Of a stretch of DNA of 57,376 nucleotides, positions 1 to 57,376 are shown piece by piece. Source of the stretch: Mollicutes bacterium (lineage in GTDB: Bacteria > Bacillota_I > Bacilli_A > RF39 > UBA660); assembly GCA_012837765.1 (NCBI GenBank), contig DUQO01000039.1, positions 1 to 57,376 of the forward strand. The letters are read 5' to 3'. Position 1 is the first letter of the stretch; each line of letters opens with the position of its first letter. The translations under genes and the position numbers were made by a program. The notes under the pieces were generated by a model that worked only from the letters and a program-made list of their open reading frames with translations, was not told the origin of the DNA and ran no database searches.

Positions 1-25
1 AAAAAGATATCAATTCGATATCTTT
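1..25 (-). terminator. Hairpin terminator downstream of pilin paralog 1 (cut by the window edge)
   Basis: Inverted repeat AAAGATATC (3-11) / GATATCTTT (17-25) with a 5-nt loop. The minus-strand T-run runs into the window edge. Confidence 0.5.
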
Positions 26-38
26 ATTTGACTTATTT

Positions 39-452
39 TTATTCAGAATATGTTTCACAATTCAAACTAGCATTATGGTCAACTGTTGCTTTTGTAATTA
101 ATGCTTTTTGAGTTCCAAATTTACTGTTTGATGATGTTTCAATACAAAGTTTCATTGGAGATAACGCAACTACACTAACAATTTCATAATTAGCTGGATT
201 AGCTCCTAACTTTTTTAATTCATCAGCATTAAGATCTTTTATTGTAACTGCAGTTGCCTGACCAAGAGATGCTTCTAAGTTTTGATATTCTAATCCTGTT
301 ATGATCATTTTTGCATCAGCTTCAAAAGCACTTTTCTTTGAATTATCTATCATATTAGATATACCTGGTACTGCTATTGCTAGTATAATTGCAAGTATTA
401 CAATTACAGCTAGTAGTTCTACTAAAGTAAAACCTTTCTTATTTCTTATCAT
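39..452 (-). CDS. Type IV pilin-like / pseudopilin paralog 1 (prepilin-type N-terminus)
   Basis: N-terminus is MIRNKKG|FTLVELLAVIVILAIILAIAVPG: Gly-1, Phe+1, Glu+5 and a hydrophobic alpha-1 helix. AGGAGG SD lies upstream. Two Cys (C103, C132). Shares the SNSKFG motif with the other paralogs. Confidence 0.85.
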   Translation of the reverse strand: MIRNKKGFTLVELLAVIVILAIILAIAVPGISNMIDNSKKSAFEADAKMIITGLEYQNLEASLGQATAVTIKDLNADELKKLGANPANYEIVSVVALSPMKLCIETSSNSKFGTQKALITKATVDHNASLNCETYSE

Positions 453-474
453 TTATTCCTCCTACTATGGTTTA

Positions 475-504
475 AATATATCACACAACAAATTGAGTTG
501 TCAA
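475..504 (-). promoter_or_regulatory. Putative sigma-A promoter of pilin paralog 1
   Basis: On the minus strand: TTGACA (499-504), 18-nt spacer, TGaTATATT extended -10 (475-480). A 6-bp inverted repeat AATTGA/TCAATT (491-506) overlaps the -35. Confidence 0.5.
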
Positions 505-561
505 TTAAACAATTATACAAACAGTTAATTTACGTTTAACTTTTTCATTACTCTTATTATA

Positions 562-993
562 CTAACAACCAGAAATTACACCTGGTTGATCTGCAGGTCC
601 TGTATGTTTAATATTAGACATAGTTGCTCCTGTTACAGTGCAAGAACCAAATTTACTATTACTACCAGAACCAGTTATACTAATAGTTATGGGATTCAAA
701 CTTGTAATATAAAAACTAGCATAATCATTTGGATTAGCTCCATAATCACCAAGTGAATCCTTAATATTATTTGATGCACTTACTGCTGGTCTTGCTGTAC
801 CAGCTAAATCGGCATTTAAAATAGCATAATCAATACCTTTAATAATTAATTTTACGTTGTCCTCAAAAGATGATTTTTTGGCATTTTTTGTCATATTAGA
901 TATGCCTGGTATTGCTATTGCTAATATTACTGCAAGTATTACAATTACAGCTAGTAATTCCACTAAAGTAAATCCTTTTTTAGTTTTTAACAT
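562..993 (-). CDS. Type IV pilin-like / pseudopilin paralog 2
   Basis: N-terminus is MLKTKKG|FTLVELLAVIVILAVILAIAIPG. AGGAGG SD. YGANPNDY and SNSKFG motifs. Cys at 118 and at the C-terminal residue 143. Confidence 0.85.
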   Translation of the reverse strand: MLKTKKGFTLVELLAVIVILAVILAIAIPGISNMTKNAKKSSFEDNVKLIIKGIDYAILNADLAGTARPAVSASNNIKDSLGDYGANPNDYASFYITSLNPITISITGSGSNSKFGSCTVTGATMSNIKHTGPADQPGVISGC

Positions 994-1032
994 ATTAGAT
1001 TCCTCCTATTTTCTTCATATAATACTATATTA

Positions 1033-1061
1033 AATATAGCACTTCATTAATGTGAAGTCAA
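1033..1061 (-). promoter_or_regulatory. Putative sigma-A promoter of pilin paralog 2
   Basis: On the minus strand: TTGACT (1056-1061), 17-nt spacer, TATATT (1033-1038). The inverted repeat ACTTCA/TGAAGT (1041-1058) fills the spacer and overlaps the -35. Confidence 0.5.
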
Positions 1062-1081
1062 TTCGTTTGTAATTTTTTGTC

Positions 1082-1107
1082 AAAAAAAGATGTCAAGTGA
1101 CATCTTT
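1082..1107 (-). terminator. Rho-independent terminator of pilin paralog 3
   Basis: AAAGATGTCA (1086-1095) pairs with TGACATCTTT (1098-1107). The plus-strand A-run 1082-1088 gives a minus-strand T-run after the stem. Confidence 0.65.
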
Positions 1108-1120
1108 AAAATTATACTTA

Positions 1121-1519
1121 TTATTCTACTGATTGAACTGTAACAGAAGATCTTGTAGCATTAGTTGCTGTCCAAGCTCCAAATTTACTATCAGCTTTTG
1201 ATGTAACTGAAATGGTAACTGGATCATAACTTACAATTGTTACTGAACTATAATTATTAGGGTCTGCTCCATATTCATCAATAGAAGATTTTATATTAGA
1301 ACCTTCTGCAGGAAGATTAATACCATCATTTAGTGAAGCTTCTAAAACTTTATATTCAATACCAGTTATAATCATCTTTACATCTGATTCAAATGCACCT
1401 TTCCTAGTATTACCAATCAATCCAGAAATACCTGGTACTGCTATGGCTAATATTATTGCTAATATTACAATTACTGCTAACAACTCGACTAATGTGAACC
1501 CTTTTTTGTTACTTGACAT
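1121..1519 (-). CDS. Type IV pilin-like / pseudopilin paralog 3
   Basis: Start moved to the internal ATG at 1519 (MSSNKKG|FTLVELL...), which is preceded by AAGGAGG. The longer track ORF runs into the promoter repeat. YGADPNNY, DPVTISVTS and SKFG motifs. No Cys. Confidence 0.85.
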   Translation of the reverse strand: MSSNKKGFTLVELLAVIVILAIILAIAVPGISGLIGNTRKGAFESDVKMIITGIEYKVLEASLNDGINLPAEGSNIKSSIDEYGADPNNYSSVTIVSYDPVTISVTSKADSKFGAWTATNATRSSVTVQSVE

Positions 1520-1547
1520 GTCATACCTCCTTATCATGTACATTAAA

Positions 1548-1576
1548 AATATATCATAATTAAATTTAATAATCAA
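1548..1576 (-). promoter_or_regulatory. Putative sigma-A promoter of pilin paralog 3
   Basis: On the minus strand: TTGATT (1571-1576), 17-nt spacer, TGaTATATT (1548-1553). The -35 lies inside the first copy of the 21-bp tandem repeat. Confidence 0.5.
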
Positions 1577-1611
1577 TGAATTAAATTTAATAATCAATGA
1601 ATTAAATTTAA
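1561..1611. repeat. Perfect 21-bp tandem direct repeat, 2.4 copies (unit TAAATTTAATAATCAATGAAT)
   Basis: Copies at 1561-1581 and 1582-1602 are identical. A partial third copy spans 1603-1611. Read directly from the sequence. Confidence 0.95.
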
Positions 1612-1630
1612 AAATATAATAAAAATGGTA

Positions 1631-1685
1631 AAAAAAAACAACAGGTTATATTTTGTTTACACTAGGAAAACAATATAACTTGTTG
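1631..1685 (-). terminator. Rho-independent terminator of pilin paralog 4
   Basis: About 14-bp imperfect stem, CAACAGGTTATATT (1639-1652) with AATATAACTTGTTG (1672-1685). The plus-strand A8 run (1631-1638) gives a minus-strand T-run. Confidence 0.65.
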
Positions 1686-1743
1686 ATAACTTTTTATACA
1701 CGTGCAAGTAAAGCGGACGTACAGTTTACACTACAATTTGCTA

Positions 1744-2145
1744 CTATGGCGTTGTGACAGGCGTTGCAGTAACAGAGGCCTTAGTAGCACCAGTTGCCGT
1801 CCATGCTCCAAACTCACTATTAGCACTTGATGTAATAGTTACAGTTATTGGGTCCAAACTAGTAATCTCTGCTGCTGTATAATTGGTTGGATCTGCACCA
1901 TAATCGTCGATGTTAGCTAAAATGTCTCCTACGGCTGGAGTTGTGATATCAGTATCAATTGTTGATTGCAAAATTTGATACTCAATTCCAGTAATAATCA
2001 TTTTTACATCGGCTTCAAAAGCACTTCTCCTTGAATTATTGATTATACCAGAGATACCTGGTACTGCTATGGCTAAAATGATAGCCAAAATAACAATTAC
2101 TGCTAACAACTCGACTAATGTGAACCCTTTTTTCTTTTTCAACAT
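1744..2145 (-). CDS. Type IV pilin-like / pseudopilin paralog 4
   Basis: N-terminus is MLKKKKG|FTLVELLAVIVILAIILAIAVPG. GGAGGG SD. YGADPTNY and DPITVTITS motifs. T/P-rich C-terminal tail TATPVTTP. The 3' part is GC-enriched. Confidence 0.85.
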   Translation of the reverse strand: MLKKKKGFTLVELLAVIVILAIILAIAVPGISGIINNSRRSAFEADVKMIITGIEYQILQSTIDTDITTPAVGDILANIDDYGADPTNYTAAEITSLDPITVTITSSANSEFGAWTATGATKASVTATPVTTP

Positions 2146-2208
2146 GTTTACCCTCCTATCATGTCACAAAATATATCATCACATTATAATTTGTTAGCTT
2201 TAATTATT

Positions 2209-2859
2209 TTAATTATTGAATTTTAGTGAGTCAATAGCTACTTGATAATTTTCACTCATGACAACGTATGAACCAGTCACAAGCATATCAGCACCTGAAT
2301 CTAGACACAGTTTAGCATTTTCCTTATTTATGCCACCATCAACTGAAATAATAGTCTTTAAATTTCTTCTTTTAATCTCACCTTTTAGTATTCTTATCTT
2401 TTCAAGTGAAGAAGGCATAAATTCTTGACCACCATATCCAGGCTCTACACTCATAATCAAAATTAAATCAATGTTGTCTAACAAATTAAATGTTTCTTTG
2501 ATATCAGTAATAGGCTTAACTGAAAGTCCACACTTTATACCTTTCTTTTTTATTTTTTTTAGCAACTCAATATTTCCATTAAAAACTTCATAATGAATTG
2601 TCAAATATTCTATATTAAATGATGATAAATTATCGATATAAAAATCAATATCATCAACCATTAAATGAACATCAAGTGGTTTATTTGCAATTTTGTTTAT
2701 TTGTTCAATTCTTGAGAGCGGGAAATTAATTTCTTTAACAAATTTTCCATCCATAACGTCAATGTGAAAATAATCAAACTCTACTTCATTTAATTTTCTA
2801 ATGGTTTCATCATCGTTTTTTGATAGAACGGATACGGATATTTTGATCAACTTCATCAT
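2209..2859 (-). CDS. rpe: Ribulose-phosphate 3-epimerase
   Basis: HIDVMDGKFV, HLMV and MSVEPGYGGQEF motifs. About 216 aa. Sits after rsgA as in B. subtilis. The start could be either of two adjacent ATGs. Confidence 0.9.
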   Translation of the reverse strand: MMKLIKISVSVLSKNDDETIRKLNEVEFDYFHIDVMDGKFVKEINFPLSRIEQINKIANKPLDVHLMVDDIDFYIDNLSSFNIEYLTIHYEVFNGNIELLKKIKKKGIKCGLSVKPITDIKETFNLLDNIDLILIMSVEPGYGGQEFMPSSLEKIRILKGEIKRRNLKTIISVDGGINKENAKLCLDSGADMLVTGSYVVMSENYQVAIDSLKFNN

Positions 2860-3691
2860 CCTTTTCTTTTAAAAATTTTTGATAGTTTAAATATCTTGAT
2901 TTTAAAATAGCTCCATCATTTACAAGTTCTTTAATTTTACAATCATCTTCTTTTAAATGAAAGCAATCCCTATATTTACACTCTTCTTTAAAGTTTTCAA
3001 ATTCGATTATTGAATCCCTTATTGATTCTTTATCCATATTATAGAAATCAAGTGATGAAAACCCAGGTGTATCTGCAATCAACGAATTTCTTGTTTCAAG
3101 TAATTCTACATGTCTTGTTGTATGTTTTCCACGACCTAAGGCATGTGAAATCTTACTTGTTTTTAAATTTAGATTATTATCTAATTTGTTTAAAAGGGTT
3201 GATTTACCAACTCCACTTTGTCCTGTTAAAACAGTAATTTTGTTTTTTAATAAACTATGTATTTTTTCTGTTTGCTCATTAGTAAGCACTTCATAACCCA
3301 ATTTTTGATAATATTTTATATATTCATCCATTTTATTTCCCTCTTCACTACTAAGCAAATCTAATTTAGTGATACATATAATAGTATTTATATTATTATA
3401 GTTAATAATACTAATCATTTTATCTAAAAGATATAAATCAAAATTGGGTTCTTTAGCACTCATTACAATAAGAGCTTGATCAATATTACAAATTGGCGGT
3501 CTTAAAAGTTCATTTTTACGAGGCAAAAGCTCTATAATGAGCTTTTTTTCTTTATCAAATATTACTTTATCACCAACTAATGGCTTTAAATTTTCATTTT
3601 TAAATTTACCTCGTGCAGTACATTCAATATACTTATCTCCATACTTAACACGATATAAATTACTAATATTACATATTATTTGACCAACCAT
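2810..3691 (-). CDS. rsgA: Ribosome small-subunit biogenesis GTPase RsgA
   Basis: P-loop GQSGVGKSTLLN, DTPGF, and C-terminal Zn cluster CKYRDCFHLKEDDC. Start set at ATG 3691, 2 nt after the pknB stop. The upstream extension overlaps pknB. Confidence 0.9.
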   Translation of the reverse strand: MVGQIICNISNLYRVKYGDKYIECTARGKFKNENLKPLVGDKVIFDKEKKLIIELLPRKNELLRPPICNIDQALIVMSAKEPNFDLYLLDKMISIINYNNINTIICITKLDLLSSEEGNKMDEYIKYYQKLGYEVLTNEQTEKIHSLLKNKITVLTGQSGVGKSTLLNKLDNNLNLKTSKISHALGRGKHTTRHVELLETRNSLIADTPGFSSLDFYNMDKESIRDSIIEFENFKEECKYRDCFHLKEDDCKIKELVNDGAILKSRYLNYQKFLKEKDDEVDQNIRIRSIKKR

Positions 3692-3692
3692 C

Positions 3693-5417
3693 TTATTCTT
3701 CGCCTTCTGTATTCTCAGTATCTGGATCAAGAGATGCTTTCTCTTTAGTAATTTCAACTTTTAAAGTAACACCTTTAACAATACGAGATTCAGGCGATCT
3801 ACTTTGATAAATTACAATATCAGGTTCTTGTGTATCTGTTTCTTTGTACTCTATCTCTAAAACAATCTCATATTCATCAGCAAAAGCTCTAATATCAGCT
3901 TCAGACCATTTTTCACCTACAAAATCAGGATAGACATCATATATATTAGGAATATATAAAACAATTTCATCTCCTTCTTTTAATTCAGTACCAGCTTCAA
4001 CACTTTGATCTATAATTACATTTTCTTTATCACGATATAAAGTTACATCAGAAACATCTTTCTTTTCTTCTCTTACTGTAATACCTTTTAATATCAAAGA
4101 TGTTTTTGTTTCAATAAGGTCTTTTCCTATGTAATTTTCAATTACTACTATATTTTCACCTGTTGATTGATACAAGACGATAGTCGTTCCTTTTTTTATC
4201 ATACGACCAGCAGCTGGAGAAGTTTTAACTATTTTTCCTTCTTTTATAGTATTGCTACTGATTTGTTCAATATCGACTGCTATTTCAAAACCAGCATTTT
4301 TAAGTTTTGACTCTGCTTCTTCAACGCTTAAATTACTTACATCTGGTACTCTAACATCTGGTACTCTTGTTACAGCTGGATAAATTATAAATATTGAAAA
4401 TAGTAAAACCATTAAAGAAAGTAAAATACTTCCTAATATAATAAATGGTTTTTTATTTGGTTTATAATCATTTTCTTTAATTGGCTTAGCGATATTATCT
4501 ACCTCCTTATCTTCTTTTATTACAGGCAATACTTTTGTATCTTCTAAATCATGCTCTAAGTATTTATAAATATGACGTGGTTCATTTAACCTTTCTTCAT
4601 TCATTACTGTTTTTAAATCATCATACATTTCTCTAGCGTTATTATATCTATTTTTCGGATTTTTAGCTGATGCTTTAATTATAACGTTTTCAAGACTTTG
4701 AGGAACATCATTAAGTTCGCGTCTAAGAGATGGTAATGGATCTTTCATATGTTTTAAAGCAATTTCAACAGCATTTTCTCCTTTAAAAGGAAGTTTAGCT
4801 GTTAATAATTCATACATTAAAATTCCCAGGGCATAGATATCACTTTTAATAGTACTTCCCTTTCCAGCAGCTTGTTCTGGCGGAAGATAATGAACTGAAC
4901 CCATTACTGAATTAGTTTGAGTAAGCTGTGAACTATTAAGTGCCATAGCTATACCAAAATCCGTTATTTTCACTAATCCGTTTTCTAAAATTAAAATATT
5001 TTGAGGTTTTATATCACGATGTATGATATATGCATCATGTGCATGTGATAAACCATCTGTCAATTGAAGCATAATGTCAATTACTTCAGGAATTGTAAGA
5101 GCTCCTCTTTTTTTAATAAGTTGTTTTAAATTACGCCCCTCAATATATTCCATAACAATATAATAATCGCCATTATCTTCACCTACATCATACATTTCAA
5201 CAATATTAGGATGACTAAGTGATGATGCTGCTAAAGCTTCTCGTTGAAAGCGTCTAACAAATTTTTCATCATTTGCTAAATCGCCTCTTAAAACCTTAAC
5301 AGCAACTCTTCTTCCAAGAATAACATCTTCAGCTAAATAAACATTCGCCATGCCACCTTCACCCAATAATTTAATTATCTCATAGCGTCCATTTACTTTT
5401 TGACCTTTAACTACCAT
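3693..5417 (-). CDS. pknB: Ser/Thr protein kinase with extracellular PASTA repeats (PrkC/PknB type)
   Basis: GEGGMANVY...VAVK, HRDIKPQN and DFG motifs. One TM segment, then repeated PASTA-like modules. Confidence 0.92.
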   Translation of the reverse strand: MVVKGQKVNGRYEIIKLLGEGGMANVYLAEDVILGRRVAVKVLRGDLANDEKFVRRFQREALAASSLSHPNIVEMYDVGEDNGDYYIVMEYIEGRNLKQLIKKRGALTIPEVIDIMLQLTDGLSHAHDAYIIHRDIKPQNILILENGLVKITDFGIAMALNSSQLTQTNSVMGSVHYLPPEQAAGKGSTIKSDIYALGILMYELLTAKLPFKGENAVEIALKHMKDPLPSLRRELNDVPQSLENVIIKASAKNPKNRYNNAREMYDDLKTVMNEERLNEPRHIYKYLEHDLEDTKVLPVIKEDKEVDNIAKPIKENDYKPNKKPFIILGSILLSLMVLLFSIFIIYPAVTRVPDVRVPDVSNLSVEEAESKLKNAGFEIAVDIEQISSNTIKEGKIVKTSPAAGRMIKKGTTIVLYQSTGENIVVIENYIGKDLIETKTSLILKGITVREEKKDVSDVTLYRDKENVIIDQSVEAGTELKEGDEIVLYIPNIYDVYPDFVGEKWSEADIRAFADEYEIVLEIEYKETDTQEPDIVIYQSRSPESRIVKGVTLKVEITKEKASLDPDTENTEGEE

Positions 5418-5419
5418 AC

Positions 5420-6160
5420 TTATTCACCACTCTCTTTTACTAGATAAGCTATTGATATATTATCGGTTCCCCCTCTGTTATTGCTTTTCTTAATTAAGCG
5501 TATAACTTTTTCTTCAATCGTTAAAGTTTCTAATTCTAAAACTTTTTGAATTTGTTCTCCACTAAGCATATTTGTAAGACCATCACTACACAATAAAATA
5601 GCATCAACATTTACATCAACATCAAAAATATCTATTTCAATAGGATTATTAGCTCCTAATGCTCTCATTAAAACATTTTTCTTAGGGTGTAATTTAGCCT
5701 CTTCCTCGGTTAATTCACCAGTTGAAACCAAAAGATTTACTAAAGTGTGATCTTTAGTTACTTTATATAATATATTTTCTTTCATGACAAAACCTGAACT
5801 GTCACCGATGTTACCAAACAACAGATACTCTTTAGTTAAGATAGCAACAACAAGTGTTGTACCCATACCTTTGCTTTCAGTAACTTTATCAGTATAAGAA
5901 AAAATATTATTATTAATTATCTCAACTGATTCCCTTAACCAATTTACAGCATTAGCTTTACTGCCAATTTTCTCCATCTTTAAAAATGCTTTACTAAGAT
6001 AATCAATCGTCATTGAAGAAGCTATTTCTCCGGCTTGATGACCACCCATTCCATCTGCCACAGCCATTAAATATTCACCACTATCATTTTGAACAATGAT
6101 AACACTATCTTCATTATGTTCTCTTACTCTTCCTGCATCGGTTAAATAATATGTTTGCAT
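5420..6160 (-). CDS. stp: PP2C-family Ser/Thr phosphatase (PrpC/Stp)
   Basis: DGMGGH, GDS and GGTDNIS motifs. Immediately upstream of the kinase gene. Confidence 0.9.
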   Translation of the reverse strand: MQTYYLTDAGRVREHNEDSVIIVQNDSGEYLMAVADGMGGHQAGEIASSMTIDYLSKAFLKMEKIGSKANAVNWLRESVEIINNNIFSYTDKVTESKGMGTTLVVAILTKEYLLFGNIGDSSGFVMKENILYKVTKDHTLVNLLVSTGELTEEEAKLHPKKNVLMRALGANNPIEIDIFDVDVNVDAILLCSDGLTNMLSGEQIQKVLELETLTIEEKVIRLIKKSNNRGGTDNISIAYLVKESGE

Positions 6161-6174
6161 ATTTCCACCACTTT

Positions 6175-7188
6175 CTAATTGGTTGACCTAAGTTGACCAC
6201 ATGCTGCATCCAATTCACCACCAAATTCCCTTCTTACGGTTACATTTATATTGTTCTTTTTAAGTATATCATAAAAACGCATTATATTAGTATTACTACT
6301 TTTCTTAAATGAAAAATTATTTGTCTCATTATAGGGGATTAAATTAACATAGCAATTTATTCCTTTTAGCAAGAAAGATAATTCATGAGCACAGGAAACA
6401 TTATCATTTATTCCTTCAAGCATTATATATTCAAAAGTTACTCTACGATTAGTTTGTTTGATGTAACTTTTAACTACACTAATAAGTGAATCAATATTAT
6501 AAACCTTGTTTATTGGCATTATTTTATTGCGAATCTCATCATTTGCAGCATGAAGTGAAATCGCTAAATTAACTTGTAAATTTTCTTTTGCAAAATCATT
6601 TATTTTTGGTACAAGACCAGAAGTTGATATCGTTATATGCCTAGCTCCTATACCAATACCTTTATTATCATTTATTGTTCTAACAAATCTCATCACTTCA
6701 TCATAATTATCGAAGGGCTCACCAATGCCCATTATAACAACATGTGAAATGCGTTTTCCTATATCTTCTTCGATTTTTAATATTTGTAAAACCATTTCGC
6801 CTGATGTTAGATTTCGGACTTTTTTCAACCGCCCACTTTCACAAAAAAGGCATCCTATATTACAACCTACTTGAGTTGAAACACATAAACTTATTCCATA
6901 ATTATGAAACATTAAAACAGCTTCTATTTTTTCACCATCACTCAATTCAAAAAGATATTTATATACATCTTTTCCTTTTTGTTTTTTTAAAATTGTTATA
7001 TCACCAAAAATAAAAGTTGTTTTTAGTTTTTCTATAAATTTCTTATTTAAATTAGTCATCTGATCAAATGATGTAACCCTTTTTTTATATAACCAATCAA
7101 ATATTTGATTAGCTTTAAAAGGTTTTTCATCATGCTCTTTTAAATATTCACTCATCTTATCAAAATCTAAGTCATATATGTTTCGCAT
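6175..7188 (-). CDS. rlmN: 23S rRNA/tRNA adenine-C2 methyltransferase RlmN (radical SAM)
   Basis: CNIGCLFC radical-SAM cluster motif and C-terminal DAACGQL. Conserved operon position. Confidence 0.9.
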   Translation of the reverse strand: MRNIYDLDFDKMSEYLKEHDEKPFKANQIFDWLYKKRVTSFDQMTNLNKKFIEKLKTTFIFGDITILKKQKGKDVYKYLFELSDGEKIEAVLMFHNYGISLCVSTQVGCNIGCLFCESGRLKKVRNLTSGEMVLQILKIEEDIGKRISHVVIMGIGEPFDNYDEVMRFVRTINDNKGIGIGARHITISTSGLVPKINDFAKENLQVNLAISLHAANDEIRNKIMPINKVYNIDSLISVVKSYIKQTNRRVTFEYIMLEGINDNVSCAHELSFLLKGINCYVNLIPYNETNNFSFKKSSNTNIMRFYDILKKNNINVTVRREFGGELDAACGQLRSTN

Positions 7189-7220
7189 ACAGTTCTCCTT
7201 ATACTTTAAAAAAGTGAAAA

Positions 7221-7835
7221 TTATTTTTCCACTACAAAATCATTTACTTGATTTATATTTTTAAATTGAAGTTTAATGTTATATGAAGGAAATGACATAA
7301 TTACTTTCTTTAAAACATTATTTTCATTTATTACTTCTATTTCCATATCGTTATATTTATATATTTCGCTTATACTTTCATCAAAATTGTTTTTTGTATC
7401 TATCAATTCTGCTTGTTCAATTATTGTTTTTAAATGATTTATATCTAATAGTCTATCATCAAATGATTCATCAATCAAAATGAAATTGTCTATTTCTTGC
7501 CATGTATCGTCTTTTTTTATTGATGTTTTTTCATAAAACGTGTATACTTCACTATCAATAATGTCATTTGTCTTTTTTGTAAAAAGGTTTTTATTATTAT
7601 ACTTTTTTCCTTCTAAAGTAATAACTGATTCTTCTGTTTCTATTTCATATAGATATTCATAATTGTTAGTTATGTCCTTCCAATTACTATTAACTCCCTT
7701 TTCATTATTGATTGGATTGCTAGATGGTTGCATAGTAGCAATGATAACAGCAAAAAAGACAAAATAAAAACCAAAAAAGAGTAAGGGCTTAAAATATCTA
7801 GTTTTAGAAAATTCTTTTAATTTTTCTCTATTCAT
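7221..7835 (-). CDS. Hypothetical N-terminally membrane-anchored protein
   Basis: 204-aa ORF with one N-terminal TM segment (FKPLLFFGFYFVFFAVIIATM). No recognisable motif. Occupies the slot where rsmB lies in B. subtilis. Confidence 0.55.
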   Translation of the reverse strand: MNREKLKEFSKTRYFKPLLFFGFYFVFFAVIIATMQPSSNPINNEKGVNSNWKDITNNYEYLYEIETEESVITLEGKKYNNKNLFTKKTNDIIDSEVYTFYEKTSIKKDDTWQEIDNFILIDESFDDRLLDINHLKTIIEQAELIDTKNNFDESISEIYKYNDMEIEVINENNVLKKVIMSFPSYNIKLQFKNINQVNDFVVEK

Positions 7836-7846
7836 AAGCCTAACCT

Positions 7847-8773
7847 CTACTCAAATATTTTACCTATTAAAAGTTCCTTATTTTTTAAACCATTCAAGAA
7901 ATCTTTGGCACTCATTCTTTTGCGTCCTTCTAATTGAATTTCTGTAAGAATTATTTCACCATTACTTACTTTTACCCCAATTCCATCATCATACAATTTA
8001 ACAATTTCACCATTGAAGTTTGAAAAGTAAGTGTTTTCCCCTATTCTTGAATTCCATACTTTTAAAACTTTTGCTTCTAATATACAATAAGCACCTGGCC
8101 ATGGATTTAAAGCTCTTATTTTATTATAAACTTCCCTTTTTGATTTACTAAAGTCTATATGTTCATCTTCTCTTTTGATATTTGGTGCAAAAGAAGCTTC
8201 GCTTTCTTTTTGCCTTATTGGATTTATATTTCCTGAAATAATATCTGGTAATGTTTCTAACATTAAATCACGACCTAGTAAACTTAAACGATCATGAAGT
8301 GTTCCAACATTATCAGTCGGCAAAATAACCTCTTCCCTTTGACTTATTATATCTCCTGCATCCATTTTTTCGGTCATATACATAATTGTTATACCAGTTT
8401 TACTATCGCCTCTCATTATAGCATGATGAATAGGTGCTCCACCTCTTAACTTTGGTAGTAAAGAAGCATGCACATTAACACATCCATAACGTGGCGCATC
8501 TAAAATAGCTTTAGGAATTATTTGTCCATAAGCACATGTAATAATTATATCTGGTTTCAAACTCAAAATAGCTTGATAATCATTTCTTATATTTTCTGGT
8601 TGAAATACAAGTATGTTTTTTTCTAAAGCCTTAGCTTTTACTGGTGGAATTTTATCTTTATCCCTATCTGGCTGACAAACAACACCAATAACATTATATT
8701 TTTCTATTAAGGCTTCTAAAAGTGGAACACTAAAAACAGGAGTTCCCATAAATACAATTTTAATATCTTTCAT
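7847..8773 (-). CDS. fmt: Methionyl-tRNA formyltransferase
   Basis: IVFMGTP, VNVHASLLPKLRGGAPI. 308 aa. Confidence 0.92.
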   Translation of the reverse strand: MKDIKIVFMGTPVFSVPLLEALIEKYNVIGVVCQPDRDKDKIPPVKAKALEKNILVFQPENIRNDYQAILSLKPDIIITCAYGQIIPKAILDAPRYGCVNVHASLLPKLRGGAPIHHAIMRGDSKTGITIMYMTEKMDAGDIISQREEVILPTDNVGTLHDRLSLLGRDLMLETLPDIISGNINPIRQKESEASFAPNIKREDEHIDFSKSKREVYNKIRALNPWPGAYCILEAKVLKVWNSRIGENTYFSNFNGEIVKLYDDGIGVKVSNGEIILTEIQLEGRKRMSAKDFLNGLKNKELLIGKIFE

Positions 8774-8782
8774 AAAAACCTC

Positions 8783-9139
8783 CTATATCCATTTGGTTGG
8801 TGTAACAGGAACTGATGAATCATCATAAGTTTTAAAAAAGTCAACAATATATTCCATCAACTGTCCTAAATAGTTAAACTCACTACTTACAATAAAATCA
8901 ATATCTAAAGTCTTTTTCAAACTTTTTGCAAAGTGATAATCTTTCATATACTTATATACGGCTTCATCAAGAAGCTTGATAAGAGATAAGTTTTCTTCAG
9001 CATCATCAATATTAAAGATAAAGTCTTGATAATATTGAATTAATTTTTTAGTGAATACATCATCCTCTAAAAAATCATAATTAACAATCTCATCAAAATG
9101 AGAACAACATGTTAAAACCTTCACTTTCTCCCTCATCAT
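8783..9139 (-). CDS. Hypothetical acidic cytoplasmic protein
   Basis: 118-aa ORF tightly packed between rseP and fmt. No motif recognised. Confidence 0.5.
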   Translation of the reverse strand: MMREKVKVLTCCSHFDEIVNYDFLEDDVFTKKLIQYYQDFIFNIDDAEENLSLIKLLDEAVYKYMKDYHFAKSLKKTLDIDFIVSSEFNYLGQLMEYIVDFFKTYDDSSVPVTPTKWI

Positions 9140-9149
9140 AAAACCTCCC

Positions 9150-10187
9150 TTATAATCTAGTTATATCTTGAATTGTAATAAATAGCATCAATAACATTAA
9201 CAATGCAAAACCAATGCTATGAATAATATTTTCAACTTTTGGATTCACTTTAGATCCTTTTATTTTTTCTATAATTAAAAATAATAGACGCCCTCCATCA
9301 AAAGCTGGAAAAGGTATAAAGTTAACAAATCCAACGTTGATACTTAAAAACGCAGTTAGTAACAATATATTTGCAAGACCACCTTTTGCACCTTCACCAA
9401 CAATGTTATATATACCAACAGGTCCTGCTAGTTTATTTAATCCTAAGTTACCAGTTATTAAATTACCTATTACTTGAGCCATCGATTTAACAGTTGAAGA
9501 AAATTTTACAAAAGTAAATTTAATTGTTGCTCCTAATCCGTAATTTTGTTTGGTTGTAAACGTTAACCCAAACTTATATTGTTCTTCGCCTTCTATCATT
9601 TCTTTTTTTGGTAATATTTGATATGTTTCAATGTTACCATCTGCTTTTTGCACTTTAAATGATGATGATGTTTCTTTTGAAATAAGTTCTAATTTTAAGA
9701 GCACATCATCTGCTGTACGCATTTTCTCACCATTGATGCTTAATATTAAATCGCCTTCTTCTATTCCAGCTTCAAATGCAGGATAACCTTCTAATGATTG
9801 TCCAATATAAGGTTTAAGCTCAGGTGAGCCATAGAATATACCTACAACAAACATTAACACAAGTGCAAATATAAAATTAAAAACACAACCAGCTGTAATA
9901 GTTAAAAAACGTTGAAGCCATGTTTTAGATTGCATGCGTCTTTCTTCTGGTATTTCTTCATCAAACGTAATTTCTTCACCAGCCATTTGAACAAAACCAC
10001 CCAATGGAATCAATCTAATAGCATAAGTTGTTTCATCATTTTTTCGATTAAAACTAAAAATCTTAGGACCCATTCCTAATGAAAATTCATATATGTAAAC
10101 ACCTGCCTTTTTCGCAAAAATAAAGTGACCTAATTCGTGTATAAAAATGGTTACACCAAGAATTAAAATAAAATATATTAAAGTCAT
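9150..10187 (-). CDS. rseP: Site-2 (RIP) zinc metalloprotease RseP/RasP
   Basis: HELGHF, a PDZ-like middle region, and NFIPFPAFDGG. Start set at ATG 10187, which has an AAAGGTGG SD. Confidence 0.9.
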   Translation of the reverse strand: MTLIYFILILGVTIFIHELGHFIFAKKAGVYIYEFSLGMGPKIFSFNRKNDETTYAIRLIPLGGFVQMAGEEITFDEEIPEERRMQSKTWLQRFLTITAGCVFNFIFALVLMFVVGIFYGSPELKPYIGQSLEGYPAFEAGIEEGDLILSINGEKMRTADDVLLKLELISKETSSSFKVQKADGNIETYQILPKKEMIEGEEQYKFGLTFTTKQNYGLGATIKFTFVKFSSTVKSMAQVIGNLITGNLGLNKLAGPVGIYNIVGEGAKGGLANILLLTAFLSINVGFVNFIPFPAFDGGRLLFLIIEKIKGSKVNPKVENIIHSIGFALLMLLMLFITIQDITRL

Positions 10188-10200
10188 ATTGACCACCTTT

Positions 10201-11001
10201 CTATAGAACAAACATTAACATAACATAACTTAATACAGCAAATATAAAACTATCTAAACGATCTAATACGCCACCATGACCTGGCATAAGATCAGAAAAA
10301 TCTTTTTTGTTATACAATCTTTTTATCGAACTAAAAACAAGATCCCCCATTTGGCCCACTAGTGATAGTAATGTTGTTCCTAAAACTAAGTATAAAATGT
10401 TTATTCCATCATTGATTGTCATGTAATAAAAGACTGAACCAATCAAAACACCAAAAATGGTACCAAAAATAAGGCCTTCCCATGTTTTTTTAGGTGAAAT
10501 GCTTTCTAATAACTTATGTTTACCAATTAACATACCACTTATCAAAGCGTATGTATCTGTAACAGATGTAATAATAAATATATATATAACATGCATTAAA
10601 CTGTGTTCCCTTAGAGTCAAAACTAAATTATAAGAAACTCCTAAAAAGAAGACTGTACCAATAAGGAACATTGCATCATTTATATTATAGACATGGTTAT
10701 CGTGATATATTATTATTGGTAATAAAAGCAAGAATAATATTAAAACTACATTTCGATAATCAAGTAAGTAAATAAATTGATCGTCAACAGGTACATTAGC
10801 AATAAAATATACAAAAGTTGCAAATGTAACAAGACGCATAACAATAGGTACTTTTCGTTTTATATCTCTCATTTCAAGCATTTCTTTTAAAGATAAACAG
10901 CCTATTGTTAATACAAACAATGAAAAAATAGTTCCACCAATAAATAAAATTGGCACGCATATTATTAGAAGAATAACAGCTGTTAATACTCTACGCTTCA
11001 T
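10201..11001 (-). CDS. cdsA: Phosphatidate cytidylyltransferase
   Basis: SSIKRLYNKKDFSDLMPGHGGVLDRLDS signature. Multi-TM. Confidence 0.9.
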   Translation of the reverse strand: MKRRVLTAVILLIICVPILFIGGTIFSLFVLTIGCLSLKEMLEMRDIKRKVPIVMRLVTFATFVYFIANVPVDDQFIYLLDYRNVVLILFLLLLPIIIYHDNHVYNINDAMFLIGTVFFLGVSYNLVLTLREHSLMHVIYIFIITSVTDTYALISGMLIGKHKLLESISPKKTWEGLIFGTIFGVLIGSVFYYMTINDGINILYLVLGTTLLSLVGQMGDLVFSSIKRLYNKKDFSDLMPGHGGVLDRLDSFIFAVLSYVMLMFVL

Positions 11002-11060
11002 TATATATCACACTCCTTACTTATATATTAATTATAATACAAAGGCATCATTATTACAAC

Positions 11061-11123
11061 AAAAACAAACATATAAATATAATGTTTGTTTTTTATCAAA
11101 AAAAAGAACTACAAGTAGTTCTT
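11061..11123 (-). terminator. Two consecutive hairpin terminators after the rpsP-KH unit
   Basis: First hairpin: AAACAAACAT (11063-11072) / ATGTTTGTTT (11082-11091). Second hairpin: AAGAACTAC (11104-11112) / GTAGTTCTT (11115-11123). On the minus strand each is followed by a T-run. The second overlaps the stop codon. Confidence 0.65.
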
Positions 11124-11370
11124 AAAAAGAATCAATGTTAATTCTAACTTTTTTATTCTCACCGACATATGAAGCTGCTTGGACAACAGTTCGTATTGCA
11201 TTTGCAATACGACCTTGTCTACCAATGATAGACCCCATTGCTTCTTTATCGATCATTATTTGAATAAGTATATAATCTTCATTTGTTTCAAATTGTTTAA
11301 CTGAAACAATATCAGGATCTTTAACTAATGACTTAACGATAGTTTCCGTTAATAATACTAAATCAGTCAT
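11122..11370 (-). CDS. KH-domain RNA-binding protein (YlqC family)
   Basis: 82 aa with GRQGRIANAIRTV (GXXG KH motif). Immediately downstream of rpsP as in many Firmicutes. Confidence 0.85.
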   Translation of the reverse strand: MTDLVLLTETIVKSLVKDPDIVSVKQFETNEDYILIQIMIDKEAMGSIIGRQGRIANAIRTVVQAASYVGENKKVRINIDSF

Positions 11371-11642
11371 TATTTGCCACCCTTTTGTTCATGCAATTTA
11401 GTCATAATGCCTGCCTTACTCAATAAATCACGAACTGTATCAGAAGGTTTTGCTCCTTCTTTTAACCATTTCATTGCCTTTTCCTCATCAATTTTAATTT
11501 CTGCTGGATCAGTAAGCGGATTGTAAGTACCTATAATTTCGATAAAACGTCCATCTCTTGGACTCCTTGAATCAGCAGCAACAATTCGATAAAATGGTCT
11601 TTTTTTAGCTCCCATTCTTCTTAATCTTAATTTAACAGCCAT
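11370..11642 (-). CDS. rpsP: 30S ribosomal protein S16
   Basis: [35 protein letters not shown]. Start set at ATG 11642 with an AAAGGAG SD. The track ORF extension lacks support. Confidence 0.95.
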
Positions 11643-11694
11643 GTATACATCTCCTTTCCATAAATCACTATATAAAAATATATCACAAATAAAC

Positions 11695-11725
11695 AACAGT
11701 GTCAACCATAAACGTTGACACTGTT
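11695..11725 (-). terminator. Rho-independent terminator of trxA
   Basis: 12-bp perfect stem AACAGTGTCAAC (11695-11706) / GTTGACACTGTT (11714-11725). T-rich tract follows on the minus strand. Confidence 0.75.
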
Positions 11726-11753
11726 ATTATATGAATTATCTTTTATTTTTAAA

Positions 11754-12068
11754 CTATTTTATACTTTCATCAATCCATGAATTTAACATATCCAATGTTT
11801 GAAAACCATTTTTTTGTGATATGTTTACTCCGTCTTTATATAAAAGTAAAGTTGGAACACTCATAATACCAAAACGTTGTGTTAATTCTTCTTGTTCATC
11901 GATGTTTACTTTTATAATTTTTACATCTGCTCTTTCGTTTGCTAAAGCTTCAAGAGCAGGACCTAGCATTTTACATGGCCCACACCATTCAGCATAAAAA
12001 TCAACTAAAACAATTCCTTCACTAACTAATTCATCATAATTTTGATGTTCAATTTGTATAACACTCAT
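11754..12068 (-). CDS. trxA: Thioredoxin
   Basis: WCGPC active site. 104 aa. Confidence 0.93.
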   Translation of the reverse strand: MSVIQIEHQNYDELVSEGIVLVDFYAEWCGPCKMLGPALEALANERADVKIIKVNIDEQEELTQRFGIMSVPTLLLYKDGVNISQKNGFQTLDMLNSWIDESIK

Positions 12069-12079
12069 TATTCTTCCTC

Positions 12080-12721
12080 CTATCTAGTGTTTATTTTTCC
12101 TTTTTCATATAATTCATCAGCTCTTTCTGATGAAATAATATTATTATCTATTAAAATTTTTAAGATTTTTTTATCAAGTTGTAAGCGATCTGCTCCTTTA
12201 CTCAACTCATCCTTTAGAGCATATATATCATCAAAACTTTCAATTGTCTTTTTTGCCAGTTTTGAGACAATTGGCGTTCCCTCAAGAATCTTATCTTTAT
12301 ATTTCGATTCATTTATTATTCTTATATTAAAAACTGGTAATGTAAGAATAAACAAAATGACAAACACAATAAGATACGCTTCAGCTAATCCTAATATTGC
12401 TCCTAATATTTTAGACGGAATTGCTAAAAAAATTGTTGCATTGAGAATACGCTCAATAAACGTTGCAAGTGCAAAAAGGAATTTCATTACTATACCAAAT
12501 AACATTAATAATATTATAAATGCTATAACCTCATAGACTAATATATTAAGTGATGATATTCCATTAAAAATGCCCTTAAAATTAAATGTCGGCAATATTT
12601 TTATTAAAAACAAGGCTACTGGTCCTCTAAAAATAAAAGAAAAGACAATAACCAATATACCACCAATAGACTTAACAGTTTGTCTTAGAAAACCTCTTGC
12701 AAAGCCAACTGCAGCTCCCAT
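12080..12721 (-). CDS. cvpA: CvpA-family membrane protein
   Basis: Four or so TM helices with a soluble C-terminal tail. Divergent from rnhC, as in the B. subtilis rnhC-zapA-yshB neighbourhood. Confidence 0.6.
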   Translation of the reverse strand: MGAAVGFARGFLRQTVKSIGGILVIVFSFIFRGPVALFLIKILPTFNFKGIFNGISSLNILVYEVIAFIILLMLFGIVMKFLFALATFIERILNATIFLAIPSKILGAILGLAEAYLIVFVILFILTLPVFNIRIINESKYKDKILEGTPIVSKLAKKTIESFDDIYALKDELSKGADRLQLDKKILKILIDNNIISSERADELYEKGKINTR

Positions 12722-12850
12722 TCCTAACGCAAGTAAAATAATTACATCTACAATTGCTATACTTCATCACTCCTATCATTAACATTATATTATATTTTAT
12801 GTTAAAAGAAAAGATATTTATGTTAAAATAGGGTTAGGATGTGATAAGCA

Positions 12851-13822
12851 ATGAAAAAGCAAAAAACAATCGTATACAAAATCAGTCAAAATACAATGGA
12901 TGAAATGAAACAATATTTTGAAGACAAAAAGCGTCTCAAAACCCCTCCTTACGCTGTTTTTCAGGCAGATGAAGCTGATACTGTAATAACATTATATGAG
13001 TCAGGCAAAGTTATGTTTCAAGGTGTTAGCGCTGATATCGATGCTGCTATGTGGAAAGAAAGAGAGGCATTCTTAAACAACGGTAAAGAAGTGGTTGATC
13101 TTACGAAAGAAAAAAAGAATGAGAAAAAAGATAAAAAACAAGATAAAGATAACCGCGATTTCTATTTCATCAATTCTATTGGATCAGATGAAGTTGGAAC
13201 TGGTGATTATTTTGGTCCTATTATTGTAACAAGTGCATATGTAAAGAAAGATGACATTTATTTTCTAGAAGATTTAGGAGTTAAAGATTCAAAAAGGATT
13301 ACAGATGATAAAATTATAAAAATAGCACCTGAAATAATAAAAAGAATTCCTCATTCTATTATTATATTAGATAATAATAGTTATAACAAAAATTATAGTG
13401 TTGATATAAACATGAATAAAATAAAGGCTGTTCTTCATAACAAAGCACTATTAACACTAATTAATAAGGATAAATTTAATTATGATATGATTGTCGTCGA
13501 TCAATTTGTAAATAGAAATAAATATTTCAATTATTTAAAGGGAAACCCCAATGTAATAAAAAACATTACTTTAGTTACTAAAGCTGAAGATAAATGCTTA
13601 AGTGTTGCTTGTGCATCTATTATAAGTAGATATTTATTTTTAAAAGAAATGAAAAAATTAAGTAAGGAATTAGATATAACCCTTCCAAAAGGTGCAGGTC
13701 CTGAAGTTGATAAAGTTGGAAAAGAAATAGTAAAAAAATACGGAGAAGAAAAACTATATAGTATTGCTAAAATGAATTTTAAAAATACAAATAAGATATT
13801 AGAACAAACATCAACAAACTAG
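12851..13822 (+). CDS. rnhC: Ribonuclease HIII
   Basis: N-terminal DUF3378-like domain, then GSDEVGTGDYFGP and KDSK motifs. 323 aa. Confidence 0.88.
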   Translation: MKKQKTIVYKISQNTMDEMKQYFEDKKRLKTPPYAVFQADEADTVITLYESGKVMFQGVSADIDAAMWKEREAFLNNGKEVVDLTKEKKNEKKDKKQDKDNRDFYFINSIGSDEVGTGDYFGPIIVTSAYVKKDDIYFLEDLGVKDSKRITDDKIIKIAPEIIKRIPHSIIILDNNSYNKNYSVDINMNKIKAVLHNKALLTLINKDKFNYDMIVVDQFVNRNKYFNYLKGNPNVIKNITLVTKAEDKCLSVACASIISRYLFLKEMKKLSKELDITLPKGAGPEVDKVGKEIVKKYGEEKLYSIAKMNFKNTNKILEQTSTN

Positions 13823-13840
13823 CTAAAGGCTAGTTTTTTT
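13816..13840 (+). terminator. Rho-independent terminator of rnhC
   Basis: AAACTAGC (13816-13823) / GCTAGTTT (13829-13836) followed by a T-run. Overlaps the stop codon. Confidence 0.7.
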
Positions 13841-13927
13841 ATATCTATAAAAAAACAATTTCCTAGTTAGATAAGCCTTAACGTTAGTTACTCCTTTGAA
13901 TAGTATAGATTGAAGGGAGATAATAAA

Positions 13928-14869
13928 ATGTTTGAAAACATTGCTAATGCCTCTTTGGGAACCACACTTATTGTCATTTCTGTAATTGTTGGAATAACAT
14001 TTGTTGGAATATTCTTTTTCATTACTTATCAAGCAAATTTCTTATCCAAACTACACAACTCCCTTTTTATTGAAACGTTGATTCCACTAAGCGTTGAAGA
14101 ACTTAACAAAGAATTAGAATCCTTTGGTTTTGCTTATAATCAAAGACATGATCTTTTTTATTCAATTATGTATCCTTGGCAAAGAAAATATGGATATGGA
14201 AAGCCATATGATGATGCTGCTCCCCTACTAAGTATGATTATCGATTGTGAGCCTATTTATTTTGAATACGATAATAAAAAATGGCTGATAGAGTTTTGGA
14301 AAGGTCAATATGGAATGACAACAGGGGCTGAAATAGGTGTATATGTATCAGAAAGCAAGAATCTGATTAAAAACATCATTTACGATGCTGTTTCTGATGA
14401 AGATTGTATACCAATGTCCTTTGTTTTAAGAAAACAAGGAAATGTCCTTTTGACTAGAAATAATAGACATTGGTGGTTAACAGGCTTTAAATTAGGAGAG
14501 TTTTCAAAACCATCAGATCTAGTGATGGAAATAATTATAACACTAAAAAACAAAGAAATGAGAGATGCATTTGTTAATGGTTTAAAAAAGGTTGGTTATA
14601 AAAACATTAGAGCATTTGATAATTCAGTAAGTTTAACATTTGATAAACCATATACAAAGCAGGCTAAAACAAGAAGCAAACTCATCACTTATATTATGCA
14701 AAGAAACAATAAGCAAAATTGTTATATATACAATTCAATAACAAAAAAGTATGATAATGCTTTAGATAAAACAAATTATATTAGGCAATTCCTACCAGGA
14801 ATGTATGCACAATTATTTAACTTCAGTAAGACTGAACAATTGTTTATGAGCTATAAAACCAATCGATAA
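13928..14869 (+). CDS. Hypothetical membrane-anchored protein (resembles the DUF4474 family, from memory)
   Basis: Start set at ATG 13928 with a GAAGGGAG SD. One N-terminal TM segment. YPWQRKYGYG and WLIEFWKGQYGMTTGAEIG motifs. Confidence 0.6.
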   Translation: MFENIANASLGTTLIVISVIVGITFVGIFFFITYQANFLSKLHNSLFIETLIPLSVEELNKELESFGFAYNQRHDLFYSIMYPWQRKYGYGKPYDDAAPLLSMIIDCEPIYFEYDNKKWLIEFWKGQYGMTTGAEIGVYVSESKNLIKNIIYDAVSDEDCIPMSFVLRKQGNVLLTRNNRHWWLTGFKLGEFSKPSDLVMEIIITLKNKEMRDAFVNGLKKVGYKNIRAFDNSVSLTFDKPYTKQAKTRSKLITYIMQRNNKQNCYIYNSITKKYDNALDKTNYIRQFLPGMYAQLFNFSKTEQLFMSYKTNR

Positions 14870-14897
14870 CCACCCTTTTGATTGAAAGGAGATTTAT

Positions 14898-15812
14898 ATG
14901 AGGGTGTCGAAAAGATTATCACAAGTCTTACAAACCTCTAAAGAAATACCCTTTGACGATACTACAAAAATAATAATAATTAGTGATTGTCATAGAGGGG
15001 ATAATAGCAGAAGTGATAATTTCGCTAAAAACAAAAACATTTATTTGGCAGCTCTTAGATATTATTTGAAAGAGGATTATATATATATCGAAATTGGAGA
15101 TGGCGACGAACTATGGGAAAATAAATACCTAAGTACTGTTATAAATAATCACATTGATGTTTTTACTCTATTATCTAAATTTTATAGAAAAAAACGACTT
15201 TATATGTTGTTTGGAAACCACGATATAATAAAAAGAAATAGATGGCTTAGAAAAAACATTATGAGGGAATTTTATGATGAGAAAAGAAAAAAATATATTA
15301 CCTTATTCCCTCACATTGAAATAGATGAAGGTTTAATTTTAAGATATAACGAAACAGGCGATACTATTTTTCTTACACATGGACATCAAGGTGATTTCTT
15401 TAATGATAACGTATGGAAATTAACTAGATTTTTAGTAAGGTATGTGTGGAAACCCCTTGAATTGATTGGTGTAAGAAATCCTACAAGTGCAGCTACAAAC
15501 CATAATCGACAAAAATCGGTTGAAAAGAAATTAATTTCGTGGAGTATTAAAAACAAGCAAATGATAATTGCTGGTCATACACACAGAGCCGTAATACCTG
15601 AAGTAGGAGAACATTTATATTTTAATGATGGTTGTTGTACCCATCCTCGTCATATAACATGTATCGAAATTGTAAATGGTGAGATTTCATTAGTAAAATG
15701 GGATGTTAAATTCAAAGAAAATAGAACTTTATATATTGATAGAGAAATAATATCGGGGCCTACTAAATTAAAAGACTATTTTGATAGCGTAGATAAATTA
15801 AGTGAAAAGTAA
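14898..15812 (+). CDS. Calcineurin-like metallophosphoesterase
   Basis: DCHRGD, GDGDELWE, GNHD and GHTH motifs. AAAGGAG SD. 28 nt after the previous gene. Confidence 0.8.
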   Translation: MRVSKRLSQVLQTSKEIPFDDTTKIIIISDCHRGDNSRSDNFAKNKNIYLAALRYYLKEDYIYIEIGDGDELWENKYLSTVINNHIDVFTLLSKFYRKKRLYMLFGNHDIIKRNRWLRKNIMREFYDEKRKKYITLFPHIEIDEGLILRYNETGDTIFLTHGHQGDFFNDNVWKLTRFLVRYVWKPLELIGVRNPTSAATNHNRQKSVEKKLISWSIKNKQMIIAGHTHRAVIPEVGEHLYFNDGCCTHPRHITCIEIVNGEISLVKWDVKFKENRTLYIDREIISGPTKLKDYFDSVDKLSEK

Positions 15813-15844
15813 AAAACAAGAAACTTTTGATTTCTTGTTTTTTA
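15811..15844. terminator. Bidirectional hairpin terminator between convergent genes
   Basis: AAAACAAGAAA (15813-15823) / TTTCTTGTTTT (15831-15841), flanked by an A-run and a T-run. Confidence 0.75.
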
Positions 15845-15854
15845 TTTATTAAAC

Positions 15855-17000
15855 CTACATATTTGCTGTATATATAAAAGCAACGTATATTAAGAAAAGC
15901 ATCGCTAAGAAAGAAAGAATTAGACCGTTTATTTGTTGTGATTTATTTTCTTTATATTTTACCCCTAAAGCCATTGCCATCAAAGCTCCACCTACTAATC
16001 CTCCAAGATGTGCATATTGATCAATGTTAGGGATAGCAAAACCAAGGATTAAATTTAAAATAAGAATTGGAATTATTCGTTCTTTCATAGCACTACCTAA
16101 ATATACACGGTAATGATAACCAAAGTATAATAAAGCTCCAAATAAACCAAATATAGCACCACTTGCACCTATTGACCAAGCTTCCCCTAAGAATGCCATC
16201 GAAAGAAGCGAGCCCATTAAACCACTAAACATATATATTGCTAAAAATTTAAAACCTCCAAAAAATGATTCTATTTGGGATCCTAGTATATATAGCGCAT
16301 ACATATTCATTAGAATATGTAATGGATTAGCATGTATAAAGATAGCTGTAATTAGGCGATATACTTCCCCTCCTCTAACAAGAGGTGGATATAACCCTCC
16401 ATATGTTCCTACGAATTCAATTCCAAAAAATAAGGAAAGAGCAAATACCAAAACATTGATCGCTATAAGCAATGTTGTAACATAAGGTTTTTTATTTTTA
16501 AATACATCCTCATTTTTTCTAGCTTCCTTTTCAGTTGTTTTATTTATTTCATTAGTAATTTTTACAAACAATTCAATTCCCTCTTCGGTATGTTGTAACT
16601 TTGATGTAATATCTGGGAACACTTCGCTTATAATTTGATATTTTTTCAAATCCTCTTCTGTTGTTATATTAATGCATTCTATTTCTTTATCACTAGATAA
16701 TTTAACAGTATCTTCAACATCTAAAAAAATAGAAAGAGCTTTTATTTTAAAACTGAATGTTTTTTTCTTTATACGACTTATTAAACTATGAGTTTTATAT
16801 AAATCAAATTCTAGTTGTTCACGATTGTGAATATGACCAGACATAATTCTAATAATAGAAATAGGTGCATTCATATTTTCAAGCCATATTTCATCTTTTG
16901 CACCATGAACAATAATAGGTGTATAACCTTTTTCAGTAATAAAAAAATGTAACAGCTTCATTGTAATTGTATCTTTTGTCTTTATTGCAATATCGTTCAT
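15855..17000 (-). CDS. Rhomboid-family intramembrane serine protease with a cytoplasmic N-terminal domain
   Basis: C-terminal multi-TM core with GASGAIFG (catalytic Ser) and AHLGG (His). About 170-aa N-terminal soluble domain, as in GluP/YqgP. Confidence 0.85.
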   Translation of the reverse strand: MNDIAIKTKDTITMKLLHFFITEKGYTPIIVHGAKDEIWLENMNAPISIIRIMSGHIHNREQLEFDLYKTHSLISRIKKKTFSFKIKALSIFLDVEDTVKLSSDKEIECINITTEEDLKKYQIISEVFPDITSKLQHTEEGIELFVKITNEINKTTEKEARKNEDVFKNKKPYVTTLLIAINVLVFALSLFFGIEFVGTYGGLYPPLVRGGEVYRLITAIFIHANPLHILMNMYALYILGSQIESFFGGFKFLAIYMFSGLMGSLLSMAFLGEAWSIGASGAIFGLFGALLYFGYHYRVYLGSAMKERIIPILILNLILGFAIPNIDQYAHLGGLVGGALMAMALGVKYKENKSQQINGLILSFLAMLFLIYVAFIYTANM

Positions 17001-17011
17001 TATAAACCTCC

Positions 17012-17908
17012 CTATCCGTATGTATCAACTATTTGTGTAAATTCTTTAGGCGCTTCCACACTAAACTCAATATATTCTTTTGTCCTAGGATGGTTAAATC
17101 CTAATGTTTTAGCATGAAGCATTTGTCCAAAATTGTTTATTACCTTCTTTTTATTGTATACTGGGTCATTAACAATAGGATATCCAATATACTGCATATG
17201 TAATCTTATTTGATGTGTTCTTCCTGTTTCTAATTTACATTCTATCAATGTAGCTTTATTAAATCTTTCAATAACAGAAAAATGAGTTACAGCATCTTTT
17301 GCGTTTATATCAGTTACAGCCATTTTCTTACGATCGATTGAATCTCTACCTATAGGTGCATCAATTGTACCATGATCATGAGGAATAACACCCTCTACTA
17401 AAGCTATATACTTTCGCAATATTTTTCTTTCCTGTAAATCTTTCGCTAGTAAAGCATGAGTTTCATCATTTTTTGCAACCAACAATAATCCACTAGTATC
17501 TTTATCAATACGATGAATGATTCCTGGTCTTGCATCACCATTTACATTGCTTAAATCTTTAGAATGATATAAAAGAGCATTAACAAGCGTTTTTGTATAA
17601 TGCCCAGCTGCAGGATGGACAACCATTCCTGACGGTTTATTTACAACGATAACATCTTCATCCTCATAAATGATATCAAGTGGAATGTTTTCAGGTACAA
17701 TTTCAGCATTTTGTATATTATGATCATTTATCTTTATTTCATCATCGACTCTAACGATATAACTATTTTTAATATTTTGATCATTGACTTTAATGTTACC
17801 ATTTTTTATAAGTTTTTGAATCTTACTACGACTATAATTTAATTCTTCAATTAAATATTTATCTATTCTGATATCAGCTTTTTCCTCAGTTACATTAATT
17901 ATATTCAC
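17012..17908 (-). CDS. rluD: 23S rRNA pseudouridine synthase, RluD/RluA family
   Basis: S4-like N-terminus. HRIDKDTSGLLL catalytic Asp motif. Confidence 0.88.
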   Translation of the reverse strand: MNIINVTEEKADIRIDKYLIEELNYSRSKIQKLIKNGNIKVNDQNIKNSYIVRVDDEIKINDHNIQNAEIVPENIPLDIIYEDEDVIVVNKPSGMVVHPAAGHYTKTLVNALLYHSKDLSNVNGDARPGIIHRIDKDTSGLLLVAKNDETHALLAKDLQERKILRKYIALVEGVIPHDHGTIDAPIGRDSIDRKKMAVTDINAKDAVTHFSVIERFNKATLIECKLETGRTHQIRLHMQYIGYPIVNDPVYNKKKVINNFGQMLHAKTLGFNHPRTKEYIEFSVEAPKEFTQIVDTYG

Positions 17909-18372
17909 TTTTGTCTCCTTTGTTTAATAGCATTATTTATCAAATGTAATACTATTAAAACTGTTCCGATTATCATTACCGAATCTGCTATATTAAATAT
18001 AGGAAAATAATATGTACCTATTTTGAAAGAAATAAAATCTATTACATAACCATATAAAACACGGTCTATTAAATTACCAATAATTCCACCTAACAATAAA
18101 CCATAGGCTAAAAATTCTACTTTTGTAACCTTTACATCAAGGATAAAATATTTAATGATTGCATATAGCGCTAAAATGGAGATGATTATTAAAAACCACC
18201 TGTTTCCAGAAAACATTCCAAAAGCAGCTCCATCATTTTCTACATAACTTAAATAAAAGAAATCTTTAATAATAGTAATACCCTCTTTAGGTAAAAAATT
18301 ACTAACTAAAAGTTTAACTACTTGATCAATTAAAGACACTATTCCAGCAAGAATAAAAATTCGTTTTTTCAT
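17905..18372 (-). CDS. lspA: Lipoprotein signal peptidase II
   Basis: VENDGAAFG and FNIADS motifs. Start set at ATG 18372 (AAAGGTGG SD). Confidence 0.88.
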   Translation of the reverse strand: MKKRIFILAGIVSLIDQVVKLLVSNFLPKEGITIIKDFFYLSYVENDGAAFGMFSGNRWFLIIISILALYAIIKYFILDVKVTKVEFLAYGLLLGGIIGNLIDRVLYGYVIDFISFKIGTYYFPIFNIADSVMIIGTVLIVLHLINNAIKQRRQK

Positions 18373-18474
18373 TTTAATCACCACCTTTATTATATCAAAT
18401 AAAAGTAAAATAATAAAGTTTGTTTTATATAATAAAAAATACATGTTATAATTATATTGTAAGGAGGAGCAATA

Positions 18475-18708
18475 ATGAGATTTAATGAATTACAAAAATA
18501 TTTACTAAAGGTTTATGCCATTACAATAATTGCTTTAACAGTTATTGTACCAACTCATAGTAGTACTGGCACAACATCTTATAATTTTGTTTTTATCAAT
18601 AATGTTGCAAATGTAAACATTGGATTTATATTAATCGAATATCTTGCTCTTACATTAGCACTAGTTGCTAGTCTTTTTGCAGCATCTGATAGAAAAAACA
18701 AAAAATAA
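18475..18708 (+). CDS. Small hypothetical membrane protein
   Basis: 77 aa with 2-3 hydrophobic segments. Strong SD AAGGAGG. Followed by a terminator. Confidence 0.6.
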   Translation: MRFNELQKYLLKVYAITIIALTVIVPTHSSTGTTSYNFVFINNVANVNIGFILIEYLALTLALVASLFAASDRKNKK

Positions 18709-18722
18709 CATTATATGTTGAG

Positions 18723-18757
18723 AAAACAAGCTCATAATTAAATGAGCTTGTTTTTTT
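18723..18757. terminator. Bidirectional hairpin terminator
   Basis: AAAACAAGCTCAT (18723-18735) / ATGAGCTTGTTTT (18742-18754) plus a T-run. Confidence 0.8.
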
Positions 18758-18770
18758 ATCTCTATAATTA

Positions 18771-19439
18771 TTAAATTTTAATACTAACACCAATCTTATT
18801 TTTTATTTCATTTAATTCATCTTCATTAAAACTGCCAAAGTCTCGTTTACAGATTTGTTCCTTATTATATTGGTAATTTTGAATAAAATATCTTTTTTTA
18901 TCACTGATGTAACTTGCAATCTCTTCAATATCTTCTAATGTATGATTCTCTTTGTTTATAGTTGTTCTAAATTCGTATAATACATTACTATTTTCTATAA
19001 GTTTTATACTTTCTTTTATCTTTTCTAAGTCAACAGCTTTACCAACTGTTACTTGATATTTAGAAAAAGTGTTTTTGATATCCATTGCTATATAATCAAT
19101 AATTCCTTTATCAAATATCTTTTTTAAAAGACTTGGATTAGTACCATTAGTATCCAACTTAACTTTGAATCCAAGTCCTTTAATTGTTTCTATCAAAGAT
19201 ATTAATTCATCACCATAAATTGTTGGTTCACCACCTGTTATAACAACAGCTTTAATAAAGTTTTTGCGCTCTATTAAACTATCTATTACATAAGAAAGAT
19301 TGATCACATCATTTTTTTTATCAACTATTGAGGAATTGTGACAATATGGACAACGAAAATTACAACCACCTAAGAATATAACATACGACACTTCCTTAGG
19401 ATAGTCATTATATGAACTAGGATTTATACCTGCGATCAT
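18771..19439 (-). CDS. nrdG: Anaerobic ribonucleotide reductase activating protein (radical SAM)
   Basis: CNFRCPYCHN cluster motif. Directly downstream of nrdD. Start chosen at ATG 19439 just after the nrdD stop. An upstream alternative at 19499 would overlap nrdD. Confidence 0.8.
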   Translation of the reverse strand: MIAGINPSSYNDYPKEVSYVIFLGGCNFRCPYCHNSSIVDKKNDVINLSYVIDSLIERKNFIKAVVITGGEPTIYGDELISLIETIKGLGFKVKLDTNGTNPSLLKKIFDKGIIDYIAMDIKNTFSKYQVTVGKAVDLEKIKESIKLIENSNVLYEFRTTINKENHTLEDIEEIASYISDKKRYFIQNYQYNKEQICKRDFGSFNEDELNEIKNKIGVSIKI

Positions 19440-19449
19440 TTTGTAACTT

Positions 19450-21543
19450 CTACTGTACAACGTACTCAAGTCTTTCTTTAAATTCTTCAAATTTACCATT
19501 ATTAAATGCTTGAACAGGTCTATAGAAACCTACTACCCTAGTCCAAACTTCAGTATCCCTACCACAATTTGGACACTTGAATTGTTCACCTGCAATATAT
19601 CCATGTTCATCACAAGTAGAGAATGTTGGAGTAATTGAAAAATATGGTAAACGATAATTTTCAAAAACAGTTTTAATTAAATTTTTAGTTACTTCTGGAT
19701 CGTGAATTCTTTCACCTAAATATCCGTGTAAAACTGTTCCACCAGTATATTTTGTTTGTAATTCATCTTGAAGTTTTAAAACTTCAAATAAATCGGTTGT
19801 ATAATCAACTGGTAATTGAGTACTATTTGTATAATATGGTTCATTTTTACCAGCTGTAATAATGTCTGGAAATTGAGCTTTATCAAGTTTAGCTAGTCTA
19901 TAAGTTGTTCCTTCTCCTGGTGTTGCTTCAAGATTATATAAATCTCCACTTTCTTGATATTCTGTTATTACTTCTCTCATATAATCCATTATTTTAAGAG
20001 CAAACTTTTGTCCTTTTTCAGTCGTAATATCTTCAGTATCATTATAGAAGTTTCTTATACATTCATTCATTCCAATAAGACCTATCGTATTAAAATGATT
20101 TTTCCAATATTCACCGAATCTTTCGTAAACTGCTCTTAGATAAAATTTGCTATATGGATATAAATTATCTTTAGTATTCTTTTCTATTACTTTTCGTTTT
20201 ATATTTAAAATGTCCCTTGCTATATCCATCATTTTTCTAAGTCTTTCTTTAAATTCTGTTTCTGTTTTATATAAATAACCTAGACGTGGTAAGTTGATGG
20301 TAATAACACCGATACTTCCGGTAAGTGGATTAGCTCCGAAGAGTCCTCCCCCTCTTTTTCTAAGTTCTCTATTATCAAGACGAAGACGACAGCACATACT
20401 TCTTGCATCTTCTGGTTTCATATCAGAATTAATGAAGTTTGAGAAATATGGGATTCCATACTTACTAGTCATTTTCATAATTTCATGAGCTACTTCACTG
20501 TCCCAATCAAAATCGCTAGTTATATTGTATGTTGGAATTGGGAATGTGAAAACTCTTCCACTAGCATCCCCTTCTACCATTACTTCACAGAAAGCTTTGT
20601 TAAACATATCCATTTCTTTTTGGAATTCACCATATGTTTCATTTTGATATTCACCACCAATAATTACTGGTTTATCTTTTAATAAAGGTGATGGTGTTAA
20701 ATCTAAAGTAATGTTAACAAATGGGGTTTGAAATCCCACCCTTGTTGGAACGCTTAAATTAAAAACAAATTCTTGAACATTTTGTTTAACCTCTTTATAT
20801 GTAAGGTTATCATGTCTGATAAATGGTGCTACATAAGTGTCAAGACTTGATATAGCTTGAGCTCCTGCAGCTTCACCTTGTAATGTATAAAAGAAGTTTA
20901 CTAACTGACCTAATGCTGTTTTTAAATGCTTTGCTGGTTTAGTTTGAGCTTTATTTTTAACTCCAGTAAAACCATTTAATAATAAGTCTTCCATATCCCA
21001 TCCACAACAATAAGGTGCAAGTAGACCTAAATCATGAATATGAATATCACCTTTTTGATGTGCTTCTTTTTGTTCTTTAGTAAATATATGATTTAACCAA
21101 AAGTTCTTTGTAATATCACTTACTATATAATTATTTAAACCTTGTAATGAATAATCCATGTTAGCGTTTTCTTTAACTAACCAATCATCTTTTTTAATGT
21201 AATTACTCATCATTTTTTCAACACTAACACCGGTTTCTTTATCTTTTCTTAACAATTCCCTTTGAAAGCGATATCTTACATAATTTCGTGCCACATCGGT
21301 CATACCTAAATTCATGAGGGTTTCTTCAACTATATTTTGAATTTCTTCCAAATGAACGACTGCTTTATCTTTTTCACTTAATTTGAAGACAACAACATCT
21401 GTTGCTAGAGCACTAAGTTCCTTAACTTTTTCTTCCTGGATATCAGTTCTCGTCCCCATTATAGCTTTAAATATAGCTTGTTCTATTTTTCTTTTATCAA
21501 ACTCCTGTTTTCTACCTGATCTTTTAATAACTGTTTCTAACAT
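19450..21543 (-). CDS. nrdD: Anaerobic (class III) ribonucleoside-triphosphate reductase
   Basis: N-terminal ATP cone. C-terminal Zn ribbon CDEHG...CPNCG and glycyl-radical segment TRVVGFYRPV. 697 aa. Confidence 0.92.
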   Translation of the reverse strand: MLETVIKRSGRKQEFDKRKIEQAIFKAIMGTRTDIQEEKVKELSALATDVVVFKLSEKDKAVVHLEEIQNIVEETLMNLGMTDVARNYVRYRFQRELLRKDKETGVSVEKMMSNYIKKDDWLVKENANMDYSLQGLNNYIVSDITKNFWLNHIFTKEQKEAHQKGDIHIHDLGLLAPYCCGWDMEDLLLNGFTGVKNKAQTKPAKHLKTALGQLVNFFYTLQGEAAGAQAISSLDTYVAPFIRHDNLTYKEVKQNVQEFVFNLSVPTRVGFQTPFVNITLDLTPSPLLKDKPVIIGGEYQNETYGEFQKEMDMFNKAFCEVMVEGDASGRVFTFPIPTYNITSDFDWDSEVAHEIMKMTSKYGIPYFSNFINSDMKPEDARSMCCRLRLDNRELRKRGGGLFGANPLTGSIGVITINLPRLGYLYKTETEFKERLRKMMDIARDILNIKRKVIEKNTKDNLYPYSKFYLRAVYERFGEYWKNHFNTIGLIGMNECIRNFYNDTEDITTEKGQKFALKIMDYMREVITEYQESGDLYNLEATPGEGTTYRLAKLDKAQFPDIITAGKNEPYYTNSTQLPVDYTTDLFEVLKLQDELQTKYTGGTVLHGYLGERIHDPEVTKNLIKTVFENYRLPYFSITPTFSTCDEHGYIAGEQFKCPNCGRDTEVWTRVVGFYRPVQAFNNGKFEEFKERLEYVVQ

Positions 21544-21556
21544 AATATACCTCTTT

Positions 21557-22006
21557 CTATTTTAATAATTCTTTCATCTCTTTTACAAAAACATTAATAT
21601 CTTTAAATTGCCTATATACAGATGCAAATCTTACATATGCAATTTCATCTAATTCCTTTAAGTACCCCATTACCATTTCGCCTATTTCAGAACTGTTAAC
21701 TTCTTTTTTCATGCTGTTTCTTATTCTTTGTTCTATCTTATTAACAATCTCCTCAATTTTATCGATCGAAATGGGTCTTTTTTCACAAGCCTTTAAAAGG
21801 CCATTTATAATTTTATCCCTATCGAAAGGTTGTCTTATTTTACTTTTCTTAATTACCATAATAGGTATTTCCTCTATTTTTTCATAAGTAGTAAAACGAT
21901 AATGACAACTATCACACTCTCTTCTTCGTCTTATAGTGTTTCCTTCCTCGGATGGTCTTGAATCTAATACTTTGGTATCAAGATAACCACAATCTGGACA
22001 TTTCAG
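21557..22006 (-). CDS. nrdR: Transcriptional repressor NrdR, full length only if initiated at CTG 22006
   Basis: The track ORF (100 aa from ATG 21859) has only the ATP cone. The 49 in-frame codons upstream read (L/M)[48 protein letters not shown], the NrdR zinc ribbon. The frame is closed by TGA at 22013-22015. It contains only TTA TTA CTG before AAA TGT. GGGAGGAG SD lies about 9 nt upstream of CTG. Confidence 0.8.
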
Positions 22007-22060
22007 TAATAATCACTCCTCCCTCTGCAATACAATTTGTAGTATGCCAATTGCAAAAAT

Positions 22061-22116
22061 ACTACTATATGTTGTGCTTACAATATAAGTATATTGTTTT
22101 TATTTTTTCTTGTCAA
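22061..22116 (-). promoter_or_regulatory. Putative nrdR-nrdDG promoter with NrdR-box-like palindromes
   Basis: On the minus strand: TTGACA (22111-22116), 17-nt spacer, TATACT (22088-22093). Palindrome ACAATATAcTTATATTGT (22080-22097) covers the -10. A second AT-rich 16-mer, CACAACATATAGTAGT (22061-76), lies downstream. Confidence 0.45.
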
Positions 22117-22152
22117 CATTTTATAATGGTTTTATTTATTAATTTGTTAAAA

Positions 22153-22184
22153 CAAAAAAGAACCCTTTCTAATCAAGGATTCTC
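22153..22184 (-). terminator. Probable uvrC terminator
   Basis: AGAACCCTT / AAGGATTCT stem with one mismatch, then a T-run on the minus strand. About 95 nt after the uvrC stop. Confidence 0.5.
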
Positions 22185-22276
22185 AACTTGTAAATTGACC
22201 GTCAACAGTATATGTCAAATTTTGTTGAATTTTGTCTTTTTAAATTTTTTTCTACTTTATTGCCCATCTTAAAAAA

Positions 22277-24031
22277 TTACTGTTTTTGGAAAAAAATAAC
22301 AATTTCTTCTGCAACACGACGTGGCAAAATGGCACTAAGTTCTTCAACACTCGCTTCTTTTATTTTGTTTAAAGAACCAAATTTCTTTAATAAGGCCTTC
22401 TTCCTTTTTTCACCGACACCAGCTATATTATCTAAGACACTTTCTAAAGCTCCTTTACTTCTTATATCTTTATGATACCTTATAGTAAAATTATGAACTT
22501 CATTTTGCATTCTTTCTAACAAGTGAAAAACAGAAGAATGCGGATCAATTGGTATTTCTTTTCCTTTATATAATAAAGCCTTGGTTTTATGTTTTTCATT
22601 CTTTTTAAGACCACATATAGGAATATCCATCTCTAACATATCAAGCATTCTAGATGCTGCTTCAATTTGAATTTTACCTCCGTCTACAACAATTAAATCA
22701 GGAGCTTCTAACTTTTCCATTAAGACTCTATGATATCTTCTATAAATTACTTCTTTCATCAAATTAAAGTCATCTGCTTTATCACTAGTTATTTTAAATT
22801 TACGATACTCCCTTTTAGCAGGTTTTCCATCAATAAAGACAACCATCCCACTGACTGAAAACGTTCCGAAAAGATGTGAATTATCAAAAATCTCAACCCT
22901 ACTTAAATTATCAATTGAAAGTAATTCGCCCAGCGCCCTTGAAGCTTTATAATTGCGTTCCTCATTTCTATTTTCAAGTTCCACCTTTTCATCAAGTCCA
23001 ATTCGAGCATTTTTCATAGCCATATCTAATAATTGTCTTTTTTTGCCCCTTTGTGGGGTAATGGTTTTTATACCTAAAACATCACTTACTAATTTAGAGT
23101 TTATTATATCTGGTACCAAAATTTCCTTTGGTTTTAAATTGTTACTATCATAAAAAGAGCATATATAATATGTAAGAGCTTCTTCGTCTAAATCAAGAAG
23201 TGGATATAGTGTTGAATCTCGTTCCACCAATTTTCCACTTCTAATATGAAACACTTGAATTGCAATATAATTATTATCACTTGCATAACCAAATACATCA
23301 CGATCAACACTATCATTTAAATCAATAAGCTGTTTTTTTGATATAACTGCTATATCGTCTAATAAAGCCTTCATTTCAGAGGCTCTTTCAAAATTTAAAT
23401 TATCAGAAGCTTTATACATTTCAGATTCTATACTTTTAATTAAACCATCTTCATTTCCTTTTAAAAACTTGATTATTTCATCAGTCATATTTTTTATTGT
23501 TTTATTATCAATTTTGTGTATACAATAACCTGCACATTGTTTTATATGATAATATAAACACTCTTTAGAAGGAATTGTACGACACTTTCTTAAAGGGTAT
23601 ATTCTATTTAACATATTAACAATTTTTCTTGCAGCATAAGCATTTGGATACGGACCAAAAAGTCTTGAATTTTTTTTGCGTCTTAGGTGATCTCTTACGA
23701 CTAAAAGTCTAGGATATTGTTCATTTGTTAATTCAATATATGGATATGTTTTGTCATCTCTAAGCATAATGTTATATTTGGGATTATGTTTTTTGATAAG
23801 ATTTAATTCAAGAATCAAAGCTTCTTCTTCTGTTTTGGTAACGATATATTCAAAATCAACAATATTTTCTACTAAAGCTTTAGTTTTACCAGTATGTTCC
23901 CGATTAAAATATGTTACAACCCTCTTTTTTAAATCCTTTGCTTTTCCAACATATATAATAGTTCCTTTATTATTCTTCATTAAATAACAACCAGGTAAAT
24001 GTGGTAACAATTGTAACTTTTCTTTTATCAT
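22277..24031 (-). CDS. uvrC: Excinuclease ABC subunit C
   Basis: GIY-YIG N-terminus (PGCYLMKN...IIYVGKAKDLKKRV), UVR domain, and C-terminal HhH (GVGEKRKKALLKKFGS). Start at ATG 24031 with an AAAGGAGG SD. Confidence 0.92.
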   Translation of the reverse strand: MIKEKLQLLPHLPGCYLMKNNKGTIIYVGKAKDLKKRVVTYFNREHTGKTKALVENIVDFEYIVTKTEEEALILELNLIKKHNPKYNIMLRDDKTYPYIELTNEQYPRLLVVRDHLRRKKNSRLFGPYPNAYAARKIVNMLNRIYPLRKCRTIPSKECLYYHIKQCAGYCIHKIDNKTIKNMTDEIIKFLKGNEDGLIKSIESEMYKASDNLNFERASEMKALLDDIAVISKKQLIDLNDSVDRDVFGYASDNNYIAIQVFHIRSGKLVERDSTLYPLLDLDEEALTYYICSFYDSNNLKPKEILVPDIINSKLVSDVLGIKTITPQRGKKRQLLDMAMKNARIGLDEKVELENRNEERNYKASRALGELLSIDNLSRVEIFDNSHLFGTFSVSGMVVFIDGKPAKREYRKFKITSDKADDFNLMKEVIYRRYHRVLMEKLEAPDLIVVDGGKIQIEAASRMLDMLEMDIPICGLKKNEKHKTKALLYKGKEIPIDPHSSVFHLLERMQNEVHNFTIRYHKDIRSKGALESVLDNIAGVGEKRKKALLKKFGSLNKIKEASVEELSAILPRRVAEEIVIFFQKQ

Positions 24032-24074
24032 AATAGCACCTCCTTTCATAACATTATATCATGGTCTACTAAAT

Positions 24075-24106
24075 AAAAAATAGGGTTTTTATTCTTCCCT
24101 ATTTTT
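24075..24106 (-). terminator. Rho-independent terminator of the CDP-alcohol transferase gene
   Basis: AAAATAGGG (24077-24085) / CCCTATTTT (24097-24105). T-run on the minus strand. Confidence 0.65.
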
Positions 24107-24115
24107 ATGATGATT

Positions 24116-24940
24116 TCAAATTCTTTTAACATGCTCTTTTTCTTCTTCAACATTAGAAAAATCTTGAATATGAGAATTTTCTTGTAACTCAATTGGTTCA
24201 TTTTTGATTTTTTCTAATATTTTTTTATCCAAAGCATCTGAACGCTTATCAAGTTTATTAAATTTTTCTAATAATTCCTTAGCTTTCTTTAATTTTCCTA
24301 GTTCATTATTTGTAACGTTACATTCTATTGATGATTCAATCTTATATCTTTTTTTGTCAACATAGTATTCTGTTGCATATCTTGAAATAACAGGTAGTTC
24401 AGCAACAGTTACTCCTATGATAAAAGCTGATGCTGGTATAGAAAGTAACGGAACCAAAGCTGATGTATAAGCTAAAGAAGCAGCTAAAACCATAATAACG
24501 GCTTTCTTTCTACCTATTCTAGATACTTTTAATTCGTCAGCTGTTTCAACAAATAATTTTGTTTTATCTAACATTGTTAATTTAGACATATCAATATTTT
24601 TATCTTTTATATTATTTATTGTATGAGCTACCGTGATTCCAGCTATAGCAGCCTCAGATGCAACAAGACCTAAAAGAAGTGGATTTACAAAAACCGATGT
24701 ACATCCAAGTGCAAGTAAATTAAAACATTTATCAGCAATTGGATCGACAATTTTACCGTATCTTGATTCAACCTTCCATTTTCTTGCTAAATAACCATCT
24801 AAGGCATCTGTAGCATTACCCGATAGAAAATAAAGTAATTTTTTAGATATACTAAATTGTGGAAAAACAAAGGGCATTACTACAGCCATACCAAGTCTTA
24901 TAGTAGATAAAACATTTGGAACATATTTTTTTACTGTCAT
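24116..24940 (-). CDS. CDP-alcohol phosphatidyltransferase family protein with a long charged C-terminal extension
   Basis: DALDGYLARKWKVESRYGKIVDPIADK, i.e. the D-x2-DG-x2-AR...G-x3-D-x3-D motif. Multi-TM. About 80-aa K/E-rich tail. ATG 24940 has an AAAGGAAG SD. Confidence 0.8.
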   Translation of the reverse strand: MTVKKYVPNVLSTIRLGMAVVMPFVFPQFSISKKLLYFLSGNATDALDGYLARKWKVESRYGKIVDPIADKCFNLLALGCTSVFVNPLLLGLVASEAAIAGITVAHTINNIKDKNIDMSKLTMLDKTKLFVETADELKVSRIGRKKAVIMVLAASLAYTSALVPLLSIPASAFIIGVTVAELPVISRYATEYYVDKKRYKIESSIECNVTNNELGKLKKAKELLEKFNKLDKRSDALDKKILEKIKNEPIELQENSHIQDFSNVEEEKEHVKRI

Positions 24941-25035
24941 AATATCGCTTCCTTTAGGCAATATATTCTACTACAAAAATATAGATTGTCAAATATTTTC
25001 TACAACAAACAATTATCTTTGTTTGCTAAACAATA

Positions 25036-25064
25036 AAATATATGATAAAATACATATGATTTTT
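25036..25064 (+). promoter_or_regulatory. Putative def promoter
   Basis: TTGCTA, 17-nt spacer, TGaTAAAAT read upstream of the GAGGTGA SD. Coordinates are approximate. Confidence 0.4.
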
Positions 25065-25077
25065 TGAGGTGATGTAA

Positions 25078-25626
25078 ATGTTAGTGACAAAAGATATATT
25101 AGATGAAAAGGATCCTCGCTTACGTAAAATAAGTGAAGAGGTAACTTTCCCTATGTCTAAAAAAGATATAGATTTAATTAATGATATGCTAGAACATCTT
25201 ATAAATAGTCAAACTGAAGAGATGGCTAAAAAATATGATCTAAGACCTGGGATGGGACTTGCTGCTATACAACTTGGTGTTAATAAGAGATATTTTGTAA
25301 TTGCTCATGAACAAGAAAATAAAACATTTAATAAATACATCATTATAAATCCTAAAATTATTAGTCATTCAGAAGAACTTATATATGCTGGCGGAGGTGA
25401 AGGATGTCTTAGCGTCAATCGTGAAATCGAAGGGATCATACCACGATACGCAAGATTAAAAATTCAATATCAAGATATCAATGGAAACACTCATATTCTT
25501 AGAGCAAGAGAAGAACTATCCATTGCCATTCAACACGAAATAGATCATTTAAATGGAATCCTTTTTATTGATAAAATAGACAAAGATAATCCATTTAAAG
25601 ATGAAGATAAAATGAGGATGATTTAA
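25078..25626 (+). CDS. def: Peptide deformylase
   Basis: GLAAIQLG, EGCLS and QHEIDHLNG motifs. Confidence 0.93.
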   Translation: MLVTKDILDEKDPRLRKISEEVTFPMSKKDIDLINDMLEHLINSQTEEMAKKYDLRPGMGLAAIQLGVNKRYFVIAHEQENKTFNKYIIINPKIISHSEELIYAGGGEGCLSVNREIEGIIPRYARLKIQYQDINGNTHILRAREELSIAIQHEIDHLNGILFIDKIDKDNPFKDEDKMRMI

Positions 25627-25666
25627 AAAAGTAGATGCTTAACAAAATGCATCTACTTTCTTTTTT
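25625..25666. terminator. Bidirectional hairpin terminator between def and the convergent GT2 gene
   Basis: AAAGTAGATGC (25628-25638) / GCATCTACTTT (25649-25659) plus a T-run. The GT2 stop codon lies in the loop. Confidence 0.75.
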
Positions 25667-26703
25667 AACTTCTCATCTTCTATTTTATAAGAATGAAAAG
25701 TATTTAAAAATTTAAATCCCTTGTCTATTAAATTTATATTACTTATTAAAGCAAGATAACGATAATATCTTTTTTGTTTTTTAAATATTGAAATTATTAT
25801 TTTAGATTTAGGTTTAACTTTAGTTATAGATAGTTCTTCTATCAATTGAAGATACTCTTTTACATATTTATATTTATTAAAACTTGATATCATCATTTTT
25901 GGTATTTTCATCAATATAATAACAATAATATCATCTACTATAACATTATCAACTACCTGTTTTATCTTATCATTATTTTGGTTGTATATCTCTTTTGTTT
26001 TTCTTGCCACATGAAGATAATCCATATGATTAGTACTAATAGTATTTATAAGTGAATAAGGTCTTTGTACATAATTATAAAAAACATCATTTACATAAAC
26101 ATATTTATTTATATTAGCTTTTATTTGATGATTGAATAAAGAATCTTCATAACATCTGACGTTTTCATCAAATCTAATATCACCTATAACACTTCTTTTA
26201 TATAATTTACCAGTTACATATCTTGGCATCGTAATGCATCTTACATCATCGTTCATATTATTTAAAATTAAATCTTTCTTAAGTTTTTTTCGTTCCAAGA
26301 AAGTAAGTATTTTAGTATTTCTTTTATACCAGTACAATCTTTCTGTATCAACAACATCAGCATCATATTTTAATGTTGCTTCCACTAGCTTTTTAATACA
26401 TTTCTTATCAACAAAATCATCACTATCAATAAAAAAGATATAATCTCCTGTAGCTTTATCAAGTCCCACGTTTCTAGCATGACTTACACCGTCATTTTCC
26501 TTTAACTTGATAATTTTAATATTCTTGTGTTTCTCTTTATACTTTTTTAGTAACGCTAGTGAATTATCTGTACTTTTATCGTCAACTAAAATAATTTCAA
26601 TGTTTTTATATGTCTGAGAAACTATACTATCTAAGCATAACGAAAGATACTTCGATGCATTATAGATCGGAATAATGACACTTACTTTAATCACTTTAAC
26701 CAC
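25639..26703 (-). CDS. Family 2 glycosyltransferase
   Basis: VSVIIPIYNASKYL, VDDKSTD and FIDSDD motifs. GTG start at 26703 or 26694, both with SD-like GGTG upstream. Confidence 0.8.
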   Translation of the reverse strand: MVKVIKVSVIIPIYNASKYLSLCLDSIVSQTYKNIEIILVDDKSTDNSLALLKKYKEKHKNIKIIKLKENDGVSHARNVGLDKATGDYIFFIDSDDFVDKKCIKKLVEATLKYDADVVDTERLYWYKRNTKILTFLERKKLKKDLILNNMNDDVRCITMPRYVTGKLYKRSVIGDIRFDENVRCYEDSLFNHQIKANINKYVYVNDVFYNYVQRPYSLINTISTNHMDYLHVARKTKEIYNQNNDKIKQVVDNVIVDDIIVIILMKIPKMMISSFNKYKYVKEYLQLIEELSITKVKPKSKIIISIFKKQKRYYRYLALISNINLIDKGFKFLNTFHSYKIEDEKLKKKVDAFC

Positions 26704-26737
26704 CTTACACCTTTATATAAACATTATATCATGATTT

Positions 26738-27391
26738 TTATTTATTTTTGGCATAATTTTGACAACTTAAAAAAAAGGAATCGAACAGTTTTTTGCTATC
26801 CTCATCATACTCTATCATATCTTCTGGATGCCACTGTACTCCTATGCAAAATGTTTTTTCTTCTACTTCAACAGCTTCTATAACATTGTCATGCAATCCT
26901 GAAACTTGTACTGTTAAAGGATTTATTATCTGCTGTTCATGTCTACTGTTTACTTCTATCTTATTTTTTTTCATAATTTTATAAAGTTTAGAGTTTTCAT
27001 TTAATATAACATCATGAACATATGGTATCCCATCTTTTTTGTGATTAGATACATCAGTTAGACTTGCACCATAAGCTGCTGTAATAGACTGCATACCTAA
27101 ACATATACCTAATACCGGAATATCTTTTTCAAGGATATACTTAATAGCTTCTATATCATATTGATAGAAATCAGAGCCACCCTGCAAAATAATACCATCG
27201 CACAAATCAATAAGCTTACAAATTTTTTTAACCTCTTCTTGCTTTATATCACTCAATACATTTGTTACAGGCGGAATAATACCTAATGGAATGCTATCAT
27301 ACTTTATGATAACATCTGTTACTCCTTTAGAAAAAATATTATATTCTCTTTCATTTGCTTTTTTTGGACGCCCCAAAATTCCTATTATCAT
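26738..27391 (-). CDS. Class I glutamine amidotransferase-like / gamma-glutamyl hydrolase (peptidase C26) protein
   Basis: GICLGMQ nucleophile elbow. QWHPE near the C-terminus. Confidence 0.75.
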   Translation of the reverse strand: MIIGILGRPKKANEREYNIFSKGVTDVIIKYDSIPLGIIPPVTNVLSDIKQEEVKKICKLIDLCDGIILQGGSDFYQYDIEAIKYILEKDIPVLGICLGMQSITAAYGASLTDVSNHKKDGIPYVHDVILNENSKLYKIMKKNKIEVNSRHEQQIINPLTVQVSGLHDNVIEAVEVEEKTFCIGVQWHPEDMIEYDEDSKKLFDSFFLSCQNYAKNK

Positions 27392-27420
27392 ATTTTACTC
27401 CTTTTAATAAAAAGCAATGA

Positions 27421-27639
27421 TTATAAGTGTTTATTCATTGCTTTCATCATTTGATTAATTTGTTTTTGAGATGGCGTTCTTCCCATCTGTTGCATCATCA
27501 TCTTAATCATTTGTTCATTTATAGGTGGATTATCCTTAATATATTTTTTCATATATTTACGTGCTACTAAAAAACCTATTACAGCACCAATTATAAGACC
27601 TATTAAAACATATAAAATATCTAAAAAAAGTTCCATCAT
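27421..27639 (-). CDS. yneF: UPF0154 family small membrane protein (YneF-like)
   Basis: One TM segment, then [43 protein letters not shown], which matches the YneF pattern. Same locus context as B. subtilis yneF. Confidence 0.8.
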
Positions 27640-27678
27640 TTTCCTCCTAACACTAACATTTTACTAAAAATATTAACT

Positions 27679-28110
27679 TTATACAAGAGTTTCCTTCTTT
27701 ATTTTGTCTAACCAAAAATAATCTTTATTAATAAAATCACAAACAAAAATGTTTTTTTCATAATCTTTTAATGTATCAAGAAAACTAGAATAATTGATAT
27801 TGGTTTTTATTTTTAAATGTGAGTTATATACTATCAACTTACTTATTTCATCATAATAAAGATTTTTGATTATATGAACATTGACATTTCTAGAATATGA
27901 TAATTCACCACAATGCCTATTATAAATATATTCATTAACATTATTTTTATTAAAAGGTATCGCAATCTGTTCAAAAATACGATATCCTAAAATTATATCG
28001 TTATTATTTAAATTATAAACTTGTTCAAATATTTTGTATAAAGATGATGGTCTTGAATTGTAAAAGTTTGAAAAAAAATCATTGACAATAAAAATGTAAT
28101 ATACACGCAT
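27679..28110 (-). CDS. Probable SirA/YneE-like sporulation inhibitor of replication (divergent)
   Basis: 143 aa, located between tkt and yneF exactly as sirA is in B. subtilis. N-terminus RVYYIFIVNDFFSNFY and C-terminus FVCDFINKDYFWLDKIKKE resemble remembered SirA segments. Confidence 0.5.
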   Translation of the reverse strand: MRVYYIFIVNDFFSNFYNSRPSSLYKIFEQVYNLNNNDIILGYRIFEQIAIPFNKNNVNEYIYNRHCGELSYSRNVNVHIIKNLYYDEISKLIVYNSHLKIKTNINYSSFLDTLKDYEKNIFVCDFINKDYFWLDKIKKETLV

Positions 28111-28174
28111 AATATCACCTCTTTTTAGGTAGTATATATTAAAATATAGTCAACAATTGTCAAAATAGAGAAAC

Positions 28175-30190
28175 CTATCTAAAAAGTTTCTCTATTCTTT
28201 GTTTTATTTTGTCATAATTAAAATTACAGTAAGCAAGTACTTCTTCTTTAGTACCACTAGTTCCAAATTTATCGATTGTCATTAAATATTTTTCATTGTA
28301 TACAAAACGGAACCATCCAAAACTTGATCCTGCTTCAATTACAATTGTTTTGTAACCAACAGGGATAAGGTTTTGTTGATACTCTTCACTTTGCTCTAAA
28401 AATTTTTCAACGCAAGGCATACTTATAACACGTAAATCAATACCATCCTTATATAATTCCTCGGCTACTTTAATAGCTAAAGGTACTTCGCTTCCTGTTG
28501 CAATAATAATACCTGTTAGACGAACTACTTCTTTTCTAACAATATAAGCACCTTTTGATACTTCCTCCATACTTGAGTTACTTAATAATTCAGCCTCATC
28601 ACGAGAAATAACAATTGCACTAGGTTTATTTTTTCTTAAAATAGCATTCCATGAACCAACTATTTCCCTCGCGTCAGCTGGTCTATAAACATCTAAATTT
28701 GGCGTGCTCCTAAGCATCGATAATTGTTCAATCGGTTGATGTGTTGGCCCATCTGGACCGACATTAACTGAATCATGGGTAAACACATATGTTACAGGAA
28801 GATTCATCAAACAAGACATTCTTATAGCTGGTTTTAAATAATCTGAAAAAGATAAAAAAGTACTTCCAAACGCTCTAAAACCAGATAATGATAAACCATT
28901 CATTATAGCACCCATAGCATGTTCTCTAACCCCAAAAAATATATTACGGCCATCAAAAGACGAATTACTAAAGACAGGATATTTTTGTAAACGGGTCTTT
29001 GTAGAAGATGCTAAATCTGCACTACCACCTAAAAAGTTGAAAATATAATCTGCTATTACTCCCATGATCTTACCATTCGTATCACGAAGTGGTTCTTTAA
29101 AATCTTCACTGAATTGCCACATAACTTTTGGCAAGTTTATATTAAAAGCTAGATTGTTTTTAATTAACATTGTTAATTCTTGTTTCACATTATCTGCTGC
29201 TTTTTCCATATATTCTTTATAAATCTTTGTCCAATTGCTATATTTTGGACCTGATCTACTAGCAATCATCGTTCTAAATTCTTGAGTTGCATCATTTGAT
29301 ATTGAAAAAGGTATACCTCTAACATCTAAAGTTGATTTTAATTGCGTAATATCTTCTTTTGTCAACGGTTTACCATGGACAGTATTTGTTCCAGCTATTA
29401 GAGAACCTTTACCAATAATTGTTTTAACTTCAATGATAGAAGGTCTGTCAACAACTTTTTTAGCTCTTACAATAGCTTTATCTATTTCATCAACATTATC
29501 TCCATCTTTTACAATGGTTGTATGCCACCCCATTGCTTCAAAACGTTTTAACACATCTTCTTTAAAGCTTATATCAGTATTTCCATCCAGCGAAACATTA
29601 TTTGAATCATAAAGAACTATCAATTTTCCTAGTTGATAGTTTCCTGCTAAAGAAGCAGCTTCATAACTAACTCCTTCCATTAAATCACCATCACTGCATA
29701 AAACATATGTGTAATAATCAAACAAATTGTTTTCCGTTGTAAAAAGGCCTTTCTTCTTTTCGTTATATTTTGTACTTAAGATTTTTTCAGCAATAGCCAT
29801 TCCAACAGCAGTAGCAAATCCTTGTCCTAATGGACCAGTACTAACATCAACACCAGGTGTAACTCCATATTCTGGGTGTCCAGGCGCTTTAGATCCTACT
29901 CTTCTAAATGCTTTAAGATCATCTAGTGTAAGTTTATATCCTGCTGCAAATAAAGTTGCATAAAGCAAAGCTGAACCATGTCCTGCTGACATAACAAAAC
30001 GATCACGATTTATCCACTTTTCATCTTCAGGATTAATATTCATATGCTTTGCATATAAAGTATATATTATTGGTGCTGCTCCTAAAACAATTCCAGGATG
30101 ACCAGAACCAGCTGTGTCGATCATATCAATAGCCAAAGCTTTAATATTATCAACTATTTTTTTATCAATATTTTTTATTTCTTTTGCCAT
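28175..30190 (-). CDS. tkt: Transketolase
   Basis: GSGHPG, SDGDLMEG and THDSVNVGPDGPTHQPIE motifs. ATG 30190 is preferred over the GTG at 30199, which sits on the SD. Confidence 0.93.
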   Translation of the reverse strand: MAKEIKNIDKKIVDNIKALAIDMIDTAGSGHPGIVLGAAPIIYTLYAKHMNINPEDEKWINRDRFVMSAGHGSALLYATLFAAGYKLTLDDLKAFRRVGSKAPGHPEYGVTPGVDVSTGPLGQGFATAVGMAIAEKILSTKYNEKKKGLFTTENNLFDYYTYVLCSDGDLMEGVSYEAASLAGNYQLGKLIVLYDSNNVSLDGNTDISFKEDVLKRFEAMGWHTTIVKDGDNVDEIDKAIVRAKKVVDRPSIIEVKTIIGKGSLIAGTNTVHGKPLTKEDITQLKSTLDVRGIPFSISNDATQEFRTMIASRSGPKYSNWTKIYKEYMEKAADNVKQELTMLIKNNLAFNINLPKVMWQFSEDFKEPLRDTNGKIMGVIADYIFNFLGGSADLASSTKTRLQKYPVFSNSSFDGRNIFFGVREHAMGAIMNGLSLSGFRAFGSTFLSFSDYLKPAIRMSCLMNLPVTYVFTHDSVNVGPDGPTHQPIEQLSMLRSTPNLDVYRPADAREIVGSWNAILRKNKPSAIVISRDEAELLSNSSMEEVSKGAYIVRKEVVRLTGIIIATGSEVPLAIKVAEELYKDGIDLRVISMPCVEKFLEQSEEYQQNLIPVGYKTIVIEAGSSFGWFRFVYNEKYLMTIDKFGTSGTKEEVLAYCNFNYDKIKQRIEKLFR

Positions 30191-30224
30191 GTATAACACA
30201 TCCTTATTATAAGTGTATTATACC

Positions 30225-30251
30225 AAAAAACCTTTACTTTTAAAAGTAAAG
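30225..30251 (-). terminator. Rho-independent terminator of the SOS small ORF
   Basis: CTTTACTTT (30232-30240) / AAAGTAAAG (30243-30251). The plus-strand A6 run (30225-30230) gives a T-run on the minus strand. Begins 4 nt after the ORF stop. Confidence 0.7.
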
Positions 30252-30255
30252 ATTA

Positions 30256-30387
30256 TCATTTTACATTTGCAACAAGTTGCCTATCAACTATCTCCTCTAC
30301 TTCATTTAGTCTTTCAAAGCGCCAAGAGCATAGAAATAAATAAGCAATAACAACTACACAAGTAATTAAAACTCCTTTAATATTCAT
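30256..30387 (-). CDS. Unannotated 43-aa single-TM peptide, LexA-controlled (candidate SOS effector)
   Basis: ATG 30387 is preceded by AAAAGGAG with 9-nt spacing. Translation: MNIKGVLITCVVVIAYLFLCSWRFERLNEVEEIVDRQLVANVK. It has its own consensus promoter with an embedded LexA box and its own terminator. Too short for the ORF track. Confidence 0.7.
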   Translation of the reverse strand: MNIKGVLITCVVVIAYLFLCSWRFERLNEVEEIVDRQLVANVK

Positions 30388-30413
30388 ATTCTTCAACTCC
30401 TTTTCATGCTTTC

Positions 30414-30442
30414 ATTATATAACGAACTTTTGTTCGTGTCAA
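30414..30442 (-). promoter_or_regulatory. Consensus sigma-A promoter of the small ORF
   Basis: On the minus strand: TTGACA (30437-30442), 17-nt spacer, TATAAT (30414-30419). The spacer contains the LexA box. Confidence 0.8.
30423..30436. promoter_or_regulatory. LexA operator (Cheo box), perfect palindrome CGAACTTTTGTTCG
   Basis: Matches the Gram-positive GAAC-N4-GTTC consensus exactly. Lies between the divergent lexA and small-ORF promoters. Confidence 0.85.
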
Positions 30443-30451
30443 GACTAATCA

Positions 30452-30465
30452 CAAACATTTGTTTG
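30452..30465. promoter_or_regulatory. Degenerate second LexA-box-like palindrome CAAACATTTGTTTG
   Basis: AAAC-N4-GTTT palindrome overlapping the lexA -35. One substitution per half-site relative to GAAC/GTTC. Confidence 0.4.
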
Positions 30466-30491
30466 ACTTTTTACATTGTGTGTGATAAAAT
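30463..30491 (+). promoter_or_regulatory. Putative lexA promoter
   Basis: TTGACT (30463-30468), 17-nt spacer, TGaTAAAAT (30486-30491). Confidence 0.6.
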
Positions 30492-30523
30492 GTAAACAAT
30501 GAAAAAAATAAGGAGGAAATATA

Positions 30524-31141
30524 TTGAATAATTTGACGCCAAGGCAAGAACAAGCTTTAACATTTATAAAAGAACAAATTGCAAAAAATGGATATCCACC
30601 TACGGTAAGGGAAATAGGACAACATTTAGGTTTATCTTCTCCAGCTACTATTCAAGTTCACCTTTCTAACCTTGAAGAAAAAGGATATATCAAAAAAGGT
30701 GGTAACAAAAACAGGGCTATTGAATTATTGGTGGAGAATGAATTTTTAAATCAAAATGATGGTTTAGTAAAAGTACCATTACTTGGTAAGGTTACAGCCG
30801 GTTCACCTATTGAAGCAATTGAAAGGCCAAATGAGTTTTTTTCATTACCTGCTTATCTTATACCAAATAAAAAAGAAGTATTTACACTTGATGTAAGTGG
30901 TGACAGTATGATAAATGCCGGCATTTTTGACGGTGACATTGTAGTGGTACAAAGGCAAAGCAATGCTAACAATGGAGATATTGTAGTAGCTATGACTGAT
31001 GAAAATGAAGTTACGTTAAAAAGATTTTATAAAGAAAAGGATCATGTTAGATTACAACCAGAAAACGATTCCTTAGCACCAATTATATTACCTAATGTTA
31101 GTATTCTTGGTAAAGCTATTGGATTATATCGCAAAATATAA
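30524..31141 (+). CDS. lexA: LexA repressor
   Basis: TTG start with AGGAGG 7 nt upstream. wHTH N-terminus. Ala-Gly cleavage site (VTAGSP), GDSM Ser and LKRF Lys. Confidence 0.93.
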   Translation: MNNLTPRQEQALTFIKEQIAKNGYPPTVREIGQHLGLSSPATIQVHLSNLEEKGYIKKGGNKNRAIELLVENEFLNQNDGLVKVPLLGKVTAGSPIEAIERPNEFFSLPAYLIPNKKEVFTLDVSGDSMINAGIFDGDIVVVQRQSNANNGDIVVAMTDENEVTLKRFYKEKDHVRLQPENDSLAPIILPNVSILGKAIGLYRKI

Positions 31142-31167
31142 AGAGTGAAAAAAATTCACTCTTTTTT
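31141..31167 (+). terminator. Rho-independent terminator of lexA
   Basis: AAGAGTGAA (31141-31149) / TTCACTCTT (31155-31163) plus TTTT. Confidence 0.75.
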
Positions 31168-32113
31168 ATAATTTTAATAAAAACAATTCTAGACCAACAG
31201 TTTTATCGATCTTTCCCATTTTAATTTTTTCGTCTAAATCAGCAAGAGATATAATGTGTTTCAAAAGTTCCTTTTCATCTAAGTTTGATTCTTTTGCAAG
31301 TTTTACTCTATATGGATGAACTGCCAATTGAGATGCTATTTGACTTTCACTAAGCCCTTTAGCCCTAAACCTTTTAACTTGAAAAATCAATCTAAACTGA
31401 TTAGCAAGCATTACAATAATTTTAATTGGTTCTTCATTTCTTTTTAACAATTCTTGATATAAAGATAAAGCTTTATTTACATCTTTTTTTATAACTGCAT
31501 CAGTAAGGGAAAACAGGTTGTCCACATCATATTTTTCAATCATTTTATCTATATCATCATCATCAATTTGTTTTTCATCATTTTTATAAAGCATCAATTT
31601 ATCACATTCACTATTTAACAAATAAAGATTGTTACCTGTTTTATCAATCAACTTATTTAATGCATTAAATGTAATTTGAAAATCATTTTTGTTAAATATT
31701 TCTTTAGCAAACTTGACCGCTTCATCTTCACTAAACTTTGTAAATTCTTTTACGACTGCTTGATTTAATATTTTTTTAACAATTGCTTTTCGTTTATCTA
31801 AATTATTATAAGTAATAAAGATAACGATTACATCTCCATTAAGTTTATCAAGATGTTTTAATAAATTATCAACATCATGATTAATTTTTTCTTTGGTGGA
31901 ACTACTGCTAAAAAAATCAGCATTATACCCTATTATTATTTTATGATCATTAAATAAGGAAATTGAAAAAGCATCTTCTAATAAAACATTTACATTGATT
32001 TCAGATAAGTCATATTTTATTACTTGTCCATTTGAATGCTTTTTAATGATATTCTCTACTTCTTTATCAATAAGAAATGGTTCCTCACCACAAAAAACAT
32101 AAACACCCTTCAT
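31166..32113 (-). CDS. holA: DNA polymerase III delta subunit
   Basis: 315 aa. N-terminus VYVFCGEEPFLI. Position after comEC as in B. subtilis. Confidence 0.8.
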   Translation of the reverse strand: MKGVYVFCGEEPFLIDKEVENIIKKHSNGQVIKYDLSEINVNVLLEDAFSISLFNDHKIIIGYNADFFSSSSTKEKINHDVDNLLKHLDKLNGDVIVIFITYNNLDKRKAIVKKILNQAVVKEFTKFSEDEAVKFAKEIFNKNDFQITFNALNKLIDKTGNNLYLLNSECDKLMLYKNDEKQIDDDDIDKMIEKYDVDNLFSLTDAVIKKDVNKALSLYQELLKRNEEPIKIIVMLANQFRLIFQVKRFRAKGLSESQIASQLAVHPYRVKLAKESNLDEKELLKHIISLADLDEKIKMGKIDKTVGLELFLLKL

Positions 32114-32116
32114 AAA

Positions 32117-32629
32117 TCACCTAGCAAAATATCCATTAACAATTTTTTTAGTATCTGTTATTGTAATAAAAGAGTCTGGTGCAACTTCATTGATAATCTG
32201 GCGAACTTTTTGAATTTTTTTGCGGTCAACTTCTATCAATAGCATTAAGTTTTCATCGTCTTTTCCTTGACATACAATCGTTGATACACCAAAACCTCTT
32301 TTTCTTAAAACATCAACCAAATCATATCTTAAACCTTTTGTGATGACGTTAAATGATGCACTTCCAATAGCAAGTTTTTCTTCAATCCACGAACCTACAA
32401 AAGTACCACATGCAAAACCAGCTGAATACGCAATGGCAACTAGAAGGCTATTTTCCTTATTGGTTAAAGCCTGACTTACAATTAAAAACCATACAAGTAT
32501 TTCGATAAAACCAATAAAAGCTCCTGTTACCCTTCTCCCTCGTACAACCAAAACAGTCCTTAACGTTCCCATTGAAACATCTATAATCCTTACACTAAAA
32601 ATCAATAAACATTGTAAAAATATATCCAT
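32117..32629 (-). CDS. UPF0316/DUF2179 membrane protein
   Basis: Three N-terminal TM helices with VRIIDVSMGTLRTV, then a C-terminal DUF2179-like soluble domain. ATG 32629 has an AGGTGA SD. Confidence 0.7.
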   Translation of the reverse strand: MDIFLQCLLIFSVRIIDVSMGTLRTVLVVRGRRVTGAFIGFIEILVWFLIVSQALTNKENSLLVAIAYSAGFACGTFVGSWIEEKLAIGSASFNVITKGLRYDLVDVLRKRGFGVSTIVCQGKDDENLMLLIEVDRKKIQKVRQIINEVAPDSFITITDTKKIVNGYFAR

Positions 32630-32723
32630 TCTTATCACCTCTTTTAGTATACCACAAAATTATCAAAAAGGAGCCATAAAGGCTCCAATCTATATAAACA
32701 CTAATATTAGTGTCCACCATAAT

Positions 32724-34844
32724 TTATGTAGATGCCGTTTTTATTGTCACTTCATTTAACCCAATTATTATTTTAATGCTACCATTTGTACTTGTTTGTA
32801 GTATTTTGACATCGTTACTTCGCAAACGGTTTATAACAATTTCGCTCGGATGATTAAAACGGTTATTACGACCAACTGGGATTATAGCATATTTTGGCTT
32901 AATAGTGTTTATAAATTTTTCACTTGTACTTGTTTTGGAACCATGATGCCCTACTTTTAATATATCCACTTTAAGTTTTGGATATGCAAGTATTATATCT
33001 TCTTCTATATTAGAAGAAATATCGCCCGTTAATAGAATTGTATGTTTGAATATTTTAAGATATAACACTATACTATTATCATTTTCATTTATATCCCTGC
33101 TAGGATTTAAACAATGCATTTCAACTTCTCCAATTGAAATAACATCTCCCCTTTTTAAAAAATCATAATTGATATTTAATTTATCTAATTCAACAATAAG
33201 TTCTTTTTCTAGTTTTACCAATGAACCACTATTAAATACAACTTGTTCAACATTATAATTTTTTACAATATTTAAAGCTTCACCCATATGATCAGCATCC
33301 CCATGAGTAAGTATCAAATAATCTAGTTTTTTTATACCAATTGATTTTAAAAATGGAATAATAGTATCTTTACCTATTTTATAAGTATTATTTTTTTGTT
33401 GCCACGGCTGTTCAAAAGAAATTTTTCCTCCTGTATCTATTAAAACGTTTCCCTTATTATGAGGTAAGGAAATAAAAATAGAATCTCCTTGACCTACATC
33501 TATAAAAACAAGATATGGGTATCTGCTAAAATAATTAATATTATTGTGAATAAAAATTAAAATTACAAGAGGAATTAAATAGAAATATTTTTTTACTGCC
33601 ATTTTATTTATACCAACACTTATTAAAAAATAATATATTAAAATTATTATGAACGGAGGTTTAGCTAGAATTATTTCTCCTATTTTTAATGTGCTCAAAT
33701 ATAGGGAAATATTTTCTAAAACAATAACAAATAGAAAAATAAGATTATCCAAAAAAGGAAATAATAAGCATAAAAAAGATAAAGGAAACAATATAAAACT
33801 AACATAGGGTACAAAAAGAACATTTATAATTGGACTTAGCAAGTTGATTTGAAAAAAATTATTAATACAGATGGGAATACTCACTAAAAAAGCTATTAAG
33901 GAAATAATGAAGGTTTGTTTTATATAATTTTTTATAGATGAGATAAATGGTTGATATTTTACCAAATATAAACTTATAAGAAAGGAAAACTGAAAACCAA
34001 CATCATAAAGTAATGACGGCTTAAATATCAATAAAACAAATAAAGTAAGTTGTAATATATTTATTGTCTTAATATGAAAATAATACATTTTATTTAATGA
34101 TAATAATGAAAAAAATACTACTGATCTCATTACAGAGCCTGCATAATCTGTTAAAAACATATAAAATATTAAAATAAATATAACTATATAATAACGTTTG
34201 TTTTCCTCAACTCTAATTCTTTTTAAAAACCACAAAATTATAATTGACAAAAAAGTAATATGAGAACCTGAAATAGCAAAAAGATGACTTACACCATTAA
34301 ATTGGTAAGAATCTGCTATTGATTCTTTAAATTCGTCATCATTTCCAATCACTAAAGCTTTGACATATGATGTTGATTTTCCTATATTATCGATATGTTT
34401 TATCATTTTTTGTTTTATAGAATATCTTAGACGAGTATTTTTACTAATCAATTCTATTTTATCAGCTTTAAAAAGATAAAATATTTTATTGCGATACAAA
34501 TGTTTTTTATAGTCAAACAAATTAAAAACAGAAGATTCTTTAGGCTTTTCCATCTCACCATATATTTTTATATTATCACCGAGTTCAAATGGAAAACTGT
34601 TTTTTTCTTCTTCTGTTTCAAAATAATAATTGATGATAATACGCTCTTTTCCCTTTAACAAAATATTTAATTTATTACCATCTATTTTAAAATTATGTAT
34701 ATATCCTTCAACGGTTGTATCTGTCATTTTATATTTACTCGTATAAGGAAAATAATTCATCATAACAAAGCTGTATAAAAGAGAGATTATTGTAAGTATT
34801 AAATATAATGGGTCATATAGTAAGATTGTTCTTAATTTTATCAA
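32724..34844 (-). CDS. comEC: DNA internalisation competence protein ComEC/Rec2
   Basis: N-terminal OB/DUF4131-like part, polytopic competence domain, and C-terminal metallo-beta-lactamase (DVGQGDS, THGDADH). Confidence 0.9.
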   Translation of the reverse strand: MIKLRTILLYDPLYLILTIISLLYSFVMMNYFPYTSKYKMTDTTVEGYIHNFKIDGNKLNILLKGKERIIINYYFETEEEKNSFPFELGDNIKIYGEMEKPKESSVFNLFDYKKHLYRNKIFYLFKADKIELISKNTRLRYSIKQKMIKHIDNIGKSTSYVKALVIGNDDEFKESIADSYQFNGVSHLFAISGSHITFLSIIILWFLKRIRVEENKRYYIVIFILIFYMFLTDYAGSVMRSVVFFSLLSLNKMYYFHIKTINILQLTLFVLLIFKPSLLYDVGFQFSFLISLYLVKYQPFISSIKNYIKQTFIISLIAFLVSIPICINNFFQINLLSPIINVLFVPYVSFILFPLSFLCLLFPFLDNLIFLFVIVLENISLYLSTLKIGEIILAKPPFIIILIYYFLISVGINKMAVKKYFYLIPLVILIFIHNNINYFSRYPYLVFIDVGQGDSIFISLPHNKGNVLIDTGGKISFEQPWQQKNNTYKIGKDTIIPFLKSIGIKKLDYLILTHGDADHMGEALNIVKNYNVEQVVFNSGSLVKLEKELIVELDKLNINYDFLKRGDVISIGEVEMHCLNPSRDINENDNSIVLYLKIFKHTILLTGDISSNIEEDIILAYPKLKVDILKVGHHGSKTSTSEKFINTIKPKYAIIPVGRNNRFNHPSEIVINRLRSNDVKILQTSTNGSIKIIIGLNEVTIKTAST

Positions 34845-35508
34845 AGAGACTTTCCCCTATACCTGTCACATTTTTTATATCATCAATACTTGTAAAATTA
34901 CCATTACTTAAGCGATAATCAATAATACTTTGTGCTTTGGATTCACCTATTCCAGATAAAGTCATAAGTTCTTGTAGCGTTGCTGTGTTTATATTTATTT
35001 TTTGAGAATTATCCTTCGTTTCTCCTTGATTATTACAAGCTCCATTTATTTCTGGATCTGGACAAAAACATTCTTTTTCAATGTATTTAATAACTTCTGT
35101 AATTGTCTTTTTACCTTCTTTTATTTCACTAATTTCAGCTGCTGTATAAATAATAATAAGCATTTCATCATTTACCTTTTTACTTAGGTTTAAAACACTG
35201 GTATCGGCTCCTTCTTTTAAACCACCTGCCATATTAATTACATCGATAATTCTTGAACCATCTACCACTTTATAAACATTTGGGTTTACAACAGCCCCTT
35301 TAATGTCTACATAAAAATATTCTTTTGCAACTTCCTTTTTCTCTTCTTTAGTATTTGCAATCATATTAGATTCAATTGCCTTTTTCTTAAGTTGAACAAC
35401 TTTATTGTTATAACTAGAATAAAAAAAGATAATAAAAATAATAACACTAATAGCTATAATTATCTTCCAATACTTATATAAATATTTTAAAAATTCCTCC
35501 TTTGTCAT
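34813..35508 (-). CDS. comEA: Competence DNA receptor ComEA
   Basis: N-terminal TM segment, SLBB-like domain, and C-terminal double HhH (INTATLQELMTLSGIGESKAQSIIDYR). Confidence 0.88.
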   Translation of the reverse strand: MTKEEFLKYLYKYWKIIIAISVIIFIIFFYSSYNNKVVQLKKKAIESNMIANTKEEKKEVAKEYFYVDIKGAVVNPNVYKVVDGSRIIDVINMAGGLKEGADTSVLNLSKKVNDEMLIIIYTAAEISEIKEGKKTITEVIKYIEKECFCPDPEINGACNNQGETKDNSQKININTATLQELMTLSGIGESKAQSIIDYRLSNGNFTSIDDIKNVTGIGESLFDKIKNNLTI

Positions 35509-35540
35509 AAAACAACCTCCTTCATAGAGATTGTTTTGTA

Positions 35541-36698
35541 TTAATAGAGTTGTTTCCCCCCTTTTAAAACTCTTTCTTGAAGTTTTCTTTTATTTTCAAT
35601 TTCAACCCTTTGTACTAATGCAAGCAAGATTGCTAAGTTAAGCGCATATGAACCACCATAACTTAAAAATGGAAGTGGTACCCCTGTTAAAGGTAATAAT
35701 CCTAATAAACCAGTTAAATTAACAACAATATGTAGGAAAATATAAACAGCTGTTCCGTAAGCTATAACAGACCCCATAAGGTTGTGAGATCGATAAGCAA
35801 TACGAATAATTGATGTCAAAATAATGGTATATATAATCATTATTACAATACCAACTATTAGTCCTAATTCCTCTAAAATTATAGCCATAATAAAGTCAGT
35901 ATGAGCTTCTGGTAAATATAAATATTTTTGAGTACTATTACCTAGACCAACACCCCATAAACCTCCATTATTGATAGCTATAAAGCCATTACAAACATGA
36001 TAACCGGATCCGCCACTTAAATATTTAGCGCAAGGTTGTTTATAATCAAGTCTTTCCAATTGCCCTTTGCTCAACAAAGAATTTCCTGTAATTAGAACAA
36101 ACGCTAAAACAATCACACCTATTAAACCAATAAACTTAAGAATTACTTTCTTGATATTTTTATCTAACGGAATACTAAAAAAGGTAATAGCTGTAAGTGC
36201 AACAATAATAAAAGCTGTTCCAAAATCAGGTTGTATAAAAGTAAGACCCGCCATCATAGCGGCCGCTACAAGAGGTGTAAAGATAACAATAAGTTTGTTA
36301 CTATCCTTATTCTTGTTATAGTAAACGGCCATATAAAGAATAATTACTGTTTTGGCAAATTCACTAGGCTGATAGTTAAAGAACCCCAGTGGTATCCAGC
36401 TTTTAGCCCTATTTATAATAGCTCCATATAAATATACTACGACAAGAGATCCTAAAATAATTAGTACAAAAAGAAAAGCAAATCTCTTATATAACTTTAA
36501 AGGTAATGATATAACAACAAGTGATATTATAAGACATATAATAAGAATGATTGATTGCCTAATGAAATAGTAATATGGGGCTCCAGTCAAAGAAGCCTTT
36601 ACACTAGAAGCACTAAATATCATAAAAAGCCCAAAAACAAACATTACTATTGTCCAAAATAATAAGCTTTTATCCATTTTTGTAATTTTACTTCTCAT
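35541..36698 (-). CDS. ftsW: SEDS-family peptidoglycan polymerase (FtsW/SpoVE/RodA)
   Basis: About 10 TM helices. PEAHTDFI and LPLTGVPLPFLSYGGS motifs. Confidence 0.88.
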   Translation of the reverse strand: MRSKITKMDKSLLFWTIVMFVFGLFMIFSASSVKASLTGAPYYYFIRQSIILIICLIISLVVISLPLKLYKRFAFLFVLIILGSLVVVYLYGAIINRAKSWIPLGFFNYQPSEFAKTVIILYMAVYYNKNKDSNKLIVIFTPLVAAAMMAGLTFIQPDFGTAFIIVALTAITFFSIPLDKNIKKVILKFIGLIGVIVLAFVLITGNSLLSKGQLERLDYKQPCAKYLSGGSGYHVCNGFIAINNGGLWGVGLGNSTQKYLYLPEAHTDFIMAIILEELGLIVGIVIMIIYTIILTSIIRIAYRSHNLMGSVIAYGTAVYIFLHIVVNLTGLLGLLPLTGVPLPFLSYGGSYALNLAILLALVQRVEIENKRKLQERVLKGGKQLY

Positions 36699-36828
36699 AT
36701 GGTATCACCATAAATATCATATCATAAAACAAACAACCATGACTATAGAATAATATTAGGTTTTTTCTATAACCAAATTTGTAGTATTGTAATAAATTAT
36801 AATAGAACAAATAAAAGGAGGTAATAGT

Positions 36829-37014
36829 ATGTATTATTACGGATTTAATAGTGGCTATGGATACGGAGCTCCAGGATGCTATAGCGGATGTGGTTTCCCA
36901 TCTTATGGTTATGGTTTCGGAGGCTTTGGTTCAGGGGCAGCTATAATACTAGTTCTATTTATTCTCTTAGTTATCATTATCGGTTCTAGATTTGTCGGCT
37001 CTGTAGCTGCTTAA
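36829..37014 (+). CDS. YjcZ-like tiny Gly/Tyr-rich sporulation membrane protein
   Basis: MYYYGFNSGYGYGAPGCYSGCGFPSYGYGFGGFGSG followed by a hydrophobic helix AAIILVLFILLVIIIG. AAGGAGG SD. Own terminator. Confidence 0.7.
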   Translation: MYYYGFNSGYGYGAPGCYSGCGFPSYGYGFGGFGSGAAIILVLFILLVIIIGSRFVGSVAA

Positions 37015-37027
37015 TAACCATTTGTTC

Positions 37028-37054
37028 GTCGTCCTTTTTTAGGGCGACTTTTTT
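37028..37054 (+). terminator. Terminator of the yjcZ-like gene
   Basis: GTCGTCC (37028-37034) / GGGCGAC (37042-37048) with one G-U pair, followed by T6. Confidence 0.65.
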
Positions 37055-37055
37055 G

Positions 37056-37092
37056 TAAAAAAAGAACCTCTATTGTTTAATTTGAGGTTCTT
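37056..37092 (-). terminator. Terminator of the 37070-37471 gene, overlapping its stop codon
   Basis: AAGAACCTC (37062-37070) / GAGGTTCTT (37084-37092). The plus-strand A7 run gives a minus-strand T-run. Confidence 0.65.
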
Positions 37093-37471
37093 CTATTAGT
37101 GAACTTAGGTCTACATAATTTGACAAATCAGATGACATAATATTTCTAACATCATTAGGTGTTATTTTTTTTCCTTGAACATTATATGTTGTAAAATTAT
37201 ATGGAACGTTTTGTAAAGGCATTTTATATAGCATTATATCTTTTTTACCTTTTTTACCCGAGATACAAAATATATAATTTTCTTTGTTTTTCCTGGATGT
37301 AACAGCATTATATACTATCTCATGATAAGCATCTATATCGTTTGTAGGTTCTTTGGCAAAACCTAAAAAGTTACCAAGCCTTTTTGATACGTTACGTTCT
37401 TGTGGTTTATCAAATTTTATCCATTCCTGAATAATATCCCAATTTTGATTATAAATGTATTTAGATGACAC
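37070..37471 (-). CDS. Hypothetical protein. Minimal GTG-initiated version of a reading frame that stays open a further 101 codons upstream.
   Basis: The frame is open from 37774 to 37070 (checked codon by codon). The only ATG/GTG/TTG in it is the GTG at 37471, which lacks an obvious SD. Confidence 0.55.
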   Translation of the reverse strand: MSSKYIYNQNWDIIQEWIKFDKPQERNVSKRLGNFLGFAKEPTNDIDAYHEIVYNAVTSRKNKENYIFCISGKKGKKDIMLYKMPLQNVPYNFTTYNVQGKKITPNDVRNIMSSDLSNYVDLSSLIEEPQIKQ

Positions 37472-37731
37472 ATTTGATTCTTTAATAATACACTCATCTA
37501 AGACGTACCTTGTGTTAGGAAATGAATTTGATCTATTTGATACTAAAACATTGCGAGAAAAAGAGTCAGAAGACTTATTATATATTTCGTTAGTAATTAT
37601 TGTAACATTTGATATATACCGTTCGTTTGTAGTAATAGTATTTTCTTTGATGTTAATTACTACTTGATCTCCTTCTATTTTTATTTTATATTCATTGATA
37701 ATAGATAAAGGCTCGTTTATTCCTGTTACTC

Positions 37732-37950
37732 TTAATGGCTTGGTTTTTTTGTAAGAGAAATGATAATTACACCATCATCATTCATTTTATATACTGCATC
37801 TTGCTCTATTAAAGTAACCATCTTCTTTAAGTGTTCAATAAAAGAGGCATTCCTTTTATCTTTTAAATATTTAGGCATTTTAGCAAGAAAAAGAGTTAAA
37901 AATTCTTTTTTCTTTTGTTTTATATCAAGTTCTTGTTTTAATTTATCCAT
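37732..37950 (-). CDS. Hypothetical small protein, possibly the N-terminal part of a frameshifted ~293-aa gene (~297 aa if translation begins at ATG 37962)
   Basis: ATG 37950 (MDKLKQELDIKQKKKEF...) has GGAG 6 nt upstream. The stop lies 10 nt after the A7 tract. Confidence 0.5.
   Translation of the reverse strand: MDKLKQELDIKQKKKEFLTLFLAKMPKYLKDKRNASFIEHLKKMVTLIEQDAVYKMNDDGVIIISLTKKPSH
37744..37750 (-). other. A7 homopolymer (A AAA AAA in the upstream ORF frame) at the junction of two overlapping reading frames
   Basis: The plus strand has T7 at 37744-37750. A -1 slip or a +1A indel here joins ORF 37732-37962 to the open frame that ends at 37070. Confidence 0.9.
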
Positions 37951-38060
37951 AACAAACTCCATATAAGTCTTTATATTTTATATATTATCATAAATCATTA
38001 CAATAACAAATGTTTTTACTACCATTTAAACAAAATTTACAGATTAAATAAATTACCAAA

Positions 38061-38086
38061 ACAAAAAAAGAGAAATAAATTCTCTT
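38061..38086 (-). terminator. Rho-independent terminator of cotE
   Basis: AAGAGAA (38068-38074) / TTCTCTT (38080-38086). T-run on the minus strand. Confidence 0.65.
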
Positions 38087-38104
38087 GTTTACGATACAAA
38101 TTAT

Positions 38105-38641
38105 TTATTGATTTATAAAATCTTCAGTGACACTCTCTTCAATTTCTTTATTTACATCTTCTGTTACCTCATCTTCTATAATATCCCATGGTTCTTCATC
38201 CTCTTCAACCGAAATCTTAACTTTTGCATCACCGACAAGTTCAACACCTAACTCTTTTTCAATTTCGTATTCGATAATTCCGTCTTTTATTTCTACCCTG
38301 TTACAACTAGGTTGATTTAATGCTCTAACAATAATTTCAGTATCTCCACTAAGTTCATGATCTTCTTTAGCTTTTACATTGATTACCTCACTATAATCTA
38401 CGGTTTTACTAACAACCCCTGTTTTACTATCATCATCATATGAATACCATATATTTACATCAAATGATCCATCAACCATGATTTTATCCCCTGTTTTATA
38501 GCCTCTAAATTTATGGTTAATGACCCAACATCCCAATACAGTTGAAGGTAATACTTCCGTCTTCAAATTATATACATTTTTAAAATGTTTTTTAGCCTTA
38601 CCAACAACAGCCTTTGTAACAATTTCTCTATATTTTCCCAC
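38105..38641 (-). CDS. cotE: Outer spore coat morphogenetic protein CotE
   Basis: GKYREIVTKAVVGKAKK...LGCWVINHKF...DVNIWYSY and an acidic C-terminal tail match remembered B. subtilis CotE along the length. GTG start with a GAGGAGGG SD. Confidence 0.85.
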   Translation of the reverse strand: MGKYREIVTKAVVGKAKKHFKNVYNLKTEVLPSTVLGCWVINHKFRGYKTGDKIMVDGSFDVNIWYSYDDDSKTGVVSKTVDYSEVINVKAKEDHELSGDTEIIVRALNQPSCNRVEIKDGIIEYEIEKELGVELVGDAKVKISVEEDEEPWDIIEDEVTEDVNKEIEESVTEDFINQ

Positions 38642-38659
38642 TTATTTCCCTCCTCATTT

Positions 38660-38687
38660 TAATTTATGCTTTAAACATAAAAAAAGT
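38660..38687 (-). promoter_or_regulatory. Possible sigma-K-type promoter of cotE
   Basis: On the minus strand: AC (38686-38687), 17-nt spacer, CATAAATTA (38660-38668), which fits AC-17-CATAnnnTA. The predicted leader would be very short. Confidence 0.3.
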
Positions 38688-38695
38688 GCCTAAAT

Positions 38696-38929
38696 TCACA
38701 CTTTCATTTTAACCAAAATAACATCTTCTCCTATTTTTTCAATTTCAGGCCAGTATATTTCAAATTCTTGACGGGATGAAAAAACATTTAGAAAAAAATG
38801 ATTTGGTTCGACAACTAAAGCTTCTATTTGACCTGTTCTTTCTTCTATTTTAATATCGATTATATTACCTATTTTTTTACCGTCAATAATACTTATAACA
38901 TCTTTACTTTGCAAATCAGACAAACGCAT
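38696..38929 (-). CDS. ylmC: YlmC/YmxH-family sporulation protein (PRC-barrel)
   Basis: MRLSDLQSKDVISIIDGKKIGNIIDIKIEERTGQIEALVV pattern. 77 aa. Lies downstream of sigG. Confidence 0.8.
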   Translation of the reverse strand: MRLSDLQSKDVISIIDGKKIGNIIDIKIEERTGQIEALVVEPNHFFLNVFSSRQEFEIYWPEIEKIGEDVILVKMKV

Positions 38930-39039
38930 ATTACCACCTATTTAATTATATTCATAGGTCCTTTTATAATTCAAAAAGCTTATTTTTAATCTTAAATAAA
39001 AAAACATAATAATATAAAACAAACTTTATACAATTATGT

Positions 39040-39816
39040 TTATCTAATTATTTTTTTAACATGATCAATAGCATTTTTTTCAAGTCTCGATACTTGAGCT
39101 TGTGATATTCCAATTTCTTCAGCTATTTCCATTTGGGTTTTTCCTACAATGAAACGATCAAATAATATTTGACGTTCCTTTTTTTTTAATTTTTCCATAG
39201 CATCATTTAACGCTATCGTAATATCCCAATTTCTAGCATTCTCATCTCTACTTTCAAGTTGATCTGCTAAGTAAATAGTATCACCGCCATCATTATATAT
39301 TGGTTCAAACATACTAACTGGTTCCCTTAAAGCATCTAATGCTACCAAAACATCTATTTCATCCATACCAAGATGAATACTAATCATTTCTAAGGTAGGT
39401 TCTTTGCCATATTTGTTTGTTAATTCTTCCTTTAATCTTAATGCTTTAAAAGCTAAATCTTTAAGACTTCTTGAAATTCTTATACTGTTATTATCTCTTA
39501 AATATCTTTTTACTTCACCTACTATCATTGGAACAGCATATGTTGAAAATCTAACGTTATGAGACAAATCAAAATTATCAATAGCTTTTATTAAACCAAT
39601 ACAACCTATTTGAAATAAATCATCCATATTATCAGTTCTATGATTAAATTTTTTTAAAATACTCAATACTAATTTTAAATTACCATTTACCAATTGTTCA
39701 CGAGCATTAGTATCACCATTTTTATATTTTATAAAAAGATTGTACATTTCATCATTTTTTAACACCTTTATCATCGAGGTGTTAATACCTGTAATTTCTA
39801 CTTTATGTTTTGCCAA
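39040..39816 (-). CDS. sigG: Forespore RNA polymerase sigma factor SigG
   Basis: KVEITGINTS...LVNGNLKLVLS, DNFDLSHNVRFSTYAVPMIVGEVKRYLRDNNSIRISRSL and ISQAQVSRLEK segments. TTG start. Follows spoIIGA-sigE. Confidence 0.88.
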   Translation of the reverse strand: MAKHKVEITGINTSMIKVLKNDEMYNLFIKYKNGDTNAREQLVNGNLKLVLSILKKFNHRTDNMDDLFQIGCIGLIKAIDNFDLSHNVRFSTYAVPMIVGEVKRYLRDNNSIRISRSLKDLAFKALRLKEELTNKYGKEPTLEMISIHLGMDEIDVLVALDALREPVSMFEPIYNDGGDTIYLADQLESRDENARNWDITIALNDAMEKLKKKERQILFDRFIVGKTQMEIAEEIGISQAQVSRLEKNAIDHVKKIIR

Positions 39817-39837
39817 AATAAAAACCCCTTTCAGCTC

Positions 39838-39867
39838 TATATTGATACCAAAAAGAGTTTTTTATAC
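39838..39867 (-). promoter_or_regulatory. Possible sigma-F/G-type promoter of sigG
   Basis: On the minus strand: GTATA (39863-39867), 18-nt spacer, CAATATA (39838-39844). Confidence 0.3.
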
Positions 39868-39890
39868 AAAATATACTGTTTTCTTTGTAA

Positions 39891-40619
39891 TTATTTCTTT
39901 TTAGATGATATAACAGTACTAATGCACGCGATTGATAAAGCAACTATTGTTATTGCTATAGCGCCAATAGTACCTAAAATTAGATAATTTGGCCCTGTAG
40001 TAGTATCATTTGTATTTGTAGAATCATTTAAACCTGTAGAATCATTTGATTCAATCGAATACTCAAAATTAATACCCTCTCTAAGTATTGTAGAATAATC
40101 CCAAGTATATGTATCGTTTTCTACTGTTGTAGCATTATGAACAGTAGTTGTTCCAGCTACTTTTAAATTGAAGTTTAAATCAATTAGTTCAAGAAACATT
40201 TGATTCTGCTCATAAGTTTCCGGATCTGCAGATGAAGTTATAAAAACTTTGTTTCCTTCCCTTTTAGCTTCTATCTTTATTGTATCATCTTTACCGATTT
40301 GTTCATCTGAATCACCTGAATCATCTGAAAGACTTAAAAAGATCTCATTTAATTCCTCAATTGAAGAAAATGACGCAGAAATTCTCTTCCCAATATATGT
40401 TTTTCCATTTTTTTCAAGAGTAATGTCTTCAATTATAGCATTAGGGATTTCACCTATTGAACTTTCCCAATCAGTTTCATCATCGGATTCAACACGAGTA
40501 ACTGTCAAGAAAAATTGCCCAGCACCATTCTCATTAATAGTAATATCATATGCAGCAACGACACAACCACTTAATAAAAACATTATACATGCTAATAATA
40601 AAAACCTCATCTTTTTCAT
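39891..40619 (-). CDS. Lipoprotein with a C-terminal TM anchor (LppM/DUF3153-like architecture)
   Basis: Signal peptide plus lipobox FLLSG|C. An acidic, S/T/N-rich ectodomain. C-terminal helix LILGTIGAIAITIVALSIACISTVI followed by KKK. Confidence 0.65.
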   Translation of the reverse strand: MKKMRFLLLACIMFLLSGCVVAAYDITINENGAGQFFLTVTRVESDDETDWESSIGEIPNAIIEDITLEKNGKTYIGKRISASFSSIEELNEIFLSLSDDSGDSDEQIGKDDTIKIEAKREGNKVFITSSADPETYEQNQMFLELIDLNFNLKVAGTTTVHNATTVENDTYTWDYSTILREGINFEYSIESNDSTGLNDSTNTNDTTTGPNYLILGTIGAIAITIVALSIACISTVISSKKK

Positions 40620-40824
40620 TTTATTCCTCCTATTATATTACAGGTTAATTGTATCATATATAATTTTTTATAAATAAATCGCAATTAAAATTTGTCGTTT
40701 GTTGACATAAAATATAAACTGTGTCATTCAAATAGTATATTAAAGCATAGTAAACACTACATTATAGTTCGTGATTTAAAAATCACCTTTCTTCAACATT
40801 CTAAAAACTTACAAAGATATTTAA

Positions 40825-40858
40825 TAAAAAAAGAAATAAGTTTTTTGGACTTATCTCC
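40825..40858 (-). terminator. Probable terminator of the GreA-like gene
   Basis: Imperfect stem ATAAGT / ACTTAT plus 2 bp. The plus-strand A7 run gives a T-run on the minus strand. Confidence 0.5.
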
Positions 40859-40877
40859 TTTTTATTGTACTAATGTA

Positions 40878-41351
40878 TTATTTGCTTTTTATTTTAGTAG
40901 GAACATTATAAGGATTTTCATTTAGGTTGTTTTTGTTTATATTTAGTGCTTTTTCAATTTCTATGATTTTTATATGTTCTTCACTATATGGTGTTTTGTA
41001 AGTAACTTCATCGCCAATTTTATGTTTATAAAGAGCTTTCCCTAAGTCTGATAAAATTGAAACAGTCCCCTCTCTAAAATTACCATTAAAAGCTACCAAC
41101 TTTCTTACCTCTACCTCATCAGAACAAACAAAAGTTACTACATCGCCAATTTCAACCACATCTGTTAAAGTATTGTTTAGTTCTATTATTTCAGCATTCA
41201 CTAACTTTGAATACAATTTATTGATTTCCCATAATAAAGAACGTTGTTCTTCTGCTGGTGTTTTATAAAGTGATGAATTAAGATTGTTGATTTTTTCCCT
41301 AAGATTTTCATAATCTTCTCTTGTCATTTTTATTTTTTCTTGATTTTCCAT
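40878..41351 (-). CDS. GreA/GreB-family protein lacking the acidic-tip motif (Rnk/Gfh-like)
   Basis: ATG 41351 has an AAGGAGA SD. Short N-terminal coiled coil without GDLSENAEY. C-terminal FKBP-like part VSILSDLGKALYKHKIGDEVTY. Confidence 0.65.
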   Translation of the reverse strand: MENQEKIKMTREDYENLREKINNLNSSLYKTPAEEQRSLLWEINKLYSKLVNAEIIELNNTLTDVVEIGDVVTFVCSDEVEVRKLVAFNGNFREGTVSILSDLGKALYKHKIGDEVTYKTPYSEEHIKIIEIEKALNINKNNLNENPYNVPTKIKSK

Positions 41352-41475
41352 ATCTTTTCTCCTTTTCATAAAAGCACAATATAGGATATCAGCATATGTT
41401 AAAAATGTCAACCTTGATTTTTAACAACTCTTTAATTACGTAATTTCTTGGAAAATAAAAATAAGGTATACACAA

Positions 41476-42177
41476 CTAATATTTATATGCCTTTACAACC
41501 GATTTAAGTTTTCTTATAACTTTCTTTTCTATTCTTGAAATATATGATTGTGATATACCTAACAATTCAGCTACATCCTTTTGAGTCATTTCTTCTTTTT
41601 TTTCTAATCCATATCTTAATACCATAATTTTTTTATCCCGCGGATCTAATTTTTCTATTTCTTCAATTAACATTTCTCTTTCAACTTCAGATTCTAATTC
41701 TCTTGTAACTATATCAGGTTCTGTTCCTAAAACATCTTCCAAATGTAATTCATTACCATCCATATCAAAACTAAGTGACTCTTCAAAACTAACCTCACAT
41801 CTTCTTCGTTTATTTTTTCTAAGAAACATTAATATTTCATTATCAATACACCTAGAAGCATATGTTGCTAATTTAATGTTTTTATCCATTTTATATGTAT
41901 TTATAGCTTTAATTAAACCAATTGTACCAATACTTACTAAATCTTCTAAATCAATATTAGTATTTTCATATTTTTTTGCTAAAAAAACGACTAATCTTAA
42001 ATTATGTTCTATTAACTTATTTTTCGCATCTACATCCCCCTCAGCTTTTAATTCTAGATAATATTGCTCCATATCTTTTGTTAAAGGTTCTGGTAAAATA
42101 TCAGTACTACCAACAAAAAAAACTTGTTTTGCTCTAAAAAATATATTTAACAACTTTTGTATTACTTTTCTAATCAT
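41476..42177 (-). CDS. sigE: Mother-cell sigma factor precursor pro-SigE
   Basis: ATG 42177 has a GGAGGG SD inside the spoIIGA 3' end. Pro-sequence, then LPEPLTKDMEQYYL, KLATYASRCIDNEILMFLRK and ISQSYISRIEKK. Confidence 0.9.
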   Translation of the reverse strand: MIRKVIQKLLNIFFRAKQVFFVGSTDILPEPLTKDMEQYYLELKAEGDVDAKNKLIEHNLRLVVFLAKKYENTNIDLEDLVSIGTIGLIKAINTYKMDKNIKLATYASRCIDNEILMFLRKNKRRRCEVSFEESLSFDMDGNELHLEDVLGTEPDIVTRELESEVEREMLIEEIEKLDPRDKKIMVLRYGLEKKEEMTQKDVAELLGISQSYISRIEKKVIRKLKSVVKAYKY

Positions 42178-42178
42178 T

Positions 42179-42967
42179 TTATCCCTCCAATAATTTAGTA
42201 TGTAATATACAATCCACACCATCAATATTAATTTTTTTTTCTGATATTCCTATTAATAAATTAGTTCTTATGCCTACTCCTAAAATTACTATTTTATCTG
42301 GTTTAATGCATTTTAAAAGACCTTTATGATTTAATGATTCATACGGAACTAAAATAACATCTTCCTCGTTATAACGATTTTCTAACTCACTCTTTGATAC
42401 TAAAATAATAGGTCTTTTACGATAAGGATCAATTAGGTGATTGCCTGTATCTAAAAAAGCACTAACATTTATTTTTTTATCTTTATAATATATGTCCACT
42501 AAATAGTAATTAGAATAATTATTTTTAAGATATAAACCTTGTTTCAAATATAAATATAAAATAAGAGGAGAAGAAAAAAGAAGAACTATCCAATTGATAC
42601 TAAGACCATTATGATAAAAAATTAATCCTTCTTGTTTGTATGAAAATTCAACATTTAATAAATATAAAAAACCACCTAATACAATACTTGTCATATATAA
42701 ATATAAGAGATTACGAAAAGTATATTTTAAATCCTTATATTTAAAACTAGTTATAACCATAAGAATGCTAGTACACATTTTTAAAGCAAACAACTGAATT
42801 GATGAAAGATCTAAAAATAAAAACAAAATTGATAAGGAACCTATGAAAGAACCTAATAACAATCTTTTCAATGAAGCATAACGCCTTAACAAAAGGCCTA
42901 CTACCATCAAAAGAAGAAAATCAAACAAAAAATTCAAAATTAAGATGAGATCTAAATATACTTTCAC
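42179..42967 (-). CDS. spoIIGA: Sigma-E processing aspartic protease SpoIIGA
   Basis: GTG 42967 has an AGGTGA SD. N-terminus (V)KVYLDLILILNFLFDFLLL. Five or so TM helices. FLDTGN catalytic motif. The longer track ORF starts inside the terminator hairpin. Confidence 0.85.
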   Translation of the reverse strand: MKVYLDLILILNFLFDFLLLMVVGLLLRRYASLKRLLLGSFIGSLSILFLFLDLSSIQLFALKMCTSILMVITSFKYKDLKYTFRNLLYLYMTSIVLGGFLYLLNVEFSYKQEGLIFYHNGLSINWIVLLFSSPLILYLYLKQGLYLKNNYSNYYLVDIYYKDKKINVSAFLDTGNHLIDPYRKRPIILVSKSELENRYNEEDVILVPYESLNHKGLLKCIKPDKIVILGVGIRTNLLIGISEKKINIDGVDCILHTKLLEG

Positions 42968-42990
42968 GTTATCACCTAAAAATAGTATAA

Positions 42991-43021
42991 AAAAAAGACA
43001 CATCATAAAGTGTCTTTTTTT
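42991..43021 (-). terminator. Hairpin terminator immediately after ftsZ
   Basis: AAAAGACAC (42993-43001) / GTGTCTTTT (43010-43018), flanked by an A-run and a T-run. On the minus strand T8 follows the stem. Confidence 0.75.
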
Positions 43022-43024
43022 GTT

Positions 43025-44086
43025 TTAATCAACATTTTTGTTTCTTCTTAAAAAAGGAGGTATATCTAATTCTGTTTCTAATTCTTCAACTATTTTTTCA
43101 GGTGTATAAACTTCTTCTTTAACTAATTCTGGATTAACTGGTTCTTCAAAACCGGTTGCAATAATTGTAACAACTACTTCATCATTTAAGGCTTCGTTAA
43201 TTACTGCTCCAAATATTACGTTAATATCAGTATTAGCAGCTGACCTAACAACTTCTGCTGCATCTTCAACCTCAAATAATGTTAAACCTGCACCTCCTGT
43301 TACGTTGATAATAGCATTGGTCGCACCAACGATACTTGACTCAAGTAATGGAGATGACACAGCTTGTTTAGCCGCTTCAATAGCTCTATTTTCACCTGAT
43401 CCTATACCTATACCAATAAGAGCGTTACCACTCTTTTCCATTACTGACTTAACGTCTGCAAAGTCAAGGTTGATAAGTCCTGTTACAGCTATAAGGTCAG
43501 ATATTGATTGAACACCTCGTCTTAATACATTATCTACTTCTCTAAACGAATCGACAAGCGAAGTAGATTTGTCGATGATTTCTCGTAATCTATCGTTAGG
43601 AATTATTATTAAAGTATCAACATGTTTCTTTAGTTCTTCTAAACCGTGTAGTGCATGCGCCATACGTTTTTTACCTTCAAAGCTAAATGGCTTAGTTACA
43701 ATTCCCACAGTTAGAGCACCTAAGCTTTGAGCTATTTCGGCAACAACAGGAGCAGCTCCTGTTCCGGTTCCGCCACCCATTCCACATGTAACAAAGACCA
43801 TGTTCGCGTCTTTTAAAGCATCTCTTATTTCATCTTTTGATTCTAAAGCGGCTTCCTTACCTACAGAAGGATTAGCTCCAGCACCCAATCCATTAGTTAT
43901 CTTTTGACCAATTTGTAATTTAATTGGGGCTTTTGAACTATTTAAAACTTGTAAATCAGTATTAACAACAATAAATTCAACACCTTTAACGCCTGATTCA
44001 ATCATACGATTAACGGCATTATTTCCTGCACCACCAATTCCTACTACTTTAATTTTTGCTATTTGATCCATTTCTAATCCAAACAT
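43025..44086 (-). CDS. ftsZ: Cell division GTPase FtsZ
   Basis: [13 protein letters not shown] and [11 protein letters not shown] motifs. AGGAGG SD. Confidence 0.95.
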
Positions 44087-44099
44087 ACATCATATCCTC

Positions 44100-45347
44100 C
44101 TATTTATCAAAAAAGTATCCAAAGACTTTTCCTAGTATCGAGTCTTCAGTAATATTCAATACCCCTTTTCGTGACGAAAGCAGTTCTTCTTCATCATCCT
44201 CATCAAACATTGTATATTTTTTACCTCTCAGATTTAACTTTTCATGAAAGAACTTTATCATTCCAGACAAAGCAGCATATCTATTATCTCTAATACCCAT
44301 CGTTTCAATATTACCAATTCTTGCTTCTTTACCAAAAATATCACCTGTTAAAGAAGACATGCCAGGCATTTCACTCATACCGCCTGTAATTATTATATAA
44401 CTATTTTCCTTATTTGTTAAGAGCGAAGCTTGCTTTTTTGCAAGTTTCAGTATTTCAACTACTCTAGACATTACTATTTCTGATACTTCTAATTGATTTA
44501 ATCTTATTTCCTTTTTATAAGTATCGAAAACTTCTATTATTTCACTACCCTGTGCATATTGTCTATTAGCAATAGCAAAAGATTCTTTTAGTTTTAATGC
44601 ATCTTCTCGGCTTATTTTTTTTATATACGCAATATCGTTATCAATATTACGGCCACCTAAAGGAATAGTTTCAGCTGCTTTAATGACTCCCTTTTCAAAG
44701 GTTGCTACATTTGTAAGATCTGATCCAATACTTATTATAGCACCTGATAACTTGTCCATATCTTTATTACGGTATTCAAAATATTCACCTATAACACCAA
44801 TGTTAGTATCGATTACTTCTAAGCCTAAGCTTTCTAAGATACTTATTATTGCATACAAGTTCTTTTTTGATGTCATAACGTTTATAGCTCTTACACCAAG
44901 TTTCTTTCCAACCATACCTTTCGGGTCTTTAATTCCAGCTTTGTTATCTAAAACAAATTCTATAGGTATAATTGTTACAAGTTCTTCATCATTACCCACT
45001 TTGTTATATACACAAGCTTGAAGTGCCCTAGTTATATCATTACCAGTTACCTTACCATCTTCGTTATCGATAGTAGCATACCCATCTACTTCATTAAATT
45101 TCATCGAATACAATGGAATGCTTGCAATAACCTTTTTGATTTTTACACCTAGTTTTCCTTCAGCTATATCGATTGCTTCTTTGATGCTTGACATAACCTC
45201 ATTCGCATCTATAATCAACCCTTTTTTGACTCCTTTAGTTCTAACACAAGAGGTTGTTAAAACAATTAATCGGCCTTTAAACATTTCGCCAACTAATATT
45301 TTAATGCTACTTGAGCCTATATCAATACTAGTGTATATTCTTCTCAT
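44100..45347 (-). CDS. ftsA: Cell division protein FtsA
   Basis: IDIGSSSIK actin-fold motif. ATG 45347 has an AAAGGTGA SD. C-terminal amphipathic tail. Confidence 0.92.
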   Translation of the reverse strand: MRRIYTSIDIGSSSIKILVGEMFKGRLIVLTTSCVRTKGVKKGLIIDANEVMSSIKEAIDIAEGKLGVKIKKVIASIPLYSMKFNEVDGYATIDNEDGKVTGNDITRALQACVYNKVGNDEELVTIIPIEFVLDNKAGIKDPKGMVGKKLGVRAINVMTSKKNLYAIISILESLGLEVIDTNIGVIGEYFEYRNKDMDKLSGAIISIGSDLTNVATFEKGVIKAAETIPLGGRNIDNDIAYIKKISREDALKLKESFAIANRQYAQGSEIIEVFDTYKKEIRLNQLEVSEIVMSRVVEILKLAKKQASLLTNKENSYIIITGGMSEMPGMSSLTGDIFGKEARIGNIETMGIRDNRYAALSGMIKFFHEKLNLRGKKYTMFDEDDEEELLSSRKGVLNITEDSILGKVFGYFFDK

Positions 45348-45404
45348 GACAATCACCTTTGTACTTCTTTAATTATACTATAAATCCAAAAAAAAAACCA
45401 ATGA

Positions 45405-46079
45405 TTAATTAATTATTTCAAAATAGTTCCCTGCATCTAAATATAAAATTCCATTTTTATCTTCGAACGTCGACACTATTTTATTATATTTATTTATTTT
45501 ATCGAAAGTATAAAGAGTAAGATAAACATAATTGCCATCATTCATAGTAAGTAAAAAACGTTCTTTGTCCACATCATTTGGACGATATTCAATTTCAGAT
45601 ATTTTTAATAAAACATTATTGTCTACTTTAGTCATACTACTTACTAATTTTTCATAAATAGATTCTGGAACATAATTGATAAGATGGGGCAAAACAAAAT
45701 CATTGTTGTCAACCAATATATTATTTTCAAGTACTACTTTTCCTAATGAACGGTTATAAAACAAAACTTTATTTTCTTCAATATAAAGATAAAGTTTACA
45801 AAACCATTTCTTTTCGACTTCAACATTCTTGATAAACGGATTTTTAGATAAAGATTTTTTAATTGAGGAAGAAGTAGTAAAAAAGAAACTAGGATAATCA
45901 TCTATTTTAGCTGTATTTAATATATCTTGATCTTTTAAATATGTTGTATTTAAAACACGGATATGTTTGATAGGCATTAAAAGAACTTTATACAAAATAA
46001 AGCCTATTATATATATAATAAAAACAACAATTAAAAATTTTACAATGTTAAACTTTCTCTTTTTTCTTTTTTTACCCAT
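45405..46079 (-). CDS. divIB: Cell division protein DivIB/FtsQ
   Basis: K/R-rich N-terminus, one TM segment, then POTRA-like and FtsQ-type regions. dcw cluster position. Confidence 0.8.
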   Translation of the reverse strand: MGKKRKKRKFNIVKFLIVVFIIYIIGFILYKVLLMPIKHIRVLNTTYLKDQDILNTAKIDDYPSFFFTTSSSIKKSLSKNPFIKNVEVEKKWFCKLYLYIEENKVLFYNRSLGKVVLENNILVDNNDFVLPHLINYVPESIYEKLVSSMTKVDNNVLLKISEIEYRPNDVDKERFLLTMNDGNYVYLTLYTFDKINKYNKIVSTFEDKNGILYLDAGNYFEIIN

Positions 46080-46082
46080 ACC

Positions 46083-46988
46083 TTACTCCCAATTGACAAA
46101 TTCCTGTTCAACAAATAAATCCACATTGTATTTTTCTTTAACGGTTTTTTTAACATCCATTATCAATTTTTTAATATCTTCTGCAGTTGCATTATCGTAA
46201 TTTATAATAAAATTAGCATGTTTTGGACTAACTAATGCCCCTCCTATTGCTTTCCCCTTCAATCCTGCTTCTTCAATAAGACGTCCTGCAAAATCATTTG
46301 AAGGATTTCTAAAGACACTTCCAGCACTTGGATATTCTAAAGGTTGAGATAGCAGTCTTTTTTGTTTCCTGTCTTCTATTAAATCTATTATTTCTTTAAC
46401 ATCAGCTTTTCTTAGAACAAGTGTCGCTTCAAGACAAATATAACCTTCATTGTGTTGCAAAAAAGAATCACGATAGTGAAAATCTAAATCTCTATTGAAT
46501 AATTCTTTTATTTCTAAATCTTTAGTCAACACTTTTATACTACTTGTAATATATCCCATATCAGATTTATAGGCACCTGCATTCATATAAATGGCTCCAC
46601 CTACAGTACCAGGGATACCTGTTGCAAATTCAAGACCTGAAAAGCCCATTTTTGATAATTTATAAGCTAGTCTCATTAAGTTATATCCAGCCCCAACAGT
46701 TATAACAGTATCATTTATTTTAAGTTCATCAAAAGAATCTAGTTTGATTATGACACCTTCATATGGTTTGTCACTAAAAATAACATTAGAACCATTACCT
46801 AATACTTTATATTTAATTTTGTTTTCCCTTAATATTTCAATAAGTTTGATTAGTTTTTCAACATTATTAGGATATACAATAAGTGATGCTACACCACCTA
46901 CTCTATACGTTGTATATTTAGATAGAGGTATGTCTTCAATATAATCACCTATTTTATGTTTCTTAATCTCGGTTATTAGGTTTTTCAT
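46083..46988 (-). CDS. murB: UDP-N-acetylenolpyruvoylglucosamine reductase
   Basis: LSKYTTYRVGG, LGNGSN and PSAGSVFRNP motifs. ATG 46988 has an AAGAGG SD. Confidence 0.9.
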   Translation of the reverse strand: MKNLITEIKKHKIGDYIEDIPLSKYTTYRVGGVASLIVYPNNVEKLIKLIEILRENKIKYKVLGNGSNVIFSDKPYEGVIIKLDSFDELKINDTVITVGAGYNLMRLAYKLSKMGFSGLEFATGIPGTVGGAIYMNAGAYKSDMGYITSSIKVLTKDLEIKELFNRDLDFHYRDSFLQHNEGYICLEATLVLRKADVKEIIDLIEDRKQKRLLSQPLEYPSAGSVFRNPSNDFAGRLIEEAGLKGKAIGGALVSPKHANFIINYDNATAEDIKKLIMDVKKTVKEKYNVDLFVEQEFVNWE

Positions 46989-48078
46989 CTTTGCCTCTTT
47001 CATTTACTAATTTATACGCTATATCATATATGCGTTTTGCACTGTCACGAATAACTAGTTTTGTTAAGTTTTTCTTAATTTTATTATATTTTTCAGTGTT
47101 TTTTAACAATTCCTCTATTGTACGTACTAAAATATCTCCATTTAAGTCCTTTTCTTCAATTACTAAAGTTGCTTCTTTATCTTGTAAATCCATTGCATTT
47201 TTAAATTGATGGTTATTAGTTACATATGGACTTGGAATCAATATTGTAGGTACATTTAAAGCAATTATTTCACTCATTGTAGTAGCTCCTGCTCTTGAAA
47301 CCATTACATCTGTTACCTTCATTAGTCTAGGCATATCATCGATATAAGGAACAACTTTAATGTTTGGTGATAACTTTAATTTTTTAAATTGGTCATAATA
47401 ATTTTTTCCAGTAACAAAAACAACCTCATAATCTTTATTATTAAATAATTGTAACATCATTTTCATCTTATCATTGATAACTGTTGAACCAAGAGAGCCC
47501 ATTACAATTAATATTAATTTCTTATTTTTTGATAACCCCAACTCTGTTTTATTCATCTTCGTTTTCTTTAAAGCTTCTTCACTACATGGGTTTCCTGTAA
47601 ATACTACCTTTTTCTTATCACTAATGTAGTTTATTGTGCTTTCAAAGGATGTTGCAATAACATCAGCATATTTTATAAGAAAGCGATTAGTGAGACCTAA
47701 CACACTATTTTGTTCATGAATAATAGTTTTGTAACCTAACTTTTTAGCTGCATAGATAACAGGCGCTGTTACATAACCACCTACTCCTATAACAACATCA
47801 GGTTTAAATTTTTTAATTAGTTTTTTAGCTTCCTTTATAGCTTTAAAAAAGCATCGTATTGTTTTTATATTATTAAATATATTTTTTCTGTCAACACCTA
47901 TAATTGTAAGCGGTTCGTACTTTATACCGTATTTAGGAACAATATCCTTTTCCATTCGATTATGAGTACCAATATATAGAAATTCACTATCAGGTTCTTC
48001 TTTTTTTATTTTGTTTATAATTGCTAGAGCTGGGTAAATGTGCCCCCCTGTGCCACCAGCACTTACTATGACTCTCAT
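46963..48078 (-). CDS. murG: Lipid II-forming GlcNAc transferase MurG
   Basis: SAGGTGGHIYPALA N-terminus. GT28 architecture. Confidence 0.92.
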   Translation of the reverse strand: MRVIVSAGGTGGHIYPALAIINKIKKEEPDSEFLYIGTHNRMEKDIVPKYGIKYEPLTIIGVDRKNIFNNIKTIRCFFKAIKEAKKLIKKFKPDVVIGVGGYVTAPVIYAAKKLGYKTIIHEQNSVLGLTNRFLIKYADVIATSFESTINYISDKKKVVFTGNPCSEEALKKTKMNKTELGLSKNKKLILIVMGSLGSTVINDKMKMMLQLFNNKDYEVVFVTGKNYYDQFKKLKLSPNIKVVPYIDDMPRLMKVTDVMVSRAGATTMSEIIALNVPTILIPSPYVTNNHQFKNAMDLQDKEATLVIEEKDLNGDILVRTIEELLKNTEKYNKIKKNLTKLVIRDSAKRIYDIAYKLVNERGKDEKPNNRD

Positions 48079-48154
48079 TTTATCACTCCTATTATAATTA
48101 TATCATGTATTATTTGATATATGAAGAGTGTTAATATATAAAATAAAAAAAAGA

Positions 48155-48709
48155 CTAATATAGTCGATTTTTATATATATAAATTGTTTTATCACCATAT
48201 TGTCTTTTTTTAATTACATTTAAAGAACCATAACTATCTTGTAATGCTTCATTATTAAATTCACATATAACTTGTCCTGTTGGAGCAATCATATCTTTTT
48301 CATTAAGAAATTTAAGAATATCCTCGATAACATGCACTTGATATGGTGGATCTAAAAAAACCAAATTAAATTTTATATTGCTAGTATTAAATTTCAAAAG
48401 AGCTTTTTTGTAATCAGCAAGTATTACTTTGGAAAACGTTTCTATTTTAAAGTTTACAATATTTTTTTTTAAAATATTTAAAATCTTTTTATTATGATCT
48501 ACAAAATAAACAAATTTTGCTCCATTACTTATTGCTTCGATTCCAAGAGAACCTGAACCTGCAAACAAATCTAAACATATAGAATCCTTGATATCGCTTT
48601 GAATCATTGCAAACAAAGACTCTTTAACACTATCCATCGTTGGTCTTGTGCCTTCTGTTTTATATCCATTTATAATACGCCCTTTTAAAAAACCACTTAT
48701 TACTTTCAT
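48155..48709 (-). CDS. rsmD: 16S rRNA m2G966 methyltransferase RsmD (YlbH)
   Basis: RPTMDSVKESLF, LDLFAGSGSLGIEA and LDPPY motifs. Confidence 0.88.
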   Translation of the reverse strand: MKVISGFLKGRIINGYKTEGTRPTMDSVKESLFAMIQSDIKDSICLDLFAGSGSLGIEAISNGAKFVYFVDHNKKILNILKKNIVNFKIETFSKVILADYKKALLKFNTSNIKFNLVFLDPPYQVHVIEDILKFLNEKDMIAPTGQVICEFNNEALQDSYGSLNVIKKRQYGDKTIYIYKNRLY

Positions 48710-49047
48710 GAATCCTCCAACCTATTATTACAATCTTTCTTTTTATAATTTAATAATTTTTGTATTTGACTATTAAAAAAAGATATAGCTAAACTTATAT
48801 TACTATATAGTTTTCGATATTCAGATATGAGAGGATGATTATACAATTTTTCTTTAGATTCTATCAATGAGTCAGTTATAATCAAATCTTTTTCGTATTT
48901 TATTTTCTCTTTTTTAAAAGATTTAATTAGTTTTTGAACTTCAACATCAGTACTTATCTCTTCTTTTATTTGTTTCAAACGTTTTACAGTATCGCTTTGA
49001 TCTATAAGTTCAATTGCTTCATCTGTTTTTAATAATACTTCTAGCAT
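48706..49047 (-). CDS. ylbF: YlbF/YmcA-family regulatory protein
   Basis: About 113-aa helical protein at the ylbF position. ATG 49047 has an AGGTGG SD. Confidence 0.65.
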   Translation of the reverse strand: MLEVLLKTDEAIELIDQSDTVKRLKQIKEEISTDVEVQKLIKSFKKEKIKYEKDLIITDSLIESKEKLYNHPLISEYRKLYSNISLAISFFNSQIQKLLNYKKKDCNNRLEDS

Positions 49048-49056
49048 TTTCACCAC

Positions 49057-49281
49057 CTACTTTAATACAGATAAAAATGTTTTAACTAATTCTAATTTAG
49101 AAGCGATATCAACAATTTTATCTGTTGGTCTAAGTCTGTAACGTTCTTTCATTTCGCTTACAAAATCATTAAAACGTTCAGGGTTTCTATTTAACTCTTT
49201 ATACCAATGTGAATTTTCTCTAATATATCTTTGATAATTACTATTGCTTTTTAATTTAAATTGGACATCTAAATTCATCAA
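49057..49281 (-). CDS. YlbE-like small protein
   Basis: 74 aa with YIRENSHWYKELNRNP, resembling remembered YlbE (REQPIWYRRLSR). Lies between the ylbD-like and ylbF-like genes. Confidence 0.6.
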   Translation of the reverse strand: MMNLDVQFKLKSNSNYQRYIRENSHWYKELNRNPERFNDFVSEMKERYRLRPTDKIVDIASKLELVKTFLSVLK

Positions 49282-49652
49282 TCTTCAAACCTTCGATAAA
49301 TAGGTCTTGGTCTATATGTGTCATTGATTTCAGCTTTGGTATTATCTCCTTTATTTGTTATTTCTTGAATCAATCCAATAGCCTTTTGAATACCTGCTAT
49401 ATTATTTTGAATACTTTTTAGATCCACCTTTTTAAACAAATTGACCATTTCTGTCAATCCAAAAGAATCTTGTCTAAGTGCTGTTCTAGAAGCATCATCA
49501 AGACCTCTATAAGCATTCCAAATATCGTGATCTGAACCATATAAGTCCCATGTTTCAAAAAACTTTTGCCATGTCATACTACCATTTCTTACATAAGATA
49601 TTAATTCTGGTTTTGTTCTGACGAAAGCTTTAAAATCATCTATTTTGCCCAT
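49278..49652 (-). CDS. YlbD-like putative coat protein
   Basis: FKAFVRTKPELISYVRNGSMTWQKFFETWDLYG resembles YlbD (FKAFVKKHPKLIKEVRKEQKTWQDMYENWVLFG). ATG 49652 has a GGGTGA SD. Confidence 0.65.
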   Translation of the reverse strand: MGKIDDFKAFVRTKPELISYVRNGSMTWQKFFETWDLYGSDHDIWNAYRGLDDASRTALRQDSFGLTEMVNLFKKVDLKSIQNNIAGIQKAIGLIQEITNKGDNTKAEINDTYRPRPIYRRFED

Positions 49653-49695
49653 GTAATCACCCATTACATTTTATGCAATGGGCGGACATATTTTA

Positions 49696-52236
49696 CTATA
49701 AATCGTCTTTCATGTCACTTAACATGCCATCTATTTTATGAAGATCATCATCAACATCTAATAAAGATAGTTGTTTGTATTCATCTTGCTTTTCAACATT
49801 TTCTTCTTTTTCTGCTTTCTCTTTTGTTGGTTTTTCTTTTTGTTGTAAAGAAGCAATTTCAAATGCATCTGCGATTTGTTTTTTACATATGCTTGAACCG
49901 GTACTATAACGATCCATAATTGTTAATTCACTTACCTTATACACCATAATGTCATTTGCATTTTTTATACCAATACTACTTTTATTATTGGTAACAAATG
50001 TCTTTAAAACCTTATGAGGGTTAGTTTTTACTTCCCTAATTATTTGGACTCCTTTTCTAGCCCTTGAGGCAGGTGACAAATCATTAATATGAATTCTTTT
50101 ACCAGTTCCTTTATCTGTAATAACAACTAAATAATCACTATCATCAAATATAGATCCACTTACAACATGATCATCTTTCAATGTAATAGCTTTTACACCA
50201 CTACCTTTAGTACCTATAATTGGTACTTCATCTATCTTATACCATAATGCATACCCATTATATGTCGTAAGTAAAACATTAGGATTATCACTATTAGATA
50301 TTTCAATTACTTTGTCATTATTTTTTAATTTAATAGCCATCATTGGTTTTGAATACCTAGTTACCTTAAAATCACTTAATTTAGTTCTTTTAATCATACC
50401 AAGTTTAGTAAAAATAGTAACATTTTCATTATCATTAAAATCATAAACTGGGATACTTCCAATAATGTTTTCACTTGCTTTAATACTTATTATATTGCTA
50501 ATATGCTTACCTAGTTCTTTCCACTTAGTATCAGGCAATTCATATACTGGAACATATAAGTAGTTACCTAAATCAGTAAATAAAAGTATTGTATCAAGTG
50601 TGCTCATTTCATAAAAACCAATAATATAATCGCCATCTTTAAGAGTTGTATCGCCTTCACTTGCACTATAAGATCTTTTAGATACTCTTTTTACATATCC
50701 TTCTTTAGTAACAACAACAATAACTTCTTCTTTAGCAATAAGTGCTTTAGTATCTATTTTTATTTCGGTAACATCTTCTTTTATTTCGGTTAATCTAGGT
50801 CTTGCATATTCTTCTTTAACTTTTCTTAGTTCATCTTTAATAACTTTCATCAATGAATCTTTATCTTCTAAAATTTTTGTAAGACCTTTAATAATAATTT
50901 TTAATTTTTTATATTCTGATTCTAACTCTGTAACATCTGTATTAGTTAAACGATAAAGTTGTAATGTAACAATAGCTTCTGCTTGCTCTTTAGTAAAATC
51001 AAATTCAACTACTAAATTATTTTCAGCATCACTTTTATTTTTACTTGCTCTAATTACTTTTATAACTTCATCTAAAATCGATAAAGCTTTAATAAATCCT
51101 TCTACAATATGTAGCCTTGCAACAGCGTGTTCTAAATCAAAGGTTGTTCTATTAATCACAACTTCTTGTTGATGATTTATGTAAGCTTTAAGCATATCGA
51201 TTATTCCCAATAATCTAGGTCTTCTATTAACTATTGAAACCATATTGAAGTTATATGACACTTGAAGGTCAGTGTTTTTTAACAAATAATTTAAAATTAA
51301 ATTAGAATCTGCTTCCTTCTTTAAATCGATAGCAATTCTTAAACCGTCTTTATCACTTTCATCTCTTACTTCAGCTATTCCTTCTATTTTCTTTTCGATT
51401 CTAATATCATCAATTTTCTTGATGAGTAATGCTTTATTTACTTCATATGGGATTTCAGTAATGATAATTTGATTTCTACCTTTAGTTGTTTCAAAAGATG
51501 TTTTAGATTTAATAATTATTTTACCTTTACCCTTTTTATAAGCATCTCTTATACCACCGATTCCCTCAACTATGCCCCCTGTAGGGAAATCTGGACCTTT
51601 TATAATTTTCATTACCTCATCAAGTGTAGTGTTTTCATCATCAATCAATTTTATTACCACATCAATTACTTCTCCAAGATTATGAGGCGGAATATTAGTT
51701 GCATACCCAGCACTAATACCATTTGCACCATTTACTAAAAGATTTGGAAATCTTGCTGGTAAAACAGTTGGTTCTAAGAATTTATCATCATAGTTTGGTG
51801 CCCATTTAATTGTATTTTTATCAATATCTCTTAACAATTCATTACTTATTTTTGAAAGTCTAGCCTCTGTATAACGAGCTGCAGCGGCACTATCACCATC
51901 AATAGAACCATTGTTTCCTTTCATATCAAGTAAGATGTGGTTATTTTTCCAACTTTGGCTCATTCTAACCATTGCATCATATATAGATGAGTCTCCATGT
52001 GGATGATATTTACCCATTGTCTCACCAACAGAACGAGCACTTTTTACATAAGGTTTATCACTTGTTAGTTTCATTTTATACATAGCATATAAAATTCTTC
52101 TTTGAACAGGTTTTAGACCATCACGAACATCTGGAATAGCTCTATCTTGAATAATGTATTTAGAATATTTTCCAAAACGGTCGCTCATAATTTCTTCAAG
52201 CGAATAATTATATATTTTTTGAATTAAATTTTTCAT
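49696..52236 (-). CDS. parC: DNA topoisomerase IV subunit A
   Basis: DGLKPVQRRIL, HPHGDSSIYDA and AAARYTEARL (catalytic Tyr) motifs. Paired with the upstream parE. Acidic C-terminal tail. Confidence 0.88.
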   Translation of the reverse strand: MKNLIQKIYNYSLEEIMSDRFGKYSKYIIQDRAIPDVRDGLKPVQRRILYAMYKMKLTSDKPYVKSARSVGETMGKYHPHGDSSIYDAMVRMSQSWKNNHILLDMKGNNGSIDGDSAAAARYTEARLSKISNELLRDIDKNTIKWAPNYDDKFLEPTVLPARFPNLLVNGANGISAGYATNIPPHNLGEVIDVVIKLIDDENTTLDEVMKIIKGPDFPTGGIVEGIGGIRDAYKKGKGKIIIKSKTSFETTKGRNQIIITEIPYEVNKALLIKKIDDIRIEKKIEGIAEVRDESDKDGLRIAIDLKKEADSNLILNYLLKNTDLQVSYNFNMVSIVNRRPRLLGIIDMLKAYINHQQEVVINRTTFDLEHAVARLHIVEGFIKALSILDEVIKVIRASKNKSDAENNLVVEFDFTKEQAEAIVTLQLYRLTNTDVTELESEYKKLKIIIKGLTKILEDKDSLMKVIKDELRKVKEEYARPRLTEIKEDVTEIKIDTKALIAKEEVIVVVTKEGYVKRVSKRSYSASEGDTTLKDGDYIIGFYEMSTLDTILLFTDLGNYLYVPVYELPDTKWKELGKHISNIISIKASENIIGSIPVYDFNDNENVTIFTKLGMIKRTKLSDFKVTRYSKPMMAIKLKNNDKVIEISNSDNPNVLLTTYNGYALWYKIDEVPIIGTKGSGVKAITLKDDHVVSGSIFDDSDYLVVITDKGTGKRIHINDLSPASRARKGVQIIREVKTNPHKVLKTFVTNNKSSIGIKNANDIMVYKVSELTIMDRYSTGSSICKKQIADAFEIASLQQKEKPTKEKAEKEENVEKQDEYKQLSLLDVDDDLHKIDGMLSDMKDDL

Positions 52237-52255
52237 CTATTAACACTTCCCTATT

Positions 52256-54160
52256 TTATATTGCATAATCATCTTCCATTGAAAAATCAACGTTTTCATC
52301 AATCCATTCTTTACGAGGTCCAACTTTATCCCCCATTAAAACACTAACTCGTCGTTCTGCTAAGGAAGCATCCGTTATACTCACTTTTATTAGTGATCTA
52401 GTTTCAGGATTCATCGTTGTTTTCCACAATTCGTTAGCATTCATTTCACCAAGACCTTTGTGACGGCTTACGATGTAGCCTTTTTTTCCTTTTGTAGCTT
52501 CAGTTAATTCTTCCTTTGTCCATAAATATACATCTTCATTTTTGTTAAATTCAATCCTAAATAAAGGTGGTAACGCAATATATAATTTACCTGCTTCGAT
52601 AAGTGGTTTCATATAACGATAAAAGAAAGTTAACAATAATACTTGAATGTGTGCTCCATCATCATCAGCATCGGTCATAATAATTACTTTGTCATAATTA
52701 CAATCTTCAATTTGGAAATCAGAACCCACACCAGCACCAATAGTATAAATCATTGTGTTTATTTCTTCATTTTTAAAGATATCTTCCATTTTTGCTTTTT
52801 CTGTGTTAATTACTTTTCCACGTAAAGGTAAAATAGCTTGAAACCTACGGTCACGAGCTTGTTTAGCTGATCCACCAGCTGAATCACCCTCAACTAAAAA
52901 TAATTCATTCTTTTTTGGGTTTCTCGTTTGGGCAGGTGTTAATTTATCACTTATGTTACGTTCTTTTCTAGTACCTTTATTTTTTCTAGCTTCCTCTCTA
53001 GCTTTTCTAGCTGCCTCTCTTGCTTCCTTACCCTTTATTGATTTGCCAATAAGTGCAGTAGCAATTTCTTTGTTTTCCTCTAAGAAAAATTGTAATTTTT
53101 CAGTAACAATATTTTCTACTACTGTTCTAGCTAGAGGGGTACCTAATTTAGCTTTCGTTTGACCTTCAAACTGTAATAATGTTTCAGGTATTTTAAGAGA
53201 TAAAATAGCTGTTAAACCTTCTCTAACATCACTTCCATCGAAAGATTTATCTTTACCTTTTAAATAATTATTTGCTTTAGCATAATCATTGAAAACACGA
53301 GTTAAAGCAGTCTTAAAACCAACTTCATGGGATCCACCATCAGTTGTTTTTACATTGTTAACAAAAGAAATTATGTTTTCTACATAAGCATGAGTATATT
53401 GAAATGCCACTTCTACTTCAATTTTATCTTTTTCACCACTAAAATGAACTACATCATGAAGAGTATCTTTATCATCATTAAGATAACTTACAAATGCTTT
53501 TAAACCATTTTCATAATGAAACTTTTCACCTTTTTTATCCTCTTCATCGATCACTTCAACTGTGAGGCCCTTGAGTAAAAATGCACATTCTTGCATACGT
53601 TCACAAATGGTTGTATAACTAAAGTTTATGTTTCCAAATATTTCTTTATCTGGCATAAAACGAACAGTAGTACCTGTTTTATTAGTGTCACCTATTTTCT
53701 TTAGTGGAACTTCTACATGACCACCATTAGAAAACCTAATATAATATTCTCCGCCATCCCTTTTACTAGTAACTTCCATCCACGAACTAAGGGCGTTAAC
53801 AACAGATGCTCCAACGCCATGAAGACCACCTGACACTTTATATCCGCTTTCACTAAATTTACCACCAGCATGTAACATCGTATATATTACTTCTGGTGTT
53901 GTACGACCACTTTCGTGTGTACCAACAGGAACACCTCGCCCCTCATCAGTAACACTTACCGAACCATCATTGTGTATAATTATTTTAATATATTTACCAT
54001 AACCATTTATTACTTCATCAATACTGTTATCTACTATTTCCCAAACAAGGTGATGAAGCCCTCTTTTATCGGTTGAACCAATGTACATACCCGGTCTTTT
54101 TCTTACGGCTTCAAGACCTTCTAGTACCTTAATCGATGTTTCATCATATTTTGTTGCCAT
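52256..54160 (-). CDS. parE: DNA topoisomerase IV subunit B
   Basis: ATG 54160 has an AAGGAGTGAG SD. LEGLEAVRKRPGMYIGS, GLHHLVWEIVDNSIDE, LVEGDSAGGSA and PLRGK motifs. Confidence 0.9.
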   Translation of the reverse strand: MATKYDETSIKVLEGLEAVRKRPGMYIGSTDKRGLHHLVWEIVDNSIDEVINGYGKYIKIIIHNDGSVSVTDEGRGVPVGTHESGRTTPEVIYTMLHAGGKFSESGYKVSGGLHGVGASVVNALSSWMEVTSKRDGGEYYIRFSNGGHVEVPLKKIGDTNKTGTTVRFMPDKEIFGNINFSYTTICERMQECAFLLKGLTVEVIDEEDKKGEKFHYENGLKAFVSYLNDDKDTLHDVVHFSGEKDKIEVEVAFQYTHAYVENIISFVNNVKTTDGGSHEVGFKTALTRVFNDYAKANNYLKGKDKSFDGSDVREGLTAILSLKIPETLLQFEGQTKAKLGTPLARTVVENIVTEKLQFFLEENKEIATALIGKSIKGKEAREAARKAREEARKNKGTRKERNISDKLTPAQTRNPKKNELFLVEGDSAGGSAKQARDRRFQAILPLRGKVINTEKAKMEDIFKNEEINTMIYTIGAGVGSDFQIEDCNYDKVIIMTDADDDGAHIQVLLLTFFYRYMKPLIEAGKLYIALPPLFRIEFNKNEDVYLWTKEELTEATKGKKGYIVSRHKGLGEMNANELWKTTMNPETRSLIKVSITDASLAERRVSVLMGDKVGPRKEWIDENVDFSMEDDYAI

Positions 54161-54188
54161 GGACTCACTCCTTACCTCTTCTTTATTT

Positions 54189-54218
54189 ATTATAGCATGT
54201 AAAATAAGGAAAGAACAA
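54189..54218 (-). promoter_or_regulatory. Putative parEC promoter
   Basis: On the minus strand: TTGTTC, 18-nt spacer, TGcTATAAT (-10 at 54189-54194). Confidence 0.4.
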
Positions 54219-54219
54219 G

Positions 54220-54247
54220 AAAAATCCACTACAGATTCTATAGTGGA
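54220..54247 (-). terminator. Hairpin terminator about 210 nt downstream of the YetF_C-like gene
   Basis: TCCACTA (54225-54231) / TAGTGGA (54241-54247). T5 follows on the minus strand. Confidence 0.5.
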
Positions 54248-54459
54248 ATACTATTATCTTTATATAACTACTAACTTTTATCTTATCTGTTATATCACCA
54301 TTTATATCTTCTATTCCTAATGTCCCTGTATCGACATACTTTTATATCCATAGTACATTACCATTTATATTATATTATGATATGGCAAAAGAACGTTTTT
54401 AAAATCGTATTACTTTAAACATACAATAACATATAATTATATTCTTCATTTAATCTTTC

Positions 54460-54873
54460 TCAACAATTGGAATTAATTCTTCCATCATTTTTTATTATAT
54501 AGACCTTATCTTTTTTATAAAAAGCATAAAAAACTTCTTCAAGTCTAATATGCTCGTTATTTAAGATGTTTTTAATCCATACATTATTTTTCTTTAATAT
54601 TTTTAAAGTAATATTATTTATCTTGCCATCTACAATAAGGGGGATTGGTAATTCTTCTTTTTCATATATCGAAATGATACCATTATTTTTTAAAAAAGCA
54701 TATTCAACATCTTCTATTCTATTTATCTTTTTTTTCTTAAGTTCATACATTAAAGAATTTATATTATACTTTTTTTTAATTAATTCTTTGTAACTTAAAA
54801 TGCCATTATTAATAATAAGAGCTTCTTTATATACAAATGGTATTATGTGATTATTAAATATACTTTTTATCAT
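54460..54873 (-). CDS. Stand-alone DUF421/YetF C-terminal-domain protein (no membrane domain)
   Basis: Two internal repeats, LIINNGILSYKELIKK...VEYAFLKNNGIISI and LIVDGKINNITLKILKK...VFYAFYKKDKVYI, typical of the YetF_C duplication. AGGTGA SD. Confidence 0.6.
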   Translation of the reverse strand: MIKSIFNNHIIPFVYKEALIINNGILSYKELIKKKYNINSLMYELKKKKINRIEDVEYAFLKNNGIISIYEKEELPIPLIVDGKINNITLKILKKNNVWIKNILNNEHIRLEEVFYAFYKKDKVYIIKNDGRINSNC

Positions 54874-55030
54874 TTCATCACCTATTAAATTATGGGTTTA
54901 GTTATACTTTTTTATTCAAAGAAATAGACTTTGGCGGATAGTTATAATAAATTAGGTTTTAATTTTAAAGCATTTATTTATTTCATCTTCAACAATTGGA
55001 AGAATAGTATGTATAATTATTAAAATAGTA

Positions 55031-55063
55031 AAACTCCAATTCATTGAATTGGAGTTTTTTAAA
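55031..55063. terminator. Hairpin terminator downstream of the surface protein gene
   Basis: AAACTCCAATTC (55031-55042) / GAATTGGAGTTT (55046-55057). T-run on the plus strand and a short T-run on the minus strand. Confidence 0.7.
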
Positions 55064-55095
55064 CATATTTAATATAACAATAAAGTTTTCTATTA

Positions 55096-57376
55096 TTAAT
55101 TAGCTGCTTTATAACATTTTAAACTACTTCCTGATCCACTGTAATTAGACCAACCTGATGGACAATAATAGTAATATGATGACCCACATTCACTACAATT
55201 ATAACCAGAAGTAGAAGTGGAATATGTACAACTGTTACATGTTGAACCACATATAGAGCAATTTGCCGATGTTGTATTAACAATACAAGTTGAACCATAC
55301 AAATAACCACTTGAGCAACTATAACATAAGGTTCCTATTAATGTTCCACTTGAGCAAGAATACACTGTTGTTGGAGATCCCATTGGAGGACAATAACAAT
55401 ATTCTAATCCACCTGTAACAATCGCAGGAGCACAACCCCCAGGGCATACTCTACTTGAATTAGCACTAGTTATTGTTGCTGGAGTTGTTGTTTCATATGT
55501 ACATGTTTTACAAGTCGAACCGCACTTATCACAATTTTGACCATACGTTGAAACTTGATATGTACAGTAGTTACAACTGCTACTACTATTTGCTGACCTT
55601 ACACAAATCCATCCTTTGCTTGAATCATTAGTTATAGTTCCTTCACTACAAGTTTTAACTACTACTGTTCGTTTTAACGGTGTCGCAAGATTTCCTGCTT
55701 TATCACTCGCATTGTACGTTATATAATAAGTCCCTGCTACTGACATGTTTACTGTCCCAGATGAAGTTACACTACCATTTATTCCACTGTGTGCATCTGT
55801 TGCTGAGGCTCCTGCATCACTATAAGTACTTCCTCCTACCGTTATTGGATTTGCCCCATTTATCGTTATTACAGGTTTAGTATTATCTAATTTAAATACG
55901 TTTGTTCTTTGGATTATTGTGTTACCCGCATTATCTTTAGCTAGTATCCATAAATAATAATTACCTGTCACTGCAGGCGGGCTACTTATTGTTCCACCAT
56001 TAGTAAATGTTGTAGTAAATGACGCTTCACTTGGTTGAGTAGTGCTTGTATTCCATAAATATTTTAAACTGCTTTTATTTACACCTGATTGTGTATCATT
56101 TATTGTTACTGTAGTACTTCTACTTTGTGAATAGGTAGAATTTCCATTTGTTCCAAATGATACTGTCGGTGATGTTCTATCTATATAACTTACTGTAAAA
56201 GATTTGTTCGATACATTTCCAGATGCATCTTTTACCCAAACATAATGTGTTCCATTTGATGTTATAGAACCTGTTAATGTTGTTAAATCTTTGACGGATG
56301 ATATAGAAGTAAAGGTTGGTGCTATAGTGCTACTTTGGTTTATTCCATATCCTACTATTCCTAATCCTAAATCAGATACTTTTGTTATTACATTGTTAGT
56401 TGTTCCCCATTTAGTCGTATCATATACTGTTGCATATGCTACATGCCATACTAATGGTGAACTTGTTGTTGGTGTACTTCCACCAGTTAAGTAGAAGAAA
56501 TTAGTACTTGAATAAGAACCGTTGGTGCCAACACTTACTCGACATATATATTCTTTCCAATCACCTGTGCCTGCTTGATCTGTTAGCCAACTAAATGTTC
56601 CTCCTCCATAAGCATTAGAGGCCCAATTTATTTTGTATCCTACTGGTATTTTAGCTATGATTCTTGTTATAAATACTTTTGATGCAGCAGTTGGGGTTGC
56701 GAAGTAAAATCCACCCCAACCTGGTGTTGCTGTTCCAACCGTTTTTATCTCTAATCCTTTTCCTGATCCAACGGGTGCACCGCTTATGGATACCCTTGTA
56801 ACTGACACATTACCGTTAGCTGTATTGTTATAAACACGTGTACTATTTAAGCCACTATCAAATGTAGGATCAGAATACAGCATAGTCCCTGCATATACTT
56901 CAGCGATTGTAGGTGGTGTTGTATCTACCACATTGATTGTTCGTTTTGCTGTTTTAACATTTCCTGAATTATCACTTACCGTATAAGTTATTGTATATTG
57001 TCCTAAAGCATTAACATTTACTGTTCCTGTCGATGAAATTTTTGAGGTTATATTACCATCAATATTATCTGACGCTGTGGCTCCTGCATCACTATAACTA
57101 GTACCCATTTCAACAGTTGCTGGATTACTTCCTAATATTGTTATGGTTGGAGATGTATTGTCTAATTTAAAGGCATTACTTCTTTCTATCTTTTGATTGC
57201 CTGAATTATCTTTAGCAAGTATCCATAAATAGTAAGTACCTGTTACACTAGCAGGTGTGTTTATTGTTCCTCCATTTGTAAAGGAGTTTGTTATTTGACC
57301 TGCTGTTACGCCTGTTGATGAAGTTGACCACAAGTATTTTAAACTACTTGTATTAACTATTACATTATCACTTACT
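55096..57376 (-). CDS. Large secreted/surface protein, N-terminus outside the window: repeated Ig-like (DUF5011-type) modules, a beta-sandwich insert and a Cys-rich C-terminal domain
   Basis: The frame is open to the window edge: upstream of the track TTG it reads SDNVIVNTSSLKYLW, parallel to the internal KSSLKYLW. Two copies of ...FTNGGTI..P..VTG.YYLWILAKDN.GN...R.N.FKLDNT.P.IT..G.NP.TV...YSDAGA.A.D...YTITY..SD..GN. The last 184 aa contain 24 Cys. Confidence 0.8.
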   Translation of the reverse strand, partial: VSDNVIVNTSSLKYLWSTSSTGVTAGQITNSFTNGGTINTPASVTGTYYLWILAKDNSGNQKIERSNAFKLDNTSPTITILGSNPATVEMGTSYSDAGATASDNIDGNITSKISSTGTVNVNALGQYTITYTVSDNSGNVKTAKRTINVVDTTPPTIAEVYAGTMLYSDPTFDSGLNSTRVYNNTANGNVSVTRVSISGAPVGSGKGLEIKTVGTATPGWGGFYFATPTAASKVFITRIIAKIPVGYKINWASNAYGGGTFSWLTDQAGTGDWKEYICRVSVGTNGSYSSTNFFYLTGGSTPTTSSPLVWHVAYATVYDTTKWGTTNNVITKVSDLGLGIVGYGINQSSTIAPTFTSISSVKDLTTLTGSITSNGTHYVWVKDASGNVSNKSFTVSYIDRTSPTVSFGTNGNSTYSQSRSTTVTINDTQSGVNKSSLKYLWNTSTTQPSEASFTTTFTNGGTISSPPAVTGNYYLWILAKDNAGNTIIQRTNVFKLDNTKPVITINGANPITVGGSTYSDAGASATDAHSGINGSVTSSGTVNMSVAGTYYITYNASDKAGNLATPLKRTVVVKTCSEGTITNDSSKGWICVRSANSSSSCNYCTYQVSTYGQNCDKCGSTCKTCTYETTTPATITSANSSRVCPGGCAPAIVTGGLEYCYCPPMGSPTTVYSCSSGTLIGTLCYSCSSGYLYGSTCIVNTTSANCSICGSTCNSCTYSTSTSGYNCSECGSSYYYYCPSGWSNYSGSGSSLKCYKAAN

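Follow-up and report, generated by a model that had tools for sequence, protein, structure and literature searches.

The region divergent from lexA raises the question of whether a complete LexA-operated gene lies there, at the yneA/sosA position, and what its product may do. The region was analyzed within a stretch of 57,376 nucleotides, which is called the window throughout. A first-pass annotation had read in it a promoter with a LexA operator, a Shine-Dalgarno (SD) sequence, an open reading frame (ORF) for a 43-amino-acid membrane peptide, and a terminator.

The transcription unit divergent from lexA

The following features were located in the region:

30217..30244, minus strand: promoter-like site of tkt, TTTAAA-16-TATAAT with TG (promoter scan), overlapping the terminator
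30225..30254, minus strand: intrinsic terminator with an 11-bp AU-rich stem, a UUAA loop and U6 (folding)
30256..30387, minus strand: 43-aa ORF MNIKGVLITCVVVIAYLFLCSWRFERLNEVEEIVDRQLVANVK and TGA stop (ATG at 30387, stop at 30258-30256)
30397..30404, minus strand: Shine-Dalgarno sequence AAAAGGAG, lying 9 nt upstream of the ATG, conserved in L001
30414..30442, minus strand: promoter of the peptide gene, TTGACA, 17-nt spacer, TATAAT (consensus match)
30423..30436: LexA box 1, CGAACAAAAGTTCG in the minus-strand reading, a perfect GAAC-N4-GTTC
30452..30465: LexA box 2, CAAACATTTGTTTG, PSSM score 17.3 bits, second in the window
30463..30491, plus strand: promoter-like site of lexA, TTGACT-17-TAAAAT with TG before the −10 element, 10/12 match
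30524..31141, plus strand: lexA (Pfam LexA_DNA_bind and Peptidase_S24; NCBIfam TIGR00498 lexA)

The lexA gene matches TIGR00498 with 229 bits, over the NCBIfam cut-off. It starts with TTG, 7 nt after AAGGAGG, and its translation contains the LexA self-cleavage motifs, with the Ala-Gly site at residues 92-93, the serine of GDSM at 126, and the lysine of LKR at 165. LexA box 2 overlaps the −35 element of the lexA promoter, and a box at this place recurs in most relatives; it is presumably the autoregulation operator of lexA.

On the minus strand, the promoter hexamers TTGACA (30442-30437) and TATAAT (30419-30414) score 12/12. The consensus promoter claimed by the annotation is thus present, and it is the sole perfect TTGACA-N17-TATAAT in the 57-kb window, where 0.09 copies are expected. 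Box 1 lies within its spacer, abutting the −35 element and ending 3 nt before the −10 element. As had been claimed, this operator is perfect, and the window has no other perfect GAAC-N4-GTTC (0.25 expected). In a scan with a LexA PSSM derived solely from boxes of other species, box 1 was the top site of the window, at 19.2 bits (the mean maximum in shuffled sequence was 13.2 bits). It has the form of the Cheo-type operator, CGAAC-N4-GTTCG, and is placed to block the promoter. The combined consensus of promoter and box, TTGACACGAAcAa.TGTtcgtg.TA.aAT, is kept across at least 54 species. The LexA motif is valid in the clade, recA of L091 having a LexA box, AAAACAAATGTTCG, ~70 nt upstream.

Downstream of the promoter, the SD sequence, the ATG and the ORF were all recovered, the product being exactly the one quoted in the annotation. 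At the base composition found here, a 43-codon open frame is expected by chance with a probability of ~0.03 per locus. The hairpin (11 bp, 30254-30229) followed by a U-run to 30225 is also real, though weak (−8.8 kcal/mol for the centroid structure, z = −1.8). A consensus terminator scan found none around the peptide gene; it misses this hairpin because there are too few G-C pairs. The hairpin is base-for-base identical in L001, the closest relative. A comparable hairpin and T-run follow the ORF in ~19 of 64 relatives, and the terminator is not a conserved feature of the peptide family.

Pfam and NCBIfam identified lexA, tkt, a SirA-like gene and UPF0154/YneF in the window. The flanking order given by the annotation, lexA / peptide gene / tkt / sirA-like / yneF, was confirmed in this way, and we take it to be the same neighborhood as the B. 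subtilis order lexA / yneA ... tkt / sirA / yneF. The promoter-like site of tkt overlaps the terminator of the peptide gene, and tkt is thus independent of the LexA-controlled promoter.

A peptide family beside lexA

Homologues were obtained by gathering lexA loci and then reading the ORFs divergent from them. The comparative set comprised 80 species-level genomes with LexA 64-86% identical. In 64 of these, a promoter with a LexA box, an SD sequence and an ORF for a single-pass peptide of 37-55 aa stand divergent from lexA. The ORF itself is kept beside lexA, and not the operator alone. About 14 of the 80 genomes are without the peptide gene, and in two relatives TM stub remnants of 28 or 32 aa are found, with both LexA boxes kept; the function is thus dispensable.

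In 36 pairwise comparisons, the peptide ORFs had dN/dS values of 0.12-0.66, with third-position changes in excess. In the common signature of the peptides, the N-terminus is K-rich, the TM segment contains F-Y, the motif S-x-R-[FVI]-x-[RK]-L is present, and N-x-K stands at the end. Against a profile made without the window peptide and L001, the window peptide scored 23.5 bits; none of 2000 segment-shuffled sequences scored as high (maximum, 16.9 bits). SD-like sequences stand upstream of the ORF in relatives as well. Of the 64 loci that have the ORF, 57 contain two or more LexA boxes, versus 1 of the 13 that lack it (Fisher p = 1.6e-8), and this co-occurrence of the extra box with the ORF across genomes indicates that the operator serves the ORF. 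The gene downstream differs among loci (tkt, an M16 peptidase, yneF-like, polA-like and others), while adjacency to lexA is constant; the peptide gene thus goes with lexA and not with its downstream neighbor. Altogether, these comparisons strongly support a peptide gene that is real, translated and under purifying selection, and they uphold the proposal of a complete LexA-operated unit at the yneA/sosA position.

The same data bear on whether the ORF is incidental, the LexA-controlled promoter driving a non-coding RNA or a downstream gene (tkt or others) under SOS. Since only ~19 of 64 relatives have a hairpin with a T-run, transcription could plausibly run on into downstream genes in many genomes, and the two truncated ORFs with both boxes retained also fit this explanation. 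We nevertheless consider it very improbable: 64 species share the reading frame, length, SD sequence and TM architecture, dN/dS is below 1, the family signature goes beyond composition, and the downstream gene is not conserved. Moreover, in the window the ORF is followed by a terminator and a separate tkt promoter-like site, and a search of positions 29500-31500 against Rfam gave no family match.

Database searches place the peptide outside named families. When the peptide by itself served as query in a word-indexed protein search, the self-match alone was returned. Pfam and NCBIfam contained no family match and no LysM for the window peptide and the 64 members, and the NCBIfam YneA model gave no match to the 64 members at E values up to 1. 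Sub-threshold matches to DUF6814 (5 of 64 members) and to YpmT, YldA and YonT (one each) were judged to be noise from TM composition. A profile search of 1.84 billion protein representatives gave 73 matches, nearly all of 39-65 aa; a match of 71 aa owes its added length to an N-terminal extension. One of the matches, P0060, was found from sequence alone and also adjoins lexA. A few long proteins (1390, 1337, 398 and 163 aa), each matched over more than one stretch, were set aside, since they look like low-complexity matches; P0093 is a tandem repeat. LysM-bearing proteins were not reached by the profile search among the 1.84 billion proteins. The negative Pfam, NCBIfam and profile searches agree with the earlier statement that the peptide has no LysM and is unrelated to YneA, and by these sequence comparisons the lack of relation to YneA holds. 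The same searches linked the peptide by sequence to none of the proven inhibitors.

The gene had been described as unannotated. Public gene calls do include it, six contigs carrying the 43-aa protein P0001; this protein is unnamed and belongs to no described family, and to that extent the description stands. No description of the peptide family was found in the literature. Judged by sequence, the peptides form an unnamed family of ~40-55 aa in MAGs of uncultured Bacilli, which come from gut and digester metagenomes. The protein family is previously undescribed, while lexA-adjacent SOS division inhibitors are already known as a class. The family is also an example of a conserved protein of less than 50 aa without a name or family in public annotation.

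Membrane topology and possible activities of the peptide

The window peptide has one TM helix at approximately residues 5-22, followed by a polar, net-acidic tail of ~21 aa. Each peptide of the family has one hydrophobic segment, with a Kyte-Doolittle mean of 2.3-2.6, and the uncharged stretch is typically ~18-23 residues long, enough to span the membrane. The N-terminal flank is more positively charged than the C-terminal flank in 64 of 64 family peptides, which by the positive-inside rule predicts that the C-terminus is outside. Within the family, this charge asymmetry is weakest in the window peptide, where the TM segment is preceded by K4 alone and closely followed by two Arg; the lysine-bearing N-terminus of the window peptide is predicted to be inside and its ~21-aa tail outside. 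An AF2 model consists of a single helix spanning residues 3-40, with pLDDT of ~95 in the TM segment and low values (52-71) in the tail.

Such a peptide might be a LexA-controlled membrane toxin of the TisB/DinQ type, dissipating the proton-motive force and slowing growth or promoting persistence, with the divisome not targeted. A small hydrophobic peptide with a LexA operator and a single long helix in the AF2 model would fit, and one family member weakly matches the NCBIfam type I toxin YonT (E = 0.1, not significant). The surroundings of the gene argue the other way. An opposite-strand promoter-like site (at least 10/12) was found in 6 of 64 loci, the window not among them, versus 25 of 64 for the sense strand in the same consensus scan, which a divergent promoter could escape; Rfam had nothing in 29500-31500. 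In the mRNAs of type I toxins, the 5′ UTR is typically long and inactive in translation. In the peptide gene the leader is short, the start codon lying 16-32 nt after the −10 element, and the SD sequence is strong. A polar tail bearing conserved motifs makes up half of the peptide, and the gene is single-copy and fixed at lexA over a wide divergence, unlike the patchy, multi-copy type I loci. The type-I-toxin-like peptide, which the annotation had offered as an alternative, is thus disfavored, above all because a conserved antisense promoter is lacking and the leader is short, and we regard it as unlikely.

The architecture also recalls an exported-peptide precursor. Here the K-rich N-terminus and the hydrophobic segment would form a Sec signal peptide, and cleavage would free the conserved C-terminal ~10-20 aa. 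The freed part would be either an SOS-induced extracellular signal of Phr- or AimP-like size or a fragment that is shed and inactive. In architecture and length, the peptide family resembles the precursors of Phr, NprX and AimP: the family peptides have an n-region, an h-region and a polar, conserved C-terminal end within 37-55 aa, and small residues follow the hydrophobic core in several subfamilies (for example, ...ISA/LDN). YneA itself is cleaved and released. We nonetheless hold export to be quite unlikely. The loci examined contain no adjacent gene for a Rap, RRNPP or AimR-type receptor, the uncharged stretch of ~18-23 residues suffices for a membrane span, and the AF2 helix runs on through the post-core region. 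Furthermore, among the extracytoplasmic residues conservation is highest at the Arg/Lys that immediately follow the hydrophobic core, a placement that disfavors Sec cleavage and export.

A proposed SOS checkpoint and its known counterparts

On balance, the peptide is probably a LexA-repressed division inhibitor similar to YneA and SosA but from an unrelated, smaller family, as its position, regulation and architecture suggest. In undamaged cells, LexA dimers would occupy the two operators between lexA and the peptide gene. One of these operators fills the spacer of the σA promoter that faces away from lexA, so that this promoter would be occluded. Upon DNA damage, RecA-stimulated self-cleavage of LexA would free the peptide promoter, and a short-leader mRNA with a strong ribosome site would be made, ending at the hairpin. 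The peptide would then transiently block a late step of cell division, as do YneA, SosA and SidA. The likeliest route may be binding of the TM helix to the SEDS-bPBP septal peptidoglycan synthase, and inhibitory and/or turnover determinants could reside in the conserved, membrane-proximal helix extension with S-x-R-[FVI]-x-[RK]-L and in the C-terminal N-x-K. A possible target for division inhibition exists, since the window also encodes FtsZ, FtsA, MurG, MurB, a PASTA kinase and, at 35541-36698, a SEDS protein of the FtsW/RodA family.

A narrower proposal is that the window peptide is the founding member of a minimal (~40-55 aa), LysM-free SOS checkpoint family that is widespread in these uncultured Bacilli and in which the TM segment docks on FtsW and a ~20-residue extracellular helix blocks septal peptidoglycan synthesis. 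We consider this possible but rather doubtful. If true, the peptide would be a minimal, naturally occurring inhibitor of SEDS proteins whose motif, S-x-R-[FVI]-x-[RK]-L ... N-x-K, is defined.

Division inhibitors that are SOS-induced and bound to the membrane have been described from only a handful of cultured Gram-positives, and they have nearly no sequence in common. The family supplies dozens of natural variants with a conserved, predicted-extracellular motif in a fixed regulatory context, in hosts with ordinary FtsZ, FtsA and SEDS proteins. Should the peptide be a division inhibitor, it would offer a compact system for mapping the minimal needs for shutdown of an FtsW-type synthase, and the rule of looking beside lexA would reach a large uncultured lineage. 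Should it be a toxin or an exported peptide instead, it would add an SOS output of a new kind to those of Bacillota.

Gram-positive SOS division inhibitors are lexA-adjacent, LexA-repressed, single-TM proteins with the C-terminus outside and little mutual homology (PMC6851548). YneA of Bacillus subtilis and Listeria is like the peptide gene in being divergent from lexA with a LexA box in its promoter, and like the peptide in having one N-terminal TM segment and a predicted outside C-terminus; it differs in having a LysM domain and ~105 aa, versus no LysM and 43 aa. The YneA TM domain acts on FtsW, and AF3 models suggest likewise for SosA, ChiZ and SidA (PMC13396833). On its own, the YneA TM domain reaches the division site without inhibition, LysM-peptidoglycan binding being required (PMC13396833). 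The LysM-free, 21-aa tail of the peptide would therefore have to act differently.

SosA of Staphylococcus is likewise lexA-divergent and LexA-repressed, with an N-terminal TM segment and no LysM; its C-terminal part is extracellular, and the tail of the peptide is predicted to be outside. Conservation in SosA is strongest in two places, immediately outside the membrane and at the very C-terminus (PMC6851548), and the peptide family has the same pattern, membrane-proximal and at the C-terminal end. The SosA helix extends beyond the membrane (PMC13396833), which resembles the AF2 helix of the peptide. SosA has 77 aa with a tail of ~47 aa versus 43 aa and ~21 aa; the earlier claim that the peptide is less than half the size of YneA or SosA is thus correct for YneA but not for SosA. 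Homology between SosA and the peptide is not evident from the profile search, among whose matches none other than the 71-aa protein is as long as SosA. SosA homologues are described in staphylococci only.

DivS of Corynebacterium and ChiZ/Rv2719c of Mycobacterium, both SOS-induced division suppressors, resemble the peptide gene in being lexA-adjacent and single-TM; they are actinobacterial, larger and unrelated in sequence, and ChiZ has a LysM domain, whereas DivS is also without one (PMC6851548). TisB and DinQ of E. coli are small, hydrophobic, helical and LexA-controlled, as is the peptide. They are paired with antisense RNA antitoxins, and their 5′ UTRs are long and regulated, in contrast to the short leader of the peptide gene and its lack of a conserved antisense promoter, and the conserved polar tail and constant place beside lexA further set the peptide apart from them. 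SidA of Caulobacter (29 aa) is from another phylum, is not lexA-adjacent, has no sequence similarity to the peptide, and has almost no extracytoplasmic tail. It is, like the peptide, a very small, single-TM, LexA-controlled protein, it acts on FtsW/FtsN in the late divisome, and it shows that a checkpoint effector can be as small as the peptide described here.

Promoter, operator and transcript signals

Reading of positions 30100-30700 on the minus strand confirmed each element of the promoter, operator, Shine-Dalgarno, ORF and hairpin unit that the first-pass annotation had described divergent from lexA (30524-31141, plus strand), and the peptide it quoted is the exact translation of the 43-codon frame. 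The elements are as follows.

30442-30437, minus strand: −35 element of the peptide gene, TTGACA
30436-30423, minus strand: LexA box 1, CGAACAAAAGTTCG, opening the 17-nt spacer
30419-30414, minus strand: −10 element of the peptide gene, TATAAT
30404-30397, minus strand: Shine-Dalgarno sequence, AAAAGGAG
30387-30256, minus strand: peptide ORF, 43 codons, ATG at 30387, TGA at 30258-30256
30254-30229, minus strand: AU-rich hairpin of 11 bp (reading and folding), then a U6 tract ending at 30225

The peptide-gene promoter matched the consensus at 12/12 positions in a promoter scan, and is the single occurrence of a perfect TTGACA-N17-TATAAT in the 57-kb window (0.09 expected). Likewise, box 1 is the only perfect GAAC-N4-GTTC (0.25 expected). 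When the window was scanned with a position matrix derived from the corresponding boxes in 52 other species, box 1 ranked first (19.2 bits) and box 2, a degenerate site (CAAACATTTGTTTG, 30452-30465), ranked second (17.3 bits); the mean maximum in shuffled sequences was 13.2. No match was seen near the upstream region of uvrC (22277-24049, minus strand). Box 2 lies 29 bp from box 1, centre to centre, and overlaps the −35 element of a promoter-like site directed into lexA (TTGACT-17-TAAAAT, 30463-30491). Most relatives repeat a LexA box at this position. The strong, conserved operator points to LexA control of the peptide gene, and the lexA-peptide intergenic region is the sole convincing predicted LexA target within these 57 kb.

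Folding showed a weak hairpin (−8.8 kcal/mol centroid, z = −1.8), which a G+C-dependent terminator scan did not call; the closest relative (L001) has an identical copy. Rfam matched no family in the peptide-gene region.

Conservation and coding potential of the ORF

A word-indexed protein collection queried with the single peptide returned no match beyond the peptide itself, which six metagenomic contigs in that collection carry as a called but nameless gene of 43 aa. The claim that annotation had missed the ORF thus holds for the ORF track of the window and does not extend to public gene callers. We compared 80 species-level loci encoding LexA 64-86% identical to that of the window, all from MAGs of uncultured Bacilli; the underlying metagenomes are of gut and digester origin, and the labels vary between Mollicutes, Tenericutes and Firmicutes. 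The ORF, and not the operator alone, proved to be conserved: at 64 of the 80 loci a LexA-box promoter precedes an SD-like site and an ORF of 37-55 aa whose product has a single hydrophobic segment. The promoter is near-consensus, with the LexA box opening the spacer (consensus of 54 loci, TTGACACGAAcAa.TGTtcgtg.TA.aAT). About 14 of the 80 loci do not have the ORF. At least two LexA boxes were found at 57/64 loci with the ORF vs 1/13 without it (Fisher p = 1.6e-8), i.e., the extra box goes together with the ORF. Two loci (L056 and L073) keep two high-scoring boxes and the promoter, and their ORFs, just 28 and 32 aa long and essentially the TM segment alone, are either decaying genes or a sign of function in the TM part alone.

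Across 36 peptide pairs, dN/dS was 0.12-0.66 and third-position changes predominated; the pairs were at least 50% identical, a selection that biases dN downward and of which the codon-position pattern is independent. The chance of a 43-codon open frame at the local base composition is ~0.03 per locus. Against a profile of 62 species, from which the window and its closest relative were left out, the window peptide scored 23.5 bits, a value reached by 0/2000 controls shuffled within N-flank, TM and tail segments (mean 2.9, maximum 16.9). From these comparisons we take the ORF to be translated and maintained by purifying selection, with the window peptide a genuine member of the family. We consider it very probable that this is a real membrane-peptide gene, operated by LexA as its operator predicts.

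Purifying selection, together with the family sequence signature, makes it highly improbable that the ORF is incidental or merely serves the downstream gene as an SOS leader. The downstream gene also varies (tkt, an M16 peptidase pair, yneF-like, polA-like and others), while adjacency to lexA is constant. A leader role would agree with the absence of terminators in many relatives, where read-through may therefore add to SOS output. At five loci (L015, L017, L024, L029, L035) a polA-like gene (MKKVILVDGNNLLFRSYYATAY...) follows the peptide ORF, mostly without a detectable terminator (L035 offers no more than a weak AT-rich hairpin of 7 bp in between), and LexA-controlled read-through into DNA polymerase I may occur there. 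In another locus, L033, a 60-aa ORF (MEYYTIKDIQLLTGYSRRKVCLIIKKLNQEI...), HTH/excisionase-like by eye, lies between the LexA-box promoter and the peptide ORF, ~170-350 nt upstream of lexA on the divergent strand; the pair looks like a predicted two-gene LexA-controlled operon. Phage-like DNA upstream of lexA in L092 and L093 (1-3060), encoding a reverse transcriptase, Phage_tail_APC and a CHAP/CW_7 lysin, suggests a prophage or diversity-generating retroelement near the SOS locus.

Family features, topology and database relatives

In an alignment of the 64 peptides, a K-rich N-terminus (M-[KM]-[KE]-h-L-K-K-x-G) precedes a hydrophobic stretch, typically of ~18-23 residues, in which an F-Y pair is conserved. 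It is followed by a membrane-proximal motif, S-x-R-[FVI]-x-[RK]-L-[END] (SWRFERLN in the window), a polar N/E/S-rich linker, and a C-terminal motif, N-x-x-[IVL]-x-h-N-x-K (DRQLVANVK in the window). Since the N-flank is more positive than the C-flank in 64/64 peptides (the bias is weakest in the window peptide), the positive-inside rule predicts a cytoplasmic N-terminus and an external tail. From an alignment of 55 sequences, AlphaFold2 modelled one helix at residues 3-40, with pLDDT of 86-95 in the membrane part and a weak 52-71 in the tail. Both translation and membrane insertion are thus expected on comparative and physicochemical grounds.

A TisB/DinQ-like toxin is an unlikely identity for such a peptide, as the peptide has a conserved polar tail, the leader is short with a strong SD, one copy of the gene stably adjoins lexA, and a consensus scan found an antisense promoter-like site in only 6/64 loci and none in the window. 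The n-region, h-region, polar C-terminus and length recall Phr- and AimP-type precursors; cleavage and export are nevertheless quite unlikely, because the hydrophobic stretch is long enough to span the membrane, conserved Arg/Lys residues directly follow it, and no receptor gene is adjacent in the loci examined.

Pfam and NCBIfam gave no meaningful match to the window peptide or any of the 64 members, neither a YneA model nor LysM, whose absence had been noted in the first-pass annotation. Weak matches of 5/64 peptides to DUF6814 (best E = 3.6e-4) and single-member matches to YpmT, YldA and YonT are probably TM-composition noise. A profile search of 5.8 billion sequences retrieved 59 proteins, all 37-67 aa long; none of them bears a functional name or a Pfam domain. 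HMMER, run exhaustively over 1.84 billion representatives, gave 73 matches, nearly all of 39-65 aa; a few long repetitive proteins among them look like low-complexity matches. One member found by sequence alone (P0060) is also encoded divergent from lexA. Thus, no homology to YneA was detected by Pfam, NCBIfam or the two profile searches, and we found no description of this family in the published literature; it is also absent from curated protein libraries.

Host machinery and proposed function

The lexA product matched Pfam and NCBIfam TIGR00498 above cut-off and carries the Ala-Gly site plus Ser and Lys motifs; one relative has a LexA-like box at recA. The neighbours named earlier as tkt, sirA-like and yneF encode transketolase, SirA-family and UPF0154/YneF-family proteins. 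The division machinery that an inhibitor requires is present in the host:

43025-44086: FtsZ
44100-45356: FtsA
46963-48078: MurG
46083-47003: MurB
35541-36698: FtsW/RodA-family SEDS protein
3693-5417: PASTA kinase

Directly after ftsA-ftsZ, on the minus strand, are SpoIIGA-like (42179-43006) and SigE-like (41476-42225) genes, both below NCBIfam equivalog cut-offs; the same placement is found in B. subtilis. Together with the SirA-family gene (27679-28110, minus strand, above the Pfam cut-off), they suggest that the lineage is a mislabelled group of Bacilli with a cell wall and perhaps the capacity to form spores, the closest genomes carrying Mollicutes or Tenericutes MAG labels despite sporulation-type genes.

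In Gram-positives, the gene next to lexA is commonly one for a LexA-repressed division inhibitor with a single TM segment and an outside C-terminus, and YneA, SosA, DivS and ChiZ share little mutual homology (PMC6851548). Conservation in SosA peaks immediately beyond the membrane and at the very C-terminal end (PMC6851548), the pattern seen in the present family. Given these likenesses, the host machinery, the LexA motifs and the recA box, we favour, as somewhat more probable than its alternatives combined, an SOS-induced division inhibitor analogous, not homologous, to YneA and SosA; by the same analogy, its target would be the divisome. YneA acts on FtsW by way of its TM domain, and AF3 models point to FtsW binding by SosA, ChiZ and SidA as well; for SosA, which lacks LysM, its helix extension is the proposed means of action (PMC13396833).

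That a small membrane protein encoded next to lexA may inhibit division during the SOS response is a familiar idea, and such a gene at this place will not surprise a specialist. What is new is an unusually small protein family apparently unrelated to known inhibitors (from SosA it is set apart by description), its breadth in a large uncultured lineage, and its defined motif set. YneA has ~105 aa with a TM plus LysM, whereas the peptide has 43 aa and no LysM. The YneA TM domain alone localises and does not inhibit, LysM-peptidoglycan binding being required (PMC13396833); the 21-aa tail of the peptide would therefore have to act differently.
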